Source of the DNA: Octopus vulgaris
Lineage: Eukaryota
Assembly: GCA_951406725.2 (NCBI GenBank)
Contig: OX597818.1
Coordinates: 127,038,001 to 127,102,000 of the forward strand
Reading direction: 5' to 3'
Length of the DNA: 64,000 bases
Shown: in pieces, positions 1-64,000 of the stretch
Layout of the letters: each line of letters starts with the position of its first letter
Numbering within the stretch: position 1 is the first letter of the stretch
Position numbers and translations under genes: made by a program
Notes under the pieces: generated by a model
Told to the model about the DNA's origin: nothing
What the model saw: only the letters and a program-made list of their open reading frames with translations
Database searches by the model: none

Positions 1-3000
1 GAACTGTTACGCACACATATTACTCTGCCTTCTATATCGGATATATAGAAATGTGCTCACGCATACAGGAATGTAAGCGCGCTGCCCCAATCGGCTGCCA
101 TTTTGACATTTTGTCATATGTATAACTTCGATCTTGGGTTATTCTAAATTTTGTTTCCATCAGAGGTAGATGCCCCATACTTGAGACCTGGATATCATAT
201 TACACAAATTAATCAATGAATAGCTTTCATTTTATTGTTTTAGAGACCAGATTATTATATGAACTTATTCTTTGAAGGAGAAATTGACAACGGAAATTTT
301 TCAGGGAGGATACTCTTCTAATTGCATCTTCATATTGTATTATGTAAGAAAATGAAATTCTGTTATCTGCTTTTATTTACTTTCATTAACTTTTGCTAAT
401 GAGCAATAATTATATGTGAACTATTTTGTGAAGATCATGTTTTGAAATATCATGCAGTTACAACTTGTTGACATTTGCTCTGGAGACGTCGTGTTCCAAT
501 TATTTTAAATGTTAGCGAATAAAAAATATTAACAAGTAAATTATTCATTATATTCTGAATCAAAAGATGTTTGAACATTCTCTAAACATATAGATATATA
601 TAGAGAATCGAACCGAACAATTGGTTTAATAACATGTTGTTTCCAAATTGAAATTTATTCGATTAGATTTTGAGAAAATTAACAGATAACACAGATAGCT
701 TAGATAAGTTATTAACATTAAAGCAAAATAATAAAATTTAGAATTTTAGGTGCATACTGTTAGTCTCAGAGGCCTTTTCATTGATCATACCTTTCGAATG
801 CGTACAGCACAACTACCAGGAGCTTATACGCCGCCTCTAAAGCATCTACTTTTTACATAGAATGGCTAAAGTTGCCATCTCGAACACATAGGTCTTAAAT
901 AAGGTGATAGACAATACGATGGTTAGTGTCACAAATGATGCAGACTGCATAAGAATGCATGTCTCTGATAAATGGCTTTCAAGGTATGAAAATCAGTGCC
1001 AAATATCCTCTGAACGGTGAGCTAGAGATATGAAACTGTTAGAATGTTTGTTATCTTAGCAAACCCATCAATAATTGATTTCGTAACGACTGATTCAACC
1101 GTGCAGTGGTAAAACATTCTTCAGGATACCATTGTTCGGTTTGTATTTCGTTAGTATTCAAGAAAATTAAGACGTTTTACTAAATGGTAAAGTCGTCTCT
1201 AATATACTTATTGAAGTGCACCACGAAATCTAAATAACTTAAAGAAAGAATCCTTATCTATTGATGAATTGTGGTGTGCTTAAGAAAAGCTTAAGAAAAG
1301 CAAAGGAAGCAACAACAAAGTTTTAATTAATGAAAATCAATTTCAATCTCTAATGTGGGTAATTTAGTTGGGAGCAAGCCTGATCTTAGCAGTGCAATGA
1401 CAAGTCTGGACGCAATTCAGCCTTATACTTCATCAGAAAAATATAGTTTTTTTCTTCCATACGAGTCCAATTTTAATCAATTGGAATTTCATGGCCCGTA
1501 GCAGAAAATACATTAGCATTGACATTACACTTTGATTTCCATACGGAACGTGTTTAAAGTTATTTCTTCAATAGCTATTGTTCTATGTGGATGGATAAAT
1601 TCCAATTCAGCAAAGAGTATCTGTTATACATATACAGACAGATCCCTGACCCGGAAGCAGCTCATCTTCTTGACATATTTTGCTTTGTCAATATATCAAC
1701 AAAAAAGAAATCTGGTGCCCATTAGTTATAGTTTTGCAAACTTCTTGTATGAATGCTTGCAAGAGAGTGTACGCTACTGAAAAACCTCGAAACCAGATGG
1801 TATTTTTAAGCCGGTGGGCAGATTAAGTATATCGTCGAAATCATGATGCGAATATAAGGAGAAAAAATTACCTTAGTATTCTGCCAATCATGATGCACGT
1901 CCAAGTGTTATAATTTTAAAAACGTTTGGAAAAAAGCTATGAAACGAATTACAAGGCATAATATTTAACCTAACGAAACAGCTTGACTATGAAATGAGGT
2001 ATAAGGCTTAATCAAATTCTTTTACATTTTAAGATAATAAACGAAGCAAAGGTTTATAAATTTATGCACGACCGTTCGCTAGTATTTAATTATACTCACA
2101 AAAAGATGCAAAATTTCAAGCTGTATTATTTTAGACAGAATTTTTAACGCTTAATATATTGCACTTATGAAAGCAAACTTTAAACAAATTTTAGAGTTGA
2201 TTATCTCCAGCAAGTGATTTGATCTGAAACAACGTATTTCAACTAAAGCAATTATACTATGGTCGGCTCATTTTAACCATTCAAAAACACACAGAAACGG
2301 TTAACTCATTAACTATTTATAACTTACTGTCACAATTTGCGTGGAACTGTCGCTGACCTAATCACTCATATAGTTTTAGTGGCCAGTTCACAGACAATGC
2401 AACGAAAATTCCGACCCCAAGTATTACGTGATTAAGTGGTGTTCATTTTTGTGTTCTTATGGATAGCTACAATAATACAACCAAACCTTATTTGCTCAGA
2501 GAAATTCCCATCCAAACTATTATGTGAGTCAAATGTATAGATTACGATGATAATTATTCCCACAAAAGACAGCATGATTTGTGAATTGTGTTTTAAATAC
2601 TGCTGAGTATGGGTTATAAATTCTGGGTTATAAAGGCTGGGTTATAAATTCTATTTAACCATATTCTCGGCGTTAATGTTTGTAAACTCTATTCCAGATG
2701 TTTTGGCAATAGCATATAAGCCTCAGAGGCGGAGAAAACAGTCTTTCGTACTTTTCTTCACAAATGCCAACTCCAGATATCTTGAGAGATATATGAATAG
2801 CGAAGTAAATGCTAATAGAGATAAAAGTAGATTTCGAAGGATGCCATAGAAATTTATAAGAAAGTAAAACTGACCACATGTATAACATACATTACAATAA
2901 ATTATATGAGCATAGATAGTTTGTATAGGTTAAATATAATCGTCAGACTGGAATTAATAAAAATGGCAGACAAAATAAACACAGAAGAAAATATTCTAAC

Positions 3001-3178
3001 AAATCTTCGAGACAGATAACGACAATAACAATGTGCATAGTCTATATCCTCAAGATATAAAGTACGCTGCATATGGACTTTGTGAAAAGTATGCGAAGAT
3101 TACTACAGTGCTCTCACGAATGGGTATATTTTGCAAAACAAGTAAATTAAAATATCTTAATATACCTATCTTAATATA

Positions 3179-3550
3179 GGCGCAGGAGTGGCTGTGTGGT
3201 AAGTAGCTTGCTAACCAACCACATGGTTCCGGGTTCAGTCCCACTGCGTGGCATCTTGGGCAAGTGTTTTCTGCTATAGTCCAGGGCCGACCAATGCCTT
3301 GTGAGTGGATTTGGTAGACGGAAACTGAAAGAAGCCTGTCGTATATATGTATATATATATATGTGCTTGTCCCCCTAGCATTGATTGACAACCGATGCTG
3401 GTGTGTTTACGTTCGGCAAAAAGAGACCGATAGAATAAGTACTGGGCTTACAAAGAATAAGTACCGGGGTCGATTTGCTCGACTAAAGGCGGTGCTCCAG
3501 CATGGCCGCAGTCAAATGACTGAAACAAGTAAAAGAGAATAAAAGAGAAT
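3179..3550 (+). mobile_element. tRNA-derived SINE, family A
   Basis: Head ggcgcaggagtggctgtgtggtaag (A box) and ggttcagtccc (B box), internal (TA) tract, tail gcagtcaaatgactgaaacaagtaaaagag. More than 8 near-identical copies occur in the window. Confidence 0.9.
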
Positions 3551-3896
3551 GAAAATACCGCGGAAGCAATATTAATTAAACGATTTCATTTTATTATTCA
3601 TTCACAAAAGTAGCGGTTCTGGGAATCGTATGATAGGGAATCAATGTTGTTGATGTTCGTTTTAAAATATGCGGGTTGATGTTAGTGGGAAGGGACTTTT
3701 AGAAGGTAGGGGAAAGGGATTGAAGAAAATGTTTATTGCAAAAGCTGGAGACGTAACATGGTAAGGGTGACGGCAAAAGAAAGGATGGGTGTATCGAGTG
3801 ATCCTGGATGAAAGTTATACGCAGAAAGCAGAAGGAAAAATTGTAGAAGTAGCAGATGAAGCAAAGAAAAATAATGCGATCGAAATTTAGTAGTTA

Positions 3897-4293
3897 CTAG
3901 CAGTATCGCCCGGCGTTGCTCGGGTTTGTAAGGGAAATAACTATATAAGCATTTTTAGAGGTGTAAAGTATAATAGCCATCTCAATATGGCTAACCACAA
4001 AGGAGGGGGTGTTACTGTAGCTTTTTACGTTCTGAGATTTAATAATACATTTTTAGAGAGTTACTTCCCTTATATATGCCAAAAATGCATTAAAAATGGG
4101 AAAAATTGATGGTAAATTTTTTTTTAATCGTAGACGCATCGTAGACGCGCGCTAATACCCAGAAAGGCTCGATATGAATCACGACTATAAGATACCCGGT
4201 TTTGGTTAAACTGCACCGCAAAATGTGGGAGTAGTTAGGATTCTAAATCGTAGGAGACAGACACTCACACAACTTCACTTTTATATATAAAGA
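3897..4293 (-). mobile_element. Non-autonomous Helitron-like element
   Basis: Minus strand starts TCTTTATATATAAAA and ends with the GC hairpin cccgagcaacgccggg followed by CTAG. It is inserted between A and T with no TSD. Confidence 0.75.
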
Positions 4294-5269
4294 TTACGAA
4301 ATACGAAAGAGTCTGCTTTCATTGGATGCTTATAGTATTAGACGTGCGTAATATTTGAACTATCCGATATGAAACCAATATTGAAATGAAGGTGATTTTA
4401 AGTTTTGTAGAATGCTTCGAGATTGACTCTGAGAAGAAAGCTTCGATATCGAGATTCAGATATGGTAATATTCTATATGTGAAGCCAATTTCATAAATCA
4501 ACAAGGATTATATGACCCTATAATTGTAGCATCTTTGGTTGTGTAGTAATCAATCATATGTGCATCATTGAGCCATGAAATGAAACTGGGTTGCCATGTC
4601 GCTACTGAATGATTATTACTAGGACACTGCTTAAGTAAACACTGCATGACTGATATTTAATTTGTTGGATGCGTATGCATAACACTTCAGTGTCTGAAGG
4701 CGGAGATAGATTAAAATTCAATGTGATATGGGCGAGAGTTGTTGAAAATATCAGCACATAGGTAATAAATCAGTTGACGAAATCGTTAAGAGATATCATC
4801 AAATCTTGGTCATATCCTGGTCACAATGTGCTCCCTCGCATTCTTGTAACGTTCGTCAAACAATATGTTACAGGTTATGAAATATAACATTCTGACTAGT
4901 CATCTACCATAACGTGTAATATATTGCTTTAAGATATAAAAACAATACCCATACTGGACGTGCCTATGTTTCTAATCTATGAACCACAAATTGCCATATT
5001 ATATATATATATATGTACACACATACATACTCACTATATATTCCCTATATGTATATTTAGAATACATATAGTGTAATACATACATACTTGTATACATACA
5101 TACATACATACATGCATACATACGTACATTCATACACGCATACATACATGATGGTATACTTAGATAAACATTTGTGAATGTGAGTGAGATTGCCTACATA
5201 GTTGTGGTTTGCATATAGATAGCGAAATATCTCTGACGTGAATGTATGTGGTAAACATAGATTAGAAAA

Positions 5270-5715
5270 GCTCAAGCTTTAGTCTCTCCAACGCCGCCGT
5301 TAGTGCTACATCATCTGCATGATGTGGAAAATATTCCATCAGCATTGCCCAAATGATGTTGACATCGCTTTTAAGATACACCCAAGACTTGGACATCGTA
5401 AATCATATTCGCATCACATAACAACAATACGGTACAATTATTTCACTTCGATTGGCACCGCTCTCTTTAGCATTGCGCCAAAAAACATTAAGGCAGAAAC
5501 AGACCCCATAAACTTCAAGAAGTCTTTGGACAAATTCCTTCAAAAATTTCCGGATAAACCTCCTACACCCGGATATGTATCCGTAAACAATAACTCTCTC
5601 CTCGAGTGGGCCATGTTGTCCGATTCCTGATTTGAATGACTTTGCCAGGTGGTGCTATTAGTTATACATGGCCTGGGCCAATACTGACCGAAGCCTATCA
5701 AAGTATCAAAGCATA
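5270..5715 (+). mobile_element. CR1-like LINE 3' fragment
   Basis: LSLQRRR...MMWKIF...FKKSLDKFLQKFPDKP is a typical ORF2 C-terminus. It resembles the 3' end of the LINE at 38-40.7 kb. Confidence 0.75.
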
Positions 5716-5725
5716 TATATGTATA

Positions 5726-6420
5726 TACAGGGTGCGAGGGGTATTTAAGGGTTGTTTTGGTATACAATAAAACAACTATATTTCAGCATAAATAAATATG
5801 TATTTGAATAAACATTTGTGCAGTTAGTTTTGATAATGATTTTTAAGCAAATTATTCTATGAAACCGCCTTCTGCTTCAATGACTGTTTCAGTGTGGTAC
5901 CGATAATGCTGGCATGCTAATACTATATGGTCTTTATTCATTTCGAACAATACCTGGATAATGGTGGCCTTCAATGAAGCTATAGTATTATGAGGATGAC
6001 AATTAGTCTCCCTTTCAACAGCGCTCCACAGGTAGTAGTCCATGGGGTTCAAATCTGGCATATCGGGTGTTACATAACCGTAAAAATTGTCTAACAACCT
6101 TGCTTGTGTGACTAGGGCTTTGTGAGAAGGGACTGAGTGTTGTTGAAACACGTATGGCCTTCCATTACATATTTCATCAATCCAGGGCTTGATAACAGTT
6201 TCCAGTACTTCAATGTATCCAGCAGCATTAATTCTAAGACCCTGTGGAAAAAAGTGGGGAGGCATCACATGTCCTATACTACTCACGACACCTAAAACAA
6301 TCACAGTTGTTGGAAATTTCGTGTGCATCACTCTCGGAACTTCAGAAAGATCTGCACACAACCACTTGTCATTTCTTCTGCTACACTTTTGATCCTAGTC
6401 AAAGGTTTTTTCGTCAGAGA
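5726..6420 (-). mobile_element. Tc1/mariner-superfamily transposase relic
   Basis: ORF 5852-6361 contains YVFQQ..PSH, PDLNPMDYYLWS and the end VIEAEGGFIE. A terminal-like TA-cagggtg sequence sits at about 5726. Confidence 0.85.
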
Positions 6421-7570
6421 AAAAACAAAACATGCCTTGTTCATGAGGACTTTTCACAGTGCCTCATTACTTACCGTATCAAATGCTTTAGTTAAATCTA
6501 TAAAGAAATGGTATAATGACATACCATCCTCTCAGCATTTCTCTTGAACGTGCCTCACAGAAAATATCATGTTCATTGTTCTTCGTTCAAGTCTGAAATC
6601 CCACTGTTCTTCAGGAATTGCATGTGGACACACATTCTCTACAATACGATCTAACATGATCCCTTGAAAGTATCTTCCCGGTATGTGCCAAAAGAGCTAT
6701 CCCTCTAGAATTAACACACACTGCTTTCGGATCCTTACCCTTGTATACAGAGATGAGATTAGAATGCCATTTATCCATTCTTGTGGCACAGAAGATTCAT
6801 TCCAAACTCGAGTTACCCAGTAAGGGATTTCACATGAAATATGATCCCCAGCTGCTTTCAGACTTTCAACTGGAATAACATCCAATCTGGGAGCTTTACC
6901 TGATCTTAGTTTACGTAATGCCAGATTTACTTCTTCATTGGAAGGTGTATCATTCATGTGTTGCAATATCTCTCTTTGCCAAATGTTGTTAATGATATCC
7001 ATGTTCACTACAGACAGATTGTGGAAAAGATCTGCAAAGTGTGCTCTCCATCTATTCATTATTCCAGGAGGATCTTTAATAACCTCATTTCCATCTTTCG
7101 ACTTCAAGGGAACATATGATGATGAAGATTGCCGTCCAAAAGCTTGCCTCAATAAACTATAGAAACCTTTAATGTCTTTCCTTCATAGGCTGCCTATACT
7201 TCCTCAGACAAATTTCTCCACCAAATCTCTTTAAGCCTTTTTTGTAAGTCTACTTTCTGAGACTTGTACAAGTTTTCTAGTTTCATTTTGGTCTTAACTT
7301 TTGGGTCAAGAAGCTTTCCATGAGTGGACCTCATTGTTGCTAAAAGCTCATTTATCACTGTATCATTGGAATCAAACCAGTTTCGGTGTTGTCTCCTCTT
7401 AAAACCTAATACCTCTTATCCCATTTTATATCACGGAAAGATTGCCATGAAACTTCAAAATGAACATTGATGCATCTCTTCTAAAACAACGACAAACTTG
7501 TGGTTTTACATCAATTTTCTTTGGTACTCGTACTCTTGCACTACGAATCTTCTTACGGACCCTGAAAAAG
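6420..7570 (-). mobile_element. RTE-clade LINE fragment (degenerate ORF2)
   Basis: ORF 6697-7152 contains RWRAHFADLFH, LRKLRSGKAPRLDVIPVE and VPQEW, which are RTE-type pre-RT motifs. The frame is broken. Confidence 0.8.
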
Positions 7571-7636
7571 ATACATGTATGTATAAAATTTGAAACTTTT
7601 ACAATCTAAATATATTTATAAAAACATTTTAAAACT

Positions 7637-7682
<46 letters not shown>

Positions 7683-7843
7683 TATATATATATATATACG
7701 CGATACTTACGACTGTGATAAAAGGTCCATGACCAGCTATGTTTTAAGTAGCCATGTGTAATTAAAATCTGCATTGTCAAAGCTGGACAGAAACCAATCG
7801 CCAAAGGTTATTTCTATGCTTCCACTGTGTCTACTGTGCATGC

Positions 7844-7904
<61 letters not shown>

Positions 7905-8112
7905 AATACATATTCATATATATGTATATGTGTGTGTGATTGTGTGTTTGTGTGTGTGTGCGTGTTTGTGTGTGTGTGTGTATGTGTGTATCGATGACAT
8001 GACTAGCCATCTTTTAAATAGTAATATGCAATTAAAGCGTAAATTGTCAGAGCTAAGCAGAAACCAATCGGCGAAGGGTTATTTTAATGCTTCCATCGCG
8101 TCTGCTCTGCAT

Positions 8113-8315
<203 letters not shown>

Positions 8316-8937
8316 TACACACATGCGTGCATACATACATATTATTCATAAACGCGTGTATGTATGTGTCTATGTGTGTCTGTCTCCTTGGCTCAAAGAG
8401 AGAGACAATTTCAGAAAGTAGCGGAGATGGGAACGATATGCTTTAATTTCCTTTTAGTTGACTTAGCACCATCGTCCGTTAGTTTCCGTTTATTCCCGAT
8501 ATTCTGTTTTGTTAATTGTTCCATGTGGTCGTAAAGTAAACGAAACGTCAGACCACTCTTTACTCATATCGCTTAAACATACTTTCATTTGCCATTTTTG
8601 TAATCACATACATGCGCATGCACACACAAGCGAGTGCATACACAAGGAACACAGAGAAACACACAAATACACATATAACTGTACGCCTGTCTGTACAAGC
8701 ATGTTTATGTAGGAGTTCATTCAGTGATTACGTGTCAGAAATATTAGTAATATGTATCAGACGCATAAATGTAGAACCACATCGAGTGTATTGTTGCATG
8801 GTATATAGTTAGTTGCAGAAATGGGCGAAATAAGGACGGATCATGAAGTAGTACGTGCTCCCATATTTATTCTTTTCGTTATACATACACACGTGCTCGC
8901 GCACGCTCACATATGTGTCATTTATTAATATAGGCGA

Positions 8938-9445
8938 AGGCGGTAGTTCGTCTGCCGCTCCGTTCTGAGTTCAAATTCCGCCGAGGTCGACTTTGCCTTT
9001 TATACTTTCGTGGTCGATAAATGAAGTACCAGTTACGCACTGAGGTCGATAAAAATCGACTTAATCCGTTTGTTTGTCCTTGTTTGTCCTCTCTGTGTTT
9101 AGCCCCTTGTGGGTAGTAAAGAAATAGGTATTTCGTCTGCCGTTACGTTCTGAGTTCAAATTCCGCCCAGGTCGACTTTGCCTTTCATCCTTTCGGGGTC
9201 GATTAAATAAGTACCAGTTACGCACTGGGGTCGATATAATCGACTTAATCCGTTTGTCTGTCTTTGTTTGTCCTCTCTGTATTTAGCTCCTTGTGGGTAG
9301 TGAAGAAATAGGTATTTAGTCTATCTTTACTTTCTGAGTTCAAATTCCACCGAGATCGACTTAGCCTTTCATATATATATATATATATAGGTATTTAGTC
9401 TATCTTTACTTTCTGAGTTCAAATTCCACCGAGATCGACTTAGTC

Positions 9446-9450
<5 letters not shown>
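8938..9450 (+). mobile_element. Tandem array of SINE family B copies
   Basis: Repeated ttctgagttcaaattccgccgaggtcgactttgcc...gtgggtagtaaagaaata units at about 8938, 9129, 9311 and 9389. The last two are partial. Confidence 0.85.
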
Positions 9451-9543
<93 letters not shown>

Positions 9544-10137
9544 GTATATATATATACAATATGTACTGTATGTATTTATTAGTATATGATAATGTGTTCA
9601 CATGCGTACGTGTCCGACTGTGCTTGTATATGTGCGTCTGTGCATTTATTTGTTAACGTTTTTGCGTATATTGATGAAATGAGGTTTGGATCAGGAAATA
9701 GCAATCTAATATCTCGCGCAGGGAAAAGATAAAGTGTTATCGCCATTCGAAATATATAATCGACTTATCAATCGATATTAGTGATATGGTAATCAATGTT
9801 AAGCAAAGTTTTTAGGAAACACAAACCTTCAATTGTAGCGTAACTATGTAGATATATCAATGTAGATCTGGTGAATTCTGTATTGGAATTTTATAACGTG
9901 GCAAAACGTTATAAATATAATTTGATGGCATAAAGTTGCATGAAAGTAGTGATGACGTACAGTCCAGTTTTCAGCCATTGCAATTATTCATTTTCCCAAA
10001 GGTCGTTGACGCTATCGAATAGGTTCTTCTCTTAAATCATCGGGGTTTACTTTCGAAGTGCCAATTCTAGGACCTCCAGCAATCGTGTACTCATATAGGC
10101 TAAATTTAGGCCACATAATGCATTGGACGTTTTCTAT

Positions 10138-10172
10138 ATTTCTGACGAAGAGCTCCGCTCGAAACGTGAAAT
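10138..10172 (+). ncRNA. Minimal type I hammerhead-like motif (PLE pseudo-LTR type)
   Basis: attt-CTGACGA-a-GAGC-tcc-GCTC-GAAA-CGT-g-aaat. The core is intact, but position 17 is G, which is non-cleavable. Confidence 0.6.
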
Positions 10173-10279
10173 CCTCTTTCTTTTCTTTCCTTTCCTGAGC
10201 GTCCAATAACACTGTACTTATTCCACGGCCTCGCGTTGTTCTTTTTTCTTGCTTGTTCATGTTTGGATTGACTATTAAG

Positions 10280-10344
<65 letters not shown>

Positions 10345-10428
10345 AGTATGAATACAAACATATATACACACATATATGTATATATGCGTGCGTATGCGTA
10401 AGTATATATGTATGCTTATATACATATG

Positions 10429-10460
<32 letters not shown>

Positions 10461-10486
10461 TGCATGTATGCATGTATATATGCATG

Positions 10487-10557
<71 letters not shown>

Positions 10558-10622
10558 ATAGATAGATAGATAGATACATGCATAAATACATGCATACATG
10601 CATACATACATACATACATACA

Positions 10623-10701
<79 letters not shown>

Positions 10702-10872
10702 CATACATATATACATATATATATATTTGTTGAAATAGAAAGATGAATTTTCTTGTTACAGATTATTCAAAAGTTTAACCGATACCTGGGTAGCAAAAAT
10801 CACAGCAGAGAAAAGCACGGTTGGAGATAAGACCATTTGGTGTTGCAACCGTGCGTTGGTGCGGATAATTGA

Positions 10873-10985
<113 letters not shown>

Positions 10986-11840
10986 TTAGGCCGAGTAAAA
11001 TGTAAGCAACATTTTGAAACATGAAATCCGTCACAATATATTTCAACAATGCGGAAATTTTATTCATCAAAGTAATTGCCAATGCAATCAATACATTTTT
11101 ACCAACGAGTTACAAGTTTGTTTATTCCGGTAATATACGAATCTTGAGTTCTGGAGCTGATAAACTCTGAATGCACTTTCAGCATCGGTTTGGTTTTTGA
11201 ACACCTTCTGTCTCAGGAAACCAACAAGGTACTTGAAAAAGTGGTAGTCGATAGGAGAAAGGTCTGGGGAATAAACTGAGCGAGAAAGAACTTCATGGCC
11301 AAGTTCCCGCAACTTCTGGAGCGTCATTAGTGAAACGTGTGGGTGAGCATTGTCATGAAGAATTATTGGCCCTCTTTTGGGGACGGAAGAGTAGCAGTTT
11401 TTCATTCATTTTGGCAATTTAATGGCAATTTCATGGCAATATGTTTCTGCAGTAATGATTTTTCCGGGTTTTAAGAATTTATAGTGGAAGCCTCTAGCAG
11501 TACGCCGCCAAACAGTCACCATAACCTTCTTTTTGAAGAGCTCAGGTTTTGGGATGGTTTTCGCTACTTCATTTTGGTCCACCCACTGCGATTATTTTGT
11601 TCAGAATACACTTTTCGTCGCAAGTTACAATACGGTCGAGAAATGAATCGGTCTGGTTACGGAGAAGAAGCGGCGAGTAAATTTCATATCTGCGTATTTT
11701 CCGATTTTCATTGAAATCTTGTGGTACCCATTCGTCGAGCTTTTTAGATTTTCCGATTGCATGCAAATGGTTGCAGGCAGTTTTCTGGCTAACTTGAAGT
11801 TTGTTTGCCAGTTCTCGAGTGGTTTTACGTGAATCTTAAG
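10986..11840 (-). mobile_element. Mariner (DD34D-type) transposase pseudogene
   Basis: Motifs WVPQ, IVTCDEK, LHDNAHPH and YSPDLSPIDYHFF are spread over frameshifted ORFs 11088-11405 and 11569-11766. Confidence 0.9.
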
Positions 11841-12050
11841 GTTCATCATACCACACTTCTTGATACCGAATTCCATCTTAATATCAATACTAAAACGTTG
11901 AACAGTGTTCACCAAGGAACACACTTGTACCTCATCCTTACCATACAGTTTCAAATCATCTATGAAGAGGCAATCGTTGATTTTTTGAGTTTTCCCTTTA
12001 ACTGATGTCCTAGTTTCATTTTCCTCAGTACCAAGGTCAAAATCAACAAT
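11840..12050 (-). mobile_element. R4/Dong-like non-LTR RT fragment
   Basis: Peptide LFIDDLKLYGKDEVQVCSLVNTVQRFSIDIKMEFGIKKC resembles R4/Dong RT motifs 5-6. Confidence 0.7.
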
Positions 12051-12089
12051 ACCAGTTACGTTGTGTAATAAAAATTTTATTTATTTATT

Positions 12090-12530
12090 TATCTTTTTGT
12101 CCTTTGGTCAGTATGTGCTATTCTTCCTAGAATTTAAAGAAAATGACAATTATTCCCTTCAAGCTTTGCTTTTGTGACATGGACATCAATGTTTTGAAAC
12201 TGACTTACTTTCCATTACGTTTCAGATTCAGCGCTGAGTTGCCGAAACAGAAATATCGTTTTAGCAAATACTCTGCACAATATCATGGATTTGCTTGTCA
12301 GTTGCTTGCTCTTATCCACTTGAGCATATTCTCTTATGGCTGACGATATGTGCATCTCGGATCATGAGCAGAGTAGTGGGGGAGCATCATAGACATGTGT
12401 TGAGAGGGATTATTTTGGGTTTCAATAAATGTAACAAAAGCAAAGTTTGAAGGAAATATTACCTAGTTTTCCTACTTTATAGGGGTAAGTAAATAGGAAA
12501 TAATAGTTGCTACCTAAGGACAAAAATCTT
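12090..12530. mobile_element. MITE-like element with imperfect terminal inverted repeats
   Basis: tttttgtcctttggt pairs with acctaaggacaaaaa, and ccttcaagctttgcttttgtgaca (about 12157) pairs with tgtaacaaaagcaaagtttgaagg (about 12430). Confidence 0.55.
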
Positions 12531-13049
12531 GTTGCACAGTGTTATTTTATATAGACATAGTATATATACTCCACAAAATATAGGCACACCGAAAAAGCAA
12601 CATATTTCACAAGGCAGCATAAAGAATATACCTTAATTACACATCAGAAAATTGCTAAACCTATAGAAGCATGGGACAACTACAAACATCCTAACTTGCT
12701 ATGCGTAATCTTTCTTGATAGATGAAGACATTTTTATCTATGGCTACTCTCATAACTACTGACGCCGCGTCGACACTAAAAAGGAAACTTGGATAATTGT
12801 TAATTGTTCTGTGATAATGAGGAAGGTAAGATGCACACACATTCCGGTTTCATTCATAACCTTTCAACTGCAAGAATTTCGAGATCAATTAACTCTGTAT
12901 TTTGGTAATTGAGTGAGAAGCTGCACGCATCTTAAAATGAAGCCCACGTCGATGTCGTTATCATATGTCTGAATAAACTTCGAGTCAACCCAATTGATTC
13001 GCTGTGGGCGAATCAGTTGGGTTGATTCGTCACTCCTTTCTGGTTATTC

Positions 13050-13780
13050 AGAACGTGAAGAACATCAAATACAACCAACAGTGCGTCCATGCTGCCCAGT
13101 GCGTCCATGCTGCCCAGTGCGTCCATGCTGCCCAGTGCGTCCATGCTGCCCAGTGCGTCCATGCTGCCAACAAAGCACGCGGAGTTCTGTGTTTGATTCG
13201 ACGATCATTCGGAATGCTCACAGCAGCCATATTCCTACCGCTCTATGTCACGCTGGTGAGACCCATATTGGAGTACAGGATTCAAGCCTCTTCTCCTTAT
13301 CTCCTCAAAGACATACGGCATCTCGAAACATTCCAGAAGCTGGCTACCCGCATGGTTCTTGGTCTCAAGCATTTGTATTATGAAGAAAGGCTGAAGACGC
13401 TCGACCTTTATTCTCTAGAAAAACGACGACGCCGTGGTGATCTTTCTTGCTCACAACATCATAAGCGGAAAGTGTAACCTCTCGAAAGAGCTGTTCTTCA
13501 CTCCTGCTCCAGAGCGTCGGCTGCGGGGTCACTCCGAAAAGCTCTATCTGCGACGATTTCATCGCAATCGAGGGAGAGGGGCTTTCTCCGTCCGGGTTGC
13601 GGATCCGTGGAATAAGCTGCCGGATGAGATAGTGAAGATGCTGACGACCGCTCGGTTCAAAGTCTCGCTTGACCACAAATGGCCTGAACTCTTTGCATGA
13701 ACACTACCCTGTACATAACTCCATGTCCCCCTACATGGCCTTCCTTTTTGCTTTTTGAGCCAAAAAATCAACTTAACTTA
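13050..13780 (+). mobile_element. CR1-like LINE 3' end
   Basis: AANKARGVL..IRRSF, LYVTLVRPILEY, YEERLKTLDLYSLEKRRRRGDL, LRGH, FSVRVADPWNKLP. Confidence 0.9.
13079..13168 (+). repeat. 18-bp tandem repeat x5 (cagtgcgtccatgctgcc)
   Basis: Five perfect units, in frame as QCVHAA. Confidence 0.95.
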
Positions 13781-14236
13781 ACAGTCACACTCAACGATAT
13801 ATACGTACTACATATGCACACACAGAAGACAAAATCACTATTAGTTACACCCAGCAATATCAACAACACATACAAAGCATGCTAAATGAACTAAAATGAT
13901 GCACGAGCATAATTACAGCATTCACAGGTATCACACTAAGCACACCATTTAGAAAATCGCATATAAACAATACACCAGATGAACTAAATCTGGGCTCTCT
14001 GGGACTCTAATCACTCTGCAAACCAGAACAAACTGTAAAGAACGTAAAGCTGCACCTTTCGCATCTTCATATCCCTAACAAATCACCAATACAAAAGAAA
14101 GAAATGTACTAAGACTGAAAACCTATTAGGATATTCGAAGGTGGCAGTTTCTTGTCACAGTGGATATCTACCGTCACAAACCATGACGCTAAATGTAAAA
14201 TAACCTCCAAGCATAAAAACATATATGTAACACCAT

Positions 14237-14468
14237 AAGGCGGCGAGCTGGCAGAAACGTTAGCATGCCGGGCGAAATGCGTACCCGTACTTCGTCTGTC
14301 GTTACGTTGTGAGTTCAAATTCCGTCGAGGTCGACTTTGCCTTTCATTCTTTCGGGGTCGATAAATAAGTACCAGTTACACACTGGAGTCGATGTAATCG
14401 ACTTAATCCGTTTGTCTGTCCTTGTTTGTACCCTCTATGTTTAGCCCGTGTGGGCAATAAAGAAATAT
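14237..14468 (+). mobile_element. SINE family B, full copy
   Basis: aaggcggcgagctggcagaaacgttagc...gagttcaaattcc...aataaagaaa, flanked by the TSD-like sequence gtaacaccat (14227 and 14473). Confidence 0.9.
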
Positions 14469-15261
14469 ATAGGTAACACCATTCGGTGCTACGACAGCAT
14501 CATAAAGACACTACAATTTTGACTTTTCACAGTGAAGCATAAAGAACATAGCAACACACACATACATACACACATAGAAATGGCCGCATTTGCTCTACAC
14601 ATTGTGCTGAAATGTATTCAATTAATAATTAGAGCAACAGATTAGTCCCATGCCGAACCCAGATCGAATTCACCTTGTGCGACTTTGCTGCAGCTAGCTC
14701 AGGAATCTATAGTAGACAGTGAAGAGTTTGCAACATGTCCATACTGCCATACTACTTACCGTGTGATTCATCACTGCCTGTCATAGGAAGCTATATGGTC
14801 CCCAGCTTGTCAGGGGCATAATATCCCTGGTAAGGTGGGTCTCGTCGTTTAATCAACCACTCATCAGAGATGACTCAAAGCAACACAGCCAAGACGACAA
14901 AGACAGTGGAGGATGTTGAAACGAGTGATGGGATACGTTTACCACCTAAGAATAGTTACAATTCATCCAGTAGGCTTTGCCACAGTTTCTATTTCTCTAC
15001 TTTCTCCCATAAACTTCTTCTCGTTGATATGAGTTTATGAAAGATGACATTTGTCCTAGGTGCCGTGCAATGAGATCGAACACGACAACACGTAACTTCG
15101 AAGAGTACTTTTAGCTAGAAAGCCATACTTCGGCACAGCATACATGTACATTCACACAGGCACAAATGTACAGACACAGACACACTTATACATACATACA
15201 AACATACATGCATACATACCTATGTACGCACTCACACACACACGCATATACATATGCACAT

Positions 15262-15337
<76 letters not shown>

Positions 15338-15346
15338 ATATATGTA

Positions 15347-15402
<56 letters not shown>

Positions 15403-16460
15403 TATGAGGAGGAGTACACACATGTACTAACGGACACACAGCTGTTTACATACATTTCCATGAACCTACTGGCAGCAAAATTTTCGAATGTAATACTAAT
15501 TCAAATATCTCTGTCGATAGGAAAATAAACGGTCAATAAAATGAGATTGTGACTTTAAAATATTAAATTTTATGGACAGTCAAATAAAAAAATAACTACC
15601 ATTTTGTTTCCTGCGATTTCGCTTATTTCGCTTTATTTTTTATTTGCTCTGTTCAATGTTTATTTTTCGTTGATTTTGTACATTAGCCATTTCGTTGCAT
15701 TTTTAACTGTCTGATTTGGTAAATTTTTTAATGATTCTACGGCTATTTACCCTGCTATTTTTCAACCGCAGATCATCTCTCTCTCTCTCTTTCTCTTTCT
15801 CTCTCTTGAGGTTTTTGTTGTCTCTTTTTGTATGTTTTGTTTTAGTTCTTTATATTTGCTTTTCAATTCGTCTTTTTGTTTTTGTAATCATTCTGTCTTT
15901 CTTTTCTTTTGCCTATCTGTGTAGCTGACAACCTGTCTGTCGTTTGTTTATATTCTCTCCTTTTCGTTCTGGTTGTTGTTGTTTGTTTTTCTACTTTTCC
16001 ATCAACCCCTCAATGCGCGTGCGACGGGGGTGTATGTACAGGAATTTAAACATATCGATGGCGCGAAAGGCATCCTACGAATTTACATCTGAGGCAGCTT
16101 TTCAATATTCAATAATTATCGAATATTATTAGAATATTAGAGACGTACCAATATGCTCAATTGTAAAACTAGCAAACAAATTAAAAGAATAAAATATAAG
16201 AAAGAACAATAAGAAACTGCCACATCACTAAATTTAACAGAAATATGTGTGCGTGCGTATATATATACATATATAACTTTTTAACTTGTTTCAGTTTTAA
16301 GGCTGCGGTCATGCTGGGGCATCACCATCACCGCCATCCTCATCACCATCGTCGTCGTAGTCATCATAAACAAAGTTCCAATCTATGTTGATGATGGCCA
16401 TAAGATCTATCTATTTCTGTATCTATCTATCTAACACGTTATATAGACAGACAGCCGGAC

Positions 16461-16497
<37 letters not shown>

Positions 16498-16511
16498 CAT
16501 ACATACATACA

Positions 16512-16542
<31 letters not shown>

Positions 16543-16773
16543 TTTCCATTTATGGTATTTATGTTGCACCTTGCTCCTTTTATTAATTATTAAAATACGC
16601 ATTAGCATTTCGCTAAATAGGCCATAAATTTTTATGGTAAAAATACAAATACTGGCAGATGGATCTAGCCAAACCATCAACCGCTTGAGTAGTCATTACG
16701 GATGATACCCACGAAATAGGCGAAACTAGTCTAGTGGTTCAAGACAATCATGGGGTGTTTATGTCCCCTGTCA

Positions 16774-16840
<67 letters not shown>

Positions 16841-16843
<3 letters not shown>

Positions 16844-17031
16844 AGAGTTTACGGAAAAAAAAAACAAAAGACGAAGATAGGTGGTGTACAAAACAAACAG
16901 ATGCATTAGTATAACGCTTAGGAATAGATAAAGTCTTTTACGTTTCGAGCCAACGCTCTTCTACAGAAAGGGACACAGGAATCAAGGAGAGAAACAAGTA
17001 GAGAAAAAATGTGTGTAGTGGCTAACGATCT

Positions 17032-17036
<5 letters not shown>
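16841..17036 (-). mobile_element. Solo PLE pseudo-LTR-like unit between (TA)n tracts, with a hammerhead-like motif at 16933-16974
   Basis: Minus strand reads cttt-CTGTAGA-a-GAGC-gttg-GCTC-GAAA-CGTA-aaag. It is homologous to 56860-57005, which lies beside a Penelope ORF. Confidence 0.65.
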
Positions 17037-17096
<60 letters not shown>

Positions 17097-17286
17097 GAGT
17101 GTATTTTTACCTCGTTAACAATTAACACGGAAAAAATAAATAAATAGTTACAAGGGCAGCAAAAATCTCACAAGTAAAGGTGTTGTAACTCCTTGTTTAT
17201 AAAGGTAGAAACTTCATGTTTACGTTGAATATTTTGAATAATATGAATAAAAAATGGAGTTAACGCAGGTGTAATCAAATATTTTT

Positions 17287-17372
17287 ACTTTCGACACACG
17301 TTTCGAAAATTCCACTGATACTATTCAAAAGAATAAATGGTATAAACAATGCAATCTTCTCCGCAGGAAAGT
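17287..17372 (-). ncRNA. Hammerhead ribozyme copy with core mutation (CUGCGGA)
   Basis: Mirror of 18687-18772 with an A6->C change in the core. Confidence 0.65.
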
Positions 17373-18686
17373 GAAAAAAAACGAAACTCGTCAATAAGAC
17401 ATTTTAGCAAAAAATGATGGATTTGTATAGCGATAGACAGAACGCTATTAATATTGTTTAAAAAAACCTTATATGATATAACGTCATAAGTAGCTAACAG
17501 AAAGAGTAAGGATATTAATAGTGAATGTTAAATATAAAGGAAATTAAAGTTTAAATTATATATAATGATAGAGACTACATATATGCACTAAATGTATGTT
17601 TTTGCCAATGCTTACATCTGTATGCTCGCTCTATAACCGTGTTTACTAGAGTATTTTTAGAAAAATAATGAAAAATGGCTCAGAATTACAGAGAAGACAG
17701 AATTTCTTGCCTTTGTCATATGGTATCGAAATTGAGAGGATCAACCATTCTAAATGAAATTGTTCATTGTGGTCTTTTAAATCCCAAATCAGTTTGCTGA
17801 GACCGGTACTATTCCGTTTATTTCTATCCCTAAATGTTGAGTAATGGATAGAAATTCTTTTAGATAACTCTAACGATGTGCTTCCAATGTAAAATCGTAC
17901 TTTATTACGAGTACTGATTATACACTGGTATATAGAATTTTTAATCTTAGAGTTACTTGACATAAACTTAATTCTATTGGAATTGACTTCAGATACAATA
18001 ACCTTGTTATTAATATTTCTAGAGGGTTGGATGGTATTAGCTAAATTAATGTTAGTATTAGTAAATGTATTAATATTTAACAGTTTGTTATTATGAAAAG
18101 ATATAATTTGCAAGAGATTTTTTGTGTTTGAAAAACCTATCCTAACCTTATGTGAATGGATTATTATCGATCTAAAAGTAAATATAACACCTTCAAAAGT
18201 AATTACGCTATGAATACTAGTAAAAATATTTGGTTAATAATTCCTTACGGGAGACAAATTAAATCTAATCTCCCACTGCTGTTTCGTCAAGCTATTGCTA
18301 GGAATTTTCCAAACAATCTAGATATTACTCTATAATCAATTCACATAAGGTTAGGATAGGTTTTTCTCTGTAATTCTGAGCTATTTTTCATTATTTTTCT
18401 AAAAATACTCTAGTAAACACGGTTATAGAGCGAGCATACAGATGTAAGCATTGGCAAAAACATACATTTAGTGCATATATGTAGTCTCTATCATTATATA
18501 TAATTTAAACTTTAATTTCCTTTATATTTAACATTCACTATTAATATCCTTACTCTTTCTGTTAGCTACTTATGGCGTTATATCATATAAGGTTTTTTTA
18601 AACAATATTAATAGCGTTCTGTCTATCGCTATACAAATCCATAATTTTTTGCTAAAATGTCTTATTGACGAGTTTCGTTTTTTTTC

Positions 18687-18772
18687 ACTTTCCTGAGGAG
18701 AAGATTGCATTGTTTATACGATTTATTCTTTTGAATAGTATCAGTGGAATTTTCGAAACGTGTGTCGAAAGT
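18687..18772 (+). ncRNA. Type I hammerhead ribozyme with extended stem II
   Basis: actttc-CTGAGGA-GAAGATT...AATTTTC-GAAA-C-gtgt-GTC-gaaagt. It has a 6-bp stem I, an intact core and a GUC cleavage triplet. Confidence 0.8.
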
Positions 18773-19056
18773 AAAAATATTTGATTACACCTGCGTTAAC
18801 TCCATTTTTTATTCATATATATATATATATGATGTGTGTAGTGGCTAATGGTCTATCATATATATATATTGCACTCTTCTTACAGCATTAATAGTTTTTA
18901 ACTCTTATTTCTAGCAATATGCGTATTTCGGTACCGTCAGTTACATTTAGCGACGATTAACTTTTTTCTTAACGGTAGTATATTACGTGTAAATATTTAT
19001 ATTAATTTTTAAATATACGTAAAATATAGGTTAGTGAGTTTTTTTTTTTAGAAATT

Positions 19057-19384
19057 TCACTACCAGTGGCCTAGCATGTATAAAAAATCAATAGACGACA
19101 TATTCTCAATATAAGATAGCGTACATTTAAACATTCAACAGGCAGTTTTTACACGCTAGAAGAAGTAGTCAAAACAACCAAAACCAAATTTAAGTGCAAT
19201 CTTCAAAAGGAATGAAAAATAAAAACTTTTACTTTGTTATTTTAATTTTAATTAAAATAATAAGGTGATTTTCTTTTCCCATTCCTTTTGAAGATTGCTC
19301 TTAAATGTGGTTTTGGTCCTTTTGACTTCTAGCGTGTAAAAATTTTCAGTTGAAGGCAGTTTTCTCTTGTTTTTAAATGTACAC

Positions 19385-19387
<3 letters not shown>
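19057..19387. repeat. Fold-back element in (TA)n (same family as 47411-47679)
   Basis: A shared 48-nt leader cac(t/c)accagtggcctagcatgtataaaaa..tcaatagac..catattc is followed by imperfect arms at about 19116-19214 and 19280-19387. Confidence 0.75.
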
Positions 19388-19421
<34 letters not shown>

Positions 19422-19438
19422 TATATATATATATACAC

Positions 19439-19820
19439 GCGCAGGAGTGGCTGTGTGGTAAGTAGCTTGTTTACCAACCACATGGTTCCGGGTTCAGTCC
19501 CACTGCGTAGCACCTTGGGCAAGTGTCTTCTACTATAGCCCCGGGCCGACTAATGCCTTGTGAGTGAAAGAAGCGTGTCGTATATATGTATATATATATA
19601 TGTATGTGTTGTGTGTCTGTGTTTGTCCCCCTAGCATTGCTTGACAACCAATACTGGTGTGTTTACGTCCCCGTCACTTAGCGGTGCGGCAAAAGAGACC
19701 GATAGAATAAGTACTGGGCTTACAAAGAATAAGTCCCGGGGTCGATTTGCTCGACTAAAGGCGGTGCTCCAGCATGGCCGCAGTCAAATGACTGAAACAA
19801 GTAAAAAGAGAGTAAAAGAG
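19439..19820 (+). mobile_element. SINE family A
   Basis: Same head, body and tail as 3179-3550. Confidence 0.9.
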
Positions 19821-20109
19821 TATATGTACACAAAAGCACGTACTGGTCAAAAGTCTTTATATACGTCTAGTGTGACACGTAGATGGGTATTTCTATTTAA
19901 TCCTGACGCATTTGCGTATATCAGATACACTAGTAAGTCCAGTCGTAGGCTAATAAGGTTGGAAAATGATGATCTACGTGGAGTTCTAATTCAGTAGTAG
20001 CCGTACACACAATATTTTATGTAGATAGATAGAAAGACAGACGCACATACACATGTAACCATCATTTAAATACGGACTGTCGATAAAATAAGTAGCAGAA
20101 AAGTGGATA

Positions 20110-20415
20110 TGGAAGCACTCCGTCGGTTACGACGATGAGGGTTCCGGTTGATCCGAATCAACGGAACAGCCTGCTCGTGAAATTAACGTGTAAGTGGCTG
20201 AGCACTCCACAGACACGTGTACCCTTAACGTAGTTCTCGGGGATATTCAGCGTGACACAGAGAGTGACAAGGCCGGCCCTTTGAAATACAGGTACAACAG
20301 AAACAGGAAGTAAGAGTGAGAGAAAGTTGTGGTGAAAGAGTACAGCAGGGATCACCATCATCCCTGCCAGAGCGTCGTGGAGCTTTAGGTGTTTTCGCTC
20401 AATAAACACTCACAA
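20110..20415 (-). mobile_element. SINE family C, 5'-truncated
   Basis: Reverse complement of 34440-34741. Confidence 0.85.
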
Positions 20416-20603
20416 AGTACTGGGTCAATGTAATCGACTAATCATTTCCCCCCTAAAATTACCGGCTTTTTGTCACTGGTACTTATTTTATCGACACCAA
20501 ATTGATGTGAGGCAACTTTGATCTCGGTGGCATTTGAACTCCGAATATGAAGATCCAGAAGAAATGCCACAAAACATTTTTTCCGATTTACTGTCAGTAT
20601 ATA

Positions 20604-20770
20604 GGCGCAGGAGTGGCTGTGTGGTAAGTAGCTTGCTAACCAACCACATGGTTCCGGGTTCAGTCCCACTGCGTGGCATCTTGGGCAAGTGTCTTCTACT
20701 ATAGCCCCGGACCGACCAATGCCTTGTGAGTGGATTTGGTAGACGGAAACTGAAAGAAGCCTGTCGTATA

Positions 20771-20845
<75 letters not shown>

Positions 20846-21058
20846 ATGTTTGTGTGTCTGTGTTTGTCCCCCTAGCATTGCTTGACAATCGATGCTGGTG
20901 TGTTTACGTCCCCGTCACCTAGCGGTTCGGCAAAAAGAGACCGATAGAACAAGTACTGGGCTTACAAAGAATAAGTCCCGGGGTCGATTTGCTCGACTAA
21001 AGGGGTGCTCCAGCATGGCCGCAGTCAAATGACTGAAACAAGTAAAAGAAAAAAAAGA
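20604..21058 (+). mobile_element. SINE family A, full length with expanded internal (TA)n
   Basis: Complete head to tail. Confidence 0.9.
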
Positions 21059-21261
21059 AATATCTCCACTTATTAAACTTTCTGTATATCTCATTTAAAT
21101 AAACTCACTGATTCTATATCTTATCTCAATGAACCTGTTGACTTTATATCTCACTAAACTTAACCGATTGTCTCTATATCGCATCTCACTAAACCTGATG
21201 ATTATATATATCACGACTCTATCTATCTACCTATCTATCTATCTATCTATCTATCTATCGA

Positions 21262-21297
<36 letters not shown>

Positions 21298-21330
21298 TGA
21301 GAAAGTTGGTGTGTGAAAGCACGTGGTTGA

Positions 21331-21582
21331 ATATATAGAAAATAGTAAAAAGTGAACAAACTACAGAAGGCTTGTTTTAAAAGGTTAAAATATATATTTG
21401 AGTCATTATGTCTGAAGAATGTTATAAATTTTTTTCATACAGTGACATAGTTTTTGAAGAAACTATGTCACTGTATGAAAAAAATTTATAACATTCTTCT
21501 GACATAATGACTCAAATATATTTTTTAACCTTTTAAAACAAGCCTTCTGTAGTTTGTTCACTTTTTACTATTTTCTATATAT
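21331..21582. repeat. Near-perfect palindrome (about 123-bp arms, about 6-nt spacer)
   Basis: tagaaaatagtaaaaagtgaacaaactacagaaggcttg...catagttt / aaactatg...caagccttctgtagtttgttcactttttactattttcta. Confidence 0.95.
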
Positions 21583-21679
21583 ATATATATACGTTTATAT
21601 ATTTGTTTTGCAAGGTTTTTGATGTGAAATCGTGTGTTGAAACAGCTATTGTTGTATTTAGGAATGGCCATTTTGCCAG

Positions 21680-21729
21680 TTTAGCCACTGATGAGGTCAC
21701 AGAAGTGTGACGAAAGAACTCTGGCTGAA
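21680..21729 (+). ncRNA. Type I hammerhead ribozyme (canonical core)
   Basis: tttagcca-CTGATGA-g-GTCAC-agaagt-GTGAC-GAAA-G-aa-C-TC-tggctgaa. It has an 8-bp stem I, a 5-bp stem II, a minimal stem III and a CUC triplet. Confidence 0.85.
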
Positions 21730-21884
21730 ATAAGATTAAGATTAATGTAAAAAATAAATAACGCTGAAGCAAAGTAACACCAAATATATAGTCCATGTGT
21801 TTTTATTGGCTAAACTGGCAAAATGACCATTCCTAAATACAACAATATATATATATATATATATGAATATAATGTATCCATGTG

Positions 21885-21987
<103 letters not shown>

Positions 21988-22236
21988 CAACAATTGAGGG
22001 TAAAATTAATTAATTATGTGGCTGATCTAGAAACGTACGTTCTCAAATAATCTTTGCACTTGTGATTTTTTAATGTTTTTACCCCTATACCTTCGTGGGC
22101 TATTTTGAGTAAGCACTATCTGAGAGAAATTTTCTTTAAGTATTAGAAATGGCTAAAAAAAATTTTTTTGGCTGCTATTTCTAATGAGTTCAGTATGTGG
22201 CAAAGTAATTTATTTTACTAAGCCCTTTATAAAATG

Positions 22237-22379
<143 letters not shown>

Positions 22380-22390
22380 TATATTATCTT

Positions 22391-22768
22391 GGCGCAAGAG
22401 TGGCTGTGTGGTAAGTAGCTTGTTTACCAGCCACATGGTTCCGGGTTCAGTTCCACTGCGTGGCACCTTGGGCATGTGTCTTCTACTATAGCCTCGGGCC
22501 GACCAAAGCCTTGTAAGTAGATTTGAAAGAAGCCCGTCGTATATATGTATATATATATGTGTGTATGTGTGTTTGTGTCTGTGTTTGTCCCCCTAGCATT
22601 GCTGGTGTGTTTATGTCCCCGTTACTTAGCGGTTCGGCAAAAGAGACCAATAGAATAAGTACTGGGCTTACAAAAGAATAAGTCCCGAGGTCGAGTTGCT
22701 TGATTAAAGGCGGTGCTCCAGCATGGCTGCAGTCAAATGACTGAAACAAGTAAAAGAGTAAAGGAGTA
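22391..22768 (+). mobile_element. SINE family A
   Basis: Same consensus. Confidence 0.9.
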
Positions 22769-23102
22769 AGTTCTTTAGCACACATGATATGTTTACAAAT
22801 AATATATTGTAGTTATGTCGTTTCCGTAAAATATAGTTTAACATCAAGAAGACAGATCAGTAATATATTATTCATGACATCATAATGATTTCCGTTCTAA
22901 AAGAATGCAAATCGTTTTTGGTTACTGAAAAGGAAGAACCACGGGGATCAACTGCACTTTAGTATATTCAATCGGAGCAACAATGAAATAATTTATTAAT
23001 TGGTGTTTATTTTCGCAACGGTGAGGATTCAAAATGTTTAATCCAGTTCTAATTTTCGTATTAGTAGCAGACTTCGGCTGCGTCTGTTTTGTTCAATACT
23101 GG

Positions 23103-23488
23103 TGGATGACTCCGTCGGTTACGACGATGAGGGTTCCGGTTGATCCGAATCAACGGAACAGCCTGCTCGTGAAATTAACGTGTAAGTGGCTAAGCACACC
23201 ACAGACACGTGCACCCTTAACGTAGTTCTCGGGGATATTCAGCGTGACACAGAGAGTGACAAGGTCGGCCCCTTGAAATACAGGTACAACAGAAACAGGA
23301 AGTAAGAATGGGTGAAAGTTGTGGTGAAAGAGTACAGCAGGGATCACCACCAACCCCTGCCGGAACCTCGTGGAGCTTTTAGGTGTTTTCGCTCAATAAA
23401 CACTCACAACGCCCGGTCTGGGAATCGAAACCGCGATCCTATGACCGCGAGTCCGCTGCCCTAACCACTGGGCCATTGCACCTCCACT
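23103..23488 (-). mobile_element. SINE family C, full length
   Basis: tRNA-like head (tggcccagtgg, gtttcgattccc) and TSD gttcaatact(g/a)gt at 23091 and 23490. Confidence 0.9.
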
Positions 23489-24513
23489 AGTTCAATACTA
23501 GTCTGGATATCACAAAGTATGCTCATTCACTACTTTCGCTAAAATCCTTATGTTTAACCGAAAGACACATACGCGTGTGCACATACACATACATACATAC
23601 ATACATACATACATACATACATACATACATACATACATACATACATACATACATACATACATACTGGGGCATTGGAATATATAACTGCCTAAATACCAAT
23701 CTTGAAACATTATGCTTCTCAAAACTAGAATGGAGAAAGCTAATCCGAAGACTATAGACCCAAGCCATCACTGGAACTGTGAAAATCTGTAAAACTTTCT
23801 AGAACTTTATCATTTAAGTATATATGAGCAGGTCTAGACATACAAGTATATGCATGAGGATACATACATAAAACAAAACATACAAATCTACACATATACA
23901 TACATACAAAAATACCTTCTTGATGTTGTTGAAATTCCAGCAAAGGAGCTTGGATCTAGGTTAGAACCGATTCTCTTTCTATTGCAAGAAATCTTGAAAT
24001 AAAATTGATATGCAACATTATATCATAGTTAAGTCTGCATGAGATACCAGCGCAGCATCAAAGTAGTGCAATATTTTTTTGGTCCCTCTGTTCATTCTGT
24101 TAATAAGACAAAATGTTTCAACATAGTTCCATCCTTTGTCATTGTGTTGGACAAGTTTTAAAAAGTCTAAATTCATCCTAATTTTATTAGATCTAGCAAT
24201 TAACATGCTCTCTTTTCAATCCTCACAGCTCCATCCAAGGGCCTTATATCCTATAAGAAACACTGTTGTCGCTAGGGTTAAACATTTTCATGTTAGCCAC
24301 TACATGGCACCGGCAATGACTGGTGTCCCTGCATTCTATCGACTTTGTATATTACTGAGTTATTCTATGGTTAGTTTGCGGTTGCCCTGTTAGTTGGATA
24401 CACACAGTAAGGTTAGTTACATGGGGCAGTCGGTAAGTACAGAGAAGCATCAGCAAATGATACTGGTTATATATTGTTTTAGCTTAGAATGTTTCTACCA
24501 AACGGGTGATATC

Positions 24514-24600
<87 letters not shown>

Positions 24601-24895
24601 ACAGAGAGAGAGAGAGAGAGTTACGTGTACAACTAGTTGAGTAAATCACTTTTAGATTTTAACTTAGGAATCAAGCCTGGAGCAGTTTCTGTAGACTGCT
24701 GATTAAACAAAAGTCAAAATGTTGACTCAATGATATTTTAGTCCAGAAATATTTTGTGCTAAACTGAATAATGTAGAGGAGTCCAAATGACGTTCCAGTA
24801 GTTAATGTAACCAACATAATGGTATAATGTTTAATAACCAGCTTCTTAAAGCTTAAGAAGCTGGCTATTAAATACTATACTTTTAAATACTATAC

Positions 24896-25128
24896 AAGGC
24901 GGCGAGCTGGCAGAAACGTTAGCACACCAGGCGAAATGCGTAGCCGTATTTCGTCTGCCGTTACGTTCTGGGTTCAAATTCCGCCGAGGTCGACTTTGTC
25001 TTTCATCCTTTCGGGGTCGATAAATTAAGTACCGGTTACGCACTGGGGTCGATGTAATCGACATAACCCGTTTGTCTGTCCTTGTTTGTCCCCTCTGTGT
25101 TTAGCCCCTTGTGGGTAGTAAAGAAATA
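24896..25128 (+). mobile_element. SINE family B
   Basis: Full consensus with TSD-like ttaaatact(a/g)tac. Confidence 0.9.
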
Positions 25129-26529
25129 TATTAAATACTGTACTTTTGTTCAATATAGAAACATATTGCAAAGGAATAATAAAGCAAGTGCATAAGCTGT
25201 AAATTTTTCTAAACATTTTGCAAACGAAGTGGAGTAAAATAATTCAGTGATGGTGACTTAGTGATGTAAAGTCTATACAGTACAAGTCAGAATGCGCTGG
25301 ATTTTTGTGTACGTTATTATACGTAACACGGCTTTTATTAAAATTTCGAGCACGTTCTTTTGATGAGAATTTTAGCTAAAATCGATTTGAGTAATAACTA
25401 TATAGTTCAAGTAATAATTCTACCCACTCGTGCTGAATGTTTCTACATGATCACGAGATCTCATAGAAATGGCAGTCAAATCTATTTTTATCAAACTGCA
25501 CTCTCTCATCTTTAAAGAAAAGTGACTAAAACTCATTACATAATGTAGTCCTGGATATATTGTGACAGAAAAAGGCGGCGGGGGCTGGTACATCTGCAAT
25601 ACTTTATGTATCAGATTCAGGAATGCTCACCTGAGATTATTACACAATTCTGACAACAGGTAACAGTTAACATCCTAACATCCATCAATTATGTATCCCC
25701 ATTCTCTCACTCACACACCCATACATTCACAAACTCACACGCCCACACTTACACGCATGCACACACACAACAAGGTAACATATGAATTACATTCGGGTAA
25801 TTTCGGAAAGATAATAATGGATCAGGTGACTGAACACCGCGTTATTTATTTATCTATTTATTTTCTCATTTCAAGTAAATCAGTTTTCAGAACAACAACT
25901 GAAATTATAACAAGCAAACAGATTCAAATGCGAACGCCACACGCACTCAAACAAATAAACACTGACACCTACACACACACATAGACGTACGCAAACACAC
26001 AAAAATACAATACACAAACACAAACAAATTCATGGGGGATGTTCCAATCGATTATATCTGCAGCTTCCAAAAAGAGGCACCATCTGCTTGACAGTTAAGT
26101 CTTCAATTGAAAACAATTAATGACTTGCATCTTTGCCAAATATTTCTTCATCAATATATCTTCTGTCGCCATTATAATTATATATATTATATATATATTA
26201 TATACATTATAATTATTTCTTTTCCTCTCAACGTTTCGGCAGTATATCTCATTTAACGAAACTGGTTGACCATATTTCTAATCAATCTAAATTTACTAAT
26301 TGTATACCTTATTTAACATAACTTTCTGTTAATATATCTCAACTCAATAAACTTTCTGCATATCTCATTTAACTAAACGGATTGACCCAATATCTCATCC
26401 CAATAAACTTACTAACTGTATATCTCATTAGCCTAAACCGACTGGCTCTATATCGCCTCTAAACTTGCTAAATATATATACATTCGTGCGTGCGTGCGCG
26501 GGCGCGTGTGTATACATATATATATATAT

Positions 26530-26830
26530 TCTTCTACCTCCATTTTTCCACTTGTATCACCACCACTTACACCTACGCAGACATTCACTACTTCTCAACA
26601 TAACCCTTTTCCTTCCGGTCTTTCAAAATGTGACCTCGTGTGTACCGTTGGCGATTTTTTTTCCTTTGTCTTCCCTTCTCTGGATCTTTCCTTCTCCTAT
26701 GTTTCCGACGAAGAGCTCCGCTCGAAACGTTAAACCCTCCTTCTTTCCTTCTTTCCTGAGCGTCCAATAATACTATATTTGTTCCACGTCCTCGCGTTGT
26801 TGTGTTTTTTGTGCTTTCTTGTTTGGATTA

Positions 26831-26835
<5 letters not shown>
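26530..26835 (+). mobile_element. PLE pseudo-LTR-like unit with a minimal hammerhead at 26701-26735
   Basis: gttt-CCGACGA-a-GAGC-tcc-GCTC-GAAA-CGT-T-aaac. The downstream 100 nt are homologous to 10170-10275 and end at (TA)n. Confidence 0.65.
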
Positions 26836-26863
<28 letters not shown>

Positions 26864-26865
<2 letters not shown>

Positions 26866-27240
26866 TCTTTTACTCTTTTACTTGTTTCAGTCACTTGACT
26901 GCGGCCATGCTGGAGCACCACCTTTAATCGAGCAACTCGACCCCGGGACTTATTCTTTTGTAAGCCCAGTACTTATTCTATCGGTCTTTTATGCCGAACC
27001 ACTAAGTGACGGAGACATAAACACACCAGCATCGGTTGTCAAGCAATGCTAGGAGGACAAACACAGACACATATATACGACAGGCTTCTTTCAGTTTCCG
27101 TCTACCAAATCCACTCACAAGGCTTTGGTCGGCCCGAGGCTATAGTAGAAGACACTTGCCCAAGGTGCCACGCAGTGGGACTGAACCCGGAACCATGTGG
27201 TTGGTAAACAAGCTACTTACCACTCAGCCACTCCTGTGCC
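26864..27240 (-). mobile_element. SINE family A
   Basis: Reverse-complement copy. Confidence 0.9.
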
Positions 27241-28907
27241 TGTATATATATATATACCACCGACAGCAGTTACTGTTTGAAAATCTCAACTAAATATATT
27301 TTTGGACATTACATCTCGTGCGGCTCAAGATTGTAAGCTCGTCAGTTAGATACGTGGTGACGCATTGTGTCCGTGAGCGAGGCACTTTATATCACGTTGC
27401 TCCAGTCCACTCAGCCGGAAAAGATGAGTTGTACCTGTAATTCAAATGACCAGCTTTGTCACATCCTGCGTCATGCTGAATCCCCCACCCCGCCGAAAAT
27501 TACATTAAAGGTACGCATGTCTGTGGAATACTCAGCCACTTGCACGTTAATTTCAGGAGCAGGCTGGTCTGTTGCTCGGTTCAGCTGGAGTGCCAGTTTA
27601 TTTTTTCTAACTGAAAAGATATGATGTAAGAAACACTTCTCTTTCTTCATCCACCCCCATCTACACCGGGTGTTACGTACCTCCAATTTCTTTTGTGACA
27701 CTATCTGGAATTGTTTTCTATCAGAATAATAATTTTGGAGCGCAAATAGCCCAATAAATAAAGCATGGGCAGTTTGTTCTTTTTTAATCAATGTTACATT
27801 CTGTCATTGACCAAGGCACTTACTTTCCAAAGGGCATTGTCCCCCATGTAAATAACACGTAGTTTGAGAACAATATATTTATTTAAGGTGCATCAGTGAG
27901 TTAAAATAAATAATTGTCTCGTTGATTTACCATTCTAAACTTATGTGCACTAAAAGAATCAGTTTCCAATGATTAGATACTGGCAAGGAAAGAGTCTGTC
28001 TCTTAACCGTTTAATGTCACGTAACGAGTAGAAAAGCAACGGACCAAAGGTTTATGAAGGTCAAAGATAACTGGTACCAGATTACATTCCTGTTTTACCG
28101 GATTGCATTCTTGTTTGGTATTTAGATACTTCTAGTGGAATTTATTCCGTTGCAAGCATTTTGGCCAATCTCCGTTTTGGGGGATAACTTCGTTCCTCCT
28201 TCTCTTCAGCTAATCTCAGAAGTGATCTGTCTCTCAGCCGTTTAATATCACAAAACAATGAGAGACGCATTGGAACAATGATCTACCGAGATCTGGGATA
28301 ACTGGCACCAAGCTACATTTTTGTTCTTGATTGCTAGAGTTAATCGGTCATCACCTTTGGGCCCCAAATGCCTTTAACGGAGTCTATCATTTTGCAAGCA
28401 TATGGACCAAATCTCTATTTAGGGGATAACTTTGTTCCTCGATCTCACCAGTTTTCAAAGCACTGAGAAGAATCACCGGTGCCGTCCTTTTACTTTTGAT
28501 TATACTATTTTAAAAATATATTCAGATTAATTAAAAAATTTTTTCACTGAATCCCCAATTCTATTTAAGGCACATATATAAAGCTACACTAACATGAAAT
28601 CTGCCACCAAAAAATCAGATTTCTGACAAATAGACTTGAAGTAATACTTGTCTAATCACTTCATCTACCTTTTTACCAGCATTACTAAAAGATGTCCAGT
28701 ACAGTCGACAATAACACTCAGCAAGATAAAATCCGTTAACTGAACCAATGAAGAAGTATGTGTGTGGTTTCTAGCGCAGTCAGAGGTTGCAGCCCAATCA
28801 CCTCCCAAATCATAACCTGCTGTTTTAAAGAGAAGAGGGATATAACATATAACACTAGCTTATGTACCCCTAAATGACGGGACGGCCAATTCTGGAATTT
28901 CTTTGAT

Positions 28908-29278
28908 GTGGAAGCACTCCGTCGGTTACGACGACGAGGGTTCCGATTGATCCGAATCAACGGAACAGCCTGCTCGTGAAATTAACGTGTAAGTGGCTGA
29001 GCACTCCACAGACACGTGTACCCTTAACGTAGTTCTCGGGGATATTCAGCGTGACACAGAGTGTAACAAGGCCGGCCCTTTGAAATACAGGTACAACAGA
29101 AACAGGAAGTAAGAGTGAGAGAAAGTTGTGGTGAAAGAGTACAGCAGGGATCACCACCATCCCCTGCCAGAGCCTCGTGGCGCTTTAGGTGTTTTCGCTC
29201 AATAAACACTCACAACGCCCGGTCTGGGAATCGAAACCGCGAGTCCGCTGCCCTAACCACTGGGCCATTGCGCCTCCT
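28908..29278 (-). mobile_element. SINE family C, full length
   Basis: 13-bp TSD gaatttctttgat at 28895 and 29280. Confidence 0.92.
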
Positions 29279-30203
29279 TGAATTTCTTTGATATCTGTTT
29301 GACGAAGCTGAACTTGAGTTAAACAACATCATCGTCAAAAACGACCATCAACTTTAACATCTAAATATCATCACAACAACAACATCAATGACAACAACAG
29401 CAAGACACTCCACAGCAACAGAAATAACAATATTCCTAAAAATTGATACAAGATTCTGAAAGCAGTTTGATGCTGTCAAAATGTTGAACAAATATTTGAG
29501 TATCTCTCTCTCTATCTCTCTCTGTCTGTCTCTATCTCTCTCTGTCTGTCTCTCCTCACTCTTATTCTGTCTCTTCTTTCTCGCTCCCTATTCCCATCCC
29601 TCTTTCCTTTCTATCCCTTTAGCTCTCTCTTACTCGTTTGATGTCTCTCCTCTTCTCTACGTACCTGTGCCTTTCTCTTTCTCTCCTTCTCTATCTCCCT
29701 CTCTTTCTCTTTATCTTTCTATTTTGGGGACTTTGTTATCTCTCTTGTCCTCTCTGTCATTATCTTTTGCTGCACAGCACCATTGTGAAAACACATTATC
29801 ATTGTTATCAAATTCGCATCAAATAAACCAACGTAGGAGCCCCTATGTAGTCGTCCGACCAGCTAGAAATGGCATCAACACCTCCTTCAAATTCATACTA
29901 CTCTGTCCTATCTTATTACTGTGGTCATTGTGGTATTCATTAATGACGTGGCACCCAAATTGCGCCACATTTTCCAGTCTTCTACAGCCCTCTGTGAATA
30001 AGCGAAATTAAGTCACGTCCACTCTTTGATGTAAAAAGGCTGTCTTTGCCTTGGCCTACCTTCCACTGTGCCTTTGTCCCTTCTACGCTGGAGCTTCTTG
30101 TGATGTGGCCATGCCATTTCAGTTCTTTTGTCTTTACAATTTTTAACATGTCCATGTGTGGTTCAATCGTCTTGCTTTTTTATCCGCACATGTAGTATTC
30201 TCT

Positions 30204-31768
30204 TATTGTTTTACTCTTTTAATTGTTTCAGTCATTTGACTGCGGCCATGTTGGAGCACCACCTTAAAGGGTTTTAGTCAAACAAATCGACCCCAGGACT
30301 TATTCTTTGTAAGCCAAGTACTTATTCTATCGGTCTCTTTTGCCGAGCCGCTAGGTTACACGGACATAAGCACACCACCATCGGTTGTCAAACGGTGGCA
30401 TGGGGACAAACACAGATACACACACATAAATACATGTATATACGAAAGACTTCTTTCAGTTTCCGTCTACCAAATCCACTCGCAAGACACCTGCCCAAGT
30501 AGGAGACACTTGCCCAAGGTGCTATGCTGTGGGACTGAACCCGGTGCCATATTGTTGGGAAGCAAGCGTCTTTATTTCATTACAATTGCCATAAAGGTAT
30601 AAAACAGATGGAAGCTTGCGAGCTGGACACAGACACAATGATAATGGAAATGAAAAAAGAGATGGTTGATGGGGGAAGCAGACAACACACGTCGATTGTT
30701 ACTTCCCGAAAACATTGTTCTTTTTTTTAAAAAAACACAAGCGAGGCATTGAACCTCTTACAACAGTTACAAATTGAGGCGCTGAGCCTCTTACCAATTA
30801 AATCTCACAAAATTTCAGCAAATATATTCAATCGCTCTTTCAAATTAAGGCGCTAAGCCTCTTACCAAAATCACCAAGTGCAAATTGAGGCACAAAGACC
30901 TCCTAATCTATATCTCCGACTAAGTCTCTTCCCACAATACGACGGAAGAAACAAAATTTCTTTGCCCTCTAAAGGCTGTCTCGCAAATTTGCGAGCCTCC
31001 TCAGGGGTGTTAAATAGCAACCATACCGTTGCATACTTGACACCCCCTGGAAATAAATTTTATAGATGGTAGATACTCTGCCAACTCTTTTTTTCAATTT
31101 GCATATTTTTAAAGAGGGTGATGGTGTCGAGCGACTTTAAGTAAGTCCTCAACACCACCGTACTCTTTTCAAAATCTTTCATCCACTGTTTGGGTGGCAT
31201 AATCTCCCACTGCAACGCAATGTTGTTCATCTTTTTTGCCATGTTTTTGGGGAAAAAAGTTCACAGAAAAATAAAAGTTCAAAGAGTTCAAAAAAACAAA
31301 AATGAAGGAAGGAAGGAAGGAGAAAAGAAAAAAAATCAGTTCAAAAACACAGCAAACTATTCTTCTGGCTGTTTTGGTACTCCTGGCCAACTCGGTAATC
31401 CACTTGGTAATCCAGGGCACAAAGTAGTCACACGACAATTTCACCAAAAATTGGGCAAGAAATAAGCACAATGTTCGCAATCATTGGAGTAGGGATACGC
31501 CCCCAAAACACACTTCTCACCGCTAAGTGAGAATCTAAGCACCACTACAGGCAGACAAATGCCCTGAACTCTCAGTGGAGATTTCTTGTTCCACAAAATA
31601 AATACATAAGCGCAACAAACCCCCACTGAATCCCCCCCAAAAAAACAAATGTCTTAACTTGTAGTTGTGTTTCACTTGTTCAATAATTCACGACTTTGGT
31701 GTACAAAGAAAAACACTGACCAACTTATGCGCTGAAGCAAGCTTCTTACCACACAACCATGCCTGTGT
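30204..31768 (-). mobile_element. SINE family A split by a 1.16-kb insertion
   Basis: The SINE body at 30204-30572 resumes at 31734-31768. Confidence 0.8.
30573..31733 (-). mobile_element. Non-autonomous L1/Tx1-like element carrying an ORF1-like remnant
   Basis: 14-bp TSD gaagcaagc(g/t)tctt at 30559 and 31734. ORF 31242->30871 (MAKKMNN...VWLLFNTPEEARKF...LPSYCGKR) has one internal stop. The element ends in aataaa. Confidence 0.6.
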
Positions 31769-32440
31769 CTTTTTTTTTAAAAAAAAAAAGAGAATTTTAA
31801 AATAAATAAGACATTGGATAGAGTGATCCTGGGGTTCTAGCAAAAAGATAGTAGGTCACATTTGGGTTGACTTTAGCCATGAGTATCTTCGATCAATTAT
31901 GACCTGGCGTTAAACAACAAAAACGACTGTAATAGAAGAAATAACAATCAAGCAAGAAATATAAGCAAACGTTGAGAAGATTGTAACTGGAACATCTTTG
32001 CTCACAGATCAAACCTGGAGCTGAACTACAACAGAAATGTAGTCAATTTAACTACGTCAGAAATGTAGTCAATTCGCTCTTGGCCATTAATCTATACCAA
32101 CACCATTATCATTACTACAAATACTTCAACCATCACCACTAACACCACCACCACCACCACCACCACCACCACCACCACCACCACCACCACCACCACCACC
32201 ACTTTTCCCCGTCATCAAACTCGTAATTATCTTCATTAATCTAATTAGACTAAGAAGTCGAAACATGGCCCCCTTCCACACACACACACACACACACATA
32301 CCGGCATATATATACTTAATAAACTGTCAAGCATGTATTCATGCGCATATATAGGTGTAATACAAATAAATAGGTGTGTATATTTACACTTCCTAAGAAA
32401 CACTCCATTAACGGTTATATACAAGCATTCTTACACACAC

Positions 32441-32472
<32 letters not shown>

Positions 32473-32512
32473 ACGTGTGCATATATGTATGCATAGACAA
32501 ATATCTATATAC

Positions 32513-32618
<106 letters not shown>

Positions 32619-32681
32619 GTGTGTATATATATATATGTATGTATGTATGTATATATATATATGTATATATATATACATATA

Positions 32682-32747
<66 letters not shown>

Positions 32748-33289
32748 CATACGCATACACAGCCTACAATCACACTAATCAAGAACCTCATCAGCAACAA
32801 CATCAACAACAACGACTACAATAACCATAGTTTCTTCTGTTAAAAGATTAAATTACTGTTTGCAAATGAAGAATTCTGCAGAGAATATCAACTGAATATC
32901 AGTTGTTTATTTTCCTGGGATTTGCATATGATACGACAATCGTATATTATAGGACAAATTTTAGAATAAAACATGGCTGAATATAACTAGAAATCATACC
33001 TAACGTCTGAATGTGGGATAATGAAGTAGACAATGGGATATTAAATAGTATTATATTATGATAACTGTAACAATGAATTAAAGTTAATAGCATTGGCTGT
33101 GTGGTGGGAGTGGACACGTGGGTAGCAGTAGCAACAACTGAGTTAGGCAGAAGTTGTGGAGATAAAAAAGAATCACGGCGGTAGAAATAGAAAAAAAAAA
33201 CGGTGACTCGATGGCAGTGTTTGTAGTATTTACGACAACTACAGCAACAGAAAAAACAGGTATGATAAGAACAGCAACAACAACAATAA

Positions 33290-33700
33290 TAATGTTGGTT
33301 TCAAATTTTGGCACAAAGCCAGCAATTTCGGAGGAGCGGGTAGATCGATTACATTGATCCCATTGTTCAACTGCTATTTATTTTATCCATATCGAACGGA
33401 TGAAAAGCAAAGTCCACCTTGGCGAAATTTGAACTCGGAAAGCAAGAACGGACTAAATGCGGCTAGGTATTTCACCCGGCATGTTGACTATTCTGCCAGC
33501 TCACCGCCTTAGCAGCAACAGTAATATTGGTTTGAAATTTTGGTATAGGGCCAACAATTTCGAGGGATGGAGGTGAATAGATTAAATCGATCCCAGTTCT
33601 CAACAGATGCTTATTTTGTCGATCACGATAGGATGAATGGCAAAGTGGACCTTGATGGAATTTGAACTCAGAAAGTAAGGACGGACGAAAAGCCGCTAAT
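33290..33700 (-). mobile_element. Two diverged SINE family B-related copies
   Basis: tttgaactc(a/g)g, tgccagctcaccgcctt and gatgaaaagcaaagtccacc motifs. Confidence 0.7.
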
Positions 33701-34356
33701 AGTAATATTGAGCGGAGAAATAAATACACCACCAGTGGAGGCTGCCACCAACTGTGAGAGAATCAGTTACGACAGCAGTAATGGTGAACGAAACAGCTGT
33801 TGACGGAGCAAAGGTGCAACAGTGAAGCTATTGTGACAATTGCAGATTTAGTTGTGCAGCAGCAGGGACCGTAAAAGAGTTGGCAGCAGTAGTTACACTA
33901 AAAACCATGGTACAGCAGCAATGCAACTGGAGCATTTACAGGATTATTTCTGCAGCAACAATGGCAACCGAAAAAGCAATCATAATAAAAGCATTTTCGT
34001 TAACAGAAATGGTGCAACCATGACGCAGCTGCATCGGGAGAAGAATTATTTGTACCGGAGCAATGGCGCTCGTGAGGACTTCAATTGAAGCGATTGTAGC
34101 AGTACCAAAAGCAGTAGAAGCGGTTGTGACAGCAGCAATGGTGATGGCAGTTGACAGCCTTGGCTGTAGCATTGGTGCTAACAACAGCAATGGACAGCAA
34201 TTGAACAGCAGCAGCAATGATAACAACCGCAGGGACGGTCCCAACAGTCGTGATAATAAATGTAGTAACATTTATGGCAACATCAAGTATAGGAGCATCT
34301 CTTAAAGTAACAACATTCAAGAACATCAGCGGTGAGGGCAGCACTGAGAGAAGATA

Positions 34357-34740
34357 GTGGAGGCGCAATGGCCCAGTGGTCAGGGCAGCGGACTCGCGGT
34401 CATAGGATCGCGGTTTCGATTCCCAGACCGGGCGTTGTGAGTGTTTATTGAGCGAAAACACCTAAAGCTCCACGAGGCTCCGGCAGAGATGGTGGTGATC
34501 CCTGCTGTACTCTTTCACCACAACTTTCTCTCACTCTTACTTCCTGTTTCTGTTGTACCTGTATTTCAAAGGGCCGGCCTTGTCACTCTCTGTGTCACGG
34601 TGAATATCCCCGAGAACTACGTTAAGGGTACACGTGTCTGTGGAGTGCTCAGCCACTTACACGTTAATTTCACGAGCAGGCTGTTCCGTTGATTCGGATC
34701 AACCGGAACCCTCGTCGTCGTAACCGACGGAGTGCTTCCA
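34357..34740 (+). mobile_element. SINE family C, full length
   Basis: tRNA head gtggaggcgcaatggcccagtgg...gtttcgattccc and a perfect 15-bp TSD cactgagagaagata at 34342 and 34739. Confidence 0.93.
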
Positions 34741-35173
34741 CTGAGAGAAGATAATGCTTCTACGCAGCAACAATTACAAATTGTTTTAACAGCTATACTG
34801 AAGGTAATCTATTGTAATCATTTGAAGTAGACCAAAAGTTGAACAGCACCAACTCCTTTCTTCTGGTAAAATGATGTAGCATACAGAGAGATATAGTGAA
34901 TAGTCGTAGGTACCAGAAACAATAGAAAATTGGCGAGTGATTTAATAGTGTATAGTCTAATTATTAAAGCACCAATTCTCGTATAGGAAAAAGGCGTTGC
35001 AACACCTTCGAAGCATGAAGAGAGAAGCGTCCAATTGTGATATGTATGTACGTATGTATGTATGAATGTATGTATATTTCAGCTTTTCTAGCAATGTAGC
35101 TGTCACACCCTAGTCATATTTAGTGACAATTGTAGTTTTCCTTTTTGGTGACACATTGCATACTGCTGTCTAT

Positions 35174-35235
<62 letters not shown>

Positions 35236-35894
35236 GGCGTTTTATTATTTACTTAATTTGTCAACTAACTTTATTGCCATCTGGGATTACATAGTTCAAA
35301 ACAGATAAAAAAAGATTGAAGATGAATATATTTTGGTACAGAGGCAATTTCTTCTGTCACTTTATCAATCTGCTACTACAAACAGATATTATAAAAAGCA
35401 ACAGCATCATTATAGAAAACTCAATGAAAAACGTGGGTTAAAAGACAAAAAAAAACTGGGTCCTGTTTAATTTAGAAGCTGACGCTGAAGTGGTAGAAAG
35501 AGATTTTGATGACTGATCTGAAGTTAATTTAGTTTTAATCAACGATATTTGGATCAATTTGGCAAGTGGGTTGCAGAGGAAACTTAGAAGCTGATCATGA
35601 CAAAATTATGTTAGTTTAATAACAACCATATTCCAGGTGAACTCACCTAAACAAATTGGAAATCTGTCACCTATGAAGAGTAAACATTGAAATCTTCCAT
35701 TTGAAAAAGATATTAACCCATCCTTACTTCTCGAATATAATGGCTTCATTATATTTCGACTATTTTCTACTGTTATAATTTTTACACATGGCCAGATAGT
35801 TTTGAGGAGAAGGAAGTGAGGTCGATTGCATCGACTGGTACTCATTTTATCAACCCGAAAGGACCGATGATGATGATAATAATAATACTAATAC

Positions 35895-35969
<75 letters not shown>

Positions 35970-36100
35970 TTTAAAAAAATTAACGAACTATTGAGTTAAG
36001 TTTAATGGCCTACCAATGTATACTATGAGTTTCTTTGCCTTAGGAGTCGGGAAGACACTCGGCAAGAAATGGAAGCAAATTTGAAATTTGAAATAAAAAG

Positions 36101-36154
<54 letters not shown>

Positions 36155-36158
<4 letters not shown>

Positions 36159-36760
36159 CAAATGAAAGCGAAATGGAATGAAATAGGACCCTTCGAAATA
36201 AGTGGGTAACGGTTAGCTGACCAGGCAAGGACGATAAGAACAAAATGGTGGTGAGATACATGGAAATTGAAGAGATAAAAAGGGAAGTAGAAAATAGAAA
36301 TAATACTTCACCAACTGATACACTGCCCAATGAGAACATAGAAATGAATGGTGGCAGTGATAATGTAGCGCAAAGTCTAAATGTAAATGCATTCTCAACA
36401 AAGGAGGCAGAATGATAAAAGCTATACCACAAGAATACGATGATGACCAACAAGATATAGTGAGGATGCTGAGCCGATATATTTGAGAGGACCAGGATCA
36501 AGCACCCTCCAATCTTAGGTATATTGATCGACGCAAGCTCAAAGTTGAAACCGAAAGGATAGATTCGGTCCTTGGGCTATTCCAGACTAGAAATATAACT
36601 GAAATTAACAAGATTATTTGCGCTGCACCTATGGTTGCTACAGATAGAAACAGATACAAAAGAAGAGAACAAACAGAGGGTAAATAACCATTCTGGCGTA
36701 GACGAGTTTGTGAGAAACAAATAAAGTTAAAAAGACATTTTTAAGATAAGGAATTTATTT
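36155..36760 (+). mobile_element. Degenerate Dong/R4-like N-terminal fragment adjoining (AAT)n
   Basis: Peptides RNITEINKIICAAPMVA and KPFWRRRV resemble the R4/Dong pre-RT region. It starts immediately after an (AAT)n tract. Confidence 0.5.
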
Positions 36761-36970
36761 TAAACAACATAAATCCTGCTTAGAGAACTTTGTTCCTCTC
36801 AAGCTGAAAAGTTGTAACATTTGAATCTATATATACACCTTGTATGTGTGTGTGTGTGTGTGTGTATGCATCTATTTATTTATAATAGTTTTCCACACCC
36901 AAACACACACACATATATATATATATATGCATGTATGTATGAATGTTTATCTATCTGTATATCTATCTTA

Positions 36971-37031
<61 letters not shown>

Positions 37032-37133
37032 ATATAAATAAATATATACATAGCGATTTATAGATATATGTATTTATGTATATGTGTGTATATACACTCA
37101 TATACATGCATACTTTCAGACAGAGAGACAGGT

Positions 37134-37164
<31 letters not shown>

Positions 37165-37458
37165 TACATGTCTCATGCTTATGTATGTATATATCCATTT
37201 ATCTATCTGTCAATCTATCTATCTGTGTCTCTGTCTCTTTTCCAATATTTTTTTTTATCATTATTAAACCTATCAACCTTGATGAATCTTCCGACGCCAT
37301 TATCTTCAGATTAATGTTCAAATCGCGATTCAATGATTGCTTACCGATCAGGATTTCCGCTATACCTCTTTAAGACTGTTCCACTCTATCTTAATCATCG
37401 TACACACCACCACTATAACCGCATTATTATTATTATTATTATTATGATTATGATTATG

Positions 37459-37489
<31 letters not shown>

Positions 37490-37490
<1 letters not shown>

Positions 37491-37960
37491 GTAGTGCTCT
37501 ATTTGTTGCGTGTGTTAGTCCTATTTTTTATTGCTTGAACTCTGTGTTTTGGGTATGTTTTCTGTTGTATAGGAAGTACTCTGCAAAGTGGTTTTATACA
37601 TCGTATATTGTATATGAGTGTAATACTGGAGTTCTAGGTTAGCATATTTTTTTTAGTAATTCTGAAAGTATTTGTTGTTAAAGATATCGTTTATATTTTC
37701 AGTCGCCAAATTTGGGTTGTTTCTGTTTCCAGGTAACTTTGGATAAAAAAAAAAACTCAAATCCTAATCGATATAAACTATCGTATAGTATGACTAATGC
37801 TTCGATCATAAGAAATTCTTGTGACAACTATGCGGTCAGATTAATTTCTATCTTTGGTTTGGTATAAGGTCATGTTGTCATGTTGTAAATCCTTTTTCTA
37901 ATGTATGACTGTACTATATGTTTTAAACTCGGTATTTCATATAAAGCTGTCATAATTCAC
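37490..37960 (-). mobile_element. Degenerate Dong/R4-like 3' end running into (AAT)n
   Basis: Minus-strand remnants resemble the D-RE-I..PDIVV...F-LI-D/E restriction-like endonuclease region. The 3' end abuts the (ATT)n tract at 37423-37489. Confidence 0.45.
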
Positions 37961-37999
37961 TGTACATAGCTTGAACATCGTGATAATTTAAAATGTACT

Positions 38000-40700
38000 C
38001 TCTCTAGATTTGAACTGGTCAATCAGAAACCCTGAAATTAATTGTTTCTGTTGTATCTCCACATTTTCTGCAATTTTTTGCAATTGGTCTCTACACAACA
38101 AGGGTAAAGACATGTCTGTAATTGGGCTCTACAAACCCCAAAAAGCACCCTTACACTATTTCCAAAAGTGCATCGAGAAGATCAAATCTTTCCTCCTGCA
38201 ATGTAATCCAGGAAATATTCTGAAATATTCTGATGGTAGGCGACTTCAGCCTACCCCCTGTAGATTAATCTACTAATATTGTTAGACCAAGAGCCTTCAC
38301 CTCAAGCTCAGACAAAGCAACAGTGGAGTTACGTTTTAAATTTATGGATAATTTTTTTCCTGTCACGATTCATCTATGAACCAACCAGAAACAACCAAAG
38401 TGTCTTGAACCTAGTGCTAAGTAACCATACTAACGCTGTTCATAATATCACAATGGAAAGAAACCTCCTGTCCGATCTTGACATAGTAGTCTGTAGCCTC
38501 AATCTTCAGCATCCAAAAATTTGGCATAAATCACTAACTCCAGTGCACCCATTTGATAACATGGTCAAACTGGAAAGTGATCAAGTCAAACGGGAGTGCA
38601 ATCAACAACAGCAACAACTTATCGCAAGTGGACTGGTCCTGTACCCTCGCTGCCTCTATTTCAGGATACAGTCACCCATATATGCTCAAAACACACACCC
38701 TCTCGACTCATAAAGGACAGCAGGATTCCAAAACAGAGAAAAGCGCTCAGCTGGAGGATACAAAGAATAAACCGAAAAATCAATGCTCTAAAATACCACC
38801 ATTAGCATTACCCCCAATTGAGAACATTAACAACCTTGGAATCAAAGAAGCAACAACTTCAGGACTGTATGAGAACCCTCACAAATGACCAAAGAGTTGT
38901 AGAGGAAGCCTGGGCTATTAACAACATCAGGAATAATCCTAAGGTCTTTTACTCTTTTGCAAAACACATAGGACCACAGTTTCTTCTATCGGCCCACTGG
39001 TTGACGGAAACGGCATCCTTCAGGGTGATGACAAAGACATGGCTGAGACCCTGCAAAGTCAATACTGCTCTGTTTTCAGTGACCCTGATTCAGTTGACTC
39101 AAGCAGCTTTGCTTCTTTGAATCCTCAACATGCCCTTTCCGACACAACCTTCGACGCCACTGATATCCTAGCAGCAATAAAAGAAATCGAACCTGATTCA
39201 GCAGTGGGTTTAAACAGGTTCCTTGCTAGAGTGCTGAAGGAATGCAGACAGCAACTTGCAGATTCTCTTGCAAATCTCTGGAGGATATCACTGGATGCCG
39301 GTTTTATACCTCAAAACCTTCTCTCCCAGTCAGTCGTTCGTATCTTTAAAAAGAGGAATAAATCACTCCCTGTAAACTACCGTCCAATCTCACTCACCTC
39401 ACATATCTTCAAAATATTTGAGAATGCTTAGATCGAGAATAACAGCCTTCCTAGAACAAAATCATCTAAATTGTAACCAGCATGACTTTTGGGGTGGGAG
39501 GGACTGTTTAACACAGCTCCTCCACAACTTTGATGACATCTTAAATTCACTAAGTGAGAGCTCCAACGCAGATATCGCGTACCTTGATTTCAGCAAGGCC
39601 TTTGACAGAGTCGGCTACGATATATTAAGGAAACTATCCAACGCGAGAGTCATTGGAAAGCTACAGCAATGGATTAGGTATTTCCTAACAAAGAGGACCC
39701 AGCATCCACTCAAAACTAGCAAGGGCCATCAGCGGAGCCCCGCAGGGTACTGTGCTGGGTCCACTTCTTTTTATTGTCTATATCAATGACATTGCAGATT
39801 CCATTGAACATAGCACCATTAAAATATTTGCTAATGACTCTAAGCTCCAGAAAGTCATTAAGGGAGCATATGATCGAACGATGATTCAATCGGACATATG
39901 CGCAGTAACCCATTGGGCACAAAAAAAAAGAAAAGAAACAATATGCAGTTGAATGAAGAAAAATTTGAGCTCATCCACTTTGGAAAAGAAGGCACACTCA
40001 AACAATCATATATATTAGCGTCGGGAGACCTACTCGAACTGTCGGATAATATCGGAGACTTAGGTGTAACTGTTGACAGCAACCTTAGCTGGAGCGTGCA
40101 CATCAACAAAAAAGTCGATGTTGTCGGCAGAATGTGCTCATGGATCCTCAGAACTTTTCTATCTAGGGATCATGAAACCTATTTCTTTATTACCCACAAG
40201 GGGCTAAACACAGAGGGGAGCATGAAACCATCCTTCTCTTCTCTACATTCGCTAGACCTCACCTCGAATACTGCTGCTCTTTGTGGTCCCCCTACAAAAA
40301 ACAAGACATAATGAGGATCGAAGCGCCACAAAGATCAATCATTAAAAAAAATAAATGGCATGATGAGACTTGATTATTGGGCTCGACTAAAACAGCTGTA
40401 ACTATTCTCTGCAACGCCGCTGTGAGCGATTCATTATTTGAACCACGTGGAAAATATTTCACCAATATTTTCCAAATGATATCGGTATTATGTTTTCAAT
40501 TCACTCAAGACTAGGCCCGTGTCAGTGCATCCCCTACAAAGGTCGAGATCAATCACATAAGAACATTGCGACACAACTTCTTCACTGCAAATGGTCCTGC
40601 ACTTTTTTCAATGTTATCTCGAAAGAAATTAAAGTAGAAAAAGACCGCACAACTTTCAAACGGTACCTGGACAATTTCTTTGACCTAATTTAGGATTTAG
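38000..40700 (+). mobile_element. CR1-like LINE ORF2 pseudogene (EN plus RT)
   Basis: EPTRNNQSVLNLVL, NNPKVFYSF, NYRPISLTSHIFKIFE, YLDFSKAFDRV, LGPLLFIVYINDI, FANDSKL, DLGVTVDSNLSW. Many frameshifts. Confidence 0.92.
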
Positions 40701-40961
40701 TATTCGTGATTCGAAATTCAAATCTAGGGTCATTATATGGTCAACTGATAACCTTTTTTAAGGCTGTATCAGGTTTCCAAATTTCCAACTCCCATGCTTT
40801 GTACTCAAAAGCTATGATCCCCTGTCACACATAATAATAGCTAAACCAACATAACCCTAGTTCGCTTCAAACCACGACTGTGACTAAACCTTAAATAAAG
40901 CTGCATAGACTCTTAACCAGCTGGATGAAACTGGGTGCAAATGCGATTGTGAGATATTTAA

Positions 40962-41807
40962 CCCCTTAATGGATCAATTATTTTGACATGGCGTTTCATT
41001 TCAGAGCATTTTTTAATTCCCTTTTTTAATTATATATACCATTAATTACAATTACAAAAAAAGTTTTTTTTATTTTGTTTCTTTTATTTTTTATTATAGA
41101 AATTAAAATGTACTTTTACTAATTTGGATTTAAACGAGTTAACTCGGACATTGAAAAAATACATATAACTTAACTGTCATCGATTTTTTTATAAGATGTA
41201 TTGCTTTTAAATCAAAGGAATTTTTTTAAAAAATGAGATAGTTTATTTAGAATATTTTTTTAAGCGAGGAGTTACATAGTTATCTTGCAGACATCACTCT
41301 TATATCTGCTTTCTCTTTGAATCTTCTTTCCTTTAGCGTCTCTCTTCTCTGCGCATTTTGCACACTGTCTAGCAGGGTTCATTTTCTTATCACTTGGTGG
41401 TATTTCCATGGGAAAGTGACCAGCTGGGGCAAATCTTGTTGAATGTAGACGATGATGGTCTTCCTAGTTTCGCGGGAGGCAATAAGGGCCTATATTTTTC
41501 AATAATCTTGGTGATTATTTGGATTCTAAATTTCAGGGGTTTCATAGCAGAAGCTGAAGTTTCCAAAGATGCTTTATACAAAACATAAGCATTCCAGATA
41601 GCCAAATCCAGCAAATGAAAAAAAATATTTATTTTGTTTTTAAACAACGCATGTAAATTCGTGATTGCTCAAAAATGAAACGACACAAAACAAATAAACT
41701 CGTTTGAGTGCTAAAATTAAAAGTTAATTCTGACCGAGTAAATACGTCTGGTTCTAAAAAGATACATTTGCGATGCACGAGTAAACTAGGGATAATTCAT
41801 TAAGGGG
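40962..41807 (-). mobile_element. Internally deleted piggyBac element
   Basis: TTAA TSDs at 40958 and 41808, and 13-bp TIRs ccccttaatg(g/a)at. ORF 41390-41647 (IFFHLLDLAIWNAYVLY) is a piggyBac transposase C-terminus. Confidence 0.9.
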
Positions 41808-42059
41808 TTAAATTAAATATGCTGCATAATTGACTGTAAAAATAAACATGTGTAGATGTATTATTCTCCATATTCATTGTAATTGTCATGGAGATACATT
41901 CGATAAACTATTTATAATCCAGTGAAATGAACCTTCGGATTAAATACATTGGGATCGCTTACCCCAAATAATCCTAGGTTTTACTTACCACTTGCTGCAG
42001 TTAGCCATAACTCGATTATAATTCAGTACCTGAACGGTATCCGTCCGGATATATTATCC

Positions 42060-42133
<74 letters not shown>

Positions 42134-42144
42134 GTCTGTCTGTA

Positions 42145-42234
<90 letters not shown>

Positions 42235-42235
42235 A

Positions 42236-42432
42236 GGCAGCGAGCTGGCTGAAACGTTAGCACACCAGGCGAAATGCTTAGTGAAATCTAAGTTGAAATT
42301 CCCTCGATGTCGACTCTGCCTTTCATCCTTTTAGGTTCGATAAATTAAGTACCAGTTGCCTACAGGGGTCCATCTAATCGACTGGTCCCTCCCCCAATAT
42401 TTCGGGCCATGTGCCTAGATTAGAAAAGAATA
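42236..42432 (+). mobile_element. SINE family B-related, diverged
   Basis: ggcagcgagctggctgaaacgttagc...gcctttcatcc...taagtaccagtt. Confidence 0.75.
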
Positions 42433-43177
42433 TTCCTATCTATCTGTTATTCTATTTACCTATGTAGCTATCAATCGATCGATCCAACATCCAACTGTCA
42501 ATTCTACACACACACACACAAACATACACTCATAAACACACACATAAACACACGCACATAATCATGTAACTGTAACCTGTAATTATCGATTGAAGTAACT
42601 ACTCCTACTACCAACTATAGAGTAAATAAACAAAAATAAACAAATAAATCAACAAGCAAATGCAGGTTTCTCAAGTTTATGTCGAATTCCAATCATTATG
42701 GGACTGATTGATTGATAGCACTGATTGACTGTTTAAATCTTTCATCGATTCATATCAAGCGATTCACAGACTTCATTTACTACGAAGCTCTCATTGTTTC
42801 AGTTCCTTTTCGATTCCTCTGTTGGTTATTCTGTATTATAGGCATTCATTAGTGTTTTGTCTTAGTCTCTTGTGACCGATGTTTTCATTATATATTTATT
42901 ATTCTTAATTCTTTTACAGTTGTTGTTCCTGTCGTTGTTGTAGCAGATGGTGTTGAATCGCCTAAATTTTTCCATAATTTTATTCTTTTAAAAACTCAAA
43001 TCTCTAAGCAGCTACATACATACATACACAAACATGCATATATATACACAGTCCTATATATCTACATGTACTTATAAGAATACATATATGTGTATATACA
43101 TATACATACATACATACATACATACTTGCACATGCATGTATATATACATAAAAATTCATGAGCATATGAACATATAT

Positions 43178-43297
<120 letters not shown>

Positions 43298-43918
43298 CAT
43301 ATGTATATATATATATATACATATATATATATAATACATATATATACATATACATATATACATATAAATATATGTGTGTGTGTGTATGGGTACATATACA
43401 TGTACCTGACCATATATGTACATATGTATATATACAAATACATTTATATATATTGTATATATGTAGGTATAAATACACACATATATATATATGCATATAG
43501 ATGTGTATGGATGGATATATACATATATAGAGACACTCACACAGACATATATGCCTGCAAATGTATGTATATGTATGGATAGGTATACATGTGAATGCCT
43601 ACGTATGTCCGTATAGGTGTGTATGTGTGAGTGTGCTGTGTGTAGCTTGATTATACAAGATGGTTTCCAGCAGCACTCTGTGTGGATATCAGCTATCCGC
43701 AGAGAATATATATCAGTTTTACAATTAACACCACCTGTGTAGTTTACAACTTTTCTGCTTTCGCTTGGAACTTTATAACCGACACAAACAAAATATACAC
43801 TGCATATATTTATATATATATATATATATGTAATTATCTCCTTTCTATATCTCTTTCTATATCTCTCAGTCTCTTTCTCTCTCTCTGTATGTGTGTATAT
43901 ATATATACGTATACACAA

Positions 43919-43954
<36 letters not shown>

Positions 43955-44140
43955 CCTCTTGTGTGTGTGCGTGTGTTGCTGACGTCAAATGAATTTAAAA
44001 GCTTTTGAGAAAACGCGAAATAATTATTCTTTGGAGTTATGTATCTCAAAACAAATAAAGTTATAATCTTTCTCTATCCAACGGGTTTTTCTCTCCATTC
44101 TTACGTGCAATTCTTTGTAGCTTTCTCTGCTTCGAGTCTC

Positions 44141-44313
44141 AGGTGCGGCTGTGTGGTAAGAATTATGCTTCCTAACCACATCGATTCGGATTCAGTCTCA
44201 CTGCGTTGCATTCTGGGCAAGTCCCTTCTACTATAGCCTCAAGCCGACCAACAGCTTGTGAGTGGATTTCGTAGACGGAAACTGAGAAAAGACTGTCGTA
44301 TATACATCTAGAG

Positions 44314-44398
<85 letters not shown>

Positions 44399-44650
44399 TG
44401 TGTGTGTCGGTGTGAGTGTGCGCGTGTGTGTATGTGTGCGCGCGTGTATATGTGTGCGCGTGTGTGTGTGTCTTGTGTGTGAGTCTGTGTGCGCGTGTGC
44501 GTACGTGTGCCTGTGTCTGTTTGTGTCTGTGTTTGCTCCCTTCACCGCTTGACAATCGGCGTTGGTTTGTTGTCTTCCAGTAGTTCGACTAAACCCTGCA
44601 AGGCAGTGGTCCAGTAGTGCCTCAGTCGAATGACTAAAACAAGTGAGAGA
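44141..44650 (+). mobile_element. SINE family A, diverged, with internal (TG)n expansion
   Basis: ggctgtgtggtaag head and gagtggatttcgtagacggaaactga. (TG)n replaces (TA)n. Confidence 0.75.
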
Positions 44651-45089
44651 TAGTAGACGTATGCTTAAATCCTTTAAAATGTTTTAGCCCGAAGGCCGCG
44701 GCGATGCTGGGGCACCACTGCTTACATATTCATTTGTAAATAATCGTGAATTTATATGCACTAAATGTATCTCTAGGTATGTGCTGTTTTTATGGAAGTC
44801 TGCTAATGTATATATGTATGTCTTTAAGAGTGTTTGATTCTCTGTATATGTTTGCATAATGTGTGAAATGCCGAACCGTTAAGTTACTAGGATATAAATA
44901 CACCAACATCGATTGTCAAGCGATGGTGGGGGAAAACACAAAGACATACACACACGTACATACAAATATATATATATATATATACATATATATATTCGAT
45001 AAGATTCTTTCAGTTTCCATCTACCAAATCCACTCACTAGGCTTTGGTCGGTCCGAAGCTTTAGTATTAGGTTGTCACACGTGAAATGT

Positions 45090-46020
45090 CGTATTTGACA
45101 GGTAGCAATAAAGTGTTCCAGAAATGTTAGAGAACTGATTTATTTAATCAAATTATGATCCACGTTCATTTATGACCTTAACCCAACGTTTCTCTAAGTC
45201 ATATATTCCATCTTTTAAAAGAATTTCATCTTTTGCTGTGATAAACTGTCCGAATGCTTCAATTACCTTTTCCCTGTTTAAGAATGCTTTATTGTGTATG
45301 AAAAGCTCAAAATGCTTAAATAAGTAAGAGAGATGTCAGGGGAATAAGGAGGACTTTGCGAAATCTCATAATTCTGGCTTTGCAACTTTTGAACCCTAGC
45401 TTGAGAAGTTTAAGGACGTGCATTCACTAGTCTGGGTTGCTTCTTTTTCAAATCCTCATGCGTACAATCAATTTTCGAGCAATACGAGGTTGCTGTTACA
45501 GTTTTCCCTTATTGCAAAGATGACTAATGAATAACCTCCTTCGCGGACCATCATACAGGGACCACTAACTTTTTAGGGTGCAATGGTGGTTTTGGGTAGT
45601 GTTTAGGTGACTCTCCTGACTCTAATCACTGTCCTGTTCTCCTGCTGTCGTCAAAGATTTCTCACCACATGTAATGATTCGATGCAAAAATGGTTATTTT
45701 TCCAGTCGAGAAAGCAATAAGGAGCATACTTCGAGACGCCTGTTTTTGGGGCTTTTTAAAAATTTCTTTCAGTTGATGTGGAACAAACCTATCCATTTCT
45801 GGACTTTTCCAATTTTTTTTCAGGTGTGGAGCAACAGTTGTGCGACTTCTGATGAAAGTCTATGGACCGTTGTTCTCGGATTTTGTTCAACCAAAACATT
45901 TCATCACCATCTGTGAAAAGTTCTTATGTCAACAAAACCATTAGCAAAGCCCGCTTGATATTCCGTAGAGCTTCCGCGGCAGAGTGACCCAGTTTGTACT
46001 CATACAAGAAAATAACTCAG
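45090..46020 (-). mobile_element. Highly degenerate mariner transposase relic
   Basis: Minus-strand remnants such as SPPYSPD and the upstream IVTCGEK (TxDEK-like) motif. Confidence 0.6.
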
Positions 46021-46723
46021 CATTGTTTACTGTTATCATTTTCATAAGGCCTGTGAGTACGAATTTTGTATACCAATATTGTTTGGAAAGGAAAAGAGTC
46101 AAGATTAAATGCAAGGGTATGCATAATTGAGTTTTTAAATGACTGAAATGGCAAGTAATTAAAAATGCAACATTTCATGTGTGATAACCTAATAGAAGAT
46201 ACTTGCCCAAGGTGCCAGACAAGGGGACTGAACTTTGAAGCGTGTGGTTGGGAAGCAAGCTTCTTACGACACAGACATGCCAATGTTTATTTTTGTGTTT
46301 AAATGTATGTGTATATACATGTGAGATGTTGTGAACGTGTATAATCTTATGATATTTTACTCCGCTTTCAAACAGGACTAAAGTTAAAGTTGTTTGTTAT
46401 TCAAACTTCTTGTCCTGAATACAAGCATTTCAACGAAAATTTTTCATGAAACACTTAAACAAAACCAAAATTGACAAGCAGAACCAACAAAAATACAGAA
46501 ATAGATTTTTAAAAATTTATAAATATATTAATTAAATCAATCGATAAAATAGCGAATAATTCGATCCTAGTTAAATCAAAAGAAAACTGACAACTTTAAC
46601 ATTCGTTAAACACAATCTCAATGAGTATTTTGTCTCTAACGTTTTCTCAAATTCTATTCTATAAGATCGCGTTCATTTTTTAACTCATCGTCGTCATCAC
46701 CTTAATGCTCATCATCGCCCACC

Positions 46724-46811
<88 letters not shown>

Positions 46812-46859
46812 GTCCATCTATCTGTATGTGTGTGTACGTGTGTGCATGTGTACATACAT

Positions 46860-46903
<44 letters not shown>

Positions 46904-46944
46904 GTGTATACATGCATACACACCTGCATACATAGATACACATA

Positions 46945-46999
<55 letters not shown>

Positions 47000-47144
47000 T
47001 TATATATAGAGGGCATTATACATACATGCCAGAAGGCATTATACATACATGCCAAACGCTAAGAGGGACAATTAGTCATTTCTACCAAAAATATTACTAA
47101 TCCCACCGAATGCAATTTTTCAAAGTAAGACATTTAAAAAATAT

Positions 47145-47192
47145 AGACCTGTATCACAGTGATTTCATACTTACGTACTCATCAGCAGGCCT
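47145..47192 (-). ncRNA. Type I hammerhead ribozyme
   Basis: Minus strand reads aggcctg-CTGATGA-GTAC-gtaa-GTAT-GAAA-TCA-ctg-TGA-TA-caggtct. It has a 7-bp stem I, a GNRA-capped stem II, a palindromic stem III and an AUA triplet. Confidence 0.85.
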
Positions 47193-47292
47193 GAATGCAT
47201 TATAAATAAACAACGACCCTGCCCCGCTTAAGTCGATCAGCTAACTGTTCAACATCAACGAAGCACATGGGTGAGTTTACATATATTACATC

Positions 47293-47389
<97 letters not shown>

Positions 47390-47410
47390 GGTGAATACTC
47401 GTTATAAATA

Positions 47411-47675
47411 TCACCACCAGTGGCCTAGCATGTATAAAAAGTCAATAGACAACATATTCGTATTTCAAAATAGAAAATTACCCTTTAACAGGTAATTTTA
47501 CATGCTAGAAATAGCAGTCAACACGGCCAAAAACCACAATTTTATAGCAAATTTCGAAGAGGTTTTTATTTTTCATTTACTTCGAAATTTGCTATAAAAT
47601 TGTGGTTCTTGGCCGTATTGGCTGCTATTTCTAGCATGTAAAATTACCTGTTAAAGGGTAATTTACTTTTTTGAA

Positions 47676-47679
<4 letters not shown>
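47411..47679. repeat. Fold-back element (about 100-bp arms, 20-nt spacer) ending in (TA)n
   Basis: Arms at 47460-47559 and 47580-47679. The leader is shared with 19057. Confidence 0.9.
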
Positions 47680-47721
<42 letters not shown>

Positions 47722-48226
47722 TTGTATTTATGTATCTATGTAGGTATAATTTACCGAGCACTTTCACAAACTCGCGCTAACCTTGCACAAGTGCGCATTT
47801 GCAAATGTAGACATATGTGTACGAGCATACGTGTGTATATCTGTAAGTAATCTGTACGCTTGTGTTGTAGGTGTGTTTCCGCTTGCACTTGATAATGATC
47901 TTGCATTTTACCGTTTCCTACAATTTAGGTATTTGCACTTATTCGTGTACTTGAGCGTAGATGCATAAACTACCTCCATGTATATGTGTGTGTGTGTGTG
48001 TGTATGTGTGCGTGTTTGTGTTTGTGTGTGTGTGTTTATGCTGTTTGCACTATACGGCATGTACTGCATGCGTGCGCATGCACATAAGACTTAACGTGTA
48101 TTTATGAACGCGTATATGAGATAGTGTATGTGTGTGTATATGCGTGGTTTCGTGTATGTGTGCGTGTGTGTGTTTTGGGGTGTGTGTATGTGTGTGTGTG
48201 TTTGTGTGTATGTATGCGTTTGTACC

Positions 48227-48278
<52 letters not shown>

Positions 48279-48299
48279 TGTGTGTGTGTGTGTGTGTGT

Positions 48300-48350
<51 letters not shown>

Positions 48351-48659
48351 TATGTATGTGCAGTAAACCTTTTCTTCCAATAATACACAAGCTGAATTTC
48401 CATGGCTATTAAATAGGTATTCTCCAGCAATCATAGTGGTGAGTGAGAGAACGGGTGTCTTTGGGTAGTTTGCTAAAGAAGAAAATGCAATGAAGATGCC
48501 ATTTCCGGTACAATACCCCGACGGCTTTCCGAAATCTTTGATTGGAATTGCTGGCCAGTCGTTAAGGAAAGAAAGTTTTACAAAGCAGTTGCTCGCGCAC
48601 AATTTCAAACACGTTCAATGTATGTATATACACAGAGACGCCAGAACTTATATTTTGTG

Positions 48660-48725
48660 CCTATGTATGTATGTCTATATGTATGTATGTATGTATGTAT
48701 GTATATATGTGTGTATGTATGTATG

Positions 48726-48756
<31 letters not shown>

Positions 48757-49110
48757 GTATGTATGTATGTATGTATGTATGTATATATGTGTGTATGTAT
48801 GTATGTATGTATGTATGTATGTATGTATGTATGTATGTATGCAGGTAGGTAGGTAGGTAGGTATGTGTATGTATGTATGTAAGTATGTATGCATGTATTA
48901 TGTATGTATACACATATGTATGTATGTATGTATGTATGCATGTATGTATGTATGTATGTATGTATGTATGTATGCAGGTATTTAGGTAGGTAGGTATGTG
49001 TATGTATGTACGCATGTATTATGTATGTATACACGTATGCATGTATACACGTATGTATGTATGCATGTATGTATGTATGTGTATGTGTGTATGTTTGTGT
49101 ATGTATGTCC
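48660..49110. repeat. (TATG)n-rich compound microsatellite
   Basis: Directly visible. Confidence 0.95.
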
Positions 49111-49127
49111 CTCTCTCTTTCTCTCTC

Positions 49128-49183
<56 letters not shown>

Positions 49184-49383
49184 TGTGTGTATGCATATGT
49201 ATATTTTAGTGAAAGAGTAAGTCATAAACTCATGTATACACATACGTATATTTGTGTCTCTCAATCTTATTAAGGAAGCAAGCTCACATACTTAGAAAGG
49301 AAGGGATAGGCCGACAATATGGACATGGGTACACATTCCCACATATTTACGTATGTTTGTGTATATAATGTGGGAGATATAAT

Positions 49384-49445
<62 letters not shown>

Positions 49446-49446
49446 T

Positions 49447-50208
49447 GTTTCTTTATTAGCCACACAGGGCTGCACACAGATAGAACAAATTACAAGGTAG
49501 AGCTTTTCTTTTGAAGGTTTAAAAGAATAAAAAAAAATAATAATAATAATAAAATAAAAAATAAAATAAAATAAAAAAGGGGGGGTCGATCAAAAGGGAT
49601 CGTAAAAGGAGAGAAAGAGGACAAAAAAAGGGGGGTTAAAAAAAAAAAGGGGGAGGAAAAAAAATTGATCAATAGGGATCGTTATCACAGAAATGTCAAT
49701 ATGAAGTGTAAAGGGGAGGACAGGTGAGGTTTACCCGTGGAAAGAAAAGCCTACGGAAAAGACCACGGTAACCTCGGTCAATGAAGCCACATGTTATATT
49801 TCTTTTTTTTTTTTTTTTGCAAATAAGCAACTCTCTGTATTAATTTTTATGGTTCATAGAATCATAGTCAAGGTGGCTTCGTCATTCATACGTGCCATCC
49901 TTGCTACATTCACCCATCTTGTTTTAAAACATTCACTAGACAAAACTTGCCTCTCTACTCTCACTTTTTTCTTCAAGTGATACTTGAAGAAGTTGATGAG
50001 AGATTGACCAGAGAGGAAAGTGTTTGTCTCTAATCCTTTCAGACGCGTCCACCAGATACATTCTTTCGCCATAGCCACAAGTATGATAAAAATAGCTCTT
50101 CCTTCCCGTTTGAAGGAAGGAGGCGTGACGATATTAACGATAGACTCGGCGGATAAACCGACACGTCCCACACGTGACAGCAGTCGTTCGACATAAGCCC
50201 ACAGGTGG

Positions 50209-50211
<3 letters not shown>
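49447..50211 (-). mobile_element. Tx1/L1-like non-LTR 3' end, copy 1, within (GATA)n
   Basis: ORF 49854-50171 (..[13 protein letters not shown]..) followed by a pyrimidine-rich 3' UTR and aataaagaaa, then (TATC)n. Confidence 0.7.
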
Positions 50212-50247
<36 letters not shown>

Positions 50248-50278
50248 GGATGGATGGATGGATGGATGGATAGACGGC

Positions 50279-50379
<101 letters not shown>

Positions 50380-50410
50380 GGATGGATGGATGGATGGATG
50401 GATAGACGGC

Positions 50411-50475
<65 letters not shown>

Positions 50476-50511
50476 GGTTTGATGGATGGATGGATGAATG
50501 GCCAGTAAGAT

Positions 50512-51306
50512 AAGTTTCTTTATTGGCCACACAGGGCTGCACACAGATGGGACAAGTTACAAGGTAGAGCTTTTCTTTTGGGGGATGAAGAGAACAAAAA
50601 ACAAAAGAAAAAGAAAAGGGGGTGGCGTAGGTTTTCGATCAAGAGGGATCGTAAAAGGGAAGAAAAGAACAAAAACAGAAAGAAAAAAAAAATTAAATAA
50701 AATAAAAAGAATAAAAAGAAAAAAAAAGAAAAGGAAAAGGAACAAAAGGAAAGAGAAATGAAAAAAGAAGAAAAAAGGGGAAAAAAAAGGGGAAGAGGAA
50801 AAAAAGAACGATCAATAGGGATCGTGTATCACAGTGTTATGATATATGGTGTAAAGGGGAAAGCAAGTAAGGTTTATCCGTGGGAAGAAAAGCCTACGAA
50901 AAAGACCACGGTAACCTTGGTCAATATTGTTATATGTTACCACATTTGTTTGCAAGTGGGTAACCCTCTGTTTTCAATTTCTGGGTTCATAGGATTATGC
51001 TCAAGGTGGCTTCGTCATTCATACGTGCCATCCTTGCTACATTCACCCATCTTTTTTTAAAACATTCGCTAGACAAAACTTGCCTCTCTACTCTCACTTT
51101 CCTTTTCAAGTGGTACTTGAAGAAGTTGATGAGAGATTGACCAGAGAGGAAAGTGTTTGTCTCCAATCCTTTCAGACGCGTCCACCAGATACATTCTTTC
51201 GCCATAGCCACAAGGATGATGAAAATAGCTCTTCCTTCCCGTTTGAAGGAAGGAGGCGTGACAATATTGACGATAGACTCAGCTGATAAACCGACTCGTC
51301 CCACAC
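50512..51306 (-). mobile_element. Tx1/L1-like non-LTR 3' end, copy 2, within (GATA)n
   Basis: ORF 50987-51304 is nearly identical to copy 1, while the UTR has diverged. Confidence 0.7.
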
Positions 51307-51389
<83 letters not shown>

Positions 51390-51390
51390 T

Positions 51391-51468
<78 letters not shown>

Positions 51469-52303
51469 GATAGGTTAGGAAATTACCTTTTACGTATAAG
51501 CATATAACCCAGACTAATTATGACATTATAACAGAAAAGATATTATAACAGATTAAGCTTTCTTATATTGTATCACCTAATCTTTACTACTATAATCTTA
51601 AATCGTGTTTCATAACCTTTTCTACTAACGGGAGTTAACCACACAGACATTATCCTATGCTACACGAAATATAAGGAAGAAATATCCATTCAGTTGAACG
51701 AGAAATGGTAATACTCCGCCCGTCCCCCATTTTAAATCGAATATAGAACACTAACCATGAACGCCAACCCATTTGAATTTCATTTCTCAGTTTATAAGAG
51801 CGGTCTTAATATACGTACAAAATCACAAAAGTGGCCACAATGTTGGTCTTTTTTTCTTTTTCTTGTCTTGTATTTTTCAACGAATAACGAGAGTTACGTT
51901 GATGAGAGAGAGACCAGTCTTTCACATAATTTTGTACAAGAAAATAAACATTATTTCCTCGAGTTTGAAAAGAGATTCCCAAAGAATCAGATACCTGCTA
52001 CCATCACCGGGGTAAATTCAATTTAAAACTCTATGTGCAAACTGTAAATAGTTCAGTTTGAAAAATTTGAACTGCCAACTCATATTTGGCACTCTATATC
52101 CGTTTCTTGCATTTCCATACTAGGAAGAAACAACACATACATACATACATACATACATACATACATACATACATACATACATACATTACATACATACATA
52201 CATTACATACATACATGCCTACATACATACATACATACATACGTACATACATACATACATACATACATACATACATACATACATACATACATACATACAT
52301 ACA

Positions 52304-52334
<31 letters not shown>

Positions 52335-52495
52335 GACATGCATCCACACATACATGTATGCATGCTTGCCTATTACACAATAATATTGACAATCTAAGAT
52401 GCCGGAAGTTACAGAAACTAATTTTCGAATTACTGCAATAGACGTCCTTTCACAGTTTGACATACAAGTTCACAGTGAATCTAGTAGTAGTAGTT

Positions 52496-52574
<79 letters not shown>

Positions 52575-52639
52575 CTGCAGCAGCAGTAGCAGCAGCAGCA
52601 ATAGTAGTTACCACGATTGTAGAAAGTTGATATAGTGTA

Positions 52640-54060
52640 CAAGAACATGTATAGTACAATTTACCAGCTGGTGTATCATGGGGATCCGTCGTCTCATACA
52701 TTGTTTTCATTGTATATCTATACGAGCTTCCACACACCTCAGTACTTGCAAATGACCCTATACGCAGAAGACATCACACTTACATCCTCCCATCTTAAGC
52801 CTTTGCCTGCCCTCTGTATCACATATGACACACGTAGTAACTTGGAACTTATTAACTGGCAGTTTTATATTACTCAAAATGTATAACACGAGGGCTAACT
52901 AAAAGTCTAAATGCAAGCATAGAAGCTCAAGACAAACTTACAAACATGATTTGTACAGCCTAAGGGTTAATGCAACATCAACCTTCGCAATATGCATAGA
53001 AGACTTATAGAACGCAAACCATGGTACAAACAAACTTTGAGTAATAGATTCCACATTTGGTCAACAGAAAAACATAATAACTATTGTTTACAATTGATCC
53101 ATTAGATCTATCATAGATTATGCTAGCTGTTTCTAGGCCCACAATCTCACGTCAGCAAATTCAATTACCTTCAATGTACTCAAGACATCGAACAATTTTA
53201 TCGCTATGGGTTATATTACATGCACATACAACCTATGCAATGAAACAAAAATTACTTAAAATGAAAAGCGACATGGAGATATGAGAACAGATTTTTTCCA
53301 CTTCACGTTTCAACCTTCATTGTCATTGAGTTTAGATGAAATATCCCCTCACATATGCAGTCACATAAAGAACATTTCGGGCAAACATAAAAGCAACATC
53401 TAAATATCTCGAACACTTCCGTAACACACAGAGAAATAACAACGCCAATAGATTCACTAAACCCTAAGCAATGGGCCGGATATGTACCACCAATTATGAG
53501 TACAAGGAAAGGCAATTGTTGTGATCTGACCCAGGTCATTTTGGCCTCTCCTTGTGCTCATACCAAAATCTGTAAGAGTACAGAACTAGACTTACTAGTA
53601 CAGCGATTGCTGTATGTTGGTTGCCGTAATTTTCCCTAACCATTTATTGCTGCATGATACTTGGCGAAGAAGGGACATAGTATGACTGAGAATTTGTATC
53701 TGTGTCGTATCCTTTCGCTTGATATCTGAGTATTAGATATCAAGCGATATCGGCGAGCTGGCAGAAACGTTAGCACGCCGGGCGAAAGGCGTAGCCGTAT
53801 TTCGTCTGCCGTTTCGTTCTGAGTTCAAATTCCGCCGAGGTCGACTTTGCCTTTCATCCTTTCGGGGTCGATAAATTAAGTACCAGTTACACACTGAGGT
53901 CGATATAATCGACTTAATCCGTTTGTCTGTCCTTGTTTGTCCTCTCTGTGTTTAGCCCCTTGTGGGTAGTAAAGAAATAGATGTCTGAGTATTATATAGT
54001 TACCCAGTCAGGGTAGACCTGGGATTACACAATAAAAACAGCAACTAGAACAACAACAAT
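52640..54060 (+). mobile_element. Degenerate Jockey/I-like LINE 3' part
   Basis: GDPSSHTLFSLYI..LYAEDITL (RT motifs 4-5 like). CAA-rich tail at about 54040. Confidence 0.55.
53751..53979 (+). mobile_element. SINE family B nested in a LINE relic
   Basis: Full consensus with the flanking duplication gat(a/g)tctgagtatta. Confidence 0.9.
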
Positions 54061-55112
54061 ATAGTATGTTACTACACAACTAGAGCAAATAACGTAGCGC
54101 AACACATCGCAGCAGTTCACATCAGATGATCTTACAATATTAACTTATCACTTCCAATGCATCACCTTTACCTCATATTGAATTAAATCCTTCTCACCCC
54201 ACACATCCTACTCCTCCTACACTGTCGTACCTTCACCACTTCCCTCTCTCCTTTATACCGTCACTGTGTATTGCATTACATCAGCATTATATTTCATTAT
54301 ATCGGTTAAAAATTACTCTTTGTTATCTGTTCTATCAGTTAGCGAACGTAATAACTCGTATTAACGTCACTTATTGCGTTTAGCTCGTGATATTTTAATG
54401 CTTGCAACAATTAGCTTCTCTAATATACCTTGTCATCTTTTGCGACATGTTAAAACATAATTTCCGAATAATTTTGAAAAATTAACGACACACACAAAAA
54501 AGAAGTCGAAACAACGACCACAGCAAAATGAATAAATGAATAAAAAGATTATAAAATGAATAGAAATAAAAGCACGAATGAAACAATAGATCACAAGTTT
54601 TAAATATCCGAGCAGATTTTAGATTTGTCCCTTTACGTTCTGAGTTCAAATAAAACCAAGACAGCTTTCTTTTCTTTCTTCATTTTTAAAATATTTTATT
54701 TATTAGTATTATTGCAAATTTTGTTGCTGCGGATTTGGTACACTCTAATACCACTCATTTACTATAATGTTTTTCGAATCACTCGTTCCTCCAGCACTAG
54801 CGTATATATATTGTTTATATATCTTTGATTTTATTGAATAGTGTGTCTTAGGTTAATTGGGTTGAGGAAGTAATTAAATAAGCCTAATACAAAATCAGAA
54901 CCTTTACTATTTACTATGACGACAGGGGCCCTAAAGTAAGAAGTAACAACGGAATAAAACCCCGGATGAAGGAATAAACACTACTATATATAGTGAACCC
55001 CTATCATTCGTTTGTACACCAAAAGGCACAGACATAGGTATACATACATACATACATACATACATACTTACATACATTCATACATACATGCATACATACA
55101 TGCATACATACA

Positions 55113-55201
<89 letters not shown>

Positions 55202-55225
55202 ATATATATATATGTATATATATAT

Positions 55226-56830
55226 ACAGACCAAGTCCATTCTACGGATTACCTAAAACACAAAAATTCACATATTTGCAAAGCTTGCAAAGATTCTCCA
55301 AGCCTATGAATTAATGTTCCCCCCACCCTACTAACCTCAAACTAAGACTCATCATTGTTGAGCAATTTCTTCGACATCCTACTCAAACCATTTCTAAATT
55401 ATGTGAAAAGTTTCAACAGGGATGACTTAGACATGCTTAACCACCTCCCGAAGACAATAAATGAAGGAACCCTGTTAGTATCATTCGATGTGGTGAACTT
55501 GTACACCAATATCCCACACGATTATGGTATAGAAGCAATTACCTTCAGGCTAGAAAAATACCCAGAAGAGATCCCAGGACGCATCAACCACAGATTCATA
55601 ATCGCAGCACTGAAATTCATCCTACTGAACAACTATTTCATGTTCGATACAGTTTACTATCGAGAAAAATGTGGAATTGAAATGGGAACCCGAGCTCCCC
55701 CAGTGATTGCGAACCTTGTAATGGGTTACCTAGAACTTAAAATATACCAATCATCACTACAAAAATGTGGCACCTTATTTCATTGCTATTTAAAGGAGAA
55801 CTGGAAGAGGTATTTGGATGATTGCTTTATACTTTGGAAAGATAACATGGACAAACTCCTCGATTTCAAAATAAGGCTCAACAATATCAATAGCAACATA
55901 TAATTCGCCATGGAACACAGCAACAAACAACTCCCTTTTCTTGACATCCCAATGAAAATAGTCAATAATCACATAGAAACAGACATCTTCTATAAACCCA
56001 CAGATTCAAAACAGTACCTATTATTCAACTCATGCCACCCCAAACACATAAAAATTAATATACCTTATAATCTAGCAGAAAGAATCTGTATCATAGTTTC
56101 GGACGCCAATAATTGTGAACGAAGACTCCTTGAACTCAGATCAATACCAATCGAGAGACATTACCCTAAATCATTAATAAATGATGGGATTAAACAAGCA
56201 AAGGAAATAGACATACGAACATTAAGGGAAGTTAACCAGACTTAAGAATACTCCCATACATCTAACCCTAGAAACAATGAAGCCTTCGAAATTATCATAC
56301 AAAATCTACCCATTCTCACATGAAATAATGTACAAAATTTTAGACTCACACAACATTATCAAGAGTAAAATGCAACCGAAATCATTGAAAAAATATTAAC
56401 CAACGCAATTCTGTATCCATTAACAACGGAACCAAAAGTGAAAAAATGCAATCGGCCTAACTGTGGCATATGCCCCCACATTTTGGAAGGTACAGAGTTC
56501 CACTTTGAACAAGGTGAAATATTTAAATCAAATTTCACTTGTACCTTGGAAAACCTAATCTATGCCATTATCTGCTTAGGGTGTAGTAATCAATATATTG
56601 GCCAAACAGGAATATCACTCCGTCGAAGAACCACCCTTCACAAAAAACAAATCCGCCACGCACAATACAGTCAGATACGGGTCCGTGAACACGTAGAAAG
56701 GAAGCTTAATCCTAACTTTCTAAATTTCCCCTTCTATCAACGTCTATCAATGTTCTCAGAACAACTCAGTACAGCAAAGAATGAACAAAGAGGCAACTTT
56801 CATCAATAGATTCCAACCACAATTTAACAT
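55226..56830 (+). mobile_element. Penelope-like element (Neptune-type) RT plus GIY-YIG, 5'-truncated pseudogene
   Basis: FYGLPK, LVSFDVVNLYTNIP, GIEMGT, RYLDDCF, LPFLDI, FYKPTDSKQYL..SCHP, a CxxxxCxxC linker and NLIYAIICLGCSNQYIGQTG..LRRR. It begins at a (TA)n tract. Confidence 0.93.
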
Positions 56831-56859
56831 GAGCACATAACATGATACAGAACACTACT

Positions 56860-57005
56860 AACCTTACAACAAACACAACACATGTATTTGTTTAATAATC
56901 GGGAAGTGAGAAAGTCTTTTACGTTTCGAGCCGACGCTCTCCAACAGAAAGGAACACAGAAAATAAAAGTGAGAGAAAATGAAAAAGGTTTAGTGGTTAG
57001 CGATC
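56860..57005 (-). mobile_element. Inverted pseudo-LTR with a hammerhead-like motif (56914-56955)
   Basis: Minus strand reads cttt-CTGTTGG-a-GAGC-gtcg-GCTC-GAAA-CGTA-aaag. Homologous to 16841-17036. Confidence 0.65.
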
Positions 57006-57027
57006 TCTCTCTCTCTCTCTCTCTCTA

Positions 57028-57074
<47 letters not shown>

Positions 57075-57077
<3 letters not shown>

Positions 57078-57449
57078 TTATTCTTTTATTTGTTTCAGCC
57101 ATTTGACTTCGGCCATGCTGCTTCACCGCTCTGAAGAACTTTAGTCAAATGAACCAACCTCAGTACTTTTTCCTTTGATTTTTTAACTCCTGAAACTTAC
57201 TCTAATGCCCTCTTTTACCGAACCGCAAAGTTACGGAGACGTAAATGCACCAACACCGGTTGTCAAGCAATAATATGGGACTTACACACACACATGACGG
57301 GCTTCTTTTAGGTTCTGTCTACCAAATCTACTCACAAGGTCTTGGTCGGCCTGAGGATATAGTAGAAGACGCTTGCCCAAGGTGCCTCGCAGTGGGACTG
57401 AACCCGGAACCATGTGGTTTGGAAGCAAGTTTCTTATCACATAGCCACT

Positions 57450-57452
<3 letters not shown>
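57075..57452 (-). mobile_element. SINE family A, diverged
   Basis: cgcagtgggactgaacccggaaccatgtgg and tail motifs. Confidence 0.8.
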
Positions 57453-57508
<56 letters not shown>

Positions 57509-57919
57509 TATCTTTTTTATTCGTTTCACTGTTTAGACTGCGACTATGCAGGAGGACCACCTTGAAGAACTATTAATCGAAGGAATCGACCTTAGTACTT
57601 TCTTCACGTCCCATACTTATTCTATCGGTCACTTTGCAAACCGATAAGTTACGGAGACATAAACAAACCAGCACCGCTTCTCAAGCGTTGGGGTGGGTAC
57701 AAACACACATAAACACACACTCAAAGATACACACACACAACATGCACTGCATACAAAGTCATTCATTTTTATGTACACACAGACATATACACACATGTGT
57801 GTTAGTGTGTCTGTAATGCTTTTTATATGTGTGTGTGTGTGTCTTTGTACAAATGTCTATCTATCTATTTCTCTCTTTGTCTGCCTTTCTCTCTCGCTAC
57901 ACACATATATATATATATA

Positions 57920-58180
57920 CAGATAAAGGGTGAAATATAATTAATTTAATAAAATCAACAAATTTCACCAAGTAGTGTTTCGGTATGGAAAAGGACCATA
58001 TTCGGTAAAAGTTTATATAATTATAACAAAGAGGGTCTTTGCAACAAGCTGCTAGACCATATACCGAAAGTATTAGAAATAGCAGCCAGAGGACTGTTAT
58101 TTCTTTTACTACAAAAATATGTCTCCACAGACAATAGTATTTGCAACTCAAGCAACTTGTTGCAAAGACCCTCTTTGTTA

Positions 58181-58190
<10 letters not shown>
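57920..58190. repeat. (TA)n-embedded element with a 39-bp inverted repeat
   Basis: ataattataacaaagagggtctttgcaacaag(c/t)tgct at 58015-58053 and 58151-58189. Confidence 0.85.
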
Positions 58191-58216
<26 letters not shown>

Positions 58217-58245
58217 AATATATATATATATATACTTATTTATAC

Positions 58246-58391
<146 letters not shown>

Positions 58392-58435
58392 TACATTATA
58401 TATACGTATATATATATATATATACTTATTTATAC

Positions 58436-58485
<50 letters not shown>

Positions 58486-58989
58486 TTATTCATATGCATG
58501 TATGCATTTGTGCCTTGTGTCTATGTGTTTGTGTGCATGTGTGCGCGCACGTGTCACTGTGAATCCTAGACACAAATGTATAAATGAATTTTTATCAACC
58601 TACATAAAACGGAAAGAGAAAATGGGGAGGAGAGATGATTATGAGGATGATGTTGATGATGTTGATGATGACAATGACGATGACGATGATAATGATGAAA
58701 CACAGTTGCATGGCACTACGGATGAGAAAGTGGAAAGCTTCAGTAATTATGTTGGATGAGTTTTGTTGCTGATGTTGTTGTTGTTGTTTGTGGTGGTTGC
58801 GATGGTGTTGGTGGTGATGATGCAGGTATTAGTGGAAATGGGTGGTGGTGGTGGTGGTGGTGGTGGTGGTGGCGGTGGTGGTGGTGGTGGTAGCGTCGAT
58901 GGAGGGTTAATGGTTCTAAGTACAGAGAGATGAGTTGGTGTTAACTGAAAGAAAAAAAAGATTAGTGATTGAACTAGCAGCAGCAGAAG

Positions 58990-59430
58990 TGGAGGAAGAA
59001 GAAGAAGAAGGTGAAGAAGAAGAAGAAGAAGAAGAAGAAGAAGAAGAAGAAGAAGAAGAAGAAGAAGAAGAAGAAGAAGGAGAAGAAGAAGAAGAAGAAG
59101 AAGAAGAAGGAGAAGAAGAAGGAGAAGAAGAAGAAGAAGAAGAAGAAGGAGGAGGAGAAGAAGGAGAAGAAGAAGAAGAAGAAGAAGAAGAAAAAGAAAA
59201 TGAAGAAGAAGAAAAAAGAAAATGAAGAAGAAAAAAGAAAATGAAGAAGAAAAAAGAAAATGAAGAAGGAGAAGTAGAAAAAGAAAATGAAGAAGAAGTA
59301 GAAAAAGAAAATGAAGAAGAAGAAGAAGAAGAAGAAGAAGAAGAAGAAGAAGAAGAAGAAGAAGAAGAAGAAGAAGAAGAAGAAGAAGAAGAAGAAGAAG
59401 AAGAAGAAGAAGAAGAAGAAGAAGAATGAA
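58990..59430. repeat. (GAA)n microsatellite
   Basis: Directly visible. It is the source of the poly-E/K/L ORFs. Confidence 0.98.
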
Positions 59431-59579
59431 TGAATGAATGAAATGATTGATAGATGCGTGGTTGGATGACATTAGAAGAGTTGGAAATGAAGGAAAATGT
59501 ATAAGAAAAATGAAAACAAAGAGGCGGATGGATGAGATACGAAACATAAAGGAAGATTTTAGAGGATTTAGAAAATTAA

Positions 59580-59639
<60 letters not shown>

Positions 59640-59779
59640 TGACTAGAAAAGAAGAGGGACAGATGGAGGCGGCAGAAGATAATGAAAAGATGCGCCAAAG
59701 GAAAAAGAGCAGTTGTGATGTTGATAATATTGGAGATAATACTGAAGTTGGGAATGAAAGATGGTGATAGGGATGGTGA

Positions 59780-60052
59780 TGTTGCTGATGATGATGATGA
59801 TGAGAATGATGGTGTCGATGACGATGATTATGATGATGATGATGACGATGATGATGATGATGAAGAGGGGGAGGAAGAGGAAGCGGAAGGTGAGGGGCAC
59901 GCTGGTTATGGAAATCTCAGAGACGTTGACTGAGGATGCTGGTGATGTTGATGGCAATGAAGATATTGGTGACAAAGGTGGTGATGATGATGATGATGAT
60001 GATGATGATGACGATGACGAGAGTAACGATGACGATGATAATGATGATGATA

Positions 60053-60087
<35 letters not shown>

Positions 60088-60119
60088 AATAATGATGATG
60101 ATGATGATGATGATGATTG

Positions 60120-60171
<52 letters not shown>

Positions 60172-60385
60172 AATGATGATGGTGATGATGATGATGATGA
60201 TGATGATGATGACAATGATGGTAGCAGTGGTGTTGATGATAACGACGATGACGATGATTAAAAATGAAAAGCTTGGAATAGGAAAAGTGAGGCAGTTATT
60301 ATTATTGATGATACTGATGATGATGATGATGATGACGATGACGACGGCGACGATTACTATGATGATGATGATGATGATGATGATG
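59780..60385. repeat. (GAT)n microsatellite region
   Basis: Directly visible. It is the source of the poly-D/M/S ORFs. Confidence 0.97.
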
Positions 60386-61079
60386 GTGCCATGTGAAGGT
60401 GGTCTCGGTGTAGGAAGAGCAGATAAAAAAAGCGAAGGAAGACAACGTTGATGATGATGCTGGTTAGGTTAATGAATTTAATGTTACACTTGTTGATAAA
60501 AGACTCTTCTTTTATTTCTTCCGTTTGATATTGTCGACACCAAAAGTTTTTACAAGTAATAAATATAAACTGGATTTTTTTTTTCTTTTTCCTTCTGTGA
60601 CAGAATAAATGTGTGGTGTCATTTCTAGAATATGATTGAGTAGAGAAGTCTTTGACCGCTTTGAGCGCATCATATAAGCAAATCGATGCTAGCATGCATC
60701 CGTGAAGCTAAATTACTTTGGAAATCACCTTTTCTTTACTTCCCACTCATCCTATCCATTTACTCATCAAACTACTTTTGTATCTAAGCATAAAATACTC
60801 TACATTTCAGGATGGGGGATAAGAAGTGGTAGCATTCATGCCTTTTCTTGTGTTAATGTTGTGGTCGGGGATACGAAAATTAATCCAAAAGGTTAGCCAA
60901 GCCACATCGCGGGCACCATTCGTTACATGACGAAATGTTGATTCAAAATGCCTCACCTAATATTATATATATCTGTGTGTGTGTGCGTGTGTATGTTTGT
61001 GTGTGTGTGTGTGTGTGTATGTTTGTGTGTGCGTCTGTGTGTGTGTGTATATATGTATATATAAAATAAAATATATGCG

Positions 61080-61322
61080 CCCTTTTAAAGCCAAGTCAGG
61101 CTCATGGGCCCGGTTTCCCGGTTTCTATGGCGTATGTGCTCCCCAGCCGTACGGGTCGCCAGTCCATCGCACTGTTACTCATTTTTGCCAGCTGTGTGGA
61201 CTGGAGCAACGTTAAATGAAGTGTTTTGCTCAAGAACACAACGCGTCGCCCGGTCCAGGAATCGAAACCACAGTCTTGCGATCATGATGCTGACACCCTA
61301 ACCACTAAGCCGCGCGCCTCCA
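61080..61322 (-). mobile_element. tRNA-headed SINE (other family)
   Basis: Minus-strand head gtggaggcgcgcggcttagtggttagggtg...gtttcgattcc. Confidence 0.7.
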
Positions 61323-61335
61323 CGCACTCACGTAC

Positions 61336-61366
<31 letters not shown>

Positions 61367-62005
61367 TATTTATATATATACAGAGAGAGAGAGAGAGAGA
61401 GAGAAAACAAATAGTGAAGGATTATCAATCCGGACAAAATACTTCATAAATTTTCTGCTGGCTCACCAGGCTAACAATATTCCCTAAATTGAAGAACTCC
61501 AGGTAATCTTTTGGTAGAGTCCCATCTATGGTTCATCACAATTTTATATCGTAAATCCGTAGATGGGCTCCAGATGAACTGTTTTTGTTCTCGTTTTTCT
61601 TTTTTTTTTTTTTTTCACAGAGTGATATATATAAGAAATCAGCTAAAAATAATAGTCCTTACATATAATTCCTTTATTTGAAAAAATTTGGCTTACAACA
61701 GTTTCCAGTAGTCATTATCGGTACATTGTTAATAGCTTTACTCAATTGGTCTATTGGATCAATTGAGACAAATTGAAGATCTAAGAAAATTAATGCTACT
61801 TTCGTTAGAGCCATTTCTGGATATAACAAGCAGAGCACTTGAGGAATTGCGAGTTTGTAGGGAAGGTGGGGGAAGATTGGGATGTTCAAGTAAATTAGAG
61901 AAAGAGAGGTTACAAAGGGGTGGAAGCAAGTAAGGGATTAGTATGGGAGTCACTTAGTAGAAGTAGGGGCACTGAGCCGAATACACTAACCATTACGCAC
62001 GCGCC

Positions 62006-62052
<47 letters not shown>

Positions 62053-62116
62053 AAACCTATGGTATAATCATAAACAGGGAAAATTTTAGCCGTTTCTCTG
62101 CAGACTGAAAAAAAAA

Positions 62117-62180
62117 TAATGAACCTTCATTTCGAATCTTACTGGGTTCTCATCAGAGGTGTCTACACCATTCTGACAGT
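62117..62180 (-). ncRNA. Candidate degenerate hammerhead motif
   Basis: Minus strand reads CTGATGA-GAAC-ccagtaag-ATTC-GAAA-TGAAGGTTCAT. The core boxes are intact, but the stem I/III assignment is ambiguous. Confidence 0.4.
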
Positions 62181-62189
62181 CTCCAGATA

Positions 62190-62392
<203 letters not shown>

Positions 62393-62397
62393 GTACA

Positions 62398-62680
62398 GGC
62401 GCGTGGCTTAGTGGTTAAGGTATTCGGCTCACAAGCGCAAGGTCGTGAGTTCAATTCTCGGTAATGCGTTGTCTCCTTGAGTAAGACACTTTATTTCACG
62501 TTGCTTCAGTCCACTCATCTGGCAAAAATGAGTAGCACCTGTATTTCATAGGGCCAGACTTGTCACACACTGTGTCGCTTAATAATTAAGCACTGGTGTC
62601 GATTCGTTCGATTAAAACCCGTCAAGGTAGTGTCACACCTTGGCTGCAGTTCAATGGCTAAAACAAGTAAATAGATAAGA
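62398..62680 (+). mobile_element. SINE with a C-like head/body and an A-like tail
   Basis: Head ggcgcgtggcttagtgg, then acctgtatttcatagggccagacttgtcac (C-like), then tggctgcagttcaatggctaaaacaagtaaa (A-like). Confidence 0.65.
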
Positions 62681-64000
62681 TACAGTTTTTATTTATTTAT
62701 TTATTCATTTAGGCACGGATCTAATAAATATTCATAGGGTATTTGTAGAATACATTGATATAATTGAAACCCAGTCGACAGTATTTAAGATTTTCTTTAC
62801 TGAATCCGAAATTTTAAAATCTAATTTCGTCCTACATGTAGCAGCGCATTGGCACGACTACATTAGCTTCCACCTTTCTATTTTCCAATTAGATATTGAT
62901 GCTATAGAATTAAACGGCCACACAAGCCACTAATCGAGAATATCCTGCATGCTCAAGCGTGACTGAGCTATCAAGAATGTTTCCTATTGTCAGTGGAATC
63001 GAGAGATTCCTCCCCGTCTGAACCTTGCTAATGACAATTAGCATGCTATAAAGTCTGTCGAGTTAGATATAAGAAAATAGCTGGCATGTACAGGAAGAGC
63101 TCACCATTGTAATTAGTAAAATCACTGATAATTAACATTTGGTTAACATGGCTGTGCCCGCTAATGTTGAATACTTTGGTTGGACCATAGATGGAAGAGT
63201 AACAGTCTACTTCGCCACGAGTCTTGAAATCGACTGTGTAGATTCTTCACCGAATTTTTCACTGTTTAACGGAGAATTCGAGATTTAACAATATCCTTTT
63301 AAAATACGCAACATCTTTTAGCTGAAAGAAATGATAGAAATCTTTCGCTATTAGTAGAAAAGTGAAATAATAATTCGCATTGTAAATAGAGCAATGGTTC
63401 TTCTTCAAACCCCAACATACATAATTAAGTCCCAAACAATACAGTGTGAGGACGCGTAGCCCAGTGGTTATGATGTTGGAAGATCGTGGTCACGATTGTC
63501 GGGCTGGGCAGTGCATTGTCTTCTTCACGTTGCTCCTGTCCTCTCAGCTATAAATTACTAAATCTGCGACAGTCTGGCGTCCCACTCAGGAGGTATTTCG
63601 TGATCTCGGTACTCATATGCCATGGAAACCCAGTACCCTGCACAGTGAATCCTAGGGCTCAAGATAGTAATAGCCATGAGACTTAAACAATGAACACATA
63701 TTTTCAGTTTGGCTTTCACTTTTCAAATCCTTCAATTTTGCTCCGATTTATTTCGGATTTGGTATATTGATATAGTTTTGCATGCTGATAATGGAAATTA
63801 AATTCATTTTTGCCATAAATCAATAAATAAAAATTGAATGGCTCTTAAAACTCGCAAATCTTGCGTAATTTTAGCCAATCAAAAGCCACAGACATTGTTG
63901 CCTATTTCTATAGTAATACGCCAAGATATTGTGTAAAGTGCTTACCCGTCTGTTGCCAACTTGCGTAACCTTCCGTATATGATGGAGAAATTAAAAACCA

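Follow-up and report, generated by a model that had tools for sequence, protein, structure and literature searches.

A stretch of 298 bp at positions 46997-47294 of the window (the whole 64,000 nucleotides of DNA analysed) carries a hammerhead ribozyme motif on its minus strand and is adjoined on both sides by perfect TA tracts. The question raised by this locus is what kind of element left the piece there, and in what form its ribozyme would be expected to act.

The unit and its hammerhead motif

The window is AT-rich, animal-type DNA that is dense in microsatellites, with repeats reminiscent of octopus genomes, and positions no more than 3 nt outside a perfect TA tract make up only 0.45% of it. 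The original prediction of a non-coding piece flanked by (TA)n tracts is borne out by the junctions observed at 46996/46997 and 47294/47295, and insertion into (TA)n is seen at both ends of this one locus. The features of the region are the following, with the evidence for each in brackets.

46953-46996, no strand assigned: (TA)n tract at the 3′ junction of the element (sequence)
46997-47294, minus strand: 5′-truncated member of a repeat family that is young, abundant and hammerhead-bearing (contigs of public runs X10 and X5)
47008-47054, no strand assigned: a self-complementary segment of 23 bp, duplicated in tandem close to the element's 3′ end (only some family copies have the duplication)
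47145-47192, minus strand: type I hammerhead ribozyme motif (sequence, shuffles, fold; no listed substitution inside)
47151-47145, minus strand: stem I 3′ arm (sequence)
47151-47152, minus strand: predicted cleavage bond, 3′ of A17 (hammerhead numbering)
47152, minus strand: A17 of the AUA triplet (sequence)
47153-47163, minus strand: palindromic stem III, AUCAC-U-GUGAU, beginning at A15.1, with 5-bp arms and one central base (sequence)
47167-47178, minus strand: stem II, GUAC/GUAU, 4 bp, with a GUAA loop and G10.1-U11.1 at its base, 47178/47167 (pair probabilities 0.97-0.99)
47179-47185, minus strand: catalytic core CUGAUGA, C3-A9 (sequence, fold)
Upstream of 47185, from 47192, minus strand: stem I 5′ arm, 7 nt (sequence)
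47193-47293, minus strand: long single hairpin of 39 pairs (7 G-U), directly 5′ of the hammerhead (z -5.54)
47295-47341, no strand assigned: (TA)n tract at the 5′ junction of the element (sequence; family homology stops at 47294)

Read from its letters, minus-strand 47192-47145 is a type I hammerhead motif with a complete core, open at stem I, in which stems I, II and III have 7, 4 and 4-5 possible pairs. Every consensus position is present (C3 U4 G5 A6 N7 G8 A9, G12 A13 A14, A15.1-U16.1 and H17), the GAA of G12 A13 A14 lying between stem II and the palindrome. The anatomy is as claimed in the original prediction, including the GUAA tetraloop on stem II, and the AUA site and the cut predicted between 47152 and 47151 agree with hammerhead numbering. 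Stem III is palindromic as stated, but its arms are 5 bp long; they give 4 bp only when folded as a monomer hairpin, and a 10-bp duplex as a dimer. Likewise, the G10.1-U11.1 pair is present, but it is less unusual than had been supposed, since two elements in a survey of PLEs (Penelope-like elements), Penelope-13_HM and Penelope-17_HM, share a G-U at this position (PMC8557442).

The motif is real. That it arose by chance, or is a locus-specific ribozyme retained by the host, is exceedingly improbable. In favour of such a reading, and against the hammerhead call, Rfam reports no hammerhead family in 47000-47300 up to an E value of 10; over the whole window there is none among the best 150 of 186 rows, though other clear hammerheads are present there. 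Rfam searches of the unit and of the upstream hairpin return only snoRNA-type chance matches with E above 2, and no tRNA is detected in the window. On the other side, stems of at least 7, at least 4 and at least 4 pairs yield no chance motif on either strand when the whole window is dinucleotide-shuffled 300 times, while a laxer stem setting yields 7 motifs across the 300 shuffles versus 2 in the real window. The exact 33-nt hammerhead pattern has no match in metagenome contigs. A degenerate pattern has 33 chance matches there and none in viral contigs, and as a chance control none of the 33 metagenome matches to core plus stem III has a stem I of at least 4 together with a stem II of at least 3. 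Near-identical variant contigs, moreover, number in the hundreds.

The 23-mer duplicated at 47008-47054 resembles the 3′ arm of the upstream hairpin plus the stem I 5′ arm (47186-47208), being identical at 19 of 23 positions to 47208-47186, an internal match equalled by 9 of 2000 shuffles. An ancient duplication could account for it, or the segment could serve as an alternative partner for pairing. Loose contig ends fall within the duplicated segment at 47022 and 47038. To the right of the unit, 47387-47676 is a separate insertion, in which (GA)n and (TA)n enclose an inverted repeat of ~110 bp; it has a relative at 19048-19226 (76% alike).

A repeat family with a hairpin before its ribozyme

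Twenty of the 24 listed public runs (8 studies) contain at least half of the unit's 27 words, and none is recorded as RNA; 19 of the 20 are of organism A, and one may be the window's source. Contigs of four public runs were aligned to 46996-47296. Among these, X10 is guessed to be DNA and was read to about 80%, whereas X5 holds contigs of uncertain kind, for which RNA is only a guess. In X10, 998 contigs match the unit, 766 of them at 95% identity or more (383 at 99% or more, 383 at 95-99%, 193 at 90-95% and 39 lower). So many close variants indicate a high-copy, little-diverged family, and the conclusion that it is abundant is drawn from them; the summed contig depth on the unit, 2-5 x 10^5, is not usable as a copy number. 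Two X5 contigs are identical to 46997-47294 throughout, the 23-bp duplication included, and the window copy is therefore taken to be very recent.

The original prediction of a self-contained unit of about 300 bp does not hold, as family sequence runs on beyond 47294, in non-TA sequence, in 11 X10 and 2 X5 contigs. The window copy is therefore cut at its 5′ side. The X5 sequence shown beyond 47294 blends two contigs (agreement 0.7) and was left out of the codon reading. On the 3′ side, one X5 contig has at least 18 extra non-TA bases beyond 46997. No substitution is listed within the hammerhead (47145-47192) by a listing that starts at 5 in 100 and applies away from contig ends, and thus G10.1-U11.1 and AUA appear to be traits of the family rather than decay. 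In a single diverged X5 contig (depth 7.5), read by eye, core, palindrome arms and AUA are all retained, and at stem I pair 5 both bases are replaced, turning G-U into U-A. In run X20 (organism B) 2 contigs match, one of them identical over 202 nt at a depth of 2.8; a second host was not accepted on this one contig. The raw-read run X22 has 0 reads on the unit, which is no test of expression. Within the window and the run contigs, no parent element with a reverse transcriptase or endonuclease linked to the family was found.

The 102 nt before the ribozyme form one hairpin (z -5.5, with none of 200 shuffles as stable), a signal limited to the ribozyme's strand (plus strand z -1.4), and the base of the hairpin coincides with the 5′ edge of the window copy. 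Among 11 listed variants 10 leave the hairpin intact, as do 545 of 20000 random placements; 3 lie at unpaired sites and 7 of the 8 at paired sites preserve the pair, none of them being two-sided. In the 100 nt leading up to each of the window's three other hammerheads no structure is apparent (z -0.08, -0.46 and +0.55). The long hairpin before the hammerhead is a new finding of the present analysis.

The same 5′ third of the unit could also be read as the end of a coding frame, 30 codons at 47292-47203 with a stop 8 nt before stem I. This reading is very unlikely and was rejected. The frame is indeed open over its 30 codons, the two commonest X10 variants are silent in it, and its stop changes from TAA to TGA. 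However, these variants are explicable as U-A/U-G wobble changes in the hairpin, and two deletions of 2 bases each fall within the frame in one diverged contig. Among 1.84 billion proteins the frame has 2 matches, both bacterial-type repeat proteins and no true relative, and it has no match in Atlas. Protein searches of this frame leave no supported coding frame within the 298 bp, the rest of the element lying outside the window copy.

Predicted folding of one copy and of two

The original prediction held that stem III could fold as a monomer. Folding with ViennaRNA, in which Mg2+ and tertiary contacts are ignored and which has no control set of known monomer-active motifs, argues against this. 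The best monomer fold is inactive (-12.4 kcal/mol), with the core UGAU paired to AUCA, while the active monomer fold (-9.4 kcal/mol) has a probability of 0.003. Stems I and II are predicted at 0.72-1.0; stem III has a pair probability of 0.01-0.02 in the monomer and is predicted only in the dimer. The preference for the inactive fold holds in the context of the whole piece too. In addition, U1.7 is predicted to pair with A2.7 (probability 0.72-0.88), a pairing that, in other hammerheads, lowers the rate gain from the contact between U1.7 and loop II (PMC11875169).

For two copies, the best fold is the active double hammerhead (-30.5 kcal/mol), and the stem III self-duplex is put at -10.1 kcal/mol. 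The energy gain of the dimer is not specific to the palindrome, since shuffling the stem III interior matches it in 272 of 500 cases, and it was therefore rejected as a specific test. In trans at 10 uM, a dimer fraction of only about 22% is predicted. Taken as a model, these folds predict that the hammerhead cuts well only as a pair of copies. PLE hammerheads with a palindromic helix III are held to work as dimers (PMC4209133; PMC6765202).

Parentage of the family

Four hammerhead-bearing families are found in the window, at 10138-10172, 18687-18772 (with a twin at 17372-17287), 21680-21729 and 47145-47192. The unit was thought to be the third independent one and unrelated in sequence to the others; its independence stands, the count does not, as it is one of four. 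Shuffled sequences attain its best local scores against other hammerhead units in 242 of 300 and 77 of 300 cases, and blastn of the unit against the window gives only microsatellite-type matches. The proposed convergence of several families, on the other hand, finds no backing. TA targeting with a 3′ hammerhead is a published architecture shared by Penelope-like clades (PMC8557442), and another window hammerhead stands behind a Hydra-like endonuclease remnant, so that common descent is simpler than convergence. Shared Penelope ancestry most likely lies behind the several hammerhead units.

The Hydra-like remnant occupies 18233-17570 on the minus strand, within 17094-18233, and is that of a PLE endonuclease (GIY-YIG, E 0.0036) in which, by eye, CxxC and CxH are present and CCHH is absent. 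The hammerhead at 17372-17287, with one core change, follows it. On the plus strand, 18409-18818 is an inverted 3′ copy of the end of this remnant, 99% identical and ending in a TA run, whose hammerhead (18687-18772) is intact and has an unusually long stem II of about 55 nt. The unit at 21592-21845 (plus strand) lies between TA runs and has a minimal hammerhead at 21680-21729, with an extra base before a 6-bp stem II, a 2-bp stem III and a CUC site; a 41-bp inverted copy at its end gives it the layout of an inverted truncated PLE insertion. The fourth family has two plus-strand copies, 10138-10172 and 26697-26833, which are 85% alike and both have damaged hammerheads (GUG at the site; a CCGACGA core), the copy at 10138-10172 ending in a TA tract. 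Two hammerhead-like motifs of one family, at 16966 and 56947 (both minus strand), have a non-canonical core, with U at position 6 (CUGUAGA and CUGUUGG); stem II, GAAACGUA and a short stem I are otherwise in place, and the A6U common to both suggests a family trait. Finally, 55346-56809 (plus strand) holds a broken Penelope-like reverse transcriptase (Pfam RVT_1, E 4e-6) and GIY-YIG domain (E 2e-4); the linker reads CxxxxCxxC, and by eye the remnant looks Neptune-like.

A tie of the unit to PLEs or retrozymes is supported; with Hydra-clade PLEs its anatomy, its position and its target agree. The best explanation, and a moderately probable one, is that the unit is a recent, 5′-truncated, non-coding 3′ end (pseudo-LTR region) of a Hydra-type PLE. 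We infer its course as follows. The endonuclease of the element would have nicked the TA tract, and reverse transcription would have started inside the RNA, near 46997, the 18 or more further bases of one contig at that point being like the optional 'tail' of PLEs. Synthesis would then have proceeded through the 3′ hairpins, the still uncleaved hammerhead and the 100-nt hairpin before halting at the base of the latter, giving the 5′ edge at 47294. A lone copy would fold inactive, with the core UGAU trapped by AUCA and a pair between U1.7 and A2.7; in a tandem transcript of two copies the palindromes could pair, allowing a cut after AUA and the release of a unit-length RNA. Because a lone copy is predicted to be inactive and activity to need a tandem pair, the solitary window copy is likely to be inert.

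According to Craig et al. (2021; PMC8557442), Hydra-clade PLEs use (TA)n as their target and have a sense-strand hammerhead close to the 3′ end; their File S1 gives (TA)n as the insertion site of 26 of 27 Hydra families, an Octopus bimaculoides family among them. The hammerheads listed for the clade start 87-425 nt from the 3′ end, versus about 216 here by our own subtraction. For an anole PLE, reverse transcription was shown to begin internally and to use uncleaved RNA as template, with AT-rich targets and a 3′ tail that is optional (PMC11167929), and most PLE hammerheads are solo copies from truncated elements (PMC4209133; PMC6765202). PLEs in general are described as having 5′-truncated copies and an optional 3′ tail of 30-40 bp. 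A 5′-cut copy of the window's own Hydra-like remnant, with its hammerhead and its inverted 3′ copy ending in a TA run, would also resemble the unit.

The motif itself is similar to those of the Hydra clade but not typical of them, as judged from sequence. With the hammerheads of Hydra-2_Amil, Penelope-13_HM, Penelope-1_NV and Hydra-1_Obim it shares its type I form, sense orientation and place near the 3′ end, a 4-bp stem II with a tetraloop, a stem III palindromic around one base, an A at the cut, the (TA)n target and, in some, the G-U at 10.1-11.1. Among the 26 listed rows (PMC8557442, File S2), 17 have a palindromic stem III with 4-bp arms around one base and 12 have an A at the cut; all 26 have C15.2-G16.2 and GUH sites, and none has 5-bp arms. 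The unit differs in AUA with U15.2-A16.2, in its 5-bp palindrome arms, in the 100-nt upstream hairpin and in having no protein linked to it, and it shows no sequence likeness to Hydra-1_Obim by eye. Compared with the PLE type described in a 2024 paper (PMC11167929), it shares a palindromic helix III, predicted action as a dimer, occurrence mostly as solo copies of truncated elements and an optional 3′ tail; it is without the extra base between A9 and 10.1, its helix II is short, G-U replaces the conserved G10.1-C11.1, and its helix III is long.

Several points weigh against a Hydra-type parent: no reverse transcriptase or endonuclease is tied to the family, the cleavage site and arms are unlike all 26 listed rows, and the other three window hammerheads are without upstream structure, the hairpin suiting a retrozyme better. 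The summed contig depth is flat toward the 5′ edge over 300 nt, which speaks against heavy 5′ truncation, depth being a poor measure of this. Could the unit instead be the 3′ end of a PLE from another clade, such as Neptune, Poseidon or Nematis? Those clades carry hammerheads, Neptune is linked to microsatellite targets (PMC8557442), and the remnant at 55346-56809 is assigned to a Neptune-like clade by eye. However, their minimal hammerheads (PMC4209133) have a 7-8-bp helix II preceded by an additional base and a helix III that is nearly absent, as at 21680-21729 and unlike the motif here, which makes this origin improbable.

The main rival, a tentative but real possibility, is that the family is a non-autonomous, retrozyme-type element with a non-coding, hairpin-built monomer of ~360-380 nt, of which the window has a part. 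Transcripts of tandem arrays would be cut by the hammerhead, the monomers circularised, and a PLE would copy them into TA in trans. One X5 contig extends beyond 47294 by 94 nt, and the first bases of another are 18 new and 12 known ones; taking these 30 as the customary 30-base overlap would, by our own arithmetic, give a closed unit of 380 nt. The strong hairpin, the canonical sizes of helices I and II and the flat depth all fit such an element. On the other hand, no tandem or head-to-tail joint is seen in the 4 runs, where short contigs would miss a return of 12 bases or a gap of 82, and the window has one copy only. Canonical retrozyme hammerheads have a stem III of 1-2 bp, whereas the longer one here is Hydra-like, and TA targeting is absent from the retrozyme traits in the texts consulted.

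Animal retrozymes are described as non-coding, self-paired hammerhead repeats of 170-400 nt with circular RNA, thought to be PLE-derived (PMC7229834; bioRxiv 10.64898/2026.07.22.740005). The trait of a highly self-paired RNA of 170-400 nt is found here (z -3.3 for 47294-47055 and -5.5 for the hairpin, these being lengths of a partial copy). With the non-LTR retrozymes of Cervera and de la Pena (2020; PMC7229834) and Li, Clavereau and Pollet (2026; 10.64898/2026.07.22.740005) the unit shares non-coding, AT-rich, high-copy sequence, a type I hammerhead with a 4-bp helix II and a 6-7-bp helix I, self-paired RNA, a compatible size range and the supposed derivation from PLE pLTRs. Unlike them, its helix III is longer, its copy is 5′-cut and it sits in a TA tract; tandem arrays and circular RNA are features of the retrozymes. 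A Hydra-type PLE and a retrozyme are both known kinds of element; what separates the two readings is solely whether the protein is encoded by the family itself.

A combination of the two is doubtful: a spreading, TA-targeted retrozyme of ~380 nt, derived from a Hydra-clade pLTR in a cephalopod-type genome, whose hammerhead would be a switch, the stem III arm AUCA locking the core in the monomer or circle until the pairing of two copies frees it. If this were true, multimers would be cut and circles spared; how metazoan retrozyme circles avoid self-cleavage is stated as open in PMC7229834. Literature searches returned no published report of a cephalopod retrozyme or of this family, either of which supplements or repeat libraries such as Repbase/Dfam could list.

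Hammerheads at the 3′ ends of TA-targeting PLEs are already established, as are the retrozymes that derive from such elements, and one further family adds little in itself. The hammerhead here is set apart from all 26 listed Hydra-clade motifs by its AUA site and longer palindrome, and the conserved 100-nt hairpin before it is a candidate protein-binding or reverse-transcription stop signal. The predicted fold, off as a monomer and on as a dimer, offers a cheap test of how such ribozymes are regulated. As the family seems young and abundant, an active master copy may exist for study.
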